Source: Naegleria gruberi
Taxonomy: Eukaryota
NCBI GenBank assembly: GCA_000004985.1
Contig: GG738858.1
Reading direction: 5' to 3' (one strand)
Length of the DNA stretch: 64,000 nucleotides
Shown in pieces: positions 1 through 64,000 of the stretch. Each line of letters begins with the position of its first letter. Within the stretch, counting starts at the first letter, position 1. The notes below the pieces were generated by a model, which ran no database searches, was not told the origin of the DNA, and was given only the letters and a program-made list of their open reading frames with translations. Position numbers and translations under genes: made by a program.

Positions 1-66
1 TGTAATCTTTATTCGAAACCATTAGAACTAGATTTGCAAATAAATGTATATTCTAAACTCATCATC

Positions 67-642
67 TCAATAATTGACAGTTCTAAAAGTGAGTGAAACT
101 CTTCTGTCACCTTCCAATGAACCTGATTCAATTCCATGTTTGTAGACATTTCTAGAATCACCAGTCATTAGATAGAGTGATCGTTCAGGTAGTTTCACTT
201 TCACTTTCTTGTTATTTTTGGTAAATGTTAAGGTTGAAGTGCATTCTAAACTCAATCCAAATATTATTTCCTTATATGTACTACGATGATCAAAGTGTTG
301 ATCTAATTTATCTTCAGGCTTGTATTCATTGATGAAAATCTCTGTATATTTATCAATTCCCAAGTAAGGTTCATAATCTTTCAAATCAATTTGAGGTAAT
401 TTGTTTCTCGTAGTTTCCAATATTCTTTTCGAAAGCTCTTTCAAAAATTCAGGAAGAGGAGTAATATCATTTGGAATAATCGTATAACTCTGATCATGTT
501 TAGGTCCATAAATTTGAATATTTCTTGTTTGAGATCTATTCTTTATCCAAGTTTGTTGATTGATTTCATTCATTAAATTTGTTGCTTCTGTTGAAGAAAG
601 AAAATCTTCAATGAGATAAAGACCTGGTACTTGTGTTTCCAT
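67..642 (-). CDS. AlkB-family 2OG-Fe(II) dioxygenase, ALKBH7-like
   Basis: Single 191-aa ORF. HxD...H iron-binding pattern (QHFDHRS ... VYKHGI) and C-terminal RVSLTFR resembling the R-x-S-x-T-x-R 2OG-binding motif of AlkB homologs. Block-wise similarity to human ALKBH7 (IFGLSLECTSTLTF ~ IAGLSLLSPSVMRL; ERSLYLMTGDSRNVYKHGI ~ PGSLYILRGSARYDFSHEI). Confidence 0.6.
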   Translation of the reverse strand: METQVPGLYLIEDFLSSTEATNLMNEINQQTWIKNRSQTRNIQIYGPKHDQSYTIIPNDITPLPEFLKELSKRILETTRNKLPQIDLKDYEPYLGIDKYTEIFINEYKPEDKLDQHFDHRSTYKEIIFGLSLECTSTLTFTKNNKKVKVKLPERSLYLMTGDSRNVYKHGIESGSLEGDRRVSLTFRTVNY

Positions 643-900
643 TTATTTTTGATTTGTTGGTGTCGAATGTAATCAGTGAATAGAATTTTATTAATATATC
701 AACCAAGAACATTGAACTTTGATTGTAAAAAATAGTAAAAATAAATTTAATCACCCATGAATAAATCTTGAAAGTGAAATTTACTTTTTTCAATTCAATG
801 AAATCATTGGATTCATTCTTTACGAAAAAACTCATCTTTAATATAACATCAAAATTCAACACAATGAAAATCAACAAGAAAAAAACAGAACAATCCAATA

Positions 901-2085
901 ATGACCACTCAACCACTCCACACAATAGTCTGTGATAACGGCACTGGATTTGTAAAGTCTGGTTTTGCTGGTAACAATTTTCCAGTTGCAACATTTCCTT
1001 CCATGATTGGTCGTCCCCTATTACGTTCTAATGAATTCATTTCTGAAGATTATGAATTGAAAGATATTGTTGTGGGTGATGAATGCTCCAAATACAGAGC
1101 TGCTTTGGAAGTTTCGTATCCAATAACTAATGGTGTCATTACTGATTTTGATGAAATGTTGCATTTGTGGGATTACACATGGAATCGATTGAAGATTTCA
1201 CCAATGGAAAGTCAAATTCTCTTAACTGAACCTCCAATGAATCCAAAGGCAAAGACTAGACAATTAGTCGAAACAATGTTTGAGCATTATGAATTTTCAG
1301 CATTGTATATTGCCATTCAAGCTGTTTTAACATTATGTGCTCAAGGATTAGTGACAGGTGTTGTACTTGATTCAGGTGATGGTGTTACTCATACATTACC
1401 AGTCTATGATGGTTATTGTTGTGAACATTTGATTGGTAGAATGAATTTGGCTGGAAGAGAAGTTACTGATCATTTAATCAATTTGTTATTGATGCGTGGA
1501 TATTCATTTAATAGATCAGCAGATATTGAAACTGTTCGTCTTATTAAGGAGAAGTTTTGTTATGTTGCCTATGATTTACAAATGGAAAACAAACTAAACT
1601 TGGAAACTACTGAACTCATAAAGGTTTACAAGTTACCTGATGGAAGAAAGATCAAAATTGGTGCTGAACGCTTCCAAGGTCCTGAATGCTTGTTAAATCC
1701 AAGTATTCTCGATAAGGAAGATGCAGGAATGCACAAGCAAATATTCGAAACAATCAATAGGGCAGATTTGGATTTGAGAATGGATTATTATTCGCATATA
1801 GTATTATCTGGAGGTAGCACAATGTTCCCTGGTTTATCTTCACGATTGGAGAAGGAAATTACTTCACTCTACCTTGACAAGATTCTAAAAGGTGACTCTG
1901 AAAGATTGAAAAAGTTTAGTTTGAGAGTTGAAGATTCACCAAGAAGAAAACATTTGGTATATTGTGGAGGTGCTGTTTTGGCAGAGTTGATGCAAAAAGA
2001 GGGATCAAAATTCTGGTTGACTAAGCAAGAATATGAGGAGCAAGGTTTTGCAAGGGCAATCAAAAAGATTAGACCAAACTTTTAA
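901..2085 (+). CDS. arp2: Actin-related protein 2 (Arp2, Arp2/3 complex subunit)
   Basis: Intronless 394-aa ORF. Near-collinear match to Arp2 throughout: [125 protein letters not shown]. Length is typical for Arp2. Preceded by an A-rich leader. Confidence 0.9.
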
Positions 2086-2126
2086 TAAACAAAACGATGT
2101 CAAAATTTCATGGCTCGCCACGTTTA

Positions 2127-2197
2127 CCGTCTCGGGAGGAATCGAACCTCCGTCAATGGATTCAAAGTCCACTATGCTACCATTACACCACGAGACG
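2127..2197 (-). tRNA. tRNA-Gln (anticodon UUG)
   Basis: Reverse complement reads CGTCTCG-TG-GTGTAATGGTAGCAT-A-GTGGA-CTTTGAA-TCCAT-TGAC-GGAGG-TTCGATT-CCTCC-CGAGACG-G. Perfect 7-bp acceptor stem, TTCGATT T-loop, anticodon loop CTTTGAA gives UUG. The D-arm GGTGTAATGG is typical of eukaryotic tRNA-Gln. A T-run terminator follows on the coding strand. Confidence 0.85.
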
Positions 2198-2563
2198 AGC
2201 ACATCAATTAAATACCCTTAATGTTCTTATTATTAAGTATACTTTAACACTAAGCCCAATTTAAAGGAGCAATTCCGAAAGAAGAAATATTCAACATATC
2301 AGATACCGACAAACATCAAGGTTTTGCCTATGCATATAAGACACCTCAGAGAGATAGACAAGTCATTCTTAATGCAGCACAATATTTCGGAGGAATTTTA
2401 GAGCTATTAGATAAGTATTTGATGAGGAAATTGTTCTTCAATGCATCAAGACAACACCCATAGCATTAGAATTTGCAAGTGAAACTCTGAGAAATAATCC
2501 AGAAATTGAGAGCAGCTTACAATTTAGCAAAAGGTGGAATTTACTCATGAACCAAAAAACAGA

Positions 2564-2637
2564 TACCGACAATGGGGCTCGAACCCACGACCCCAGGATT
2601 AGAAGTCCTGTGCTCTATCCAACTGAGCTATGACGGC
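2564..2637 (-). tRNA. tRNA-Arg (anticodon UCU)
   Basis: Reverse complement reads GCCGTCA-TA-GCTC-AGTTGGATA-GAGC-A-CAGGA-CTTCTAA-TCCTG-GGGTC-GTGGG-TTCGAGC-CCCAT-TGTCGGT-A. Cloverleaf with TTCGAGC T-loop; anticodon loop CTTCTAA gives UCU. The acceptor stem has one mismatch (5:68) and one G-T pair, so a slightly degenerate gene or pseudogene cannot be excluded. A T6 terminator lies just 3' on the coding strand. Confidence 0.7.
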
Positions 2638-3484
2638 TTATATTCACAATTAAAAGAAATTATTGATGTTCATGTTTTTCAGACGTTAATTGGTTGGTGC
2701 TAAATTTTGGTGGTTAATGGTTTTAATTTTGTGAGAACACATCAATTAGCACATTCCTCTGAACTTGAATAATGAACAGTTCTGGATTCTCAAACTACCC
2801 ATTATTCCAATTCCAATATGAGTACTTAATTCCTCGATTGGATCAAGTTTTTAAGGATCTTCCCACTCAAAAGAGGAAAGAATCAAGAATGCATCACAAC
2901 ACAAGATGAACTGTTTTACAGAGATATCAGATTGTAACGTCCAACCGATATTACCCAGATAGCACGAAGAGGAAACAGACTAAACAATTCCTTCACCTAT
3001 GATGATGATGGTGAAGAATTGATTTAATTCACAAGAAGAATATTAATAATAATTATTATGCAACCAACCATCATAATGAGAAGTAGCGAAATCTTTTTGT
3101 ATTAGAGTGGGCCAATTTATGTGATGAAGTGCACATTTCATTGTAAAGGATCCTTTTTCAATCATGGCTTTCCATTTATTTCATTTTAATGAATCCGTAG
3201 ATGATTAGTTTCCGTTTCATCAAGAATCTCATAAACCAACTTTAGAGTGAGTATACAAATTCTATCATTCCTAATTCTTTTGATTCCTTCCATGTTTATT
3301 TCAAATTGTCTCTTGGATTGTATTTGACATTCAAACAGTGCAATCTTTCGAATATCAAAAACACAAAAAACAACTTTACTACAACCACCACTAGTTAACA
3401 GCTAATACTACTACCTATAATCCACACAGTGTAATATCCTATTAACTTGTATCATAATCATCATCACGTTATCTTTTCATCATC

Positions 3485-5069
3485 ATGGACAAATTGCATA
3501 TAAATTATTACCCAACCACTACTGACTTGTTACTCACAAACAGTTCATCCACAAATAGCAACACCACATCAACAACAACACTACCTTCTCCCTTCACTAC
3601 ATACAGTATTATTACCATTGCTTTAACTTCACCATATGCTTTGATTTTTATTGGGTTATTCATATTCACACTCATTAGTTTCATTCTCCAACGAAATCAA
3701 TTGAAGAGAAATCAAGTAATTTTATTTGTGTTACTCTTAACATTGGAAGTAATTTGTGTTATTTCGAATTTGACAAGAGCAACATCAGAGTTGAGTTTAC
3801 TTGCTGGTCGAGATGCACAAGGGAAAATTAATAATGGATATTATGGTGTGAAAGCTGTTGATAGATTTTTAGTTTCAGTCTTGATTTTTATTCAGATTTT
3901 AATACTTGCCTTTATTTGTTATGTATTGTAAGTATACTAAATTTGTATAGGTTTACAACAATTGAATTATAGTATGGCCACAACAAGACAAATTGGCTAT
4001 GTTACCACTAAGAGTTATAATATTTCAAAGATTGTATTGGTATCACTTGTTGTCATTATTGGTATAATCTTAACTTTGAATAATGTGGCCATTCTGACCT
4101 ATCATGGATTGATGGCAAGTTCAGATATCTTGGCTCAGAATGGAGCTGAATATAATTTCACAGTTTCAATCTTTATTGCTCCATGTGTCATCTTTTTCTT
4201 TGCATGTGTTGCAATTTCCATCTTTCTCAATGTAAGTTTTCCTTCCTTTAACAATTGACTAAAATTGATCAATCATCTCTGTACAGATTTATGGATATAA
4301 ATTATATGCCTCATTGAAAAAGAGTCAACAAGCATTGAAAGAAGCATTCAAGCAACAAAATGCTCTTGTTAAAGAGTCTCAAAGTGAGGCACCTTCAATG
4401 GTAGAATCTTCATCCAGCATTTCTATTGGACCTCGATTGACTCTTGAAGACAGCAGTATGGATTCATCACCTCTTCCACAAATTCCAACCATTCAGAATC
4501 CAACACTCTTAGAACTTGAAAAGGCAATGTCACCTTCAAATTCATGTGAAAGTTTATCCAATTCGAGAGAACCACTCAATAGTCCAGAATCTGTTCCTAC
4601 TCTATGTGTTTCTCCTGACTCTTCAACTCCTCTTCCAATTGTAAAAGCTAGCTCACCAACAAGTCCAAAAACAACAAGATATTCCTCAAGAACCATCCAA
4701 GAGCCACCATCTGAAACCAGTAGCCACAATACAAGTTCCAAACGTAGAAAGAATTACACAACCTTCACAAAAGAACAGCAACAAGCCTATCAAGTTAAAA
4801 AGAGAGCTCTCCAAAAAGCACTTTTATTACAATTTGGTCTATCTGCTTCTCTATTTGTAGAGTCAATTGGTGTGTTATTCATTTCAATTGCAGTTGCTTG
4901 GAATTATTCAGTTATCATTTTCTTTAATCTTTTCAATATTGGTATTATTTGTTTCATTTCATTACTTTTAGCAATTTATCATCCACTGAGACAAGTTCAA
5001 CAATTATTTAGAATGCCAAGTGACAAACAAATTGAACTTAAAACTTCTGCTCCTAGTAAAAATGTTTAA
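3485..5069 (+). CDS. Seven-transmembrane receptor-like protein (GPCR-like) with large Ser/Pro-rich third intracellular loop; 3 exons
   Basis: Exon model 3485..3927, 3973..4231, 4287..5069, about 495 aa. Intron 1 is GTAAGT...TATAG (3928..3972, phase 2) and intron 2 is GTAAGT...TACAG (4232..4286, phase 0); both restore a continuous frame. Five hydrophobic helices lie in exons 1-2, then about 170 aa of S/P/T-rich low-complexity loop, then two more helices (LFVESIGVLFISIAVAW, IGIICFISLLLAIY). No specific GPCR family assigned. Confidence 0.55.
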
Positions 5070-5094
5070 ATGTTATTTTATTAATAATTTGTTT

Positions 5095-5328
5095 TTAATA
5101 TTCGTTTTTTGGGTTTTGTATTGTCCAATTGTTGATAATACCAAATGTGCCAGATGAATTCCTCTTGAATAGAGTCAACACACCAATCATAGCAAGAGTT
5201 TGTTCTCCCTTATAGAAAGTATAATAATACAACTTGTTTTGGATTGATAAGGCTGAAATGAAGTTATCATTGGTCCAACAATTGTAGTGCAATACTATCG
5301 TTGCACTGGCACATATTTCCTTCTCCAT
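5095..5328 (-). CDS. Small hypothetical protein (77 aa from first ATG)
   Basis: The ORF-track start is a TTG. The first ATG gives MEKEICASATIVLHYNCWTNDNF...NPKNEY. Codon usage is not AT-biased like the surrounding intergenic DNA. No homology recognised. Confidence 0.2.
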   Translation of the reverse strand: MEKEICASATIVLHYNCWTNDNFISALSIQNKLYYYTFYKGEQTLAMIGVLTLFKRNSSGTFGIINNWTIQNPKNEY

Positions 5329-5712
5329 CCCTGACAATGACTTTCTATCCACAAGTTTTTGAGCCAAATCGTTTTTGCAGCAAAGTTTGAAAAGAATTTT
5401 CTCACAGTGGAAAAATTGTAAAAATTGTCACATCGTGGAGTTTGTGTTAATAATTCACGAATGTACATTTAAGGTACCTCTCTGTTTCTTGGATCAGTTA
5501 GCCTTTCCAATAAATTCCAGAAAATGGATTGGCATTTTTCATATTCATCGTCATGTGTTTGCATTTGTTTTAATAGAAAGATTAATTGTTGTTGAGCCTT
5601 AGTAAATTTTCTCGTTAGAATGAGATTTTTGTGGATTTAAAGTGCAGTTTATTCAAATAAATCAATTCAAGAAATTTACTCAGAAATATTATGGTTTGTG
5701 CTGCTCAATTCA

Positions 5713-6732
5713 TCACATGATGGAACACTTTTTCCTATCATCTTGTTTTCCATTTTCGTAAACTAAAATATCGGTAATATCTTTTTGATAATAATTAATG
5801 CAAATTTTTAAAAATTCTTCAATTCCATTTCCCAATTCATTTATATTTTTAATAATAATTAAATTTTTTCTATTTTTTAATAATTCAACAAGTTGTTTTC
5901 CCAATTGTAATTTTTCATTTTCATATATGGAATCAATAATTACCAAACATGGAAATAAAATTGAATATTTAACTTTATCAATCATTTCCATAATTTCTTG
6001 TAACATTTCAAATTCTCGATTTAAATTTATAATAATTCCATGAAATCTTTCTAATAATTGTAATTTATGTGAATATTCAAATGATTGTGAAATTTCTGTT
6101 ATTAATAAATTATTAATTATTTTAATTTGTTCATTATTTGATTTGTTTGGTAATTTAATTAATTTGGCTGTTTCACATTTATCCAATAAAGAAATTTTAT
6201 CAAATTCATCAAAATCAAATCCAAATTGTTGATTCAAATATAAGTTTCTCCTTCCAAACGAATTACAAATTCCAATTTCAAATATTTTATCTAATCTATT
6301 TAATGTATTTAATTTAAATTCATTTAATTCAATTAAATTTTTATTATTAAAATATTTAGATAATAAAATAATTAAATTTTTATATTTAAAATAATTATTA
6401 TTAATACTAGTATTATTATTAATAGTATTTGTAATAAAATGTTCAATTCCCACCAATTTATATCTTTTTAATAAAATTACTTTCCAATAACTTTGGAATA
6501 AATTTCTAATTAAAATAATATTATCATTCAATTGTTGATATTTCCTACGTTTTGTATTATTATCATTATTAACATTAAATAATTTATAATAAATCCATTC
6601 TAAATTATTAATACATGATACAGATGATGATGAATATTCCATGATCGGATGAAAATCATCAATTAAAATAAAATTTAATATTTGAATGTGAAGTTCGAGT
6701 GGTAAATTTCTTATCAAATTATTTTCATTCAT
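5713..6732 (-). CDS. Hypothetical protein with N-terminal F-box-like motif
   Basis: 339-aa ORF, very AT-rich and Asn-rich. The N-terminus LPLELHIQILNFILIDDF resembles the F-box consensus (LP.E.L..IL..L). Rest is low complexity. Confidence 0.5.
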   Translation of the reverse strand: MNENNLIRNLPLELHIQILNFILIDDFHPIMEYSSSSVSCINNLEWIYYKLFNVNNDNNTKRRKYQQLNDNIILIRNLFQSYWKVILLKRYKLVGIEHFITNTINNNTSINNNYFKYKNLIILLSKYFNNKNLIELNEFKLNTLNRLDKIFEIGICNSFGRRNLYLNQQFGFDFDEFDKISLLDKCETAKLIKLPNKSNNEQIKIINNLLITEISQSFEYSHKLQLLERFHGIIINLNREFEMLQEIMEMIDKVKYSILFPCLVIIDSIYENEKLQLGKQLVELLKNRKNLIIIKNINELGNGIEEFLKICINYYQKDITDILVYENGKQDDRKKCSIM

Positions 6733-6851
6733 TTTTTTAAAAAATCAAATACATGAAGTGACTCTAAATATTGAGTAATTATAAATAATTTTTCTTAAAT
6801 TGTAAATTGGATAAATCCATCACTATTTTTTAAATATTAATGAATAAAAAT

Positions 6852-7984
6852 TTATTCATCTTGTTCTTCTGGAATGTTGAATAGAGCATTGTGATAAACA
6901 TTTTGTACATCATCGTGATCATTCAATTTTTCAATAAGATTTTGAATACTTTCAGCAACTTCTGGATCAGTAATTTCAATAAATGAAGTTGGAACTTGAC
7001 CAATTTCACATGTAATATTTTGAATGGTAATATTCATACCCTTTTCAATATTTGTCTTTTCAGTGTCGAGTAGAGATTTTAAATTATGAACAGATTCAGG
7101 TGAACAAAAGAGAGAACATTCTAAAAATTCCTTTTCCATATCATTTTGAGTTGGTTCAATTTTTAAATCTTCAACACCATCCATATCTGATACTTTTTCA
7201 AATAAATTATCATAAATAATATCCATCTTTGAATGAGACATTGGAATTGTAAAGTTAACAACTCCTTTCTTTTCAAAACACCATTGAACTGATGTACCTA
7301 ATTGACCTTTGTGTAATGAAAAAAGTGTTCTTACTTGTTGAGCTGTTCTATTCTTATTTTCTGTTAATGAATCAACAAGAACTGCAACACCACCTGCTCC
7401 ATATCCTTCATAACCAATATATTCCATATTAGCATCCTTTTCATTTAAACCTGATTTAATAGCACCATCAACAATATGTTTTGGAACATTGTTCTTTCTA
7501 GCCTTTTCAAGACATAAACGTAATCTTAAATTATCAGATCCTGCTCCTCCAAGTTGAACACATGTTTTAATTTCACGTGAAAGTTTTGTATAAATTTTCA
7601 TCTTTTGAACATCTGTAATTGCTTTTTGATGTTTAATCTATATAATTATCAACATCATTTCCAAATATTGTTTCAATTTTAATAGGAATTTTAATTGTTG
7701 TGCAATAATCATAATCATAATAAAATTCACAAGATAGGTAAATCACAAATATCCAAATATTATTATTCATATCATCACAAATAAATTCCGATATATTTTC
7801 CTTTAATAAACAATATAATAATTCATCATACCTTTGACCACTTGTTGTGTCCAGCATAATTGACACTCAAGTAATTTGAGAAATTTCTAACAGCAGGTCC
7901 ATTCAAAAAACTTGTACTGCTGCTGCTATTCGCTATAAATTTATATCTGAATGCCGATAACAAGGCTGATGATGATTTGAACAT
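6852..7984 (-). CDS. YebC/PmpR-family protein (TACO1-like, probably mitochondrial); 2 exons
   Basis: Exon 2 (6852..7637) carries the family core: IKHQKAITDVQKMKIYTKLSREIKTCVQLGGAGSDNLRLRLCLEKARKNNVPKHIVDGAIK. Exon 1 (7832..7984, found by hand on the minus strand) encodes MFKSSSALLSAFRYKFIANSSSSTSFLNGPAVRNFSNYLSVNYAGHNKWSK, a presequence-like leader plus the GH(N/S)KW(S/A) family N-terminal signature. Intron 7638..7831 is GTATGA...TATAG, phase 0. AAAAAATG start context. Confidence 0.7.
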
Positions 7985-8747
7985 TTTTTAAAAAAAACAA
8001 AAATTTAAAAAAATTAATTGTTAAATCAAATTATCTTGAGAGCCTTTGCGTGACAACTATCCATTAAAATAGCCTCTTCAGATGTTGTATATCAATTTGA
8101 AAATTTAATTAATAATTATTAATAATCATAGTATGGTCTATTTGTAAAAATATGAGTGAAAGATAAGGAACGGATGAAAATGAGAAAATAGGAAATAAAT
8201 ACGAAAGAAGGATGAATGTTTGATTCCTATTGAATATGATAATTTCTTTACAATTATTTACAATTAATTCTCTTTTACTGTAGCTTAACTAATATGATTC
8301 TACATTCGAAAATAGAAGTATGTACGAATTCCTTTACTGTCACAATGAAAAGACAACATTAATCTTCATCCATGAAATATTAAAATTTTCCTATTGACAA
8401 CAAATATTTGAAAGATCATAAACAATATTTGAGATTGCAAATATTGATTCAATAGTATTCAGCTTCTCTTTAACTTTACAAAAATCGGAGCAAAAAAATT
8501 CTCAATTAAAATTTCCTCTCACACTTTTTCAAAGCCTCAAACATTTAAGATCCGAATGGATATCGCTGCTCCTTTCTGTTACCTTTGTTCGGACATGACG
8601 ATGGGCAACTGCCCAACAACTTCATTTACAGCCGTCAAAAAGCTCAAATATTCAACGAACACTTTGGCGCCAAAAAGATTCCAGCTGGAAAGTAGGGAAT
8701 CGTTGAAGGCTTTTGTTGAAATTTCGCACACAAAAAAAAAACGCAGA

Positions 8748-9907
8748 ATGACAGAAATAATTGATAGTTTAATTCACAAGTTTGTGAATGAACCACTTCC
8801 TCTTCCATATGAGCAAATCCCAGCCTTGGACAAGGCTCGTAACTATATTTTAAACTTTACCTTTGATAAACACGATCCATTCAATATGAGCCAATTTTAT
8901 CCAACAACAATTCTCCCAGTATTGTCATATCTTGCCATGATCTTTATTTTGAAGAAGATTTTCCACAATAGACCAGTTGATTTCAAGGCCAATCCAATTC
9001 TCTATGGTTTTGGTTTTATTCACAATGTAATTTTAAGTTTTGGATCCTTGCTCATGTTCTCCGGAATGATGTACGGATTTTTACAAGTTGTCTTGTCTAA
9101 ATATCTCATTGCAAAGGAAACTCCTGTTCAATCCTTCTTGATTGGTATTTGTAATAGCAGTGGAAGCTATTGGAACAATCAATACGGTACTGCTTTCTGG
9201 ATTTGGGTCTTTATGGTTAGGTATGTGTAGTTTTATTGTTAACGATGTTTATTAACAATTGTATTTTCACATTTATTTTAACACACTTTTTAATGACGAT
9301 TATTATCTATTTTTCAACCACCAACTATTATCACACACACTATACTATTAACTTTATATCATCTAATACTAACCTTCTAATACTATCAATTATAATAATA
9401 ATAATAACACGGAATGATAATGAAAATAACAGTAAATGGTGGGAATTTGTTGATACTTTCCTTTTGTGTATGAAGGATAAGCCACTCCAATTCCTCCACG
9501 TCTGGCATCATGCTACTGTTCCACTCCACATGTATCTCATGTTGATCTCTGAATGGGACCCAGCTGTTTTTGGTTTCTGTTTCAATGCTTTTGTTCACGT
9601 TATCATGTATTATTACTATTTGCAACAATATAGAGGTATTGATTGTTGGTGGAAGAAGCTTGTCACAATTATTCAAATTGTTCAATTTGTTGTCTGCTTT
9701 GTCATTTTAGGTATTTCATTGAATAGCGAACATTGTGATTTGGAATCATCTCAACCACGTATTGCTTTGGCTTCTACTTTCACTTTGTACCTTTCTTATT
9801 TGGTTTTGTTCATCAAATTCTATGCTTCAACTTACAAGAGAAGACCAAGAGCAAACAAGGAAAAGCCAATTGAAGAAAAGTCAGCTGAAGAAAAGAAGAT
9901 TCAATAA
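8748..9907 (+). CDS. ELO/GNS1/SUR4-family fatty-acid elongase; 2 exons
   Basis: Exons 8748..9220 and 9433..9907, about 315 aa. Intron is GTATGT...ACAG, phase 2; the spliced junction reads ...FWIWVFMV-S-KWWEFVDTFLL. Histidine-box LQFLHVWHHATV matches the ELO HxxHH motif. Multiple TM helices and a C-terminal KRRPR/K-rich tail fit ER elongases. Start placed at ATG 8748 after an A10 tract; an in-frame ATG at 8556 would add 64 aa (see findings). Confidence 0.75.
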
Positions 9908-10097
9908 TTCTTTTAAAATACATAAATTATTATTTATATTTATTTCATAAATCTAGAAGTTTTGTGTGCTTAGCTTTTTGTCATCATTCCAGCTACTATT
10001 ATTGTGAGTATTCGCGAATATTGTTGAATTGTATTACAACAAGAATACAAATAATAGGTGAATAATGATGATGGTGATGAATTGTATGATGATGAAT

Positions 10098-10517
10098 TTA
10101 ATGATATCCTCCTCGATTATAGACTTGATGATTGTAGCCTTGTCTAGGAGCTTCCTCTTCCTCATCGTCTTCCTCTTCATCATCTTGATAGGCCTGATGT
10201 TGTGCGGAAGCGTGATTTGATCTATAATTTACTACTTGTTGAGGAACTTGGTCTTCCTCTTCTTCCTCCTTTTCTCTGTTTACCTTCTCACATTCATCAA
10301 TCCACTCACTATAAACATCAATAGGATCAGTGATGTATGTAATATTAGTTTGATATTGAGCACCACAAATTTGACAGTTTAATCTGCCTTGCGACTTTTT
10401 TCTATCAATTGTACATTCAACGGTACTTGTATTATTACAGAATGGACAATCAAAAGATGTTGGCAATTTTGGAACAACTTTCTTTGGTGGTGGTTTTCTT
10501 GTAGCACGTTTGCCCAT
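10098..10517 (-). CDS. Transcription elongation factor 1 homolog (Elf1/ELOF1 zinc-finger protein)
   Basis: 139-aa ORF. MGKRATRKPPPKK...FDCPFCNNTSTVECTIDRKKSQGRLNCQICGAQYQTNITYITDPIDVYSEWIDECE matches the Elf1 C4 zinc ribbon (CPFC...C..C) and flanking conserved blocks. Acidic Glu/Asp-rich C-terminal tail. Confidence 0.8.
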   Translation of the reverse strand: MGKRATRKPPPKKVVPKLPTSFDCPFCNNTSTVECTIDRKKSQGRLNCQICGAQYQTNITYITDPIDVYSEWIDECEKVNREKEEEEEDQVPQQVVNYRSNHASAQHQAYQDDEEEDDEEEEAPRQGYNHQVYNRGGYH

Positions 10518-10638
10518 TTTTTTTTAATCTAAAATATTCTAATTTTAAAACATTTTTAACGGAAATTTATTTGAAATTTGCACCATTTGAAGATAATAAA
10601 AATAATAATAAATAAAAAATAGTATATCAATTAATAAT

Positions 10639-12992
10639 TTATAAATTCCATTCATTTAAAATCATTTCAGCAGCCTTTTCAGCAATAGCAGCAGTAGGAG
10701 CATTAGTATTACCTCTTGGAACATTTGGCATAATAGAAGCATCAACAACTCTTAAATTTTTAACACCTCTAACTTTACAATATTCATCAACTACTGACAT
10801 TTCATCATTTTCAGATCCCATTTTACATGTTGAAGTTGGATGATATAATGTTGTAAACATTTGTGTTAAACATTCTCTAATTTCATCATGTGTTTTATAA
10901 TCGTGTGGAGAACAGAATATAAATTCCTTAACCATACTCTTAAATGGTTCTTGGAGGAAGGTTTTTTGAATTTGAGAAATTCCATCCACCAATACTTTAA
11001 TATCTTGTTCATTTCCAAAATAGTTACCATGTATAATTGGTGAATCATTGGTATCATTGGATCTTAATGAAATATATCCTCTTGCTTTAGGTTGTAAATT
11101 TACAACTCCAATTGAAATACCTATTATTATTATTATTATCATTATTATTATTTAAATAATACATATTAAATAATATTATTAAATATAATTAAATATTAGG
11201 GAAATATTAAATAATACTATTAAATAAAAACATACCATTTTCACCTGGATATTCAATAGAAGCATGATGTACAAAGAAACCAGGAACTGAAACAATTTGT
11301 AAATCATATGGTTGATTATTTTCCTTTGCATATTTTGATTTGAAAAAACCTTGAATATGTGGAGCTCCAACATTAAATAATTTCCATGAATTTGGAATGG
11401 CAGCTGGGAATAATTTTCTCACCATTGAAAATTCTAAGAAATTGAATGAAGATTGCATAATCCATTGAAGTAAATTCCACAAACTTTCATAGGAATGAAG
11501 TGAAGTGTAACCTTCTTTTAATTTACCAATTACAGCTCCTAATAAATGATCATGAAGATTTTTACCAACTCCTTTCAAATTGGATATAATTGGAATGTTG
11601 AATTTCTTTAATTCTTCTTTATCACCAATACCTGATACCATTAATATCTATTATTATAAATATATATTAAATATTAAATATATATTAAATATTATTGTAA
11701 TAATTTTTAAATATATATTATTGTAATATTGTAATATATTGTAAATATTAAATACCTACTTGTGGTGAAGCAATTGAACCTGCTGATGAAATAACTTCCT
11801 TTCTAACATTAATTTTAATTAATTGATTTGTTCTCTTATTTAAATATTCAACACCACTTGCTACATTTTCATTCTTTCCATTTTTAGTAAATAAAATTCT
11901 TTTAACAATACATTCTGTTCTAATTTGTAAATTTGGACGTTTTAATGTTTCTAAATCTAGAAATGCTTCTGCAAGTGAATGTCTTCTACCATTTTCATCA
12001 ATTGAATGATGATGATATGAAACACTTTCTAAAATTGAATGTCCTTCTCCTTTTTCTAATAATTCTTCTTCATTTGGTAATAATTCATTTGGATCTAATA
12101 TTTTTAAAATAAAATTAATAAAAAATATAATTAAAATTAAAAAATTAAAAAATTAATTAAAAAATAAAACTAACCATCTCTAATTGGTATATTTAAACCA
12201 TTACTTAAACTATTAATAATAACACTTGTTAAATTAAAATTAACTAATGGACCAATTTCTTCAATAATATCTTTAGTATGTTTAATTTTCCATTTTCCAT
12301 CAGTGCCATGATATTTTCTATTTATATTTTTACTTAAATGTTTTTCAGATTTTTTAAAATATTTTAACATATCCTTATAGGACCATGATAAATTACCATT
12401 TTTAGAAGTATTATTAAATAATAAATAATTCCATTCATTATAATCTAATGGATGTCCTCTAATATATAAATTAGCATTAACAGATGATGAACCACCAATT
12501 ACTTTACCACGTGGCATGTAAATTTCTCTATTTCTTAATTGAGGTTGTGAAATTGTTTTGTAATCATAGTCAATTGAAGTATTCATTGTAAACTTTGGAA
12601 ATCCAAGTGGAAAATGAATTCCAATTAAATCATTATTTGATACTCCTGATTCTAATACTAAGACTTTAATTTTAGGATTTTCACTTAATCTACTTGATAA
12701 TACACTACCAGCTGTACCACTTTTATTACAATGATAGTATTACAATATTACAATAATATAGTTATTATGATTAGTATTATTGATCAAAATATTAAATAAA
12801 TAAATAAAAATATTAATAAATAAATATAACATACGCTCCAATAATAACATAATCAAAATCAGTTATATTTGATAGAGTAGGATCAGAGTGATACTTTTCA
12901 AATCTATTTTCAACTTTAATATATTGTTGATAGAATAGATAGAGGAATGAAATGATCACTATTAATGAACTAGTAATTAATAATTTTAACAT
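10639..12992 (-). CDS. GMC-family FAD oxidoreductase (choline dehydrogenase-like) with N-terminal membrane anchor; 5 exons
   Basis: Manual model on the minus strand: 12835..12992, 12175..12719, 11760..12094, 11236..11647, 10639..11120; 643 aa. Introns are GTATGT, GTTAGT, GTAGGT, GTATGT ... AG, and all restore frame. N-terminal FAD motif DFDYVIIGA|GTAGSVLSSRLSENPKIKVLVLESG spans intron 1. Central ...EVISSAGSIASPQ|ILMVSGIGDKEEL spans intron 3. C-terminal YHPTSTCKMGSEND...VDASIMPNVPRGNTNAPTAAIAEKAAEMIL carries the GMC active-site His. The N-terminal 25 aa (MLKLLITSSLIVIISFLYLFY) are hydrophobic. Confidence 0.75.
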
Positions 12993-13351
12993 TTTTTTTT
13001 TAAAAACACTACATCCAACAATAACATCAACAACAAGGCTATTTGATGATCATGTTTAACAATGTTGTTGAAGAATCCTCACTACTGTAATGAAAATTGT
13101 GAATCACTAAAATGCACATGAAATAAGATGTGTTGAAACAATTTTGGATGATAGGACCAAATGAAGGTGAATTGTCAAACTATAATTTCATCTAAAAGTT
13201 AATTCATTTCACTTTTAGTTGTGTTAATAGTTCACTTTATAACATTACATGTTCTCTATATTCTTCTCATTCAATCCATTCAATATTCATTCAATATATA
13301 TTCAAATTGTAGTTGAGATGAATTTAAAAAAACAATAATTATTATTATTAT

Positions 13352-15433
13352 TTATTGACTACCAGTCTTGGCAAAATCATTAAAACCACCCAATAAAGAA
13401 TCAGGAATAAATTCATAAGTTGAAATCTTTTCAGCCATTTCAATTAAATCAAAAGCAATATCTTGTGTAATGACACTATCTTTTTGATAATTTTGATGAT
13501 TTCTAATAAATTGTCTAATAAAAGCAGCATTAGTTTGTAATTTACCACTTGCTCTCAAACTAACTAAATTTAAATATCTTTCCAATTTAATTCTATCATT
13601 AACTTCAACATGCATTTGATCAAGATATTTTCTAACAAGAGGAATTAATCCAATAAATTTCTTATCTTGTTCTTGAACACCATTCATAATTTCATTAATT
13701 GTTAATTCCTTTGTACATTTAGAAAAAGTTTCAGATGAAATTTTAGAATTCAAATCAGAATCTAAACAAGTTCTAAATGAAAACTTTTGATTCAATACAG
13801 CATCTCTTAAATGTGCCTTTTTCATATTTTCATCAACTTGTGAAAGTGGCATTAACATGTTCAATTTGAATGATAAAATAGCACGTGTTAATAAAACAAT
13901 AAAAACTGTAAATGCAGCATTTTCAAAATCAGTTAATTGAACTTCCATAACTCTAAATTCAACTCTCCATCCAATTGATGAATTTGGACCTGGAGGTGGT
14001 TTAAATCTAACAGTTTGCCAATTGGTTGATTGTAAATTTTCAAAATGAACAGATTCATTTTCATCATCAACTTGTTTACAATCAGTAAATATAACAAGTG
14101 GATCACGTATAAAGTAATGTGCAATATGTCTTGATAATTGTTCATCAATATTATTTTCACGTAAAGTATTATATGATTGTTCATCAATTTCAATTTCCAA
14201 ATCACTAAATTGTTTTGCTTGTTCATTTTCACCAATATATAAACTAATTGAATCATATCTACTTTTAGAAATTGTATTATTTTCTTCATCTCTTCTATCA
14301 TCAACACTTGCACTAACAATATTCCATCGTACATCTGTATCTGCTAATAATCCACGTGCCATTGGTGTTGCTGCTGTGAGTGCTAACATTATTGGACATA
14401 AAACTGCCATTTGATCATATAAATTACGTGCTTCATGAATATCACGTGCTAATAATGTACTTTGCATACAACAACATCCCATTCCAAATGCCATTGCATC
14501 CATATGAATAAAATGTTCAAAATCTGTTATCAATCTTTGTGCATATGAAGATGAAAGTACTTGTTCCTTCTTTTGTTGAATAATTTCATCAATATTTGGA
14601 TATAAATTTGTTAGAGTTGATGAACTAGTTGTTGAAGAAGATGTAATATTATCCAAATGATGAACTTGTTTACCAATATTAACATTAGTATTTTCATCAA
14701 TATATAATGGTACTAGAATGTTAACATTTTTACCTCTTCTCAATCTGATATTTCTAGTTAGAGTACCAAATCTTGGATGTTCATTTGTAATAATATCTGG
14801 AATGTATGGTGATCTTGCAATTGGTCCATTAAAAGTTAACATTTCATTACTTTCATCATCACTTAATGGTAAAATATCACCAATCTTATTAAATTGACTC
14901 TTATTAATATCACTATTCAATACTTTACTTGTTGCACCTAATAATGGAAATAAAGACATTGTAATAACAGAATTTGTAACATTTGGTGATTTGAATTGTT
15001 GTAAAATCTTTGGAACAATTGATTGTGCAATCATTCTTCTTTTTTGCATTGATTCTTCACATTTCAAATAACAAGAAATACATCCTTCATATGGAAAGAA
15101 AGGTGTACCTTCTAACATAAATCTACCATATTCTGGTTTCCAACTTGCTAATGGTGCTTGTGTTATCAATTTTGAATTAAAATCTTCTTCTTCTTTCATT
15201 AAAACATCTAATACTTGTTTAGCATGTAATGATAAATAAACTTGACGTGATTCGGAATCTTTTTCTAACAATAAATATTCAATTTCATCTCCCCATTTCA
15301 ATTCTTTATCAGTTCTATCTTTTACCTTGTTATAAATTATTATAAATTGTTTAATACCATGTTCTTTTACATAGTCAATTAATGAAAGTGCATCAGTCCA
15401 CTTGAGTGGTGTACCTGCTTTTAATAATCCCAT
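13352..15433 (-). CDS. GCLC: Glutamate-cysteine ligase catalytic subunit (gamma-glutamylcysteine synthetase)
   Basis: Intronless 693-aa ORF collinear with metazoan GCLC: MGLLKAGTPLKW, KWGDEIEY, HPRFGTLTRNIR, HMDAMAFGMGCCCMQ, DVRWNIVSASVDDR, HFENLQSTNWQTVRFKPPP, IGWRVEFRVMEVQLTDFENAAF, KDSVIT. Confidence 0.9.
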   Translation of the reverse strand: MGLLKAGTPLKWTDALSLIDYVKEHGIKQFIIIYNKVKDRTDKELKWGDEIEYLLLEKDSESRQVYLSLHAKQVLDVLMKEEEDFNSKLITQAPLASWKPEYGRFMLEGTPFFPYEGCISCYLKCEESMQKRRMIAQSIVPKILQQFKSPNVTNSVITMSLFPLLGATSKVLNSDINKSQFNKIGDILPLSDDESNEMLTFNGPIARSPYIPDIITNEHPRFGTLTRNIRLRRGKNVNILVPLYIDENTNVNIGKQVHHLDNITSSSTTSSSTLTNLYPNIDEIIQQKKEQVLSSSYAQRLITDFEHFIHMDAMAFGMGCCCMQSTLLARDIHEARNLYDQMAVLCPIMLALTAATPMARGLLADTDVRWNIVSASVDDRRDEENNTISKSRYDSISLYIGENEQAKQFSDLEIEIDEQSYNTLRENNIDEQLSRHIAHYFIRDPLVIFTDCKQVDDENESVHFENLQSTNWQTVRFKPPPGPNSSIGWRVEFRVMEVQLTDFENAAFTVFIVLLTRAILSFKLNMLMPLSQVDENMKKAHLRDAVLNQKFSFRTCLDSDLNSKISSETFSKCTKELTINEIMNGVQEQDKKFIGLIPLVRKYLDQMHVEVNDRIKLERYLNLVSLRASGKLQTNAAFIRQFIRNHQNYQKDSVITQDIAFDLIEMAEKISTYEFIPDSLLGGFNDFAKTGSQ

Positions 15434-15677
15434 TTTGATGTAATTGATATATTGTTGTTTGTTGTATTGTTGATAGAATTAGCCTTCTCTCTTTCTTCTT
15501 TAATATATATGAAATAGTATATAATAATAGTATATTATTGTATTTGATGATATTTATCTATTGTGTCTTCTCCTTCTCTATCCTATGATGAATAGTAGTA
15601 AAAAGGCTAGAAATGATGAAGGATAACCAAATCTCTCTCGAGGTTTTTTTTAATGAATGAACGCAGAGAATATTCCA

Positions 15678-15691
15678 AGCCTTGGAGACGG
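15678..15691 (+). repeat. Left terminal inverted repeat candidate (GCCTTGGAGACGG)
   Basis: Pairs with 20104-20121 in inverted orientation, 11/12 core identity. Confidence 0.4.
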
Positions 15692-15860
15692 CTATTATGG
15701 TTAATTGTGGATTATTATCGCAAAATTCTGGCAAAAAATATTTTTTTTTAATTACGGATTTGAATTATGGAAGTATTACATTAGGTATTATGACGTGAAG
15801 AATTTTAATAAAATTATGTGAATTATTACAAATAAAAATTACAGTTTTTATTAGATTATT
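15690..15860 (+). repeat. Left subterminal motif array: at least 6 copies of (A)ATTA(T/C)G(G/A) in about 170 bp
   Basis: ctATTATGGtt, aATTACGGat, aATTATGGaag, tATTATGAcgtg, aATTATGTg, aATTATTAcaa. Denser than expected, and mirrored by a similar array at the other element end. Confidence 0.45.
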
Positions 15861-15909
15861 TATTATTGTTTTATTTTGAAATTAATTAACTGAAAATTAT
15901 TGCCAGTAT

Positions 15910-18564
15910 TTATTGGTAATAATTCATACAGAATGAAAATTGATTGAGAGCAATAAGACCTGGAAATCTGATTACACTGCACACGCTATTAATCTTTGAA
16001 AGAGGAATTACTGAAGTGGCAACTGAGTGAATGAATAGTTTGTACATTAATGATACATAACACAACTCTCCAAGCGTAAAAATTTCATCACAACAAACAA
16101 CATTATCCCCTAATTGAGATATCTTCCCAATAAATCTATCGAATTGAATATACATTCCAACCTTAAGTGATGATTTTCTAGCAACATCAAGTGTTTTACC
16201 AACTAATCGTCTTGTAAATGGATAATCTGCAAATAATGTATTCATTCCAACTTCATGTTGCAACCCTCTAACTTCAAGTAATTTGTTATTACTTCTATCA
16301 TTAAATTGTTTGAATTCAGAATGTTTCAATTCAAAAATCAACGCCCAAAACCATGTAACATCCCCAAAAAGTACACAATCTTCAAAAATGTGCGTTGCCC
16401 AATGATAATTCGGAAATTGGCAATTATCTTTGCCAAAACAATATGTAAAAATGGATTGAAATTTTGTAAATACTTTTTCACAATACACAATATCATCATG
16501 AGTATAATTCCCCCTTAATAACCTTATAAAATATTGTAAGTGAAGAATCCATCCTTGATAGAGTAATCCTTTTTTAGAAGAATCTATTTTCAACTTTTGA
16601 TTATTATTGTAAATTAATTCACAAATAATAGGAGCACTCATAATAATAAAATCTAACATTGAAATACCTGAAAGAGTGTCAATATCCATTCTTAATTCAA
16701 GCTTTTTTCCATTTGGAAGAGTATACTTTGTTGATATTTCAATTAAATCATCCATAGCAGTCGCATATTCTAATGCTTGTACAAGTAATTTGAGATGTTT
16801 TCGAAATAATCCTTGAATTTCTAAATGAAAGAAATCAACTACAGATCTACGATACGGATCTATCATTATTTGAGTAACAAATCTTGATTTGATGAATGTT
16901 TTGACAATTAATTGATTCATCAATTGTTTTCTTTTGTTTGTTGACATTTGCTTACTTTTGAATCTCTCCTCTTCCCAAGTTTGTTCTTTTACACCTTTCC
17001 TTGCAATTCTATTTTGTTTAGAATCTGCAATTTTAGGTAATTCTGATAATTTCTCAACAATATCTTTCATTTCTGAATGTTCTCTCCTTTTAAATGTGTG
17101 TACACATGTTGGATTAAACGCGGATGCACCCATTAAATCTGTTGGTGTTTTGTCAAGGTTGTCTGACGCATCTAAACATCTGGAACATTCATTTTTCATA
17201 AGTGCTAAACATTTCAATCTTTCAGGTGTATCTAATAAAAATCCCATACAGCAAATGAATAGCTTAATATCTTCTCCTGTAGTTGGATGTTTCACTGTAA
17301 TGATTTTACCATCATGATTTTCAAAATCTTGAATAATTGAATCAGTCATTTTCCAAAATCCTTCATTACTCCATGAAAAACCGTTTACACGAATTGCGCT
17401 TAAACTTGACATGAAATCTGAATCAAAATTGTAACTTGTGAAATAGGAGGCGCATGTTGACTTGGTTTTTGTTCTGAATTTAGCAAAATCATCAAAATAT
17501 TCTAAAACTAGAAATGGAAATGCATCTTCAGGGCATTTAGCAAGGTATTCACCAAATATTTTTGAAAAGTAAGGTTGATTTTCTTTCTTTTGTATATTCT
17601 TTTTTTCAAAATATTCTTTTCGTGTTAAGCACATGTGTTTTGTGATTGCTTGATCTTTCAACAACAATTTCAAATTATTCTCAAATGAAATTGCTGCAAA
17701 TCCATCCTCTTGTTTGTATTCAAAATTGATCATTGCTTTTTTCCTTTCGAGTAATGTATCGTAACAAGGAATTTCGTTAAAAGTTGATTCAGGGACCATG
17801 TATTTGAACATATCTCTAAGGAAATCGTACCCACTTTTACACAATTTGAAATGATTAACCAAAATATAACAGTATATTTCTTCTTTTGATTGAAATACAC
17901 CCTTTCCATTCACATCTTTTAAAATTTCACACCCCAAATCATATGGTAGCTCTTTAAAAACAAAATTTCCAATTTTTTCACATTTTACATCCGATTCTTT
18001 GTGAAATATTTCTGAAACTGGAAAATAAAGAGTGTCAATTATTGAAAAGGGAGTTTCAATTGTATTAGCAAATCCGAAAATACTACCTTCAGCTAAAACT
18101 TGTTGTGAGTGAATTCCGTTTTGTTTTAGCTTCTTCTGTTGCGATTCGTATTCAGTCAGCTTTGGTAATCTACTGTCTTTAGATTTTAGCAAATGTGTAC
18201 AATGTGAATTAATAATGTGAGTGTAACAATTTTCACTGTTCATGATAAAATTACAACAATTAAATCTTGATACAGTATCTATCTTTGCAAGAGAACAATT
18301 TCCCTTAGAACATCTATTAAGATGCTTTTTTAATAAATCTCCCTTTGTAAATGTTTGACAACAAAAAGGACAGACCCAGCGTTTTGTTTGACAATCACGA
18401 CATGAAGAACATAAACTTAAATCAAATGAAGATTTTGCACATTCATACACATAGTACTCTTCCTCTTTTTGACATTTATCGCATTTTGTTGCTTTTGTGA
18501 GAAAATCAAGGGATACATTGTTACCAGGTTTTTGTGTAATCATTTTTTTAGCATTGTAAACCAT
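15910..18564 (-). CDS. TNP2/En-Spm-like (Transposase_21, KDZ-superfamily) transposase with N-terminal Cys-rich (CxC-type) zinc-binding region
   Basis: Long intronless ORF: 895 aa from the ORF-track TTG, 883 aa from the first in-frame ATG at 18564 (an in-frame TGA lies upstream). N-terminus has 17 Cys in 100 aa (CDKCQK..C..CSSCRDC..WVCPFCCQ..C..C). Central region PFLVLEYFDDFAKFRTKTKSTCASYFTSYNFD matches the TNP2 core LGL.TDGFNPF....S.YS.WP..LT.YNLP. GEDIKLFICCMGFLLDTPERLKCLALMKNECSRC matches the following conserved block ending C..C. C-terminal HWATHIFEDCVLFGDVTWFWALIFELKHSEFKQFNDRSNNKL resembles the DUF4218-like tail (H....D..LFG.V...W.F.FER....K....R..NK). No poly-N/Q tracts, unlike host genes. 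Confidence 0.6.
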   Translation of the reverse strand: MVYNAKKMITQKPGNNVSLDFLTKATKCDKCQKEEEYYVYECAKSSFDLSLCSSCRDCQTKRWVCPFCCQTFTKGDLLKKHLNRCSKGNCSLAKIDTVSRFNCCNFIMNSENCYTHIINSHCTHLLKSKDSRLPKLTEYESQQKKLKQNGIHSQQVLAEGSIFGFANTIETPFSIIDTLYFPVSEIFHKESDVKCEKIGNFVFKELPYDLGCEILKDVNGKGVFQSKEEIYCYILVNHFKLCKSGYDFLRDMFKYMVPESTFNEIPCYDTLLERKKAMINFEYKQEDGFAAISFENNLKLLLKDQAITKHMCLTRKEYFEKKNIQKKENQPYFSKIFGEYLAKCPEDAFPFLVLEYFDDFAKFRTKTKSTCASYFTSYNFDSDFMSSLSAIRVNGFSWSNEGFWKMTDSIIQDFENHDGKIITVKHPTTGEDIKLFICCMGFLLDTPERLKCLALMKNECSRCLDASDNLDKTPTDLMGASAFNPTCVHTFKRREHSEMKDIVEKLSELPKIADSKQNRIARKGVKEQTWEEERFKSKQMSTNKRKQLMNQLIVKTFIKSRFVTQIMIDPYRRSVVDFFHLEIQGLFRKHLKLLVQALEYATAMDDLIEISTKYTLPNGKKLELRMDIDTLSGISMLDFIIMSAPIICELIYNNNQKLKIDSSKKGLLYQGWILHLQYFIRLLRGNYTHDDIVYCEKVFTKFQSIFTYCFGKDNCQFPNYHWATHIFEDCVLFGDVTWFWALIFELKHSEFKQFNDRSNNKLLEVRGLQHEVGMNTLFADYPFTRRLVGKTLDVARKSSLKVGMYIQFDRFIGKISQLGDNVVCCDEIFTLGELCYVSLMYKLFIHSVATSVIPLSKINSVCSVIRFPGLIALNQFSFCMNYYQ

Positions 18565-18674
18565 ATGAAATTCTACCAAATAGTGGTTATTTTTCAATGT
18601 ATTCCACCAAACACAAAATCATTACGTAATAATTTCGTATTGTAAATTATTAAAAAAAAACCATCCAAAACATA

Positions 18675-19379
18675 ATGTTAAGTACAACAACATCTATTAC
18701 AAATTCCACCGTAACACCTCCCAAAAAACGAAAAAAAGAGGTGGAGAAAAGAAAAACGACAAAGACACACCACCAAAAACTGTCTTATTGTACAAGTCTT
18801 GTTCCTGACAACTTTGTCACCTTGTTGAAACCTTTGCAAGATAGATACTTGGAAATTATTAATGAAACCAACGTTAGCTATTATTCCTTGGTAAGTAATT
18901 AATTGATTTTGTTACAATTTCCAAAGAAACTAAGAGCAGACTCTGACATAGAAATACAACAAGTAGCTGCAACATCATTGGTGGCAGTAACAAATTTTTT
19001 TGCTAACAATGCACAAATTCAAAGTTTAAAAAATAATTGTGAAAAAGATGAAAAACAATTTAATTTAATCGTAAGTTAGATTATAATAGCTAATAGTTTG
19101 TTTAATTTTACTGTTCAGATTGATGAAATAGTGTTGAACTGTTGCCGAGCTTATAAGAGCAACAAGAAGAAGAATTTGAAACGAAAGCAAGTAGAAAAAA
19201 CACGTGATTCTGGTAAGAAATTTGCAGTAGAAGATGAGGCAATAATTTATGAACAAGATGATCAATATAAAGCTTATAGAGATAAATTATCCGAACCAAC
19301 TAAAAACAAAAAAACTAAAATTGATAGTTCTATGGCTGTAGATATGGTTTGTTATCAACTTTTAATTCAAATATTCCAA

Positions 19380-19410
<31 letters not shown>

Positions 19411-19415
19411 TCTAA
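18675..19415 (+). CDS. Element-internal ORF2: small basic nuclear protein; 3 exons
   Basis: Exons 18675..18890, 18927..19070, 19119..19415, about 218 aa. Both introns begin GTAAGT and end ...CAAAG / ...TTCAG, and both restore frame. N-terminus is T/S-rich followed by PPKKRKKEVEKRKTTK (classic basic NLS), with a second K-rich block (KSNKKKNLKRKQVEK). C-terminus ends in a poly-Tyr run encoded by (ATT)9 read in the TAT frame, so the last exon boundary is uncertain. Transcribed divergently from the transposase from a 110-bp shared region. Confidence 0.4.
19381..19407 (+). repeat. (ATT)9 microsatellite
   Basis: Perfect 27-nt trinucleotide repeat at the 3' end of ORF2. Confidence 0.9.
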
Positions 19416-19974
19416 TTTCCGAATTTAATTAATTTCCAAATTTAATTCCACAATCACGTAAGTTACACTGAAGTTTTCAATTTTTCAATAATTCAATAAT
19501 TCAATATTGAATATTAATTTCCTTAGTTAATTGGTCAACTAATTCTGTTGCCTTTGGAGTCACTTCACAGTCAATTCACTCAATTCCAACACATAACTCT
19601 TTCATCTTCATGTTCATCTGTTGCAACAACAGAAACTACAGTCATTTCCCTTTGTACAGTTCCCATTGTTTCAATATTTGTTAGTTTCTGTGTAATTTGC
19701 TTTACTGTAAATAATCAAATAAATCAAATTCAATTAAAATTAAATATATTTCATAATTTTACAAAATAATTAGGTCAAAAATCTATCGTAAATTCTGTAA
19801 TAATTATTCCAATATATTTACATAATTATTCCATATTAAATTCATAATGTTAATACAATTATTACGTAATTTAATTAATAATTACCTCGTAATAATATCC
19901 GTAATAAATCCAATATTTTTGCCTGGAAATGACAAATCCGGTTGTGAATTGCTGTATAATTATATGATAATTCC

Positions 19975-20100
19975 GAAGAGATTATGATGTGATTGTGTAT
20001 TTTTTTTGGTTTTTATTACGGGAAAATTACGTCAAAATTATGGTGTATTCTGGTTTGATTATGAGCAAATTATGTTAAAATTAAATTAATGATTATGGCA
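19975..20100 (+). repeat. Right subterminal motif array: at least 7 copies of (A)ATTA(T/C)G(G/A) in about 125 bp
   Basis: gATTATGAtgtg, tATTACGGg, aATTACGTc, aATTATGGtg, gATTATGAgc, aATTATGTt, gATTATGGc. Same orientation as the left array. Module-level similarity to the left array, for example T-run followed by ATTACGG, and ATTCTGG. Confidence 0.45.
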
Positions 20101-20103
20101 AAA

Positions 20104-20121
20104 CCGTCTCCTAGGAGGCAT
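20104..20121 (-). repeat. Right terminal inverted repeat candidate (revcomp GCCTCCTAGGAGACGG)
   Basis: Inverted copy of the 15678-15691 motif with a 3-nt insertion (CCT). Confidence 0.4.
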
Positions 20122-20164
20122 GGCTGGTTACGTGTTGGAATGCTTAAAGGTAGTGGAGTCATTA

Positions 20165-20188
20165 TTAAGTGAGTGCGTACTCACTTAA
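20165..20188. repeat. Perfect hairpin / palindrome TTAAGTGAGT-gcgt-ACTCACTTAA
   Basis: 10-bp inverted repeat with 4-nt spacer, 44 bp outside the right TIR candidate and about 470 bp upstream of the NAA15 start. Relatively GC-rich for this intergenic region. Confidence 0.6.
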
Positions 20189-20658
20189 TTGACTGATGAA
20201 ATTGAACGGACGCATGAATATTATTTTGAAGATGATTGTTATTGTAAACTACCTTTCTTTACCGAATGTTATTGAATTGGATGTTTATTAGCAATGAATA
20301 TCAGTTCTCTTTATTAAAAAAGATCATTTCATTATTCGAACTTAATCTCAAAAATGTTCTTTCTTAAGGGAGTAATTATAAAAGTATGCACTTGGCATTT
20401 CATCCGCCAATTTGTACTCATTATCCGTTCAAATGTCTGCGCCACGCTGAAAGTTGTGAATTGGTATTAATTTTTACAATTATGGATTGGCTGATAATCT
20501 CAATTTTACAAAATTGTTACAATTTTATTCAAATTTTACTCAAATTCGCCCAATTTTAAATTGAAAATAAACACTCAATGCAGTTTATGTTAAATTATTC
20601 TCATAATGAATTTTAATTTCTTGTTGAAAAATAAAATTTTTGTTTTTGCTTTAAAAAA

Positions 20659-23600
20659 ATGACCAAGAAGCGTGGTGCCACTTCATCATCAACAACTTCA
20701 GCAGCAGCAACAAGTCAACAATCTGCTACCAACAAGTCTGCTACAGCAACAACAACAACTCAAACATTACCTTCTAAATATGAAGCACTATTCCGTAATC
20801 TTATTAAATTTTATGAAGAAAAACAATATCAAACAGCCTTGTCCTATGCTGATAATATTTTGAGAGATTATCCACAACATGGTGATACAATGGCTATGAA
20901 GGCTTTATTAACAAGATATCTTAAAGAACAAGAAATTAACAAGCGTGTTGAATTTAATACTAATTTTTATTATAATAAGAATTCTACTACAAATTCTAGT
21001 AGTACTACTTCTAACGGTACTAGTAATAGTAATAATAGTATTGGTGATGAATTAATGTTATATGACAAGACATATAAAAAAGATGCTTATAATATGGTTA
21101 AAAAGGCTTTGGAATATGTTAATAACAAGTCATTTATTTGTTGGCATGTTTATGGATTAATGTATAAGGAAGATTTTAAAATTTCTCAAGCAATTACTTG
21201 TTTCCAAAATTCATTAAAATTTAATCCAACTAATGAAATTCAAGCTTGGCGTGAATTGAGTAATGTTCAAATTCATTCAAGAGATTATAAAGGAGCGATT
21301 GAAAGTAGAAGAAAGTTAATTGAATTAAAACCAGGTATTGGTGCATTTTGGTTAGGTTATGCTGTTGCTCAACATTTAAGTGGAAATTTAACAGGCGCTA
21401 TTCAAACTATTGATAAATACATGACAGCACTTTTTGAACAAAGTAATAAGGATAGTAAGAATTACAAATTTGAAAAATCAGAATTATTACTTTATTTAGC
21501 ACAAATGATGTATGAAAATGGTCAATATAAGGAATGTGCTGATTCTTTATTAGCTAATACTAAATTTTTAGCTGATGAACTTTCAACTTTGGAATTACTT
21601 GCTGATTGTTATATTAAATTAAATCAATTAGATCATGCTAAAAAGATTGCTTTACAATTAATTAAGAAGAATTCAGAAGATTATTCTTATTATGGTAAAT
21701 ATCAATTAGCTTGTGGATTTAATACAAGTGAAAATAGATTCCTCCTCGATGATTCTAAATCTAATAATAATCAACAAGAAGAAGTTGCATTGAAATTATT
21801 TGAAATGTATACAACAAGTGAAGATTTGAAGGAATTTAGAGAAAAATCACCAGTTCTTAAAATGATTATTCTTTCTCTCTGTCCACCATATAACAATTCA
21901 AATGATGAAAGATTTAAAAAGGAATTGAATTCATTTGTTGAACCATATTTTACCAAGACTATTCCATCACTTTTTAAAACTTTGAAATCAATTTATCAAA
22001 AACAAACTTGTAAAATTGCACTCATTGAACAAGCCATGTTAGAAAGAATGAATCAAGAAGAATCCAATACTACTTCTAATACTTCTAATACTTCTACTAC
22101 TACTACTAACAAAGATCCAACCATTTTACTTTGGATTTATGTTTATTTATCACAACATTATGATGCCATTCATCAATATGATAAGGCTCTTGAATATGTT
22201 AATAGAGCTATTGAACATACTCCAACTCTTATTGAATTGTACATGCTCAAGGCTAAATTTTACAAACATTTATTTAATACTGAACAAGCTGCTTTATGTA
22301 TGGAACAAGCACGTTTAATGGATTTATCTGATCGTTATTTAAATACTAAAGCAACCAAATATTGGACAAGACATGATGAAATTGTTAAGGCTGATGAAAT
22401 GATTGGTATCTTTGCTAAACATCCAAAAGATCCTGCAACAAAGAAGGAAGAAGAAGCAAAAGAAAAGGAAAAGGCCAAACAACAACAAGAACAACCTCAA
22501 CAAACTCAACAAACTCAAACATCATCTTCATCACAACAAGATCTTGAAAAGAAGGAAGAAGAAGAAAAGGATTCTAATTTAATTCCAATTGAAGATGGTG
22601 CTATTTATCATCGTAATAATGTTCATGATATGCAATGTTTATGGTTTGAAAATGAATGTGGTGATGCTCATTATAGAAAGGGAGAATTATCAATGGCTGT
22701 TCGTAGATATTATTATACAGTTCAACATTTTATGGAAATGTATGAAGATCAATTTGATTTCCATACTTATTCAATTAGAAAGATGACACTTAGATCATAT
22801 ATTGAAATGATGAAATATTATGACAAGTTATATTCACAATATTTCTATTTCCATTCAGTTTGTGGATTATTGAATGTTTATTTATTATTATTAAAACAAA
22901 AAGAAGAAAAGGAAGGAATTACATTTGATTCACCAACTGAATATGGTAATTTTAAGAATGATTACATTTCAAATTTCCAAAATATTGATTTGAGAAAAGA
23001 TGAAGATTTGAATGGATTATATCTTTCTTCTAAAATTAATTTATTTGATGAATGTACTAAATATTTGAAACAATTAGAAGAATATCATTCAAATGAAATT
23101 ATTACACATATTTATGGTGTAACTATTTATTTAAAGAGTAGAAAATATTTACTTGCTAGTAAAGCATTAAAAAAAGCATTGGAATTATCACCATCTGATT
23201 ATAGAGCTCATTTATTGAAATTCCAATATTTAAAAACTATTAATTCTATTGATCAAGCTGATTCACTCTATAAATTATTACAAATGGATTATCAAAAAAT
23301 TACTTTAGGTAAATCATTAAATGATTTAAATGAAGAATGGAAAAATCAATTTATTACCAATAATAATAATAATAATAATAATGGAGGTGATATTCTCAAT
23401 GTATTATCCTATTTATCTGTTAAACATTTAATTAATGATAACAATAATAACAATAATACTGATAATAATGATAATGAATTATTAACAAGTATTGTTGAAA
23501 AATCATCATTACGTTCATGTTATATTGCTCATGCCATGTTAACAAAGAAGAGAATTACAAATAGACCATACAAGAAGGAACAAGATTACAAGATTAATAC

Positions 23601-23688
23601 TCATTTAGATTTTACAATTCAAAATCAAGATTTAATTGTTAATCAATTAGTTCAAAAGATTGAATCTGTTTTTAATATTAAATTGTAA
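20659..23688 (+). CDS. NAA15: N-alpha-acetyltransferase 15 (NatA auxiliary subunit, TPR protein)
   Basis: Intronless 1009-aa ORF collinear with NAA15/Nat1: YEALFRNLIKFYEEKQYQ, GDTMAMKAL, ICWHVYGLMYK, WRELSNVQIHSRDY, AFWLGYAVAQHL, PTILLWIYVYLSQHYD, PTLIELYMLKAKFYKH, LSDRYLNTKATKYW, MQCLWFENECGDAHYRKGE, QFDFHTYSIRKMTLRSYIEMMK. Extra S/T/N-rich and K/E-rich low-complexity insertions. AAAAAAATG start. Confidence 0.9.
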   Translation: MTKKRGATSSSTTSAAATSQQSATNKSATATTTTQTLPSKYEALFRNLIKFYEEKQYQTALSYADNILRDYPQHGDTMAMKALLTRYLKEQEINKRVEFNTNFYYNKNSTTNSSSTTSNGTSNSNNSIGDELMLYDKTYKKDAYNMVKKALEYVNNKSFICWHVYGLMYKEDFKISQAITCFQNSLKFNPTNEIQAWRELSNVQIHSRDYKGAIESRRKLIELKPGIGAFWLGYAVAQHLSGNLTGAIQTIDKYMTALFEQSNKDSKNYKFEKSELLLYLAQMMYENGQYKECADSLLANTKFLADELSTLELLADCYIKLNQLDHAKKIALQLIKKNSEDYSYYGKYQLACGFNTSENRFLLDDSKSNNNQQEEVALKLFEMYTTSEDLKEFREKSPVLKMIILSLCPPYNNSNDERFKKELNSFVEPYFTKTIPSLFKTLKSIYQKQTCKIALIEQAMLERMNQEESNTTSNTSNTSTTTTNKDPTILLWIYVYLSQHYDAIHQYDKALEYVNRAIEHTPTLIELYMLKAKFYKHLFNTEQAALCMEQARLMDLSDRYLNTKATKYWTRHDEIVKADEMIGIFAKHPKDPATKKEEEAKEKEKAKQQQEQPQQTQQTQTSSSSQQDLEKKEEEEKDSNLIPIEDGAIYHRNNVHDMQCLWFENECGDAHYRKGELSMAVRRYYYTVQHFMEMYEDQFDFHTYSIRKMTLRSYIEMMKYYDKLYSQYFYFHSVCGLLNVYLLLLKQKEEKEGITFDSPTEYGNFKNDYISNFQNIDLRKDEDLNGLYLSSKINLFDECTKYLKQLEEYHSNEIITHIYGVTIYLKSRKYLLASKALKKALELSPSDYRAHLLKFQYLKTINSIDQADSLYKLLQMDYQKITLGKSLNDLNEEWKNQFITNNNNNNNNGGDILNVLSYLSVKHLINDNNNNNNTDNNDNELLTSIVEKSSLRSCYIAHAMLTKKRITNRPYKKEQDYKINTHLDFTIQNQDLIVNQLVQKIESVFNIKL

Positions 23689-23846
23689 TAAATTAATTTT
23701 TATAATAACTCTTTTATTTATGACTACTATAATCTATGACTACTACTAATTTGATATTACAAGTAGTATAAAATTACTATTAATAACAATATTATTTATT
23801 ATTAAATATTAAATTTCAATCAAATTAAATCAAAATATATAAAAAA

Positions 23847-24178
23847 ATGACTTCTTGGTTTGCTACTAAATATGATAACTTTGTAGATACAGTGATTCAA
23901 TCGGATGATATGACATTGGAAGATAAAAAGGCTAAATTTGAAGAAAATGTTGATAAATTTACAACAAGTGTTATTCCTCTCATCGTTAATGCTGTTTCAA
24001 TGATATTATTTACTAAATGTATGTATTATAATGATGATGATAATGATATATTTAAATTGGATAATATTTATGTGATGATATTTGGATGTAATATGATGAT
24101 AATAATAATATAATAATAATAATAATTAATGGATTTTTAGATTTATGGAAGAAATATCCAACACCACAAGCAGAATAA
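23847..24178 (+). CDS. Small membrane protein (about 70 aa), 2 exons, tail-anchored-like
   Basis: Exon 1 23847..24018 ends in phase 1 before GTATGT. Exon 2 24141..24178 follows ...GGATTTTTAG. Spliced product is MTSWFATKYDNFVDTVIQSDDMTLEDKKAKFEENVDKFTTSVIPLIVNAVSMILFTKYLWKKYPTPQAE, one hydrophobic helix followed by a basic patch. Family not recognised; boundaries tentative. Confidence 0.3.
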
Positions 24179-24618
24179 AATTATTTATTAAATATAATAG
24201 AGTAATATTAGTAACATATTATAATAATAGATGATGAAAAGTTAATGAGGAATTTATTCTGAATGAATCATGCTATTGGATGATCACATTTCCTTAGGCC
24301 TTTTTATATTTTCATTATTATTATGCTTTCCATAAGTGCGTACGTATAATCGTATGTATGCATTAATAATATTCTCATCAAATAATGGACTCCATTATTT
24401 CATAAAATCAAGAACTCTTCAGCCATGGAGTACATCATCGGTTGTGTGATTCTGATTCTTTAAAAAAAATAACACTATTATCACAACTAAACTGCTGCTA
24501 TTATAACAACTGTTCATTTATCTATTCCGATCCAAGTGTACATTTTTCATTATCACTATCATTCAATAATAATAACATAATCTGTGTGTTTAAACAATAT
24601 AAAAATATTAATATAAAA

Positions 24619-25563
24619 ATGCAAGAACAATTATTTTCTGAAAAATTAAGTCACATTAAAAACATTATAATAGTATTATCAGGTAAAGGAGGAGTTGGTA
24701 AATCAACAGTTTCATGTCAATTAGCATTAACATTAGCAAATATGAAATATAAAGTTGGTATTTTAGATGTTGATATTTGTGGTCCATCTGTACCTGGTAT
24801 TTTAGGTGTTTCAAATAAGGAAATTGTTCAATCACAAGATGGTTGGTTACCTGTTGATATTGATATTATTCATAATAATAATATTAATCAATTAAATCAA
24901 TTAAATCAATTAAATGATAATACTAATCAATCTAATCAATTAAATGATAATATTAATCAATTAAATGATAATACAAATCAATTAAATGATATTAATAATA
25001 ATAACAATATTACTAAAAATGGAGAATTAAAATGTATGAGTATTGGATTTTTATTAAAAAATAAAGATGATGCAGTGATATGGAGAGGACCTAAAAAGAA
25101 TTCCATGATTAAACAATTTATTCAAGATGTTTGTTGGAAAGAATTAGATTTTCTAATTATAGATACACCACCTGGTACATCAGATGAACATATTACACTT
25201 GCAGAATTATTAAGAGATTTTAAAAATATTAATTCAATTATTGTAACAACTCCACAAAATGTTTCAACTATTGATGTTAGTAGAGAAATTAATTTTTGTA
25301 AAAAGTTAAATATTCCAATTAGAGGTATTATTGAAAATATGAGTGGTTATGTTTGTCCATGTTGTAAAGAAATTACTTTTATTTTTGGTAGTGGTGGTGG
25401 TCAAAAATTATCAAATGAATATAATATTCCATTTTTAGGAAGTATTCCTATTGAACCTGAATTGGCAAATGCTGAAGATAATGGTATTAATTATATTAAG
25501 AATTTTTCAAATTCTGTTACATCTATGCAATTTACAAATATTGTTAATATTATTTTAAATTAA
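24619..25563 (+). CDS. Cytosolic Fe-S cluster assembly factor Cfd1/NUBP2 (Mrp/NBP35-type P-loop ATPase)
   Basis: Start at ATG 24619 (AAAAATG). The ORF-track extension from 24442 reads as non-coding. Motifs: deviant Walker A ILSGKGGVGKST, DVDICGPS, Walker B LDFLIIDTPPGTSDEH, and C-terminal CPCC (CxxC) cluster-bridging motif. No N-terminal 4-Cys motif, so Cfd1/NUBP2 rather than Nbp35/NUBP1. Contains an N/Q-rich repeat insertion, listed separately. Confidence 0.8.
   Translation: MQEQLFSEKLSHIKNIIIVLSGKGGVGKSTVSCQLALTLANMKYKVGILDVDICGPSVPGILGVSNKEIVQSQDGWLPVDIDIIHNNNINQLNQLNQLNDNTNQSNQLNDNINQLNDNTNQLNDINNNNNITKNGELKCMSIGFLLKNKDDAVIWRGPKKNSMIKQFIQDVCWKELDFLIIDTPPGTSDEHITLAELLRDFKNINSIIVTTPQNVSTIDVSREINFCKKLNIPIRGIIENMSGYVCPCCKEITFIFGSGGGQKLSNEYNIPFLGSIPIEPELANAEDNGINYIKNFSNSVTSMQFTNIVNIILN
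24883..24999 (+). repeat. Imperfect tandem coding repeat (about 21-nt unit AATCAATTAAATGATAATAYT, about 5 copies) encoding (NQLNDNTNQL)n
   Basis: Seen directly. Inserted between the DVDICGPS block and the conserved ...MSIGFLL block of Cfd1. Confidence 0.8.
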
Positions 25564-25910
25564 TTAATAAATATTTAATAAAATATATTTAATTTTTGTA
25601 ATAAAAATTTAATCTGTATCAAATTGAAGAAATAATAATTCATTTGAAATGATAAAACTGCAGTGACCACTTCAAGGTTTTTTCACAGCAATCACCTTCC
25701 ATGATACTTGTCTGCAGCATTCACCAACAACTTGGCGAAATGATTATTTGATTGCAGTGTGATTGCTATCAAAAAAAAGTGAAATGGTCAACTGTTCAAA
25801 AATTATTGGAATAAAGTATTTTTAACTTTTGGTTACAAATTATTGTTAAAGATTAAATAGAAATAAATATTTTAACTGAACTACATTGAATCAAAATTGT
25901 TTTTTTTTAT

Positions 25911-27572
25911 TTACATTGAAATACCCATTGAAAAATTAATTAAAGCCATAACATCATCAGTATTAACAGGTGAAGGTTGAGCATAATTTGAATTTGTCAA
26001 TGTTAATTCTTGTGTTGATACTTTGAGATTCTTCTTTTTAGTAGCAACACCACTTGTTGTATTACCAAATGTCATCTTTGAAGATGAAATTAAACTTGAT
26101 GGAGTTGAAGTTGTTTGGAAATTCATTGAAGTATTTAAAACAACTGAATCAACAATTGTTTTACTCTTCTTGGCTGTATTAACATTGGAAGAAGATCTCT
26201 TTCTCTTTGTTGTTGTTGTTGAAGTAGCAACAGGCACTGGTTGACTTGAAAGTAATAAATTAGAATGAAGTAATGAAGGAATCATATTAGTAATGGTTGC
26301 TTCAAATGAATTAGTTGATTGTTGTTGTGGAGTAGTAACTGAAATAGTTGGAATAACAACTGCAGGATCTTCTTGTTTAGTAGTAGTTGTAGTAGTAGTT
26401 GCATTAGATTTAGATCTCTTTCTCTTTGTAGTTGAAGTAGTTGAAGAGTTGTTATTTGAATTCTTTTGACTCTTCTTATATAAATACAAATCATGGAAGT
26501 AGTGATAATTACAGACCCAATTGAAACCCTTATTCATATAATCAACTTTAAAATCAGAATCTTTACATGTTCTCAATGAAAATCTTAATCTATTACTTAT
26601 GGCATGATCACAACCTTTCAAACAACATAATGTTTGTGTTGGTCCATTAGCAATATCAATATCATCAACAGCATCACCAGTTGTAGCATTTGTAGTATTA
26701 GCAGTATTGGAAGTATTAGAAGTCAAAGTTGAATGAGATGCAATTGGAGTACGTGATGAATTAGTTCTCTTCTTTCTTCTTCCAGTTGAACTAGTTGTAG
26801 TAATGGTACAAGTTTTAATTGGAGTTGGTTCTTCATAATCTTCATCAATCATATTACTAATATCTTCATCTGATGAACCATCTGATGATTCTTGAACATA
26901 ATCTTCATCTTTATCTTTAGAATCAACAAGAGGTGATGAATCTTCTTCAATCATTTCTTGTTTTGTTGTAATTTGTTGTTGTTGTTGTTGGATTAAATAA
27001 TTTAGAATCAATAGTTCTAATTGGAGTAATTGGTAATTGACTCATTGATTGTAATATATTATTATTAGAAGTAGTTGGTGTCATACTAGTAGTTAAATTG
27101 TTAGATGTAATTGTACAAGTTGTACCTGTACCTGTATTATTATTATAAGTATTGGTGGTTGTGGATTGAATAGTCTTATTTGATAAGATAATGAAGATGG
27201 AATTGGAGAATCATGAATAGTAAGTGGTGGTGGAATGACAATATCATCATTATCACTTTCATCATCTGCCATTGAAAGTGATTGAATTCTTAATAAATGA
27301 ATTTGTTGTTCATTATTCATTGATTGTTCATATTGTTGTTGATATTGTTGATTTCTTTTATAAATCTTTCTAGTTCTTTTAGGTGATGATAATATTGATG
27401 ATTCATTAGTTGTTGTTGTTGTTGTAGATGATTGGAAATCACTTGTTGATCCTTGCATTAATACAATTGATTCATTTAATGTTTCATTACAATTAAGATG
27501 ATCAATTGTTGGTTGACTTGATTCGGAAGTTTGTAATGGTGATGAACATCTTGTTAAAATTACTTTCTTCAT
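25911..27572 (-). CDS. Ser/Thr-rich nuclear-type protein with Cys/His cluster; reading frame broken twice (draft errors or pseudogene)
   Basis: Three consecutive minus-strand ORF segments in different frames: 27093..27572, about 27012..27170 in a second frame, and 25911..27011. All have the same S/T/N/Q-rich composition and no GT..AG candidates at the shift points. The product carries three copies of a T-rich/(K/R)RK(K/R)(S/T)S basic motif (TTSSTGRRKKRTNSS, STTKRKRSKSN, TTTTKRKRSSSN) and a Cys/His block CCLKGCDHAISNRLRFSLRTCKDSDFKVDYMNKGFNWVCNYHYFH. Lies 270 bp from a 50-N gap. Confidence 0.4.
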
Positions 27573-27838
27573 TCTGAATTGTTAGTTAGTAAGTTGTGGT
27601 AGTTGAATGTTATATTGAGATTGAGATGTGTGATGTTAAACAACAGAAAGTTTAAATTTAGTTGTGTTGTATTTTACAGTTGAGAAGGCTTTGTTTTGTT
27701 TTTTTGTGAATTGATGTGAATTAAAAAGGTGTTTGTATTTATAATGTTCAGTGATTGAATGAACATTATACGCGCCTTAAATTTACACATTGCTCTGTGT
27801 GTGTGATTTTGTATTACTTTCACAGTCGAATCACACAA

Positions 27839-27888
27839 NNNNNNNNNNNNNNNNNNNNNNNNNNNNNNNNNNNNNNNNNNNNNNNNNN
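27839..27888. other. Assembly gap (50 N)
   Basis: Run of N. Confidence 1.
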
Positions 27889-27890
27889 CT

Positions 27891-28301
27891 CATGATTTAC
27901 TTTATTGTGAGAATCAAAGCAGAATTGTAACAGTTAGTGATGAAATAAGAATTGCTGAGTTGCGAGGAAAAGTATTAAGAGGCAAGGTTTGGAGCTACAG
28001 AAAAGCTGAACGAGATGTTGGTCAATATGTTTATCAAAAAGTTAAATTTGAACCTCCTCTTCCTAAATTCTCTGAAGAGCAAGCTAAAGTTCTCACAAGT
28101 ATTAGTGTATTTGGAGATGTTGAAAATATGATTGGGCACGACAATGACATTACTGAAATACATGTCATTGTTACAAATTCATCACAAAATCTAAAGAGCA
28201 GTATTGAAAATGGCATCTTATTACTAAGAGTTTATTTAGAAAAGGAAACCATCCAAGTAGGAGAATTAGAAGGTGGTAACAAATACCATGGTTTTAATTA
28301 A
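27891..28301 (+). CDS. C-terminal fragment of an unidentified protein, open at the gap
   Basis: The frame is open from the first base after the N gap (HDLLYCENQSRIVTVSDEIRIAELRGKVLRGKVW...) to TAA at 28299-28301. The ORF-track start is a TTG. No family recognised. Confidence 0.35.
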   Translation, partial: HDLLYCENQSRIVTVSDEIRIAELRGKVLRGKVWSYRKAERDVGQYVYQKVKFEPPLPKFSEEQAKVLTSISVFGDVENMIGHDNDITEIHVIVTNSSQNLKSSIENGILLLRVYLEKETIQVGELEGGNKYHGFN

Positions 28302-28319
28302 TGTAAATTTATTAAAAAA

Positions 28320-28893
28320 ATGCTTTTAAACAACGATAGTGGTTGCATTTCCCATCAACAAAACGGATTGAAAGGATACTTTAATTTAGAAACATCAAAG
28401 GGAACTATAAGAATTGTTGAAGATTATAACGTCGGAACTTGTGGTTCCAGGCTTTGGTCATCAGCACCTGTTCTTTGCAAATATTTAGAAAAACAAGCCA
28501 ACAAATTAAAACTCCAATCTAAAAACATATTGGAAGTTGGAGCAGGATGTGGCATATCATCAATTTTACTTGCAAAATTAGGATGTAAAAAAGTTGTTAC
28601 TACCGATAGAGAAATTGTTCTTCCGATTTTAAAACAAAATGTTTCTTATAATTGTAGTGATTTATCAATTTGTCAAAATATTTCAGTTGAAGAGCTTGAA
28701 TGGGAATGGGCTAATGAAGATCAAGTGGATAGAATGAAAGAATTTAAAAAGAAAATGTTGGGTGATGAAGAAGGAGTTTTTGATATGATTATTGGATCTG
28801 ATGTTGTCTATGAAGAATTATGCATTGAGCCATTGTTAAAATTATTGAATGCACTTGCAGGAAATGTCACAACCATTTTGATTGCCTATGAAA
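28320..28893 (+). CDS. METTL21/FAM86-like class I SAM-dependent protein-lysine methyltransferase, first exon; 3' part lost in gap
   Basis: AAAAAAATG start. VGTCGSRLWSSAPVLCKYL (substrate/SAM pocket), motif I ILEVGAGCGISSILLAKLG, motif post-I VVTTD, and later FDMIIGSDVVYEE fit the Methyltransf_16 family. The ORF ends at a GTAAGT donor (28894) 25 bp before the N block. Confidence 0.65.
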
Positions 28894-28919
28894 GTAAGTA
28901 GTTGAGTTTTTATTGGAAT

Positions 28920-31900
28920 NNNNNNNNNNNNNNNNNNNNNNNNNNNNNNNNNNNNNNNNNNNNNNNNNNNNNNNNNNNNNNNNNNNNNNNNNNNNNNNNN
29001 NNNNNNNNNNNNNNNNNNNNNNNNNNNNNNNNNNNNNNNNNNNNNNNNNNNNNNNNNNNNNNNNNNNNNNNNNNNNNNNNNNNNNNNNNNNNNNNNNNNN
29101 NNNNNNNNNNNNNNNNNNNNNNNNNNNNNNNNNNNNNNNNNNNNNNNNNNNNNNNNNNNNNNNNNNNNNNNNNNNNNNNNNNNNNNNNNNNNNNNNNNNN
29201 NNNNNNNNNNNNNNNNNNNNNNNNNNNNNNNNNNNNNNNNNNNNNNNNNNNNNNNNNNNNNNNNNNNNNNNNNNNNNNNNNNNNNNNNNNNNNNNNNNNN
29301 NNNNNNNNNNNNNNNNNNNNNNNNNNNNNNNNNNNNNNNNNNNNNNNNNNNNNNNNNNNNNNNNNNNNNNNNNNNNNNNNNNNNNNNNNNNNNNNNNNNN
29401 NNNNNNNNNNNNNNNNNNNNNNNNNNNNNNNNNNNNNNNNNNNNNNNNNNNNNNNNNNNNNNNNNNNNNNNNNNNNNNNNNNNNNNNNNNNNNNNNNNNN
29501 NNNNNNNNNNNNNNNNNNNNNNNNNNNNNNNNNNNNNNNNNNNNNNNNNNNNNNNNNNNNNNNNNNNNNNNNNNNNNNNNNNNNNNNNNNNNNNNNNNNN
29601 NNNNNNNNNNNNNNNNNNNNNNNNNNNNNNNNNNNNNNNNNNNNNNNNNNNNNNNNNNNNNNNNNNNNNNNNNNNNNNNNNNNNNNNNNNNNNNNNNNNN
29701 NNNNNNNNNNNNNNNNNNNNNNNNNNNNNNNNNNNNNNNNNNNNNNNNNNNNNNNNNNNNNNNNNNNNNNNNNNNNNNNNNNNNNNNNNNNNNNNNNNNN
29801 NNNNNNNNNNNNNNNNNNNNNNNNNNNNNNNNNNNNNNNNNNNNNNNNNNNNNNNNNNNNNNNNNNNNNNNNNNNNNNNNNNNNNNNNNNNNNNNNNNNN
29901 NNNNNNNNNNNNNNNNNNNNNNNNNNNNNNNNNNNNNNNNNNNNNNNNNNNNNNNNNNNNNNNNNNNNNNNNNNNNNNNNNNNNNNNNNNNNNNNNNNNN
30001 NNNNNNNNNNNNNNNNNNNNNNNNNNNNNNNNNNNNNNNNNNNNNNNNNNNNNNNNNNNNNNNNNNNNNNNNNNNNNNNNNNNNNNNNNNNNNNNNNNNN
30101 NNNNNNNNNNNNNNNNNNNNNNNNNNNNNNNNNNNNNNNNNNNNNNNNNNNNNNNNNNNNNNNNNNNNNNNNNNNNNNNNNNNNNNNNNNNNNNNNNNNN
30201 NNNNNNNNNNNNNNNNNNNNNNNNNNNNNNNNNNNNNNNNNNNNNNNNNNNNNNNNNNNNNNNNNNNNNNNNNNNNNNNNNNNNNNNNNNNNNNNNNNNN
30301 NNNNNNNNNNNNNNNNNNNNNNNNNNNNNNNNNNNNNNNNNNNNNNNNNNNNNNNNNNNNNNNNNNNNNNNNNNNNNNNNNNNNNNNNNNNNNNNNNNNN
30401 NNNNNNNNNNNNNNNNNNNNNNNNNNNNNNNNNNNNNNNNNNNNNNNNNNNNNNNNNNNNNNNNNNNNNNNNNNNNNNNNNNNNNNNNNNNNNNNNNNNN
30501 NNNNNNNNNNNNNNNNNNNNNNNNNNNNNNNNNNNNNNNNNNNNNNNNNNNNNNNNNNNNNNNNNNNNNNNNNNNNNNNNNNNNNNNNNNNNNNNNNNNN
30601 NNNNNNNNNNNNNNNNNNNNNNNNNNNNNNNNNNNNNNNNNNNNNNNNNNNNNNNNNNNNNNNNNNNNNNNNNNNNNNNNNNNNNNNNNNNNNNNNNNNN
30701 NNNNNNNNNNNNNNNNNNNNNNNNNNNNNNNNNNNNNNNNNNNNNNNNNNNNNNNNNNNNNNNNNNNNNNNNNNNNNNNNNNNNNNNNNNNNNNNNNNNN
30801 NNNNNNNNNNNNNNNNNNNNNNNNNNNNNNNNNNNNNNNNNNNNNNNNNNNNNNNNNNNNNNNNNNNNNNNNNNNNNNNNNNNNNNNNNNNNNNNNNNNN
30901 NNNNNNNNNNNNNNNNNNNNNNNNNNNNNNNNNNNNNNNNNNNNNNNNNNNNNNNNNNNNNNNNNNNNNNNNNNNNNNNNNNNNNNNNNNNNNNNNNNNN
31001 NNNNNNNNNNNNNNNNNNNNNNNNNNNNNNNNNNNNNNNNNNNNNNNNNNNNNNNNNNNNNNNNNNNNNNNNNNNNNNNNNNNNNNNNNNNNNNNNNNNN
31101 NNNNNNNNNNNNNNNNNNNNNNNNNNNNNNNNNNNNNNNNNNNNNNNNNNNNNNNNNNNNNNNNNNNNNNNNNNNNNNNNNNNNNNNNNNNNNNNNNNNN
31201 NNNNNNNNNNNNNNNNNNNNNNNNNNNNNNNNNNNNNNNNNNNNNNNNNNNNNNNNNNNNNNNNNNNNNNNNNNNNNNNNNNNNNNNNNNNNNNNNNNNN
31301 NNNNNNNNNNNNNNNNNNNNNNNNNNNNNNNNNNNNNNNNNNNNNNNNNNNNNNNNNNNNNNNNNNNNNNNNNNNNNNNNNNNNNNNNNNNNNNNNNNNN
31401 NNNNNNNNNNNNNNNNNNNNNNNNNNNNNNNNNNNNNNNNNNNNNNNNNNNNNNNNNNNNNNNNNNNNNNNNNNNNNNNNNNNNNNNNNNNNNNNNNNNN
31501 NNNNNNNNNNNNNNNNNNNNNNNNNNNNNNNNNNNNNNNNNNNNNNNNNNNNNNNNNNNNNNNNNNNNNNNNNNNNNNNNNNNNNNNNNNNNNNNNNNNN
31601 NNNNNNNNNNNNNNNNNNNNNNNNNNNNNNNNNNNNNNNNNNNNNNNNNNNNNNNNNNNNNNNNNNNNNNNNNNNNNNNNNNNNNNNNNNNNNNNNNNNN
31701 NNNNNNNNNNNNNNNNNNNNNNNNNNNNNNNNNNNNNNNNNNNNNNNNNNNNNNNNNNNNNNNNNNNNNNNNNNNNNNNNNNNNNNNNNNNNNNNNNNNN
31801 NNNNNNNNNNNNNNNNNNNNNNNNNNNNNNNNNNNNNNNNNNNNNNNNNNNNNNNNNNNNNNNNNNNNNNNNNNNNNNNNNNNNNNNNNNNNNNNNNNNN

Positions 31901-34900
31901 NNNNNNNNNNNNNNNNNNNNNNNNNNNNNNNNNNNNNNNNNNNNNNNNNNNNNNNNNNNNNNNNNNNNNNNNNNNNNNNNNNNNNNNNNNNNNNNNNNNN
32001 NNNNNNNNNNNNNNNNNNNNNNNNNNNNNNNNNNNNNNNNNNNNNNNNNNNNNNNNNNNNNNNNNNNNNNNNNNNNNNNNNNNNNNNNNNNNNNNNNNNN
32101 NNNNNNNNNNNNNNNNNNNNNNNNNNNNNNNNNNNNNNNNNNNNNNNNNNNNNNNNNNNNNNNNNNNNNNNNNNNNNNNNNNNNNNNNNNNNNNNNNNNN
32201 NNNNNNNNNNNNNNNNNNNNNNNNNNNNNNNNNNNNNNNNNNNNNNNNNNNNNNNNNNNNNNNNNNNNNNNNNNNNNNNNNNNNNNNNNNNNNNNNNNNN
32301 NNNNNNNNNNNNNNNNNNNNNNNNNNNNNNNNNNNNNNNNNNNNNNNNNNNNNNNNNNNNNNNNNNNNNNNNNNNNNNNNNNNNNNNNNNNNNNNNNNNN
32401 NNNNNNNNNNNNNNNNNNNNNNNNNNNNNNNNNNNNNNNNNNNNNNNNNNNNNNNNNNNNNNNNNNNNNNNNNNNNNNNNNNNNNNNNNNNNNNNNNNNN
32501 NNNNNNNNNNNNNNNNNNNNNNNNNNNNNNNNNNNNNNNNNNNNNNNNNNNNNNNNNNNNNNNNNNNNNNNNNNNNNNNNNNNNNNNNNNNNNNNNNNNN
32601 NNNNNNNNNNNNNNNNNNNNNNNNNNNNNNNNNNNNNNNNNNNNNNNNNNNNNNNNNNNNNNNNNNNNNNNNNNNNNNNNNNNNNNNNNNNNNNNNNNNN
32701 NNNNNNNNNNNNNNNNNNNNNNNNNNNNNNNNNNNNNNNNNNNNNNNNNNNNNNNNNNNNNNNNNNNNNNNNNNNNNNNNNNNNNNNNNNNNNNNNNNNN
32801 NNNNNNNNNNNNNNNNNNNNNNNNNNNNNNNNNNNNNNNNNNNNNNNNNNNNNNNNNNNNNNNNNNNNNNNNNNNNNNNNNNNNNNNNNNNNNNNNNNNN
32901 NNNNNNNNNNNNNNNNNNNNNNNNNNNNNNNNNNNNNNNNNNNNNNNNNNNNNNNNNNNNNNNNNNNNNNNNNNNNNNNNNNNNNNNNNNNNNNNNNNNN
33001 NNNNNNNNNNNNNNNNNNNNNNNNNNNNNNNNNNNNNNNNNNNNNNNNNNNNNNNNNNNNNNNNNNNNNNNNNNNNNNNNNNNNNNNNNNNNNNNNNNNN
33101 NNNNNNNNNNNNNNNNNNNNNNNNNNNNNNNNNNNNNNNNNNNNNNNNNNNNNNNNNNNNNNNNNNNNNNNNNNNNNNNNNNNNNNNNNNNNNNNNNNNN
33201 NNNNNNNNNNNNNNNNNNNNNNNNNNNNNNNNNNNNNNNNNNNNNNNNNNNNNNNNNNNNNNNNNNNNNNNNNNNNNNNNNNNNNNNNNNNNNNNNNNNN
33301 NNNNNNNNNNNNNNNNNNNNNNNNNNNNNNNNNNNNNNNNNNNNNNNNNNNNNNNNNNNNNNNNNNNNNNNNNNNNNNNNNNNNNNNNNNNNNNNNNNNN
33401 NNNNNNNNNNNNNNNNNNNNNNNNNNNNNNNNNNNNNNNNNNNNNNNNNNNNNNNNNNNNNNNNNNNNNNNNNNNNNNNNNNNNNNNNNNNNNNNNNNNN
33501 NNNNNNNNNNNNNNNNNNNNNNNNNNNNNNNNNNNNNNNNNNNNNNNNNNNNNNNNNNNNNNNNNNNNNNNNNNNNNNNNNNNNNNNNNNNNNNNNNNNN
33601 NNNNNNNNNNNNNNNNNNNNNNNNNNNNNNNNNNNNNNNNNNNNNNNNNNNNNNNNNNNNNNNNNNNNNNNNNNNNNNNNNNNNNNNNNNNNNNNNNNNN
33701 NNNNNNNNNNNNNNNNNNNNNNNNNNNNNNNNNNNNNNNNNNNNNNNNNNNNNNNNNNNNNNNNNNNNNNNNNNNNNNNNNNNNNNNNNNNNNNNNNNNN
33801 NNNNNNNNNNNNNNNNNNNNNNNNNNNNNNNNNNNNNNNNNNNNNNNNNNNNNNNNNNNNNNNNNNNNNNNNNNNNNNNNNNNNNNNNNNNNNNNNNNNN
33901 NNNNNNNNNNNNNNNNNNNNNNNNNNNNNNNNNNNNNNNNNNNNNNNNNNNNNNNNNNNNNNNNNNNNNNNNNNNNNNNNNNNNNNNNNNNNNNNNNNNN
34001 NNNNNNNNNNNNNNNNNNNNNNNNNNNNNNNNNNNNNNNNNNNNNNNNNNNNNNNNNNNNNNNNNNNNNNNNNNNNNNNNNNNNNNNNNNNNNNNNNNNN
34101 NNNNNNNNNNNNNNNNNNNNNNNNNNNNNNNNNNNNNNNNNNNNNNNNNNNNNNNNNNNNNNNNNNNNNNNNNNNNNNNNNNNNNNNNNNNNNNNNNNNN
34201 NNNNNNNNNNNNNNNNNNNNNNNNNNNNNNNNNNNNNNNNNNNNNNNNNNNNNNNNNNNNNNNNNNNNNNNNNNNNNNNNNNNNNNNNNNNNNNNNNNNN
34301 NNNNNNNNNNNNNNNNNNNNNNNNNNNNNNNNNNNNNNNNNNNNNNNNNNNNNNNNNNNNNNNNNNNNNNNNNNNNNNNNNNNNNNNNNNNNNNNNNNNN
34401 NNNNNNNNNNNNNNNNNNNNNNNNNNNNNNNNNNNNNNNNNNNNNNNNNNNNNNNNNNNNNNNNNNNNNNNNNNNNNNNNNNNNNNNNNNNNNNNNNNNN
34501 NNNNNNNNNNNNNNNNNNNNNNNNNNNNNNNNNNNNNNNNNNNNNNNNNNNNNNNNNNNNNNNNNNNNNNNNNNNNNNNNNNNNNNNNNNNNNNNNNNNN
34601 NNNNNNNNNNNNNNNNNNNNNNNNNNNNNNNNNNNNNNNNNNNNNNNNNNNNNNNNNNNNNNNNNNNNNNNNNNNNNNNNNNNNNNNNNNNNNNNNNNNN
34701 NNNNNNNNNNNNNNNNNNNNNNNNNNNNNNNNNNNNNNNNNNNNNNNNNNNNNNNNNNNNNNNNNNNNNNNNNNNNNNNNNNNNNNNNNNNNNNNNNNNN
34801 NNNNNNNNNNNNNNNNNNNNNNNNNNNNNNNNNNNNNNNNNNNNNNNNNNNNNNNNNNNNNNNNNNNNNNNNNNNNNNNNNNNNNNNNNNNNNNNNNNNN

Positions 34901-37900
34901 NNNNNNNNNNNNNNNNNNNNNNNNNNNNNNNNNNNNNNNNNNNNNNNNNNNNNNNNNNNNNNNNNNNNNNNNNNNNNNNNNNNNNNNNNNNNNNNNNNNN
35001 NNNNNNNNNNNNNNNNNNNNNNNNNNNNNNNNNNNNNNNNNNNNNNNNNNNNNNNNNNNNNNNNNNNNNNNNNNNNNNNNNNNNNNNNNNNNNNNNNNNN
35101 NNNNNNNNNNNNNNNNNNNNNNNNNNNNNNNNNNNNNNNNNNNNNNNNNNNNNNNNNNNNNNNNNNNNNNNNNNNNNNNNNNNNNNNNNNNNNNNNNNNN
35201 NNNNNNNNNNNNNNNNNNNNNNNNNNNNNNNNNNNNNNNNNNNNNNNNNNNNNNNNNNNNNNNNNNNNNNNNNNNNNNNNNNNNNNNNNNNNNNNNNNNN
35301 NNNNNNNNNNNNNNNNNNNNNNNNNNNNNNNNNNNNNNNNNNNNNNNNNNNNNNNNNNNNNNNNNNNNNNNNNNNNNNNNNNNNNNNNNNNNNNNNNNNN
35401 NNNNNNNNNNNNNNNNNNNNNNNNNNNNNNNNNNNNNNNNNNNNNNNNNNNNNNNNNNNNNNNNNNNNNNNNNNNNNNNNNNNNNNNNNNNNNNNNNNNN
35501 NNNNNNNNNNNNNNNNNNNNNNNNNNNNNNNNNNNNNNNNNNNNNNNNNNNNNNNNNNNNNNNNNNNNNNNNNNNNNNNNNNNNNNNNNNNNNNNNNNNN
35601 NNNNNNNNNNNNNNNNNNNNNNNNNNNNNNNNNNNNNNNNNNNNNNNNNNNNNNNNNNNNNNNNNNNNNNNNNNNNNNNNNNNNNNNNNNNNNNNNNNNN
35701 NNNNNNNNNNNNNNNNNNNNNNNNNNNNNNNNNNNNNNNNNNNNNNNNNNNNNNNNNNNNNNNNNNNNNNNNNNNNNNNNNNNNNNNNNNNNNNNNNNNN
35801 NNNNNNNNNNNNNNNNNNNNNNNNNNNNNNNNNNNNNNNNNNNNNNNNNNNNNNNNNNNNNNNNNNNNNNNNNNNNNNNNNNNNNNNNNNNNNNNNNNNN
35901 NNNNNNNNNNNNNNNNNNNNNNNNNNNNNNNNNNNNNNNNNNNNNNNNNNNNNNNNNNNNNNNNNNNNNNNNNNNNNNNNNNNNNNNNNNNNNNNNNNNN
36001 NNNNNNNNNNNNNNNNNNNNNNNNNNNNNNNNNNNNNNNNNNNNNNNNNNNNNNNNNNNNNNNNNNNNNNNNNNNNNNNNNNNNNNNNNNNNNNNNNNNN
36101 NNNNNNNNNNNNNNNNNNNNNNNNNNNNNNNNNNNNNNNNNNNNNNNNNNNNNNNNNNNNNNNNNNNNNNNNNNNNNNNNNNNNNNNNNNNNNNNNNNNN
36201 NNNNNNNNNNNNNNNNNNNNNNNNNNNNNNNNNNNNNNNNNNNNNNNNNNNNNNNNNNNNNNNNNNNNNNNNNNNNNNNNNNNNNNNNNNNNNNNNNNNN
36301 NNNNNNNNNNNNNNNNNNNNNNNNNNNNNNNNNNNNNNNNNNNNNNNNNNNNNNNNNNNNNNNNNNNNNNNNNNNNNNNNNNNNNNNNNNNNNNNNNNNN
36401 NNNNNNNNNNNNNNNNNNNNNNNNNNNNNNNNNNNNNNNNNNNNNNNNNNNNNNNNNNNNNNNNNNNNNNNNNNNNNNNNNNNNNNNNNNNNNNNNNNNN
36501 NNNNNNNNNNNNNNNNNNNNNNNNNNNNNNNNNNNNNNNNNNNNNNNNNNNNNNNNNNNNNNNNNNNNNNNNNNNNNNNNNNNNNNNNNNNNNNNNNNNN
36601 NNNNNNNNNNNNNNNNNNNNNNNNNNNNNNNNNNNNNNNNNNNNNNNNNNNNNNNNNNNNNNNNNNNNNNNNNNNNNNNNNNNNNNNNNNNNNNNNNNNN
36701 NNNNNNNNNNNNNNNNNNNNNNNNNNNNNNNNNNNNNNNNNNNNNNNNNNNNNNNNNNNNNNNNNNNNNNNNNNNNNNNNNNNNNNNNNNNNNNNNNNNN
36801 NNNNNNNNNNNNNNNNNNNNNNNNNNNNNNNNNNNNNNNNNNNNNNNNNNNNNNNNNNNNNNNNNNNNNNNNNNNNNNNNNNNNNNNNNNNNNNNNNNNN
36901 NNNNNNNNNNNNNNNNNNNNNNNNNNNNNNNNNNNNNNNNNNNNNNNNNNNNNNNNNNNNNNNNNNNNNNNNNNNNNNNNNNNNNNNNNNNNNNNNNNNN
37001 NNNNNNNNNNNNNNNNNNNNNNNNNNNNNNNNNNNNNNNNNNNNNNNNNNNNNNNNNNNNNNNNNNNNNNNNNNNNNNNNNNNNNNNNNNNNNNNNNNNN
37101 NNNNNNNNNNNNNNNNNNNNNNNNNNNNNNNNNNNNNNNNNNNNNNNNNNNNNNNNNNNNNNNNNNNNNNNNNNNNNNNNNNNNNNNNNNNNNNNNNNNN
37201 NNNNNNNNNNNNNNNNNNNNNNNNNNNNNNNNNNNNNNNNNNNNNNNNNNNNNNNNNNNNNNNNNNNNNNNNNNNNNNNNNNNNNNNNNNNNNNNNNNNN
37301 NNNNNNNNNNNNNNNNNNNNNNNNNNNNNNNNNNNNNNNNNNNNNNNNNNNNNNNNNNNNNNNNNNNNNNNNNNNNNNNNNNNNNNNNNNNNNNNNNNNN
37401 NNNNNNNNNNNNNNNNNNNNNNNNNNNNNNNNNNNNNNNNNNNNNNNNNNNNNNNNNNNNNNNNNNNNNNNNNNNNNNNNNNNNNNNNNNNNNNNNNNNN
37501 NNNNNNNNNNNNNNNNNNNNNNNNNNNNNNNNNNNNNNNNNNNNNNNNNNNNNNNNNNNNNNNNNNNNNNNNNNNNNNNNNNNNNNNNNNNNNNNNNNNN
37601 NNNNNNNNNNNNNNNNNNNNNNNNNNNNNNNNNNNNNNNNNNNNNNNNNNNNNNNNNNNNNNNNNNNNNNNNNNNNNNNNNNNNNNNNNNNNNNNNNNNN
37701 NNNNNNNNNNNNNNNNNNNNNNNNNNNNNNNNNNNNNNNNNNNNNNNNNNNNNNNNNNNNNNNNNNNNNNNNNNNNNNNNNNNNNNNNNNNNNNNNNNNN
37801 NNNNNNNNNNNNNNNNNNNNNNNNNNNNNNNNNNNNNNNNNNNNNNNNNNNNNNNNNNNNNNNNNNNNNNNNNNNNNNNNNNNNNNNNNNNNNNNNNNNN

Positions 37901-40900
37901 NNNNNNNNNNNNNNNNNNNNNNNNNNNNNNNNNNNNNNNNNNNNNNNNNNNNNNNNNNNNNNNNNNNNNNNNNNNNNNNNNNNNNNNNNNNNNNNNNNNN
38001 NNNNNNNNNNNNNNNNNNNNNNNNNNNNNNNNNNNNNNNNNNNNNNNNNNNNNNNNNNNNNNNNNNNNNNNNNNNNNNNNNNNNNNNNNNNNNNNNNNNN
38101 NNNNNNNNNNNNNNNNNNNNNNNNNNNNNNNNNNNNNNNNNNNNNNNNNNNNNNNNNNNNNNNNNNNNNNNNNNNNNNNNNNNNNNNNNNNNNNNNNNNN
38201 NNNNNNNNNNNNNNNNNNNNNNNNNNNNNNNNNNNNNNNNNNNNNNNNNNNNNNNNNNNNNNNNNNNNNNNNNNNNNNNNNNNNNNNNNNNNNNNNNNNN
38301 NNNNNNNNNNNNNNNNNNNNNNNNNNNNNNNNNNNNNNNNNNNNNNNNNNNNNNNNNNNNNNNNNNNNNNNNNNNNNNNNNNNNNNNNNNNNNNNNNNNN
38401 NNNNNNNNNNNNNNNNNNNNNNNNNNNNNNNNNNNNNNNNNNNNNNNNNNNNNNNNNNNNNNNNNNNNNNNNNNNNNNNNNNNNNNNNNNNNNNNNNNNN
38501 NNNNNNNNNNNNNNNNNNNNNNNNNNNNNNNNNNNNNNNNNNNNNNNNNNNNNNNNNNNNNNNNNNNNNNNNNNNNNNNNNNNNNNNNNNNNNNNNNNNN
38601 NNNNNNNNNNNNNNNNNNNNNNNNNNNNNNNNNNNNNNNNNNNNNNNNNNNNNNNNNNNNNNNNNNNNNNNNNNNNNNNNNNNNNNNNNNNNNNNNNNNN
38701 NNNNNNNNNNNNNNNNNNNNNNNNNNNNNNNNNNNNNNNNNNNNNNNNNNNNNNNNNNNNNNNNNNNNNNNNNNNNNNNNNNNNNNNNNNNNNNNNNNNN
38801 NNNNNNNNNNNNNNNNNNNNNNNNNNNNNNNNNNNNNNNNNNNNNNNNNNNNNNNNNNNNNNNNNNNNNNNNNNNNNNNNNNNNNNNNNNNNNNNNNNNN
38901 NNNNNNNNNNNNNNNNNNNNNNNNNNNNNNNNNNNNNNNNNNNNNNNNNNNNNNNNNNNNNNNNNNNNNNNNNNNNNNNNNNNNNNNNNNNNNNNNNNNN
39001 NNNNNNNNNNNNNNNNNNNNNNNNNNNNNNNNNNNNNNNNNNNNNNNNNNNNNNNNNNNNNNNNNNNNNNNNNNNNNNNNNNNNNNNNNNNNNNNNNNNN
39101 NNNNNNNNNNNNNNNNNNNNNNNNNNNNNNNNNNNNNNNNNNNNNNNNNNNNNNNNNNNNNNNNNNNNNNNNNNNNNNNNNNNNNNNNNNNNNNNNNNNN
39201 NNNNNNNNNNNNNNNNNNNNNNNNNNNNNNNNNNNNNNNNNNNNNNNNNNNNNNNNNNNNNNNNNNNNNNNNNNNNNNNNNNNNNNNNNNNNNNNNNNNN
39301 NNNNNNNNNNNNNNNNNNNNNNNNNNNNNNNNNNNNNNNNNNNNNNNNNNNNNNNNNNNNNNNNNNNNNNNNNNNNNNNNNNNNNNNNNNNNNNNNNNNN
39401 NNNNNNNNNNNNNNNNNNNNNNNNNNNNNNNNNNNNNNNNNNNNNNNNNNNNNNNNNNNNNNNNNNNNNNNNNNNNNNNNNNNNNNNNNNNNNNNNNNNN
39501 NNNNNNNNNNNNNNNNNNNNNNNNNNNNNNNNNNNNNNNNNNNNNNNNNNNNNNNNNNNNNNNNNNNNNNNNNNNNNNNNNNNNNNNNNNNNNNNNNNNN
39601 NNNNNNNNNNNNNNNNNNNNNNNNNNNNNNNNNNNNNNNNNNNNNNNNNNNNNNNNNNNNNNNNNNNNNNNNNNNNNNNNNNNNNNNNNNNNNNNNNNNN
39701 NNNNNNNNNNNNNNNNNNNNNNNNNNNNNNNNNNNNNNNNNNNNNNNNNNNNNNNNNNNNNNNNNNNNNNNNNNNNNNNNNNNNNNNNNNNNNNNNNNNN
39801 NNNNNNNNNNNNNNNNNNNNNNNNNNNNNNNNNNNNNNNNNNNNNNNNNNNNNNNNNNNNNNNNNNNNNNNNNNNNNNNNNNNNNNNNNNNNNNNNNNNN
39901 NNNNNNNNNNNNNNNNNNNNNNNNNNNNNNNNNNNNNNNNNNNNNNNNNNNNNNNNNNNNNNNNNNNNNNNNNNNNNNNNNNNNNNNNNNNNNNNNNNNN
40001 NNNNNNNNNNNNNNNNNNNNNNNNNNNNNNNNNNNNNNNNNNNNNNNNNNNNNNNNNNNNNNNNNNNNNNNNNNNNNNNNNNNNNNNNNNNNNNNNNNNN
40101 NNNNNNNNNNNNNNNNNNNNNNNNNNNNNNNNNNNNNNNNNNNNNNNNNNNNNNNNNNNNNNNNNNNNNNNNNNNNNNNNNNNNNNNNNNNNNNNNNNNN
40201 NNNNNNNNNNNNNNNNNNNNNNNNNNNNNNNNNNNNNNNNNNNNNNNNNNNNNNNNNNNNNNNNNNNNNNNNNNNNNNNNNNNNNNNNNNNNNNNNNNNN
40301 NNNNNNNNNNNNNNNNNNNNNNNNNNNNNNNNNNNNNNNNNNNNNNNNNNNNNNNNNNNNNNNNNNNNNNNNNNNNNNNNNNNNNNNNNNNNNNNNNNNN
40401 NNNNNNNNNNNNNNNNNNNNNNNNNNNNNNNNNNNNNNNNNNNNNNNNNNNNNNNNNNNNNNNNNNNNNNNNNNNNNNNNNNNNNNNNNNNNNNNNNNNN
40501 NNNNNNNNNNNNNNNNNNNNNNNNNNNNNNNNNNNNNNNNNNNNNNNNNNNNNNNNNNNNNNNNNNNNNNNNNNNNNNNNNNNNNNNNNNNNNNNNNNNN
40601 NNNNNNNNNNNNNNNNNNNNNNNNNNNNNNNNNNNNNNNNNNNNNNNNNNNNNNNNNNNNNNNNNNNNNNNNNNNNNNNNNNNNNNNNNNNNNNNNNNNN
40701 NNNNNNNNNNNNNNNNNNNNNNNNNNNNNNNNNNNNNNNNNNNNNNNNNNNNNNNNNNNNNNNNNNNNNNNNNNNNNNNNNNNNNNNNNNNNNNNNNNNN
40801 NNNNNNNNNNNNNNNNNNNNNNNNNNNNNNNNNNNNNNNNNNNNNNNNNNNNNNNNNNNNNNNNNNNNNNNNNNNNNNNNNNNNNNNNNNNNNNNNNNNN

Positions 40901-43900
40901 NNNNNNNNNNNNNNNNNNNNNNNNNNNNNNNNNNNNNNNNNNNNNNNNNNNNNNNNNNNNNNNNNNNNNNNNNNNNNNNNNNNNNNNNNNNNNNNNNNNN
41001 NNNNNNNNNNNNNNNNNNNNNNNNNNNNNNNNNNNNNNNNNNNNNNNNNNNNNNNNNNNNNNNNNNNNNNNNNNNNNNNNNNNNNNNNNNNNNNNNNNNN
41101 NNNNNNNNNNNNNNNNNNNNNNNNNNNNNNNNNNNNNNNNNNNNNNNNNNNNNNNNNNNNNNNNNNNNNNNNNNNNNNNNNNNNNNNNNNNNNNNNNNNN
41201 NNNNNNNNNNNNNNNNNNNNNNNNNNNNNNNNNNNNNNNNNNNNNNNNNNNNNNNNNNNNNNNNNNNNNNNNNNNNNNNNNNNNNNNNNNNNNNNNNNNN
41301 NNNNNNNNNNNNNNNNNNNNNNNNNNNNNNNNNNNNNNNNNNNNNNNNNNNNNNNNNNNNNNNNNNNNNNNNNNNNNNNNNNNNNNNNNNNNNNNNNNNN
41401 NNNNNNNNNNNNNNNNNNNNNNNNNNNNNNNNNNNNNNNNNNNNNNNNNNNNNNNNNNNNNNNNNNNNNNNNNNNNNNNNNNNNNNNNNNNNNNNNNNNN
41501 NNNNNNNNNNNNNNNNNNNNNNNNNNNNNNNNNNNNNNNNNNNNNNNNNNNNNNNNNNNNNNNNNNNNNNNNNNNNNNNNNNNNNNNNNNNNNNNNNNNN
41601 NNNNNNNNNNNNNNNNNNNNNNNNNNNNNNNNNNNNNNNNNNNNNNNNNNNNNNNNNNNNNNNNNNNNNNNNNNNNNNNNNNNNNNNNNNNNNNNNNNNN
41701 NNNNNNNNNNNNNNNNNNNNNNNNNNNNNNNNNNNNNNNNNNNNNNNNNNNNNNNNNNNNNNNNNNNNNNNNNNNNNNNNNNNNNNNNNNNNNNNNNNNN
41801 NNNNNNNNNNNNNNNNNNNNNNNNNNNNNNNNNNNNNNNNNNNNNNNNNNNNNNNNNNNNNNNNNNNNNNNNNNNNNNNNNNNNNNNNNNNNNNNNNNNN
41901 NNNNNNNNNNNNNNNNNNNNNNNNNNNNNNNNNNNNNNNNNNNNNNNNNNNNNNNNNNNNNNNNNNNNNNNNNNNNNNNNNNNNNNNNNNNNNNNNNNNN
42001 NNNNNNNNNNNNNNNNNNNNNNNNNNNNNNNNNNNNNNNNNNNNNNNNNNNNNNNNNNNNNNNNNNNNNNNNNNNNNNNNNNNNNNNNNNNNNNNNNNNN
42101 NNNNNNNNNNNNNNNNNNNNNNNNNNNNNNNNNNNNNNNNNNNNNNNNNNNNNNNNNNNNNNNNNNNNNNNNNNNNNNNNNNNNNNNNNNNNNNNNNNNN
42201 NNNNNNNNNNNNNNNNNNNNNNNNNNNNNNNNNNNNNNNNNNNNNNNNNNNNNNNNNNNNNNNNNNNNNNNNNNNNNNNNNNNNNNNNNNNNNNNNNNNN
42301 NNNNNNNNNNNNNNNNNNNNNNNNNNNNNNNNNNNNNNNNNNNNNNNNNNNNNNNNNNNNNNNNNNNNNNNNNNNNNNNNNNNNNNNNNNNNNNNNNNNN
42401 NNNNNNNNNNNNNNNNNNNNNNNNNNNNNNNNNNNNNNNNNNNNNNNNNNNNNNNNNNNNNNNNNNNNNNNNNNNNNNNNNNNNNNNNNNNNNNNNNNNN
42501 NNNNNNNNNNNNNNNNNNNNNNNNNNNNNNNNNNNNNNNNNNNNNNNNNNNNNNNNNNNNNNNNNNNNNNNNNNNNNNNNNNNNNNNNNNNNNNNNNNNN
42601 NNNNNNNNNNNNNNNNNNNNNNNNNNNNNNNNNNNNNNNNNNNNNNNNNNNNNNNNNNNNNNNNNNNNNNNNNNNNNNNNNNNNNNNNNNNNNNNNNNNN
42701 NNNNNNNNNNNNNNNNNNNNNNNNNNNNNNNNNNNNNNNNNNNNNNNNNNNNNNNNNNNNNNNNNNNNNNNNNNNNNNNNNNNNNNNNNNNNNNNNNNNN
42801 NNNNNNNNNNNNNNNNNNNNNNNNNNNNNNNNNNNNNNNNNNNNNNNNNNNNNNNNNNNNNNNNNNNNNNNNNNNNNNNNNNNNNNNNNNNNNNNNNNNN
42901 NNNNNNNNNNNNNNNNNNNNNNNNNNNNNNNNNNNNNNNNNNNNNNNNNNNNNNNNNNNNNNNNNNNNNNNNNNNNNNNNNNNNNNNNNNNNNNNNNNNN
43001 NNNNNNNNNNNNNNNNNNNNNNNNNNNNNNNNNNNNNNNNNNNNNNNNNNNNNNNNNNNNNNNNNNNNNNNNNNNNNNNNNNNNNNNNNNNNNNNNNNNN
43101 NNNNNNNNNNNNNNNNNNNNNNNNNNNNNNNNNNNNNNNNNNNNNNNNNNNNNNNNNNNNNNNNNNNNNNNNNNNNNNNNNNNNNNNNNNNNNNNNNNNN
43201 NNNNNNNNNNNNNNNNNNNNNNNNNNNNNNNNNNNNNNNNNNNNNNNNNNNNNNNNNNNNNNNNNNNNNNNNNNNNNNNNNNNNNNNNNNNNNNNNNNNN
43301 NNNNNNNNNNNNNNNNNNNNNNNNNNNNNNNNNNNNNNNNNNNNNNNNNNNNNNNNNNNNNNNNNNNNNNNNNNNNNNNNNNNNNNNNNNNNNNNNNNNN
43401 NNNNNNNNNNNNNNNNNNNNNNNNNNNNNNNNNNNNNNNNNNNNNNNNNNNNNNNNNNNNNNNNNNNNNNNNNNNNNNNNNNNNNNNNNNNNNNNNNNNN
43501 NNNNNNNNNNNNNNNNNNNNNNNNNNNNNNNNNNNNNNNNNNNNNNNNNNNNNNNNNNNNNNNNNNNNNNNNNNNNNNNNNNNNNNNNNNNNNNNNNNNN
43601 NNNNNNNNNNNNNNNNNNNNNNNNNNNNNNNNNNNNNNNNNNNNNNNNNNNNNNNNNNNNNNNNNNNNNNNNNNNNNNNNNNNNNNNNNNNNNNNNNNNN
43701 NNNNNNNNNNNNNNNNNNNNNNNNNNNNNNNNNNNNNNNNNNNNNNNNNNNNNNNNNNNNNNNNNNNNNNNNNNNNNNNNNNNNNNNNNNNNNNNNNNNN
43801 NNNNNNNNNNNNNNNNNNNNNNNNNNNNNNNNNNNNNNNNNNNNNNNNNNNNNNNNNNNNNNNNNNNNNNNNNNNNNNNNNNNNNNNNNNNNNNNNNNNN

Positions 43901-46900
43901 NNNNNNNNNNNNNNNNNNNNNNNNNNNNNNNNNNNNNNNNNNNNNNNNNNNNNNNNNNNNNNNNNNNNNNNNNNNNNNNNNNNNNNNNNNNNNNNNNNNN
44001 NNNNNNNNNNNNNNNNNNNNNNNNNNNNNNNNNNNNNNNNNNNNNNNNNNNNNNNNNNNNNNNNNNNNNNNNNNNNNNNNNNNNNNNNNNNNNNNNNNNN
44101 NNNNNNNNNNNNNNNNNNNNNNNNNNNNNNNNNNNNNNNNNNNNNNNNNNNNNNNNNNNNNNNNNNNNNNNNNNNNNNNNNNNNNNNNNNNNNNNNNNNN
44201 NNNNNNNNNNNNNNNNNNNNNNNNNNNNNNNNNNNNNNNNNNNNNNNNNNNNNNNNNNNNNNNNNNNNNNNNNNNNNNNNNNNNNNNNNNNNNNNNNNNN
44301 NNNNNNNNNNNNNNNNNNNNNNNNNNNNNNNNNNNNNNNNNNNNNNNNNNNNNNNNNNNNNNNNNNNNNNNNNNNNNNNNNNNNNNNNNNNNNNNNNNNN
44401 NNNNNNNNNNNNNNNNNNNNNNNNNNNNNNNNNNNNNNNNNNNNNNNNNNNNNNNNNNNNNNNNNNNNNNNNNNNNNNNNNNNNNNNNNNNNNNNNNNNN
44501 NNNNNNNNNNNNNNNNNNNNNNNNNNNNNNNNNNNNNNNNNNNNNNNNNNNNNNNNNNNNNNNNNNNNNNNNNNNNNNNNNNNNNNNNNNNNNNNNNNNN
44601 NNNNNNNNNNNNNNNNNNNNNNNNNNNNNNNNNNNNNNNNNNNNNNNNNNNNNNNNNNNNNNNNNNNNNNNNNNNNNNNNNNNNNNNNNNNNNNNNNNNN
44701 NNNNNNNNNNNNNNNNNNNNNNNNNNNNNNNNNNNNNNNNNNNNNNNNNNNNNNNNNNNNNNNNNNNNNNNNNNNNNNNNNNNNNNNNNNNNNNNNNNNN
44801 NNNNNNNNNNNNNNNNNNNNNNNNNNNNNNNNNNNNNNNNNNNNNNNNNNNNNNNNNNNNNNNNNNNNNNNNNNNNNNNNNNNNNNNNNNNNNNNNNNNN
44901 NNNNNNNNNNNNNNNNNNNNNNNNNNNNNNNNNNNNNNNNNNNNNNNNNNNNNNNNNNNNNNNNNNNNNNNNNNNNNNNNNNNNNNNNNNNNNNNNNNNN
45001 NNNNNNNNNNNNNNNNNNNNNNNNNNNNNNNNNNNNNNNNNNNNNNNNNNNNNNNNNNNNNNNNNNNNNNNNNNNNNNNNNNNNNNNNNNNNNNNNNNNN
45101 NNNNNNNNNNNNNNNNNNNNNNNNNNNNNNNNNNNNNNNNNNNNNNNNNNNNNNNNNNNNNNNNNNNNNNNNNNNNNNNNNNNNNNNNNNNNNNNNNNNN
45201 NNNNNNNNNNNNNNNNNNNNNNNNNNNNNNNNNNNNNNNNNNNNNNNNNNNNNNNNNNNNNNNNNNNNNNNNNNNNNNNNNNNNNNNNNNNNNNNNNNNN
45301 NNNNNNNNNNNNNNNNNNNNNNNNNNNNNNNNNNNNNNNNNNNNNNNNNNNNNNNNNNNNNNNNNNNNNNNNNNNNNNNNNNNNNNNNNNNNNNNNNNNN
45401 NNNNNNNNNNNNNNNNNNNNNNNNNNNNNNNNNNNNNNNNNNNNNNNNNNNNNNNNNNNNNNNNNNNNNNNNNNNNNNNNNNNNNNNNNNNNNNNNNNNN
45501 NNNNNNNNNNNNNNNNNNNNNNNNNNNNNNNNNNNNNNNNNNNNNNNNNNNNNNNNNNNNNNNNNNNNNNNNNNNNNNNNNNNNNNNNNNNNNNNNNNNN
45601 NNNNNNNNNNNNNNNNNNNNNNNNNNNNNNNNNNNNNNNNNNNNNNNNNNNNNNNNNNNNNNNNNNNNNNNNNNNNNNNNNNNNNNNNNNNNNNNNNNNN
45701 NNNNNNNNNNNNNNNNNNNNNNNNNNNNNNNNNNNNNNNNNNNNNNNNNNNNNNNNNNNNNNNNNNNNNNNNNNNNNNNNNNNNNNNNNNNNNNNNNNNN
45801 NNNNNNNNNNNNNNNNNNNNNNNNNNNNNNNNNNNNNNNNNNNNNNNNNNNNNNNNNNNNNNNNNNNNNNNNNNNNNNNNNNNNNNNNNNNNNNNNNNNN
45901 NNNNNNNNNNNNNNNNNNNNNNNNNNNNNNNNNNNNNNNNNNNNNNNNNNNNNNNNNNNNNNNNNNNNNNNNNNNNNNNNNNNNNNNNNNNNNNNNNNNN
46001 NNNNNNNNNNNNNNNNNNNNNNNNNNNNNNNNNNNNNNNNNNNNNNNNNNNNNNNNNNNNNNNNNNNNNNNNNNNNNNNNNNNNNNNNNNNNNNNNNNNN
46101 NNNNNNNNNNNNNNNNNNNNNNNNNNNNNNNNNNNNNNNNNNNNNNNNNNNNNNNNNNNNNNNNNNNNNNNNNNNNNNNNNNNNNNNNNNNNNNNNNNNN
46201 NNNNNNNNNNNNNNNNNNNNNNNNNNNNNNNNNNNNNNNNNNNNNNNNNNNNNNNNNNNNNNNNNNNNNNNNNNNNNNNNNNNNNNNNNNNNNNNNNNNN
46301 NNNNNNNNNNNNNNNNNNNNNNNNNNNNNNNNNNNNNNNNNNNNNNNNNNNNNNNNNNNNNNNNNNNNNNNNNNNNNNNNNNNNNNNNNNNNNNNNNNNN
46401 NNNNNNNNNNNNNNNNNNNNNNNNNNNNNNNNNNNNNNNNNNNNNNNNNNNNNNNNNNNNNNNNNNNNNNNNNNNNNNNNNNNNNNNNNNNNNNNNNNNN
46501 NNNNNNNNNNNNNNNNNNNNNNNNNNNNNNNNNNNNNNNNNNNNNNNNNNNNNNNNNNNNNNNNNNNNNNNNNNNNNNNNNNNNNNNNNNNNNNNNNNNN
46601 NNNNNNNNNNNNNNNNNNNNNNNNNNNNNNNNNNNNNNNNNNNNNNNNNNNNNNNNNNNNNNNNNNNNNNNNNNNNNNNNNNNNNNNNNNNNNNNNNNNN
46701 NNNNNNNNNNNNNNNNNNNNNNNNNNNNNNNNNNNNNNNNNNNNNNNNNNNNNNNNNNNNNNNNNNNNNNNNNNNNNNNNNNNNNNNNNNNNNNNNNNNN
46801 NNNNNNNNNNNNNNNNNNNNNNNNNNNNNNNNNNNNNNNNNNNNNNNNNNNNNNNNNNNNNNNNNNNNNNNNNNNNNNNNNNNNNNNNNNNNNNNNNNNN

Positions 46901-49900
46901 NNNNNNNNNNNNNNNNNNNNNNNNNNNNNNNNNNNNNNNNNNNNNNNNNNNNNNNNNNNNNNNNNNNNNNNNNNNNNNNNNNNNNNNNNNNNNNNNNNNN
47001 NNNNNNNNNNNNNNNNNNNNNNNNNNNNNNNNNNNNNNNNNNNNNNNNNNNNNNNNNNNNNNNNNNNNNNNNNNNNNNNNNNNNNNNNNNNNNNNNNNNN
47101 NNNNNNNNNNNNNNNNNNNNNNNNNNNNNNNNNNNNNNNNNNNNNNNNNNNNNNNNNNNNNNNNNNNNNNNNNNNNNNNNNNNNNNNNNNNNNNNNNNNN
47201 NNNNNNNNNNNNNNNNNNNNNNNNNNNNNNNNNNNNNNNNNNNNNNNNNNNNNNNNNNNNNNNNNNNNNNNNNNNNNNNNNNNNNNNNNNNNNNNNNNNN
47301 NNNNNNNNNNNNNNNNNNNNNNNNNNNNNNNNNNNNNNNNNNNNNNNNNNNNNNNNNNNNNNNNNNNNNNNNNNNNNNNNNNNNNNNNNNNNNNNNNNNN
47401 NNNNNNNNNNNNNNNNNNNNNNNNNNNNNNNNNNNNNNNNNNNNNNNNNNNNNNNNNNNNNNNNNNNNNNNNNNNNNNNNNNNNNNNNNNNNNNNNNNNN
47501 NNNNNNNNNNNNNNNNNNNNNNNNNNNNNNNNNNNNNNNNNNNNNNNNNNNNNNNNNNNNNNNNNNNNNNNNNNNNNNNNNNNNNNNNNNNNNNNNNNNN
47601 NNNNNNNNNNNNNNNNNNNNNNNNNNNNNNNNNNNNNNNNNNNNNNNNNNNNNNNNNNNNNNNNNNNNNNNNNNNNNNNNNNNNNNNNNNNNNNNNNNNN
47701 NNNNNNNNNNNNNNNNNNNNNNNNNNNNNNNNNNNNNNNNNNNNNNNNNNNNNNNNNNNNNNNNNNNNNNNNNNNNNNNNNNNNNNNNNNNNNNNNNNNN
47801 NNNNNNNNNNNNNNNNNNNNNNNNNNNNNNNNNNNNNNNNNNNNNNNNNNNNNNNNNNNNNNNNNNNNNNNNNNNNNNNNNNNNNNNNNNNNNNNNNNNN
47901 NNNNNNNNNNNNNNNNNNNNNNNNNNNNNNNNNNNNNNNNNNNNNNNNNNNNNNNNNNNNNNNNNNNNNNNNNNNNNNNNNNNNNNNNNNNNNNNNNNNN
48001 NNNNNNNNNNNNNNNNNNNNNNNNNNNNNNNNNNNNNNNNNNNNNNNNNNNNNNNNNNNNNNNNNNNNNNNNNNNNNNNNNNNNNNNNNNNNNNNNNNNN
48101 NNNNNNNNNNNNNNNNNNNNNNNNNNNNNNNNNNNNNNNNNNNNNNNNNNNNNNNNNNNNNNNNNNNNNNNNNNNNNNNNNNNNNNNNNNNNNNNNNNNN
48201 NNNNNNNNNNNNNNNNNNNNNNNNNNNNNNNNNNNNNNNNNNNNNNNNNNNNNNNNNNNNNNNNNNNNNNNNNNNNNNNNNNNNNNNNNNNNNNNNNNNN
48301 NNNNNNNNNNNNNNNNNNNNNNNNNNNNNNNNNNNNNNNNNNNNNNNNNNNNNNNNNNNNNNNNNNNNNNNNNNNNNNNNNNNNNNNNNNNNNNNNNNNN
48401 NNNNNNNNNNNNNNNNNNNNNNNNNNNNNNNNNNNNNNNNNNNNNNNNNNNNNNNNNNNNNNNNNNNNNNNNNNNNNNNNNNNNNNNNNNNNNNNNNNNN
48501 NNNNNNNNNNNNNNNNNNNNNNNNNNNNNNNNNNNNNNNNNNNNNNNNNNNNNNNNNNNNNNNNNNNNNNNNNNNNNNNNNNNNNNNNNNNNNNNNNNNN
48601 NNNNNNNNNNNNNNNNNNNNNNNNNNNNNNNNNNNNNNNNNNNNNNNNNNNNNNNNNNNNNNNNNNNNNNNNNNNNNNNNNNNNNNNNNNNNNNNNNNNN
48701 NNNNNNNNNNNNNNNNNNNNNNNNNNNNNNNNNNNNNNNNNNNNNNNNNNNNNNNNNNNNNNNNNNNNNNNNNNNNNNNNNNNNNNNNNNNNNNNNNNNN
48801 NNNNNNNNNNNNNNNNNNNNNNNNNNNNNNNNNNNNNNNNNNNNNNNNNNNNNNNNNNNNNNNNNNNNNNNNNNNNNNNNNNNNNNNNNNNNNNNNNNNN
48901 NNNNNNNNNNNNNNNNNNNNNNNNNNNNNNNNNNNNNNNNNNNNNNNNNNNNNNNNNNNNNNNNNNNNNNNNNNNNNNNNNNNNNNNNNNNNNNNNNNNN
49001 NNNNNNNNNNNNNNNNNNNNNNNNNNNNNNNNNNNNNNNNNNNNNNNNNNNNNNNNNNNNNNNNNNNNNNNNNNNNNNNNNNNNNNNNNNNNNNNNNNNN
49101 NNNNNNNNNNNNNNNNNNNNNNNNNNNNNNNNNNNNNNNNNNNNNNNNNNNNNNNNNNNNNNNNNNNNNNNNNNNNNNNNNNNNNNNNNNNNNNNNNNNN
49201 NNNNNNNNNNNNNNNNNNNNNNNNNNNNNNNNNNNNNNNNNNNNNNNNNNNNNNNNNNNNNNNNNNNNNNNNNNNNNNNNNNNNNNNNNNNNNNNNNNNN
49301 NNNNNNNNNNNNNNNNNNNNNNNNNNNNNNNNNNNNNNNNNNNNNNNNNNNNNNNNNNNNNNNNNNNNNNNNNNNNNNNNNNNNNNNNNNNNNNNNNNNN
49401 NNNNNNNNNNNNNNNNNNNNNNNNNNNNNNNNNNNNNNNNNNNNNNNNNNNNNNNNNNNNNNNNNNNNNNNNNNNNNNNNNNNNNNNNNNNNNNNNNNNN
49501 NNNNNNNNNNNNNNNNNNNNNNNNNNNNNNNNNNNNNNNNNNNNNNNNNNNNNNNNNNNNNNNNNNNNNNNNNNNNNNNNNNNNNNNNNNNNNNNNNNNN
49601 NNNNNNNNNNNNNNNNNNNNNNNNNNNNNNNNNNNNNNNNNNNNNNNNNNNNNNNNNNNNNNNNNNNNNNNNNNNNNNNNNNNNNNNNNNNNNNNNNNNN
49701 NNNNNNNNNNNNNNNNNNNNNNNNNNNNNNNNNNNNNNNNNNNNNNNNNNNNNNNNNNNNNNNNNNNNNNNNNNNNNNNNNNNNNNNNNNNNNNNNNNNN
49801 NNNNNNNNNNNNNNNNNNNNNNNNNNNNNNNNNNNNNNNNNNNNNNNNNNNNNNNNNNNNNNNNNNNNNNNNNNNNNNNNNNNNNNNNNNNNNNNNNNNN

Positions 49901-52900
49901 NNNNNNNNNNNNNNNNNNNNNNNNNNNNNNNNNNNNNNNNNNNNNNNNNNNNNNNNNNNNNNNNNNNNNNNNNNNNNNNNNNNNNNNNNNNNNNNNNNNN
50001 NNNNNNNNNNNNNNNNNNNNNNNNNNNNNNNNNNNNNNNNNNNNNNNNNNNNNNNNNNNNNNNNNNNNNNNNNNNNNNNNNNNNNNNNNNNNNNNNNNNN
50101 NNNNNNNNNNNNNNNNNNNNNNNNNNNNNNNNNNNNNNNNNNNNNNNNNNNNNNNNNNNNNNNNNNNNNNNNNNNNNNNNNNNNNNNNNNNNNNNNNNNN
50201 NNNNNNNNNNNNNNNNNNNNNNNNNNNNNNNNNNNNNNNNNNNNNNNNNNNNNNNNNNNNNNNNNNNNNNNNNNNNNNNNNNNNNNNNNNNNNNNNNNNN
50301 NNNNNNNNNNNNNNNNNNNNNNNNNNNNNNNNNNNNNNNNNNNNNNNNNNNNNNNNNNNNNNNNNNNNNNNNNNNNNNNNNNNNNNNNNNNNNNNNNNNN
50401 NNNNNNNNNNNNNNNNNNNNNNNNNNNNNNNNNNNNNNNNNNNNNNNNNNNNNNNNNNNNNNNNNNNNNNNNNNNNNNNNNNNNNNNNNNNNNNNNNNNN
50501 NNNNNNNNNNNNNNNNNNNNNNNNNNNNNNNNNNNNNNNNNNNNNNNNNNNNNNNNNNNNNNNNNNNNNNNNNNNNNNNNNNNNNNNNNNNNNNNNNNNN
50601 NNNNNNNNNNNNNNNNNNNNNNNNNNNNNNNNNNNNNNNNNNNNNNNNNNNNNNNNNNNNNNNNNNNNNNNNNNNNNNNNNNNNNNNNNNNNNNNNNNNN
50701 NNNNNNNNNNNNNNNNNNNNNNNNNNNNNNNNNNNNNNNNNNNNNNNNNNNNNNNNNNNNNNNNNNNNNNNNNNNNNNNNNNNNNNNNNNNNNNNNNNNN
50801 NNNNNNNNNNNNNNNNNNNNNNNNNNNNNNNNNNNNNNNNNNNNNNNNNNNNNNNNNNNNNNNNNNNNNNNNNNNNNNNNNNNNNNNNNNNNNNNNNNNN
50901 NNNNNNNNNNNNNNNNNNNNNNNNNNNNNNNNNNNNNNNNNNNNNNNNNNNNNNNNNNNNNNNNNNNNNNNNNNNNNNNNNNNNNNNNNNNNNNNNNNNN
51001 NNNNNNNNNNNNNNNNNNNNNNNNNNNNNNNNNNNNNNNNNNNNNNNNNNNNNNNNNNNNNNNNNNNNNNNNNNNNNNNNNNNNNNNNNNNNNNNNNNNN
51101 NNNNNNNNNNNNNNNNNNNNNNNNNNNNNNNNNNNNNNNNNNNNNNNNNNNNNNNNNNNNNNNNNNNNNNNNNNNNNNNNNNNNNNNNNNNNNNNNNNNN
51201 NNNNNNNNNNNNNNNNNNNNNNNNNNNNNNNNNNNNNNNNNNNNNNNNNNNNNNNNNNNNNNNNNNNNNNNNNNNNNNNNNNNNNNNNNNNNNNNNNNNN
51301 NNNNNNNNNNNNNNNNNNNNNNNNNNNNNNNNNNNNNNNNNNNNNNNNNNNNNNNNNNNNNNNNNNNNNNNNNNNNNNNNNNNNNNNNNNNNNNNNNNNN
51401 NNNNNNNNNNNNNNNNNNNNNNNNNNNNNNNNNNNNNNNNNNNNNNNNNNNNNNNNNNNNNNNNNNNNNNNNNNNNNNNNNNNNNNNNNNNNNNNNNNNN
51501 NNNNNNNNNNNNNNNNNNNNNNNNNNNNNNNNNNNNNNNNNNNNNNNNNNNNNNNNNNNNNNNNNNNNNNNNNNNNNNNNNNNNNNNNNNNNNNNNNNNN
51601 NNNNNNNNNNNNNNNNNNNNNNNNNNNNNNNNNNNNNNNNNNNNNNNNNNNNNNNNNNNNNNNNNNNNNNNNNNNNNNNNNNNNNNNNNNNNNNNNNNNN
51701 NNNNNNNNNNNNNNNNNNNNNNNNNNNNNNNNNNNNNNNNNNNNNNNNNNNNNNNNNNNNNNNNNNNNNNNNNNNNNNNNNNNNNNNNNNNNNNNNNNNN
51801 NNNNNNNNNNNNNNNNNNNNNNNNNNNNNNNNNNNNNNNNNNNNNNNNNNNNNNNNNNNNNNNNNNNNNNNNNNNNNNNNNNNNNNNNNNNNNNNNNNNN
51901 NNNNNNNNNNNNNNNNNNNNNNNNNNNNNNNNNNNNNNNNNNNNNNNNNNNNNNNNNNNNNNNNNNNNNNNNNNNNNNNNNNNNNNNNNNNNNNNNNNNN
52001 NNNNNNNNNNNNNNNNNNNNNNNNNNNNNNNNNNNNNNNNNNNNNNNNNNNNNNNNNNNNNNNNNNNNNNNNNNNNNNNNNNNNNNNNNNNNNNNNNNNN
52101 NNNNNNNNNNNNNNNNNNNNNNNNNNNNNNNNNNNNNNNNNNNNNNNNNNNNNNNNNNNNNNNNNNNNNNNNNNNNNNNNNNNNNNNNNNNNNNNNNNNN
52201 NNNNNNNNNNNNNNNNNNNNNNNNNNNNNNNNNNNNNNNNNNNNNNNNNNNNNNNNNNNNNNNNNNNNNNNNNNNNNNNNNNNNNNNNNNNNNNNNNNNN
52301 NNNNNNNNNNNNNNNNNNNNNNNNNNNNNNNNNNNNNNNNNNNNNNNNNNNNNNNNNNNNNNNNNNNNNNNNNNNNNNNNNNNNNNNNNNNNNNNNNNNN
52401 NNNNNNNNNNNNNNNNNNNNNNNNNNNNNNNNNNNNNNNNNNNNNNNNNNNNNNNNNNNNNNNNNNNNNNNNNNNNNNNNNNNNNNNNNNNNNNNNNNNN
52501 NNNNNNNNNNNNNNNNNNNNNNNNNNNNNNNNNNNNNNNNNNNNNNNNNNNNNNNNNNNNNNNNNNNNNNNNNNNNNNNNNNNNNNNNNNNNNNNNNNNN
52601 NNNNNNNNNNNNNNNNNNNNNNNNNNNNNNNNNNNNNNNNNNNNNNNNNNNNNNNNNNNNNNNNNNNNNNNNNNNNNNNNNNNNNNNNNNNNNNNNNNNN
52701 NNNNNNNNNNNNNNNNNNNNNNNNNNNNNNNNNNNNNNNNNNNNNNNNNNNNNNNNNNNNNNNNNNNNNNNNNNNNNNNNNNNNNNNNNNNNNNNNNNNN
52801 NNNNNNNNNNNNNNNNNNNNNNNNNNNNNNNNNNNNNNNNNNNNNNNNNNNNNNNNNNNNNNNNNNNNNNNNNNNNNNNNNNNNNNNNNNNNNNNNNNNN

Positions 52901-55900
52901 NNNNNNNNNNNNNNNNNNNNNNNNNNNNNNNNNNNNNNNNNNNNNNNNNNNNNNNNNNNNNNNNNNNNNNNNNNNNNNNNNNNNNNNNNNNNNNNNNNNN
53001 NNNNNNNNNNNNNNNNNNNNNNNNNNNNNNNNNNNNNNNNNNNNNNNNNNNNNNNNNNNNNNNNNNNNNNNNNNNNNNNNNNNNNNNNNNNNNNNNNNNN
53101 NNNNNNNNNNNNNNNNNNNNNNNNNNNNNNNNNNNNNNNNNNNNNNNNNNNNNNNNNNNNNNNNNNNNNNNNNNNNNNNNNNNNNNNNNNNNNNNNNNNN
53201 NNNNNNNNNNNNNNNNNNNNNNNNNNNNNNNNNNNNNNNNNNNNNNNNNNNNNNNNNNNNNNNNNNNNNNNNNNNNNNNNNNNNNNNNNNNNNNNNNNNN
53301 NNNNNNNNNNNNNNNNNNNNNNNNNNNNNNNNNNNNNNNNNNNNNNNNNNNNNNNNNNNNNNNNNNNNNNNNNNNNNNNNNNNNNNNNNNNNNNNNNNNN
53401 NNNNNNNNNNNNNNNNNNNNNNNNNNNNNNNNNNNNNNNNNNNNNNNNNNNNNNNNNNNNNNNNNNNNNNNNNNNNNNNNNNNNNNNNNNNNNNNNNNNN
53501 NNNNNNNNNNNNNNNNNNNNNNNNNNNNNNNNNNNNNNNNNNNNNNNNNNNNNNNNNNNNNNNNNNNNNNNNNNNNNNNNNNNNNNNNNNNNNNNNNNNN
53601 NNNNNNNNNNNNNNNNNNNNNNNNNNNNNNNNNNNNNNNNNNNNNNNNNNNNNNNNNNNNNNNNNNNNNNNNNNNNNNNNNNNNNNNNNNNNNNNNNNNN
53701 NNNNNNNNNNNNNNNNNNNNNNNNNNNNNNNNNNNNNNNNNNNNNNNNNNNNNNNNNNNNNNNNNNNNNNNNNNNNNNNNNNNNNNNNNNNNNNNNNNNN
53801 NNNNNNNNNNNNNNNNNNNNNNNNNNNNNNNNNNNNNNNNNNNNNNNNNNNNNNNNNNNNNNNNNNNNNNNNNNNNNNNNNNNNNNNNNNNNNNNNNNNN
53901 NNNNNNNNNNNNNNNNNNNNNNNNNNNNNNNNNNNNNNNNNNNNNNNNNNNNNNNNNNNNNNNNNNNNNNNNNNNNNNNNNNNNNNNNNNNNNNNNNNNN
54001 NNNNNNNNNNNNNNNNNNNNNNNNNNNNNNNNNNNNNNNNNNNNNNNNNNNNNNNNNNNNNNNNNNNNNNNNNNNNNNNNNNNNNNNNNNNNNNNNNNNN
54101 NNNNNNNNNNNNNNNNNNNNNNNNNNNNNNNNNNNNNNNNNNNNNNNNNNNNNNNNNNNNNNNNNNNNNNNNNNNNNNNNNNNNNNNNNNNNNNNNNNNN
54201 NNNNNNNNNNNNNNNNNNNNNNNNNNNNNNNNNNNNNNNNNNNNNNNNNNNNNNNNNNNNNNNNNNNNNNNNNNNNNNNNNNNNNNNNNNNNNNNNNNNN
54301 NNNNNNNNNNNNNNNNNNNNNNNNNNNNNNNNNNNNNNNNNNNNNNNNNNNNNNNNNNNNNNNNNNNNNNNNNNNNNNNNNNNNNNNNNNNNNNNNNNNN
54401 NNNNNNNNNNNNNNNNNNNNNNNNNNNNNNNNNNNNNNNNNNNNNNNNNNNNNNNNNNNNNNNNNNNNNNNNNNNNNNNNNNNNNNNNNNNNNNNNNNNN
54501 NNNNNNNNNNNNNNNNNNNNNNNNNNNNNNNNNNNNNNNNNNNNNNNNNNNNNNNNNNNNNNNNNNNNNNNNNNNNNNNNNNNNNNNNNNNNNNNNNNNN
54601 NNNNNNNNNNNNNNNNNNNNNNNNNNNNNNNNNNNNNNNNNNNNNNNNNNNNNNNNNNNNNNNNNNNNNNNNNNNNNNNNNNNNNNNNNNNNNNNNNNNN
54701 NNNNNNNNNNNNNNNNNNNNNNNNNNNNNNNNNNNNNNNNNNNNNNNNNNNNNNNNNNNNNNNNNNNNNNNNNNNNNNNNNNNNNNNNNNNNNNNNNNNN
54801 NNNNNNNNNNNNNNNNNNNNNNNNNNNNNNNNNNNNNNNNNNNNNNNNNNNNNNNNNNNNNNNNNNNNNNNNNNNNNNNNNNNNNNNNNNNNNNNNNNNN
54901 NNNNNNNNNNNNNNNNNNNNNNNNNNNNNNNNNNNNNNNNNNNNNNNNNNNNNNNNNNNNNNNNNNNNNNNNNNNNNNNNNNNNNNNNNNNNNNNNNNNN
55001 NNNNNNNNNNNNNNNNNNNNNNNNNNNNNNNNNNNNNNNNNNNNNNNNNNNNNNNNNNNNNNNNNNNNNNNNNNNNNNNNNNNNNNNNNNNNNNNNNNNN
55101 NNNNNNNNNNNNNNNNNNNNNNNNNNNNNNNNNNNNNNNNNNNNNNNNNNNNNNNNNNNNNNNNNNNNNNNNNNNNNNNNNNNNNNNNNNNNNNNNNNNN
55201 NNNNNNNNNNNNNNNNNNNNNNNNNNNNNNNNNNNNNNNNNNNNNNNNNNNNNNNNNNNNNNNNNNNNNNNNNNNNNNNNNNNNNNNNNNNNNNNNNNNN
55301 NNNNNNNNNNNNNNNNNNNNNNNNNNNNNNNNNNNNNNNNNNNNNNNNNNNNNNNNNNNNNNNNNNNNNNNNNNNNNNNNNNNNNNNNNNNNNNNNNNNN
55401 NNNNNNNNNNNNNNNNNNNNNNNNNNNNNNNNNNNNNNNNNNNNNNNNNNNNNNNNNNNNNNNNNNNNNNNNNNNNNNNNNNNNNNNNNNNNNNNNNNNN
55501 NNNNNNNNNNNNNNNNNNNNNNNNNNNNNNNNNNNNNNNNNNNNNNNNNNNNNNNNNNNNNNNNNNNNNNNNNNNNNNNNNNNNNNNNNNNNNNNNNNNN
55601 NNNNNNNNNNNNNNNNNNNNNNNNNNNNNNNNNNNNNNNNNNNNNNNNNNNNNNNNNNNNNNNNNNNNNNNNNNNNNNNNNNNNNNNNNNNNNNNNNNNN
55701 NNNNNNNNNNNNNNNNNNNNNNNNNNNNNNNNNNNNNNNNNNNNNNNNNNNNNNNNNNNNNNNNNNNNNNNNNNNNNNNNNNNNNNNNNNNNNNNNNNNN
55801 NNNNNNNNNNNNNNNNNNNNNNNNNNNNNNNNNNNNNNNNNNNNNNNNNNNNNNNNNNNNNNNNNNNNNNNNNNNNNNNNNNNNNNNNNNNNNNNNNNNN

Positions 55901-58900
55901 NNNNNNNNNNNNNNNNNNNNNNNNNNNNNNNNNNNNNNNNNNNNNNNNNNNNNNNNNNNNNNNNNNNNNNNNNNNNNNNNNNNNNNNNNNNNNNNNNNNN
56001 NNNNNNNNNNNNNNNNNNNNNNNNNNNNNNNNNNNNNNNNNNNNNNNNNNNNNNNNNNNNNNNNNNNNNNNNNNNNNNNNNNNNNNNNNNNNNNNNNNNN
56101 NNNNNNNNNNNNNNNNNNNNNNNNNNNNNNNNNNNNNNNNNNNNNNNNNNNNNNNNNNNNNNNNNNNNNNNNNNNNNNNNNNNNNNNNNNNNNNNNNNNN
56201 NNNNNNNNNNNNNNNNNNNNNNNNNNNNNNNNNNNNNNNNNNNNNNNNNNNNNNNNNNNNNNNNNNNNNNNNNNNNNNNNNNNNNNNNNNNNNNNNNNNN
56301 NNNNNNNNNNNNNNNNNNNNNNNNNNNNNNNNNNNNNNNNNNNNNNNNNNNNNNNNNNNNNNNNNNNNNNNNNNNNNNNNNNNNNNNNNNNNNNNNNNNN
56401 NNNNNNNNNNNNNNNNNNNNNNNNNNNNNNNNNNNNNNNNNNNNNNNNNNNNNNNNNNNNNNNNNNNNNNNNNNNNNNNNNNNNNNNNNNNNNNNNNNNN
56501 NNNNNNNNNNNNNNNNNNNNNNNNNNNNNNNNNNNNNNNNNNNNNNNNNNNNNNNNNNNNNNNNNNNNNNNNNNNNNNNNNNNNNNNNNNNNNNNNNNNN
56601 NNNNNNNNNNNNNNNNNNNNNNNNNNNNNNNNNNNNNNNNNNNNNNNNNNNNNNNNNNNNNNNNNNNNNNNNNNNNNNNNNNNNNNNNNNNNNNNNNNNN
56701 NNNNNNNNNNNNNNNNNNNNNNNNNNNNNNNNNNNNNNNNNNNNNNNNNNNNNNNNNNNNNNNNNNNNNNNNNNNNNNNNNNNNNNNNNNNNNNNNNNNN
56801 NNNNNNNNNNNNNNNNNNNNNNNNNNNNNNNNNNNNNNNNNNNNNNNNNNNNNNNNNNNNNNNNNNNNNNNNNNNNNNNNNNNNNNNNNNNNNNNNNNNN
56901 NNNNNNNNNNNNNNNNNNNNNNNNNNNNNNNNNNNNNNNNNNNNNNNNNNNNNNNNNNNNNNNNNNNNNNNNNNNNNNNNNNNNNNNNNNNNNNNNNNNN
57001 NNNNNNNNNNNNNNNNNNNNNNNNNNNNNNNNNNNNNNNNNNNNNNNNNNNNNNNNNNNNNNNNNNNNNNNNNNNNNNNNNNNNNNNNNNNNNNNNNNNN
57101 NNNNNNNNNNNNNNNNNNNNNNNNNNNNNNNNNNNNNNNNNNNNNNNNNNNNNNNNNNNNNNNNNNNNNNNNNNNNNNNNNNNNNNNNNNNNNNNNNNNN
57201 NNNNNNNNNNNNNNNNNNNNNNNNNNNNNNNNNNNNNNNNNNNNNNNNNNNNNNNNNNNNNNNNNNNNNNNNNNNNNNNNNNNNNNNNNNNNNNNNNNNN
57301 NNNNNNNNNNNNNNNNNNNNNNNNNNNNNNNNNNNNNNNNNNNNNNNNNNNNNNNNNNNNNNNNNNNNNNNNNNNNNNNNNNNNNNNNNNNNNNNNNNNN
57401 NNNNNNNNNNNNNNNNNNNNNNNNNNNNNNNNNNNNNNNNNNNNNNNNNNNNNNNNNNNNNNNNNNNNNNNNNNNNNNNNNNNNNNNNNNNNNNNNNNNN
57501 NNNNNNNNNNNNNNNNNNNNNNNNNNNNNNNNNNNNNNNNNNNNNNNNNNNNNNNNNNNNNNNNNNNNNNNNNNNNNNNNNNNNNNNNNNNNNNNNNNNN
57601 NNNNNNNNNNNNNNNNNNNNNNNNNNNNNNNNNNNNNNNNNNNNNNNNNNNNNNNNNNNNNNNNNNNNNNNNNNNNNNNNNNNNNNNNNNNNNNNNNNNN
57701 NNNNNNNNNNNNNNNNNNNNNNNNNNNNNNNNNNNNNNNNNNNNNNNNNNNNNNNNNNNNNNNNNNNNNNNNNNNNNNNNNNNNNNNNNNNNNNNNNNNN
57801 NNNNNNNNNNNNNNNNNNNNNNNNNNNNNNNNNNNNNNNNNNNNNNNNNNNNNNNNNNNNNNNNNNNNNNNNNNNNNNNNNNNNNNNNNNNNNNNNNNNN
57901 NNNNNNNNNNNNNNNNNNNNNNNNNNNNNNNNNNNNNNNNNNNNNNNNNNNNNNNNNNNNNNNNNNNNNNNNNNNNNNNNNNNNNNNNNNNNNNNNNNNN
58001 NNNNNNNNNNNNNNNNNNNNNNNNNNNNNNNNNNNNNNNNNNNNNNNNNNNNNNNNNNNNNNNNNNNNNNNNNNNNNNNNNNNNNNNNNNNNNNNNNNNN
58101 NNNNNNNNNNNNNNNNNNNNNNNNNNNNNNNNNNNNNNNNNNNNNNNNNNNNNNNNNNNNNNNNNNNNNNNNNNNNNNNNNNNNNNNNNNNNNNNNNNNN
58201 NNNNNNNNNNNNNNNNNNNNNNNNNNNNNNNNNNNNNNNNNNNNNNNNNNNNNNNNNNNNNNNNNNNNNNNNNNNNNNNNNNNNNNNNNNNNNNNNNNNN
58301 NNNNNNNNNNNNNNNNNNNNNNNNNNNNNNNNNNNNNNNNNNNNNNNNNNNNNNNNNNNNNNNNNNNNNNNNNNNNNNNNNNNNNNNNNNNNNNNNNNNN
58401 NNNNNNNNNNNNNNNNNNNNNNNNNNNNNNNNNNNNNNNNNNNNNNNNNNNNNNNNNNNNNNNNNNNNNNNNNNNNNNNNNNNNNNNNNNNNNNNNNNNN
58501 NNNNNNNNNNNNNNNNNNNNNNNNNNNNNNNNNNNNNNNNNNNNNNNNNNNNNNNNNNNNNNNNNNNNNNNNNNNNNNNNNNNNNNNNNNNNNNNNNNNN
58601 NNNNNNNNNNNNNNNNNNNNNNNNNNNNNNNNNNNNNNNNNNNNNNNNNNNNNNNNNNNNNNNNNNNNNNNNNNNNNNNNNNNNNNNNNNNNNNNNNNNN
58701 NNNNNNNNNNNNNNNNNNNNNNNNNNNNNNNNNNNNNNNNNNNNNNNNNNNNNNNNNNNNNNNNNNNNNNNNNNNNNNNNNNNNNNNNNNNNNNNNNNNN
58801 NNNNNNNNNNNNNNNNNNNNNNNNNNNNNNNNNNNNNNNNNNNNNNNNNNNNNNNNNNNNNNNNNNNNNNNNNNNNNNNNNNNNNNNNNNNNNNNNNNNN

Positions 58901-61900
58901 NNNNNNNNNNNNNNNNNNNNNNNNNNNNNNNNNNNNNNNNNNNNNNNNNNNNNNNNNNNNNNNNNNNNNNNNNNNNNNNNNNNNNNNNNNNNNNNNNNNN
59001 NNNNNNNNNNNNNNNNNNNNNNNNNNNNNNNNNNNNNNNNNNNNNNNNNNNNNNNNNNNNNNNNNNNNNNNNNNNNNNNNNNNNNNNNNNNNNNNNNNNN
59101 NNNNNNNNNNNNNNNNNNNNNNNNNNNNNNNNNNNNNNNNNNNNNNNNNNNNNNNNNNNNNNNNNNNNNNNNNNNNNNNNNNNNNNNNNNNNNNNNNNNN
59201 NNNNNNNNNNNNNNNNNNNNNNNNNNNNNNNNNNNNNNNNNNNNNNNNNNNNNNNNNNNNNNNNNNNNNNNNNNNNNNNNNNNNNNNNNNNNNNNNNNNN
59301 NNNNNNNNNNNNNNNNNNNNNNNNNNNNNNNNNNNNNNNNNNNNNNNNNNNNNNNNNNNNNNNNNNNNNNNNNNNNNNNNNNNNNNNNNNNNNNNNNNNN
59401 NNNNNNNNNNNNNNNNNNNNNNNNNNNNNNNNNNNNNNNNNNNNNNNNNNNNNNNNNNNNNNNNNNNNNNNNNNNNNNNNNNNNNNNNNNNNNNNNNNNN
59501 NNNNNNNNNNNNNNNNNNNNNNNNNNNNNNNNNNNNNNNNNNNNNNNNNNNNNNNNNNNNNNNNNNNNNNNNNNNNNNNNNNNNNNNNNNNNNNNNNNNN
59601 NNNNNNNNNNNNNNNNNNNNNNNNNNNNNNNNNNNNNNNNNNNNNNNNNNNNNNNNNNNNNNNNNNNNNNNNNNNNNNNNNNNNNNNNNNNNNNNNNNNN
59701 NNNNNNNNNNNNNNNNNNNNNNNNNNNNNNNNNNNNNNNNNNNNNNNNNNNNNNNNNNNNNNNNNNNNNNNNNNNNNNNNNNNNNNNNNNNNNNNNNNNN
59801 NNNNNNNNNNNNNNNNNNNNNNNNNNNNNNNNNNNNNNNNNNNNNNNNNNNNNNNNNNNNNNNNNNNNNNNNNNNNNNNNNNNNNNNNNNNNNNNNNNNN
59901 NNNNNNNNNNNNNNNNNNNNNNNNNNNNNNNNNNNNNNNNNNNNNNNNNNNNNNNNNNNNNNNNNNNNNNNNNNNNNNNNNNNNNNNNNNNNNNNNNNNN
60001 NNNNNNNNNNNNNNNNNNNNNNNNNNNNNNNNNNNNNNNNNNNNNNNNNNNNNNNNNNNNNNNNNNNNNNNNNNNNNNNNNNNNNNNNNNNNNNNNNNNN
60101 NNNNNNNNNNNNNNNNNNNNNNNNNNNNNNNNNNNNNNNNNNNNNNNNNNNNNNNNNNNNNNNNNNNNNNNNNNNNNNNNNNNNNNNNNNNNNNNNNNNN
60201 NNNNNNNNNNNNNNNNNNNNNNNNNNNNNNNNNNNNNNNNNNNNNNNNNNNNNNNNNNNNNNNNNNNNNNNNNNNNNNNNNNNNNNNNNNNNNNNNNNNN
60301 NNNNNNNNNNNNNNNNNNNNNNNNNNNNNNNNNNNNNNNNNNNNNNNNNNNNNNNNNNNNNNNNNNNNNNNNNNNNNNNNNNNNNNNNNNNNNNNNNNNN
60401 NNNNNNNNNNNNNNNNNNNNNNNNNNNNNNNNNNNNNNNNNNNNNNNNNNNNNNNNNNNNNNNNNNNNNNNNNNNNNNNNNNNNNNNNNNNNNNNNNNNN
60501 NNNNNNNNNNNNNNNNNNNNNNNNNNNNNNNNNNNNNNNNNNNNNNNNNNNNNNNNNNNNNNNNNNNNNNNNNNNNNNNNNNNNNNNNNNNNNNNNNNNN
60601 NNNNNNNNNNNNNNNNNNNNNNNNNNNNNNNNNNNNNNNNNNNNNNNNNNNNNNNNNNNNNNNNNNNNNNNNNNNNNNNNNNNNNNNNNNNNNNNNNNNN
60701 NNNNNNNNNNNNNNNNNNNNNNNNNNNNNNNNNNNNNNNNNNNNNNNNNNNNNNNNNNNNNNNNNNNNNNNNNNNNNNNNNNNNNNNNNNNNNNNNNNNN
60801 NNNNNNNNNNNNNNNNNNNNNNNNNNNNNNNNNNNNNNNNNNNNNNNNNNNNNNNNNNNNNNNNNNNNNNNNNNNNNNNNNNNNNNNNNNNNNNNNNNNN
60901 NNNNNNNNNNNNNNNNNNNNNNNNNNNNNNNNNNNNNNNNNNNNNNNNNNNNNNNNNNNNNNNNNNNNNNNNNNNNNNNNNNNNNNNNNNNNNNNNNNNN
61001 NNNNNNNNNNNNNNNNNNNNNNNNNNNNNNNNNNNNNNNNNNNNNNNNNNNNNNNNNNNNNNNNNNNNNNNNNNNNNNNNNNNNNNNNNNNNNNNNNNNN
61101 NNNNNNNNNNNNNNNNNNNNNNNNNNNNNNNNNNNNNNNNNNNNNNNNNNNNNNNNNNNNNNNNNNNNNNNNNNNNNNNNNNNNNNNNNNNNNNNNNNNN
61201 NNNNNNNNNNNNNNNNNNNNNNNNNNNNNNNNNNNNNNNNNNNNNNNNNNNNNNNNNNNNNNNNNNNNNNNNNNNNNNNNNNNNNNNNNNNNNNNNNNNN
61301 NNNNNNNNNNNNNNNNNNNNNNNNNNNNNNNNNNNNNNNNNNNNNNNNNNNNNNNNNNNNNNNNNNNNNNNNNNNNNNNNNNNNNNNNNNNNNNNNNNNN
61401 NNNNNNNNNNNNNNNNNNNNNNNNNNNNNNNNNNNNNNNNNNNNNNNNNNNNNNNNNNNNNNNNNNNNNNNNNNNNNNNNNNNNNNNNNNNNNNNNNNNN
61501 NNNNNNNNNNNNNNNNNNNNNNNNNNNNNNNNNNNNNNNNNNNNNNNNNNNNNNNNNNNNNNNNNNNNNNNNNNNNNNNNNNNNNNNNNNNNNNNNNNNN
61601 NNNNNNNNNNNNNNNNNNNNNNNNNNNNNNNNNNNNNNNNNNNNNNNNNNNNNNNNNNNNNNNNNNNNNNNNNNNNNNNNNNNNNNNNNNNNNNNNNNNN
61701 NNNNNNNNNNNNNNNNNNNNNNNNNNNNNNNNNNNNNNNNNNNNNNNNNNNNNNNNNNNNNNNNNNNNNNNNNNNNNNNNNNNNNNNNNNNNNNNNNNNN
61801 NNNNNNNNNNNNNNNNNNNNNNNNNNNNNNNNNNNNNNNNNNNNNNNNNNNNNNNNNNNNNNNNNNNNNNNNNNNNNNNNNNNNNNNNNNNNNNNNNNNN

Positions 61901-64000
61901 NNNNNNNNNNNNNNNNNNNNNNNNNNNNNNNNNNNNNNNNNNNNNNNNNNNNNNNNNNNNNNNNNNNNNNNNNNNNNNNNNNNNNNNNNNNNNNNNNNNN
62001 NNNNNNNNNNNNNNNNNNNNNNNNNNNNNNNNNNNNNNNNNNNNNNNNNNNNNNNNNNNNNNNNNNNNNNNNNNNNNNNNNNNNNNNNNNNNNNNNNNNN
62101 NNNNNNNNNNNNNNNNNNNNNNNNNNNNNNNNNNNNNNNNNNNNNNNNNNNNNNNNNNNNNNNNNNNNNNNNNNNNNNNNNNNNNNNNNNNNNNNNNNNN
62201 NNNNNNNNNNNNNNNNNNNNNNNNNNNNNNNNNNNNNNNNNNNNNNNNNNNNNNNNNNNNNNNNNNNNNNNNNNNNNNNNNNNNNNNNNNNNNNNNNNNN
62301 NNNNNNNNNNNNNNNNNNNNNNNNNNNNNNNNNNNNNNNNNNNNNNNNNNNNNNNNNNNNNNNNNNNNNNNNNNNNNNNNNNNNNNNNNNNNNNNNNNNN
62401 NNNNNNNNNNNNNNNNNNNNNNNNNNNNNNNNNNNNNNNNNNNNNNNNNNNNNNNNNNNNNNNNNNNNNNNNNNNNNNNNNNNNNNNNNNNNNNNNNNNN
62501 NNNNNNNNNNNNNNNNNNNNNNNNNNNNNNNNNNNNNNNNNNNNNNNNNNNNNNNNNNNNNNNNNNNNNNNNNNNNNNNNNNNNNNNNNNNNNNNNNNNN
62601 NNNNNNNNNNNNNNNNNNNNNNNNNNNNNNNNNNNNNNNNNNNNNNNNNNNNNNNNNNNNNNNNNNNNNNNNNNNNNNNNNNNNNNNNNNNNNNNNNNNN
62701 NNNNNNNNNNNNNNNNNNNNNNNNNNNNNNNNNNNNNNNNNNNNNNNNNNNNNNNNNNNNNNNNNNNNNNNNNNNNNNNNNNNNNNNNNNNNNNNNNNNN
62801 NNNNNNNNNNNNNNNNNNNNNNNNNNNNNNNNNNNNNNNNNNNNNNNNNNNNNNNNNNNNNNNNNNNNNNNNNNNNNNNNNNNNNNNNNNNNNNNNNNNN
62901 NNNNNNNNNNNNNNNNNNNNNNNNNNNNNNNNNNNNNNNNNNNNNNNNNNNNNNNNNNNNNNNNNNNNNNNNNNNNNNNNNNNNNNNNNNNNNNNNNNNN
63001 NNNNNNNNNNNNNNNNNNNNNNNNNNNNNNNNNNNNNNNNNNNNNNNNNNNNNNNNNNNNNNNNNNNNNNNNNNNNNNNNNNNNNNNNNNNNNNNNNNNN
63101 NNNNNNNNNNNNNNNNNNNNNNNNNNNNNNNNNNNNNNNNNNNNNNNNNNNNNNNNNNNNNNNNNNNNNNNNNNNNNNNNNNNNNNNNNNNNNNNNNNNN
63201 NNNNNNNNNNNNNNNNNNNNNNNNNNNNNNNNNNNNNNNNNNNNNNNNNNNNNNNNNNNNNNNNNNNNNNNNNNNNNNNNNNNNNNNNNNNNNNNNNNNN
63301 NNNNNNNNNNNNNNNNNNNNNNNNNNNNNNNNNNNNNNNNNNNNNNNNNNNNNNNNNNNNNNNNNNNNNNNNNNNNNNNNNNNNNNNNNNNNNNNNNNNN
63401 NNNNNNNNNNNNNNNNNNNNNNNNNNNNNNNNNNNNNNNNNNNNNNNNNNNNNNNNNNNNNNNNNNNNNNNNNNNNNNNNNNNNNNNNNNNNNNNNNNNN
63501 NNNNNNNNNNNNNNNNNNNNNNNNNNNNNNNNNNNNNNNNNNNNNNNNNNNNNNNNNNNNNNNNNNNNNNNNNNNNNNNNNNNNNNNNNNNNNNNNNNNN
63601 NNNNNNNNNNNNNNNNNNNNNNNNNNNNNNNNNNNNNNNNNNNNNNNNNNNNNNNNNNNNNNNNNNNNNNNNNNNNNNNNNNNNNNNNNNNNNNNNNNNN
63701 NNNNNNNNNNNNNNNNNNNNNNNNNNNNNNNNNNNNNNNNNNNNNNNNNNNNNNNNNNNNNNNNNNNNNNNNNNNNNNNNNNNNNNNNNNNNNNNNNNNN
63801 NNNNNNNNNNNNNNNNNNNNNNNNNNNNNNNNNNNNNNNNNNNNNNNNNNNNNNNNNNNNNNNNNNNNNNNNNNNNNNNNNNNNNNNNNNNNNNNNNNNN
63901 NNNNNNNNNNNNNNNNNNNNNNNNNNNNNNNNNNNNNNNNNNNNNNNNNNNNNNNNNNNNNNNNNNNNNNNNNNNNNNNNNNNNNNNNNNNNNNNNNNNN
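28920..64000. other. Assembly gap or padding (about 35 kb of N); no sequence information
   Basis: Run of N to the end of the window. Confidence 1.

Follow-up and report, generated by a model that had tools for sequence, protein, structure and literature searches.

What separates the divergently transcribed GCLC and NAA15 genes of Naegleria gruberi? The window analysed here is a 64-kb stretch of contig GG738858.1, and all coordinates refer to it. The genes for GCS/GCLC (13352–15433, minus strand; Pfam E 7.6e-157) and the NatA auxiliary subunit/NAA15 (20659–23688, plus strand; Pfam E 4.7e-101) flank a segment of 4,436 bp (15680–20115), without which the gap between them would measure 789 bp, in line with the value of under 0.8 kb given in the initial annotation of this DNA. 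The segment is very probably an intact two-gene cut-and-paste DNA transposon, probably still active, residing in the GCLC/NAA15 bidirectional promoter region (~0.8 kb). Terminal inverted repeats (TIRs), subterminal arrays and an intact ORF all agree with the initial annotation, which had described an autonomous-looking DNA transposon in a short bidirectional intergenic region. The host had been taken for an amoebozoan related to dictyostelids. It is a heterolobosean: the GCLC protein and the transposase ORF are both 100% identical to N. gruberi proteins (the latter to NAEGRDRAFT_65505/75925), so the comparison made with dictyostelid transposon families is irrelevant.

The element is delimited by a 12-bp TIR at each end. 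The left repeat, CCTTGGAGACGG (15680–15691, plus strand), was located by a motif search of the window and lies on the side of the transposase gene's 3′ end; the right repeat, CCTAGGAGACGG in minus-strand reading (20104–20115), lies at the accessory-gene end and is identical to the left one at 11 of 12 positions. These are the only two matches to the inverted 12-mer in the window, where 0.02 are expected, and none of 100 shuffled sequences contained two or more; the concern that the 12-mer might be common in unrelated promoters thus finds no support within the window. The dinucleotide AG precedes the left end (15678–15679) and, on reading the sequence, recurs after the right end (20116–20117), so that the ends take the form CCTTGGAG / CCTAGGAG with a 2-bp target-site duplication, a feature additional to those listed previously. 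The motif arrays reported at both ends are likewise present. Five copies of ATTAYG, all in plus orientation, occupy positions 15692–15900 (22.6/kb over 15680–15900), and 14 copies of ATTAYG/CRTAAT occupy positions 19741–20103 (37.3/kb over 19741–20115), with an inner block mostly in minus and an outer block in plus orientation. The right end is the densest region of the window for this motif, all of the densest 300-bp bins fall at the element ends, and both arrays exceed the background of 1.49/kb elsewhere in real sequence by 15–25 times. The arrays are presumed to be transposase-binding sites.

Related elements share this organization. The terminal motif CYTWGGAG is common to the N. lovaniensis element (CCTAGGAGCAGA) and to loci L010 (CCTAGGAAGGTCAAAA), L011 (CTTAGCAGATA) and L012 (CTTTGGAGGATG); CYTWGGAG-like ends were found at all 10 family loci examined, and 2-bp duplications at 9 of them. 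Leaving the window element out of the count, identical 2-bp flanks occur in eight of nine related elements, including L011 (TT/TT) and L012 (AA/AA); the exception is L010, whose flanks, TA/AT, are not a clean duplication.

The transposase gene is intronless and encodes 884 aa when read from the ATG at 18564 (15910–18564, minus strand); reading from a TTG gives 895 aa (15910–18597, minus strand), and the earlier figure was 883 aa. The ORF is intact over its full length and collinear with an 865-aa relative. Its N-terminal part contains C2H2 zinc fingers (residues ~28–125), followed by a low-confidence linker (124–216), and the protein ends in a beta-rich domain (~805–874). The CxC-type N-terminus suggested earlier gave way to these fingers, which were recovered both as a zf-C2H2 match in the family consensus search and as a match of the family profile to CTCF in the PDB (E 9e-9). 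A phmmer search of 1.84 billion representative sequences returned 75 relatives. The coding style had been described as different from that of the host genes, and the ORF does have a GC3 of 0.214 (GCLC, 0.102; NAA15, 0.141) and no homopolymer runs of four or more; this is a weak signal, because the window’s other ORFs span 0.06–0.27 and one of them reaches 0.274.

A second gene is predicted in divergent orientation (18675–19415, plus strand). The exon model comprises three exons (18675–18890, 18927–19070 and 19119–19415) joined by GTAAGT...AG introns that keep the frame, and it would encode a basic protein of 218 aa with an N-terminal KKRKK motif; its 3′ end, which enters a (TAT)n repeat, is uncertain. 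No Pfam family was matched by this protein. Its gene has a homolog, small and likewise divergent, at the corresponding place in the N. lovaniensis element (BLASTP E 5e-6). That homolog matches the counterpart ORF in L010 (tblastn E 7e-8), and the gene's position and sequence are conserved across three lineages.

Copies of the family lie at several places in Naegleria genomes. At least three to four annotated proteins 99.7–100% identical to the transposase are present on different N. gruberi scaffolds, a count taken from annotated proteins only, in which some could represent alternative haplotype scaffolds and not separate insertions. P0216 is located on a 782-kb scaffold that also bears GCLC, P0001 (100% identical) on a 138-kb scaffold, and P0217 and P0215 on a 309-kb scaffold, with P0215 found again on another contig. 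The N. lovaniensis element, 38% identical to that of the window, is represented by six copies of 4,391 bp, mutually 99.7–99.95% identical, in six unrelated gene contexts, each with perfect 12-bp repeats and with duplications AT, AA, TT, TT, AA and TT. These copies in unrelated contexts, together with their duplications, demonstrate the mobility of the family. The target site was compared with a Naegleria-like contig, L009, on which GCLC (78% identical) and NAA15 (61%, full length) are also divergent and lie 393 bp apart. No element was found in that gap, and no transposase homolog on the contig; L009 can thus be read as an empty orthologous site, with intergenic DNA too diverged for alignment across the insertion point. 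A single-copy segment lacking an empty site, which would have spoken against a transposon, is not what the annotated proteins and L009 indicate.

The catalytic residues of the transposase are those of a RAG1-like DDE core: D358, D445 and E745, with C460-x2-C463 and H721-x3-H725. All seven are invariant across 17 aligned sequences with identities down to 17%. In the AlphaFold model (pLDDT 83.4, pTM 0.75), D358 is placed on a strand, D445 directly after a strand and E745 on a helix. All 33 significant Foldseek matches of the model were RAG1 or HzTransib (best 5.5e-12); with RAG1 in its training set, however, AlphaFold may be biased in that direction. In the sequence-profile search of the PDB, the 60 listed matches, out of 144, were all zinc-finger or RING proteins, with no RAG1 or Transib among them. 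The modelled structure points to a catalytic core of the RAG1/Transib-type fold, as expected of a member of the CACTA/EnSpm-Mirage-Chapaev-Transib (CMCT) group.

Within the En/Spm-Transib/RAG1 group of transposases, the element falls in a Plavaka-like branch that is poorly described. As judged from profile matches, the family's nearest curated relative is Plavaka (Iyer et al. 2014; Kojima 2025, PMC12730594), a lineage within the CMCT group, and the Pfam model Plavaka (PF18759) is the only curated model reached by the family. Against a gathering cut-off of 26.3, scores of 40.1 bits were obtained for the relative P0022, which matches the window transposase at E 7e-14, and of 32.5 bits for the family consensus; both matches cover only the final ~140 positions (183–321) of the 325-position model. 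The link is transitive, made via P0022 and the consensus, because the window protein taken alone matches neither PF18759 nor any other Pfam model at E ≤ 1, Transposase_21 and DUF4218 included. EnSpm, Mirage, Chapaev, Transib, Plavaka and RAG1 share a signature of C(2)C and H(3-4)H in the interval from the second D to the E (Kojima 2025, PMC12730594), and the residues listed above conform to it. The 2-bp duplication of the window element and of eight of the nine related elements falls within the CMCT range of 2–5 bp. For the CMCT lineages, of which Mirage is one, 5′-CA..TG-3′ termini are reported in most cases (PMC12730594); such ends are absent from this family, whose termini start with CC or CT and end with GG or AG. 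Mirage, compared by description only, shares with the Naegleria element the 2-bp duplication and the same broad group (PMC12730594). Plavaka elements end in TGT..ACA (A) or CATCA..TGATG (B) and have duplications of 2–3 bp.

Plavaka A resembles the Naegleria element in its short, 2-bp duplication, and Plavaka elements are often multi-gene, with accessory genes. The differences lie in the termini (CCTWGGAG as against either Plavaka type), in the accessory product (a small basic protein without a detectable domain as against a TET/JBP dioxygenase or PAG1-3) and in the host, a heterolobosean and not a fungus or alga. En/Spm has termini CACTA...TAGTG and a 3-bp target-site duplication. Like the Naegleria element, it is a two-gene system (TNP2/TnpD and TnpA) with short terminal repeats and subterminal arrays of short motifs, and its transposase carries catalytic and zinc motifs in the order seen here, plus a W..E..K block of the DUF4218-like kind; its products, however, are spliced from one transcript, whereas the Naegleria genes are divergently transcribed, and the Naegleria ends are CCTWGG with 2 bp duplicated. 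The spacing of 20 residues between H725 and E745 mirrors that of H942 and E962 in mouse RAG1, where C727/C730 also follow D708 in the way that the CxxC here comes soon after the second D. Identity is low, at 8–10% with Transib and 11–14% with RAG1/RAG1L; the duplication is 2 bp and not 5 bp, the ends are unlike the heptamer CACAGTG of Transib/RAG1, a RAG2-like partner is missing, and C2H2 fingers stand in place of the nonamer-binding domain of RAG1.

Transposition might proceed through recognition of the element ends by the 884-aa transposase, with binding of its C2H2 fingers to the ATTAYG arrays, the CCTWGGAG termini or both as the most likely contact. Judging by the conserved motifs and the predicted fold, DNA cleavage and joining would be carried out by an RNase-H-fold DDE centre (D358, D445, E745), buttressed by a C460/C463 and H721/H725 zinc site, as in RAG1/Transib. 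Strand transfer would be staggered by 2 bp, since an AG duplication is present. The small basic divergent protein would be a conserved accessory factor and, by analogy with En/Spm TnpA, might conceivably act as an end-binding or regulatory partner.

The initial annotation assigned the element to the TNP2/En/Spm or KDZ class. Membership of the broad CACTA/EnSpm-related group stands, given the DDE, C(2)C, H(3)H and W..FE.KH motifs, but a canonical En/Spm TNP2 element (Transposase_21 plus DUF4218), or a KDZ element with a CxC N-terminus, is very improbable. The motif order (D, D...CxxC, then H..H...GP...W...E.KH) is En/Spm-like, the family motif PN.H...H......G.....W...FE.KH is equivalent to the DUF4218 region, and some authors count Plavaka as a lineage inside EnSpm/CACTA. 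Three distant relatives even give weak DUF4218 (PF13960) matches (P0024, E 6.4e-4; P0054, 4.6e-3; P0015, 0.014), but with 20.0, 17.3 and 15.7 bits none of them reaches the gathering score of 27, and neither the window protein nor the consensus matches. A profile match to TNP2 or KDZ transposases, on which the earlier assignment had been staked, was not found: Transposase_21 (PF02992) was matched neither by the window protein (E ≤ 1), nor by 36 relatives (E ≤ 0.01), nor by the consensus (E ≤ 10), and KDZ/CxC models were matched neither by the window protein, nor by the 36 relatives, nor by the consensus at E ≤ 10. The element also lacks the CACTA ends and the 3-bp duplication that En/Spm has. 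KDZ membership is contradicted by the lack of KDZ/CxC matches, by the C2H2 N-terminus and by the 2-bp duplication, that of KDZ being 7–8 bp (Kojima 2025, PMC12730594).

Two further readings concern the history of the Plavaka-like transposon. That the ORF is a host gene domesticated from a transposase, or an immobile fossil, with the inverted 12-mer a relic or coincidence, is extremely unlikely: its annotation as an ordinary predicted protein and its intactness would suit such a gene, but a domesticated gene is expected to be single-copy, to keep a syntenic position in different species and to lack conserved ends, and here the 11/12-identical ends, the intact duplication and both subterminal arrays are kept, at least three further ~100% identical annotated proteins lie on other scaffolds, the orthologous site in L009 is empty, and the sister family of N. 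lovaniensis has six near-identical copies. That N. gruberi received the element recently and horizontally, from an unrelated donor, was also raised initially and is quite improbable. The near-identity of the N. gruberi copies, a GC3 above that of the flanking genes and a closest full-length relative (36%) that stems from a metagenome contig without assignment would fit it; against it, the GC3 lies inside the range of the window’s other ORFs, the accessory-gene introns are short, GTAAGT and Naegleria-style, and no relative was found in viral contigs. Among named genomes, sequence searches have so far found the family only in Naegleria species, in addition to contigs of uncultured microeukaryotes. 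Diverged lineages of the same family, 27–38% identical, are present not only in N. gruberi itself (NAEGRDRAFT_65790, 51042 and 76420) but also in N. lovaniensis and, in fragmentary form, in N. fowleri, which argues for a long residence of these transposons in the genus.

The element is 4,436 bp long (15680-20115) and lies between two divergent host genes, GCLC (13352-15433, minus strand; Pfam GCS, E 7.6e-157) and NAA15 (20659-23688, plus strand; Pfam NatA_aux_su, E 4.7e-101). An uninterrupted, intronless transposase ORF occupies 15910-18597 on the minus strand and encodes 884 aa from an ATG at 18564. The ends are formed by an inverted 12-mer, CCTTGGAGACGG at 15680-15691 and, on the strand opposite to the first repeat, CCTAGGAGACGG at 20104-20115. 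Directly outside each repeat is the dinucleotide AG (15678-79 and 20116-17), which constitutes a 2-bp target-site duplication. The 12-mer has only these two matches in the whole window, with 0.02 expected; the repeat pair described in the initial annotation is real and is not a widespread motif of the window. The motif arrays proposed for both ends were likewise recovered. ATTAYG and its complement occur five times in 15680-15900 (22.6 per kb) and 14 times in 19741-20115 (37.3 per kb) against a background of 1.49 per kb outside the element ends, and every one of the window's densest 300-bp bins for this motif falls within the ends. The real sequence spans positions 1-28919, with a 50-N gap at 27839-27888, and 28920-64000 is entirely N; with over half of the window made up of N, background rates have to be computed on about 28.9 kb and not on 64 kb. 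No additional copies or fragments of the element were found within the window.

The flanking DNA contains a perfect hairpin-type palindrome, TTAAGTGAGT-GCGT-ACTCACTTAA (20165-20188), with 10-bp arms and a 4-nt centre. It is located in the intergenic DNA near NAA15, 50 bp beyond the element's right end, and may serve the host genes as a promoter element or factor-binding site. Two neighbouring tRNA genes, tRNA-Gln(TTG) and tRNA-Arg(TCT), are found on the minus strand at 2126-2198 and 2564-2637.

The host, initially taken for a dictyostelid, is Naegleria gruberi. GCLC matches the N. gruberi entry with 100% identity, and the transposase ORF is 100% identical to NAEGRDRAFT_65505, annotated on a scaffold that equals the GCLC-bearing one in length (782,252 bp). 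The coding style had been considered distinct from that of the host genes. The GC3 of the transposase ORF (0.214) is indeed above that of its two neighbours, GCLC and NAA15 (0.102 and 0.141), but lies inside the range of the other ORFs of the window (0.06-0.27). The elevation is not element-specific, because the ORF at 901-2082 (plus strand), with the top GC3 of the window (0.274), exceeds the transposase.

A small accessory gene is situated upstream of the transposase gene and is divergent from it. The predicted model has two short GTAAGT...AG introns and exons at 18675-18890, 18927-19070 and 19119-19415, encoding 218 aa. A small gene is also present at the equivalent position in the N. lovaniensis element, and the two accessory proteins align with an E of 5e-6; the N. 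lovaniensis protein in turn aligns with the equivalent ORF of the related element locus L010 (E 7e-8, 41% over 54 residues). The common block is basic-rich and then follows the pattern F..[ED][ND][DE]..[IVM]Y[DE]..[SD][ED].YK.Y. On the contigs of relative P0002 and of element loci L011 and L012, the transposase gene is likewise preceded by similar small ORFs on the minus strand. The accessory protein matched no Pfam family. The 3′ end of the gene is uncertain, because a (TAT)n microsatellite at 19378-19407 makes up the YYYYYYYYY tail of the ORF. A 73-aa ORF at 19548-19769, together with another GTAAGT (19458), could represent an additional exon.

The window transposase alone matched no Pfam model at E ≤ 1, and a word-indexed protein search with this protein or a 17-sequence profile as the query returned the self-match only. 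Searched exhaustively with phmmer, a set of 1.84 billion representatives yielded 75 relatives, including a full-length 865-aa protein with 36% identity. The named sources were N. gruberi, N. lovaniensis and N. fowleri only, the other relatives being encoded on metagenome or read-archive contigs. Related-locus searches of metagenome contigs, seeded with the alignment and with P0002, and of viral contigs found nothing. In the 17-sequence alignment, which extends down to 17% identity, the residues D358, D445, C460, C463, H580, G585, N719, H721, H725, G734, W740, E745 and H748 are invariant. P0022, a relative that matches the window protein at E 7e-14, scored 40.1 bits on Pfam Plavaka and the majority consensus of the family scored 32.5 bits, both above the cut-off of 26.3 bits, although the match to the model is partial. 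The Transposase_21 and KDZ matches expected from the initial annotation were not obtained for the protein at E ≤ 1, and Transposase_21, KDZ and CxC models were absent even for the family consensus at E ≤ 10; DUF4218 gave sub-threshold scores only, in three distant relatives. The Cys-rich N-terminus, previously read as CxC-type, is a pair of C2H2 zinc fingers (family profile against PDB: CTCF, 9e-9; zf-C2H2 matches). Among the best 60 of 144 matches of the family profile to PDB sequences there were only zinc-finger and RING proteins, matched via the N-terminal fingers, and no transposase core.

Built from the single sequence, an AlphaFold model reached a pLDDT of only 34 and was of no use. The AlphaFold2 model built with a 78-sequence alignment is confident by its predicted scores (mean pLDDT 83.4, pTM 0.75), with residues 220-884 mostly above 90 pLDDT. 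All 33 Foldseek matches at E ≤ 1e-3 were RAG1 or Helicoverpa Transib. RAG1 was the best match (5.5e-12, about 650 aligned columns), and TM to target was 0.52-0.66 for the RAG1 matches. In the predicted model, D358 is part of a strand, D445 comes immediately after a strand and E745 sits in a helix, a placement as expected for an RNase-H-fold DDE centre. C460 and C463 are positioned after the second D, and H721 and H725 lie twenty residues ahead of the E; in their spacing, these residues presumably parallel the mouse RAG1 zinc site C727/C730 and H937/H942.

Four annotated N. gruberi proteins fall in the 90% cluster of the window protein: P0216 (877 aa, 782-kb scaffold), P0001 (629 aa, 100% identical, 138-kb scaffold), P0217 (320 aa, one substitution, 309-kb scaffold) and P0215 (111 aa, two accessions on two contigs). 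As a count of annotated proteins, the cluster points to a minimum of three or four near-identical copies in N. gruberi, some of which may be alternative haplotype scaffolds. Besides these, N. gruberi has no fewer than two other lineages of the family, which share 27-30% identity with the window protein and have several annotated members each (P0004/P0079, NAEGRDRAFT_65790 and 51042; P0008/P0087, NAEGRDRAFT_64044 and 76420). In N. fowleri, a 186-aa fragment (P0082) is apparently all that is left.

Six N. lovaniensis contigs encode the homolog P0081, which has 38% identity to the window protein. These loci (L001-L006, 4328-8718 of each), representing at least six copies of a sister element, have in common a 4,391-bp block with 99.7-99.95% identity; outside it they share nothing, and the neighbouring genes are all different. 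Each block starts with CCTAGGAGCAGA and ends with TCTGCTCCTAGG, and is flanked on both sides by the same dinucleotide (AT, AA, TT, TT, AA and TT). The terminal motif CCTWGGAG, the size class and the 2-bp duplication (AG in the window) are common to the window and N. lovaniensis elements. The N. lovaniensis transposase is annotated only as a "hypothetical protein", and its annotated 742-aa model is without the zinc-finger N-terminus present in the window protein. Among more distant loci, L011 (transposase 19% identical to that of the window) has the ends CTTAGCAGATA with flanks TT/TT, L012 (18%) has CTTATGAGGATG... and CTTTGGAGGATG... with flanks AA/AA, and L010 (27%) has CCTAGGAAGGTCAAAA and CCTAGGAAAGTCAAAA with flanks TA/AT and no clean duplication. 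Over ten loci (the window element, the six N. lovaniensis copies and L010-L012), a CYTWGGAG-like terminus is found in all and the 2-bp duplication in nine. The window element is an intact and apparently recently active cut-and-paste element.

A locus without the element was sought in related genomes. On contig L009, GCLC (78% identical) and NAA15 (61% identical across the full length) are divergent as in the window and 393 bp apart, and no transposase homolog was found there. The element is missing between the two genes, but the insertion junction could not be aligned at the nucleotide level: the L009 intergenic DNA is too diverged, with no alignment to the reconstructed empty site beyond the coding ends. 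Positions 1914-7812 of L009 (ENA ERZ27315067) carry NAA15, GCLC and Elf1 in the order of the window, with a GC-content of 40% versus about 27% here, and the source is probably an unsequenced Naegleria-like heterolobosean. N. fowleri is uninformative, because the gene upstream of GCLC is PRK and not NAA15.

En/Spm elements have CACTA ends and a 3-bp target-site duplication. The present element resembles an En/Spm-type two-gene cut-and-paste transposon in how it works; of the earlier TNP2/KDZ assignment, En/Spm in the broad sense holds. It does not qualify as a canonical TNP2/CACTA element, since it lacks a Transposase_21 match, CACTA ends and a 3-bp duplication. Nor is it a KDZ element, having no KDZ or CxC domain and a duplication of 2 bp versus 7-8 bp (Kojima 2025, PMC12730594). 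The nearest curated family is Plavaka, placed within EnSpm/CACTA by some authors. The core is RAG1/Transib-like. Since the termini are unlike those of Plavaka A and B and the model match is partial, the element is classified as Plavaka-like within the CMCT group (CACTA/EnSpm-Mirage-Chapaev-Transib), at no finer level. A more specific reading, possible but somewhat doubtful, is that the Naegleria elements and their uncultured relatives form a distinct, unnamed CMCT lineage with a transposase core structurally nearer to RAG1 and RAG1-like proteins than the solved Transib is. CYTWGGAG termini, 2-bp duplications, the N-terminal C2H2 pair and the conserved small accessory gene may be its defining features. 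If true, the lineage would serve well as a deep outgroup for tracing the origin of the RAG1-type recombinase core.

For this Plavaka-like element, the analysis shows that the ends are intact and flanked by a duplication, establishes the pattern of catalytic residues and a predicted fold, and shows that close relatives are mobile. In the proposed mechanism, the zinc fingers and/or the accessory protein would bind the ATTAYG arrays and termini, and the DDE centre would cut at the CCTWGG ends and join these, with a 2-bp stagger, to the target DNA. Cleavage may, as for RAG1 and Transib, go through a hairpin on the flanking DNA.

No description of the family in Naegleria was found in the literature searched; other N. 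gruberi transposons are catalogued in Repbase and Dfam. Fungi, red and green algae and other protists are established hosts of CACTA-related and Plavaka elements. The element is an apparently new, well-delimited representative of a known kind of transposon and not a new kind, and current understanding is not overturned because CACTA-related elements are widespread in eukaryotes. The host is corrected from Dictyostelium to Naegleria and the class from TNP2/KDZ to Plavaka-like. Exact ends, duplication length and gene content are now given for a family whose proteins carry only the label "predicted protein" in three Naegleria genomes. Few genetic tools exist for N. gruberi, a free-living model organism related to the pathogen N. 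fowleri, and this apparently recently active element, with its defined 12-bp ends, is a candidate tool for transgene delivery or insertional mutagenesis. The family also widens the range over which RAG1/Transib-fold transposases are known, to include Discoba.

Follow-up and report, generated by a model that had tools for sequence, protein, structure and literature searches.

A compact CACTA-clade DNA transposon of Naegleria gruberi with three strand-coherent subterminal motif arrays

Results

The window, a stretch of 64,000 nucleotides, holds a 28.9-kb Naegleria gruberi contig (28% G+C) padded with N, within which a DNA transposon of the cut-and-paste type occupies positions 15680–20115 (4436 bp). 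The insertion site is the divergent promoter region between a glutamate-cysteine ligase gene (start at 15433, − strand) and a gene for a NatA auxiliary subunit (start at 20659, + strand). The element is bounded by terminal inverted repeats (TIRs), CCTTGGAGACGG at 15680–15691 on the + strand and, at 20104–20115, CCGTCTCCTAGG, which reads CCTAGGAGACGG inwards on the − strand. The two are complementary at 11 of 12 positions and constitute the sole such inverted 12-mer pair in the contig, confirming the inverted terminal 12-mers described in an earlier sequence-only reading of the locus. A 2-bp target site duplication (TSD) is present, as the left flank (...CCAAG) closes with AG at 15678–15679 and AG appears again directly after the right TIR, at 20116–20117. 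The left TIR deviates at position 4 (T) from the family-wide start CCTAGGAG found in L001, L002–L007, L010 and L011. Termini of the form CCTAGG...CCTAGG are shared by the window element, L001 and L002–L007, and are seen in L010 and L011 at the right end, the only identifiable one. The element appears to be single-copy (unique) in N. gruberi. It is a full-length and apparently autonomous member of the CACTA-Mirage-Chapaev-Transib/RAG1 clade, distantly related to the CACTA elements of plants and to RAG1, although its apparent uniqueness and the left TIR being one base off the consensus speak against taking its own mobility for granted.

The larger of two element genes is an intact transposase reading frame on the − strand (15910–18543), encoding about 877–878 residues from the ATG at 18543, with a further in-frame ATG upstream at 18564. 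The N-terminus contains a Cys/His zinc-finger-like region. In 23 homologues the putative catalytic positions D352, D439 and E739 show little or no variation. The motifs C454-x2-C457 and H715-x3-H719 are kept across the homologue alignment and line up with CDKC and NYHMALH in a Transposase_21 protein. The combination of DDE, C-x2-C and H-x3-H is the signature of the CMCT clade (PMC12730594). The window transposase alone matched none of the Pfam families, including the Plavaka and Transposase_21 models, and among 75 remote homologues, for the most part from Naegleria, one matched Plavaka and two matched DUF4218. Alignment of the family profile with a PF02992 (Transposase_21) protein in hhalign gave 99% probability (E 8.7e-18, 404 columns). 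An AlphaFold2 model (mean pLDDT 76) places D352 within the strand 343–355 and D439 immediately after the strand 426–438, in keeping with a DDE triad on an RNase H-like core, and its fold corresponds to that of RAG1, BbRAGL and Transib, at a sequence identity with RAG1, RAG-like and Transib proteins of only 11–14%. By profile match and predicted fold, the transposase is a DDE enzyme of the CACTA clade (CMC/CMCT). A hAT or Mutator identity is ruled out by the 2-bp TSD together with the lack of hAT or MULE Pfam matches for the window protein and its homologues; hAT elements produce TSDs of 8 bp and Mutator elements of 9–11 bp.

The second gene (18675–19346, + strand) is transcribed divergently from the transposase, so that both element genes point outward. 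The intervening promoter region (18544–18674) holds the palindrome ATTACGTAAT at 18621–18630, which is made of two inverted half-motifs and occurs only twice in the contig, the other copy lying at 19861–19870 inside the inner array described below. Gene 2 was modelled with exons 18675–18890, 18927–19070 and 19119–19346, separated by GTAAGT...AG introns of 36 and 48 nt, and would encode about 200 residues; its 3′ end is placed only tentatively. A profile search retrieved homologues from N. lovaniensis, N. fowleri and the metagenomic relative L001, and in the N. lovaniensis element and L001 these hold the same divergent position. No Pfam domain, including Myb/SANT, was detected in the protein, and its structure model is all-helical at low confidence.

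The ends of the element carry arrays of a short motif with the core ATTAYG. The left array, at the transposase 3′ end (15693–15843, + strand; 70–215 nt beyond the stop codon of the transposase gene), has ATTAYG starts at 15694, 15751, 15764, 15787 and 15813, together with the + strand variants ATTGTG (15704), ATTCTG (15725) and ATTACA (15838). The outer array at the gene-2 end (19981–20097, + strand) has starts at 19981, 20015, 20026, 20037, 20058, 20069 and 20092 and + strand variants at 19992 and 20047, and extends to 6 bp from the right TIR. Beyond the 3′ end of gene 2, a third, inner array occupies the − strand (19752–19905), with six ATTAYG copies whose 5′ ends are at 19905, 19893, 19870, 19848, 19826 and 19757. 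The sequence-only reading had described motif arrays in the same orientation at both ends and called the direct arrangement less usual. This holds for the two + strand arrays directly inside the 12-mers, but the description is incomplete, since the inverted array at 19752–19905 was overlooked. The motif given there, AATTA(T/C)GG, has exact matches only at 15750, 15763 and 20036 (two left, one right), and counts resembling the proposed six and seven are reached only with one mismatch allowed, which gives seven on the left and five on the right. Among the proposed shared sub-modules, a T-run followed by ATTACGG and the ATTCTGG motif recur at both ends, whereas the ATTATG-N4-ATTGTG of the left array has an N5 spacer on the right.

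Enrichment was assessed with dinucleotide-preserving shuffles of each local segment (5000 per segment). The left array has five ATTAYG sites on the + strand (15694–15818) and none on the − strand, a count reached in 0/5000 shuffles (mean 0.41), and the outer array has seven and none, respectively (19981–20097; 0/5000, mean 0.27). The six − strand sites of the inner array were likewise never reached (0/5000). Across the contig, the motif averages 1.06 sites per kb on each strand, and 130-nt segments with at least three ATTAYG on one strand occur, in the whole 28.9 kb, only inside the element; the host-side flanks (15434–15679 and 20116–20658) contain a single copy, at 20479. The outer array has a period of 11.0 bp (R 0.96, a value that none of 2000 random placements attained) and gives period-11 rows in Tandem Repeats Finder, the lattice of the inner array is 11.3 bp, and no significant periodicity was found in the left array. 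Direct local alignment of the left and outer arrays revealed weak similarity (score 29 versus 22.5 ± 3.6 for shuffles, 27/500 of which reach it), and the left array aligned to the reverse-complemented inner array with a score of 41 (26.3 ± 4.1; 3/500). In inverted orientation, the left array is thus matched best by the inner array, not by the outer, in agreement with the inverted-repeat pairs I1, I17 and I18. Enrichment, polarity and spacing are established by these measurements, and the short repeated motifs are genuine subterminal repeat arrays of the transposon.

A relative in N. lovaniensis is present as six 4.39-kb copies, 99.6–99.9% identical and located in different gene contexts, with the ends CCTAGGAGCAGA...TCTGCTCCTAGG and matching 2-bp flanks in 6/6. 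L001 has 17-bp TIRs likewise starting CCTAGGA, and its flanks do not match at 2 bp (TA versus AT). With each element drawn with the transposase gene on the + strand, the outer gene-2-end array of the window element is + (19–130), the inner array − (216–364) and the transposase-3′-end array + (−139 to −20). The same order of polarities was found in L001, where motif counts (+/−) are 8/0, 0/6 and 8/0, respectively, and in N. lovaniensis, with 4/0, 0/5 and 18/0. As the N. lovaniensis scoring matrix was trained on the transposase-3′ end only, the outer and inner arrays of this element constitute an independent test. The array motif differs in each of the three lineages while positions and polarity agree, and the transposases of the N. 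lovaniensis and L001 lineages are only 27–40% identical. The three-array layout is consequently conserved while the motif sequence diverges. Arrays as such are an expected kind of feature; their three-array layout is unusual, and common to the related elements.

Discussion

The sequence-only reading had interpreted the motifs as subterminal transposase-binding arrays of a CACTA, Mutator or hAT-type element. Their setting inside the TIRs and a 2-bp TSD supports this reading, as do the CACTA-clade transposase and the relatives at unrelated loci, which have equivalent arrays of the same polarity. Because the three-array polarity recurs in relatives with different motifs, the arrays most probably serve to bind a protein encoded by the element, by analogy with CACTA elements. 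Taken as a whole, a CMCT-clade transposon in which the ATTAYG arrays serve as subterminal binding sites of an element-encoded module is the best explanation of the locus, and we regard it as probable.

A role at the RNA level is the most serious competitor, albeit an improbable one. The arrays could act as sense 3′-UTR elements that influence transcript stability, termination or polyadenylation or that are targeted by small RNAs. The left and inner arrays are indeed located downstream of their genes, both presenting CRTAAT on the sense strand, and the corresponding arrays of N. lovaniensis and L001 stand in the same relation to their genes. However, the outer array is opposite in sense and reaches to 6 bp from the TIR, and the arrays abut the TIRs in the manner of classical subterminal repeats. 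The motif sequence moreover changes across lineages while its orientation with respect to the ends does not, a pattern more readily explained by co-evolution with a binder encoded by the element than by the use of host 3′-end signals. No stable fold-back between the inner and outer arrays was predicted (z = −0.95), and no Rfam family was matched within the element. Still, polarity alone cannot separate a DNA-level from an RNA-level role, because both outward-pointing arrays are sense-strand 3′-UTR sequence.

It is less probable still that the arrays are a non-functional by-product, that is, AT-rich low-complexity sequence or slippage-made tandem repeats accumulated in the element's non-coding termini. 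The low G+C content of the contig (28%), the several k-mer clusters and tandem repeats of like nominal significance elsewhere in it, and the short tandem repeats that Tandem Repeats Finder reports within parts of the arrays would be compatible with such an origin. Conversely, the observed counts were never reached by the local shuffles, the motif clusters in three places only, all within the element, strand exclusivity is complete, and the three-block polarity recurs in two lineages with different motifs and transposases only 27–40% identical. Duplicated host promoter modules, the alternative offered in the sequence-only reading, would make the motifs regulatory sites of the glutamate-cysteine ligase and NatA genes, and the element does sit in their divergent promoter region (gene starts at 15433 and 20659). 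This explanation we reject as scarcely credible, as the arrays lie 3′ of outward-pointing element genes rather than upstream of host genes, are enclosed by the TIRs and TSD, have equivalents in the N. lovaniensis relative at six unrelated loci, and are accompanied by only one motif copy (20479) in the host-side flanks.

The mechanism that we infer on the binding-site reading comprises protein binding to the arrays, the identity of the binder and roles in synapsis and end discrimination. The ATTAYG arrays would provide clustered, strand-coherent and closely packed sites, spaced by approximately 11 bp, for a DNA-binding module that the element itself encodes, possibly the zinc-finger region at the transposase N-terminus or, alternatively, the gene-2 protein in a TnpA-like role. 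The conserved TIR (CCTAGGAG...) would be the substrate cut by the RAG1-like catalytic core, while loading of several protein copies beside each end could mark the true ends and bring them together. The outward-pointing pair formed by the left array and the inner gene-2-end array would correspond to the usual inverted symmetry, and the extra, inward-pointing outer array would render the two ends structurally unlike. A bolder proposal, to which we give only a small chance, is that of a polarity code. Here a same-strand TIR-proximal array at both ends, combined with an opposite-strand array ~180–360 bp inside the gene-2 end only, would make the ends non-equivalent and enforce synapsis of one left with one right end, a functional counterpart of the 12/23 rule made of short-motif arrays within a RAG1-fold transposase family. 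It would belong to an uncharacterised CMCT lineage with CCTAGG termini and a 2-bp TSD, so far seen in Naegleria and uncultured material.

Among characterised systems, the element resembles En/Spm (CACTA) in its same-clade DDE transposase, as indicated by the profile match to Transposase_21, in its short conserved TIRs and in a second element-encoded protein. Mixed, asymmetric direct and inverted subterminal motifs have been described for CACTA elements (PMC2613891), and the +, −, + arrays of the window are comparable in combining asymmetric subterminal regions with short motifs in both orientations. Likewise, TIRs and transposase of CACTA/TNPA elements are conserved while the subterminal repeats diverge fast and the accessory protein is poorly conserved (PMC2613891), a pattern paralleled here. 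In contrast to En/Spm, the termini are CCTAGG...CCTAGG (CCTWGGAGACGG TIRs) instead of CACTA...TAGTG, the TSD is 2 bp rather than 3 bp, and the whole element spans a compact 4.4 kb. Its accessory protein is encoded by a separate divergent gene, whereas that of En/Spm arises by alternative splicing of a single transcription unit, and a motif core of only 6 bp occurs in copies sorted into three single-polarity blocks. Lacking TIRs that start with CACTA and a 3-bp TSD, it is not a CACTA/En-Spm element in the strict sense.

The 2-bp TSD falls in the 2–5 bp range of the CMCT clade and is shared with PlavakaA and Mirage, the TSD being what the likeness to Mirage consists in; one remote family member, moreover, matches Pfam Plavaka. 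CMCT termini are 5′-CA...TG-3′ 'in most cases', those of PlavakaA TGT..ACA and those of PlavakaB CATCA..TGATG (PMC12730594), and the CCTAGG...CCTAGG termini of the window element, L001 and L002–L007 differ from all of these. Similarity to RAG1/Transib is confined to the predicted fold: the element shows no heptamer or nonamer signals, no 12/23 spacers and no CACAGTG-type termini, its TSD is 2 bp versus 5 bp, and its end asymmetry is made of short-motif arrays. A Transib/RAG end structure (heptamer-spacer-nonamer, 12/23, 5-bp TSD) is accordingly excluded. PIF/Harbinger elements recruit their transposase to the ends through a small accessory protein distinct from it, and in Tn7, Mu, the P element and piggyBac, whose ends are asymmetric, the internal binding sites are not alike on the left and right in number, spacing or polarity. 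All these elements have transposases of unrelated fold and family, and the analogy is one of layout only.

In the searchable literature, the Naegleria family carries only an automatic 'CMC-EnSpm' label (PMC6125883). The present analysis adds a structural description of this DNA transposon family (ends, TSD, two genes and arrays), and the arrays that first drew attention are fully explained as transposon anatomy. In a compact 4.4 kb, the element combines subterminal repeats of the CACTA style with a catalytic core predicted to be RAG1-like, and the same asymmetric end build is found in three lineages despite the changed motif. It therefore offers a small, tractable system for the co-evolution of subterminal repeats with their binder and for the setting of end identity in the CACTA/Transib/RAG1 clade. 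For annotation, gene 2 is a second element gene that has so far been unannotated, and N. gruberi NAEGRDRAFT_75925, 100% identical to the C-terminal 629 residues of the transposase, is a truncated model of it.

Boundaries of the element and its relatives

The element under study occupies 15680-20115 (4436 bp), with AG on either side. The flanking ORFs encode glutamate-cysteine ligase (13352-15433, − strand) and a NatA auxiliary subunit (20659-23688, + strand), and the element is therefore located between two divergent housekeeping genes. Real sequence in the window comprises 1-28919, minus a 50-N scaffold gap (27839-27888), whereas 28920-64000 is N padding. Because N dilutes the chance expectations from whole-source shuffles, the statistics given here come from a recalculation without the N positions (28% G+C). 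Inverted terminal 12-mers had been proposed from the sequence at both ends, and these are indeed present: CCTTGGAGACGG at 15680-15691 and CCGTCTCCTAGG at 20104-20115 are 11/12 complementary and constitute the sole such pair in the contig. At position 4 the left terminal inverted repeat (TIR) of the window copy carries T where the family has A. At 20164-20189, 48 nt beyond the right end of the element, the intergenic host DNA that precedes the NatA gene contains a perfect hairpin with 11-bp arms (ATTAAGTGAGT-GCGT-ACTCACTTAAT). Two tRNA genes, tRNA-Gln(TTG) at 2126-2198 and tRNA-Arg(TCT) at 2564-2637, are present on the − strand.

An identical 742-aa homologue of the transposase is encoded on six N. 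lovaniensis contigs, and the six loci share a common stretch of 4392-4399 bp at 99.6-99.9% identity, with no similarity past it. These copies start with CCTAGGAGCAGA and finish with TCTGCTCCTAGG, and the flanking dinucleotides are equal on both sides in 6/6 cases (AT, AA, TT, TT, AA, TT). The metagenomic relative L001, whose transposase is 27% identical, has 17-bp TIRs (CCTAGGAAGGTCAAAAC and GTTTTGACTTTCCTAGG) and perfect CCTAGG termini at 9-14 and 5380-5385; its flanks differ (TA vs AT), while the other seven insertions display a matching dinucleotide. Two degenerate N. lovaniensis relatives (L010 and L011) finish in CTCCTAGG, the right end alone being identifiable in each. Element size is ~4.4 kb for the window and N. 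lovaniensis copies and ~5.4 kb for L001. The family is thus defined by termini of the CCTAGGAG type, target duplications of 2 bp, a length of ~4.4 kb (L001 being longer) and a pair of divergent genes. More distant homologues (L008 and L009) were set aside, having ~40% G+C and neither CCTAGG termini nor definable ends. In L011, a gene with a Pfam HTH_OrfB_IS605 match (TnpB/Fanzor-type; 11897-12880, − strand) is located ~2.8 kb from the right end (9118) of the degenerate transposon copy.

The transposase is encoded by an uninterrupted ORF at 15910-18543 (− strand), with 100% identity to N. gruberi NAEGRDRAFT_75925 across 629 residues. This public model (629 aa) corresponds to the C-terminal 72% of the intact ORF and omits the zinc-finger-like N-terminal region, in which Cys/His clusters and a beta-beta-alpha element (residues 55-80) are found. 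A Pfam search with the window transposase alone gave zero matches, and exact-protein look-ups of the transposase, its NCBI model, the glutamate-cysteine ligase and the N. gruberi paralogue P0087 returned no record. Word-indexed protein searches retrieved self hits almost exclusively; the family was revealed by an exhaustive HMMER search, which yielded 75 homologues, among them multi-copy groups (N. gruberi and N. lovaniensis), metagenomic contigs and an N. fowleri fragment (186 aa, same 90% cluster). The closest homologue, P0077, is 36% identical, and no relatives were confirmed by a metagenome scan. Invariant in the alignment are D352, D439, C454-x2-C457, H715-x3-H719 and E739. The family profile matches a Pfam Transposase_21 protein with 99% probability (E 8.7e-18) over 404 columns and with every motif in register, and the Pfam matches among the homologues themselves were Plavaka (1) and DUF4218 (2). 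The assignment to the CACTA clade agrees with the automatic classification of 38 'CMC-EnSpm' repeats in the N. lovaniensis genome paper (PMC6125883).

Three motif arrays with conserved layout

The sequence-only reading had described arrays of AATTA(T/C)GG in the same orientation at both ends of the element. Repeated-motif arrays are real at both ends, but the 8-mer as written has only three exact matches within them (15750, 15763 and 20036), while allowing one mismatch gives seven copies on the left and five on the right. The recurrent core is instead ATTAYG, found five times in the left array (15694-15818) and seven times in the right outer array (19981-20097). These counts were each attained in 0/5000 dinucleotide-preserving local shuffles (means 0.41 and 0.27, respectively). 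The common orientation of the two terminal arrays also holds, as all sites are on the + strand and none on the − strand; however, a third array on the opposite strand had been overlooked. This inner array, at 19752-19905, contains six copies of ATTAYG on the − strand, a count again attained in 0/5000 shuffles. Read in window coordinates, the element thus runs TIR, array (+), ..., array (−), array (+), TIR.

The contig-wide density of ATTAYG is 1.06 sites/kb/strand, and 130-nt windows with at least three sites on one strand occur, in the whole contig, in this element only. Short k-mer clusters of other kinds are also present elsewhere in the contig, and what is distinctive of the element is that one motif clusters three times inside it. 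Further strong clusters comprise TAGTTG (six copies, ~26312), CTTCCT (five, ~10151) and AATCAA (seven, ~24886), in addition to A/T-rich repeats near 11650-12120 (~12100); for all of them, a simple-repeat or coding origin is probable. The left array aligns with the reverse complement of the inner array with a score of 41 (shuffles 26.3 ± 4.1, attained by 3/500), and the same-strand alignment of the left and right outer arrays is weak (score 29; shuffles 22.5 ± 3.6, attained by 27/500). The right outer array forms a regular 11.0-bp lattice (R 0.96) that 0/2000 random placements attain, and the inner array an 11.3-bp lattice (20/2000), while the period of the left array is not significant (519/2000).

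For comparison across elements, the transposase gene was drawn on the + strand, and sites were scored either with anchored motifs or with a matrix for which one end served as the training set. An EM motif finder was discarded because its consensus motifs degenerated into A/T-rich or low-information ones. In this orientation the window arrays (motif CRTAAT) lie at 19-130 (outer, +) and 216-364 (inner, −) from the gene-2 end, gene 2 being the small accessory gene, and at −139 to −20 (+) from the transposase-3′ end. L001 carries a different motif, with a G[CT]TA core (tgtGTTAwwwcc), in eight + and no − copies in its outer array (24-159), no + and six − copies in its inner array (183-264), and eight + and no − copies at the transposase-3′ end (−179 to −27), at a spacing of 11.4-11.8 bp. 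The N. lovaniensis motif, CCGACRGTATTTT, has a 13.7-bp lattice and occurs in 11 + copies at the transposase-3′ end. Since the matrix was trained on these 11 copies only, the sites at the gene-2 end constitute an independent test: an outer + site was found at 18 and inner − sites at 182, 227, 285 and 297, against a background of ~0.4-0.5 sites per 175 nt. With a lower cut-off the counts (+/−) became 4/0 for the outer array, 0/5 for the inner array and 18/0 for the transposase-3′ end. In L010, a degenerate relative, ACAGGYC occurs in four or five copies at the transposase-3′ end. A search for arrays in related elements, along the lines proposed at the outset, has thus located them in L001 and N. 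lovaniensis. The motif sequence is lineage-specific, whereas the position and polarity of the three arrays are conserved.

The accessory gene

Gene 2 is transcribed from the + strand, with exons at 18675-18890, 18927-19070 and 19119-19346 separated by GTAAGT...AG introns, and ends either at a stop shortly past 19346 or in an extra exon beyond a 180-nt intron. A tblastn search of gene 2 against the other elements returned nothing significant, homology becoming apparent only once the gene was spliced. The spliced products of the window, L001 and N. lovaniensis elements align; common to them are KKKAKL, which is basic, and F..E/D-D..Y-D..SE.YK.Y, near the C-terminus. The gene-2 profile matched annotated neighbours of N. 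lovaniensis transposase genes, the exon in L001 and one protein of N. fowleri. It matched zero N. gruberi entries, so the gene 2 of the window appears to be unannotated; an identical protein is likewise absent from a collection of 5.8 billion proteins. Gene 2 contains no Pfam domain, and the predicted structure of an N. lovaniensis orthologue is all-helical with low confidence (pLDDT 62.5). The N. fowleri homologue P0098 is ~95% identical to P0096 of N. lovaniensis; the element family is common to, or transferred between, these sister species. Downstream of exon 3 (19380-19532) are a (TAT)9 microsatellite, three copies of a 20-nt unit, ATTAATTTCCAAATTTAATT, at 19411-19532, and four copies of TTCAATAA at 19476-19515.

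Interpretation of the arrays

The finding is real and is accounted for by reading the arrays as subterminal repeats that belong to a DNA transposon of the CACTA clade. Such repeats are an ordinary feature class. In CACTA elements the TIRs and transposase are conserved, while the subterminal repeats are asymmetric, direct-plus-inverted and rapidly diverging, and the accessory DNA-binding protein TNPA is poorly conserved (PMC2613891). The family described here follows this pattern, the motif of its arrays changing while the layout is kept. It departs from the canonical description in four respects: the termini are CCTAGG, the duplication is 2 bp, the accessory gene is separate and divergent, and the polarity of three arrays is conserved in a family whose transposase is RAG1-like. 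No description of these departures was found in the literature that could be searched.

Both element genes are transcribed outward, and for this reason polarity alone cannot separate a role of the arrays at the 3′-UTR or RNA level from one at the DNA level. Still, the existence of an outer array, the abutment of arrays on the TIRs and the lineage-specific motifs make an RNA-level role unlikely, and neither a fold-back between the convergent inner and outer arrays (z = −0.95) nor an Rfam family within the element was found. An origin by chance or slippage is very improbable in view of the shuffle results and the conserved layout. Duplicated host promoter modules, the alternative raised by the sequence-only reading, are effectively ruled out by the element boundaries and the six N. 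lovaniensis insertions.

The boundaries, family, fold, array statistics and layout conservation are observed, and the mechanism proposed on top of them is inferred. Most likely, the subterminal arrays are binding sites for a module encoded by the element itself. Candidate binders are the transposase N-terminus and the gene-2 protein, which would then act like TNPA. Sites packed as densely as one every 11 bp suggest that the binder loads cooperatively, head to tail. The outward-pointing pair of arrays could supply the symmetric pair required for synapsis, and the extra, inward-pointing outer array would make the ends unequal. A 10-bp palindrome of two inverted half-motifs, ATTACGTAAT, occurs only twice in the contig, both times within the element: inside the inner array (19861-19870) and in the divergent promoter of the element genes (18621-18630). 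The promoter copy, for which no counterpart was detected in the promoter region of the N. lovaniensis element, may be an autoregulatory site.
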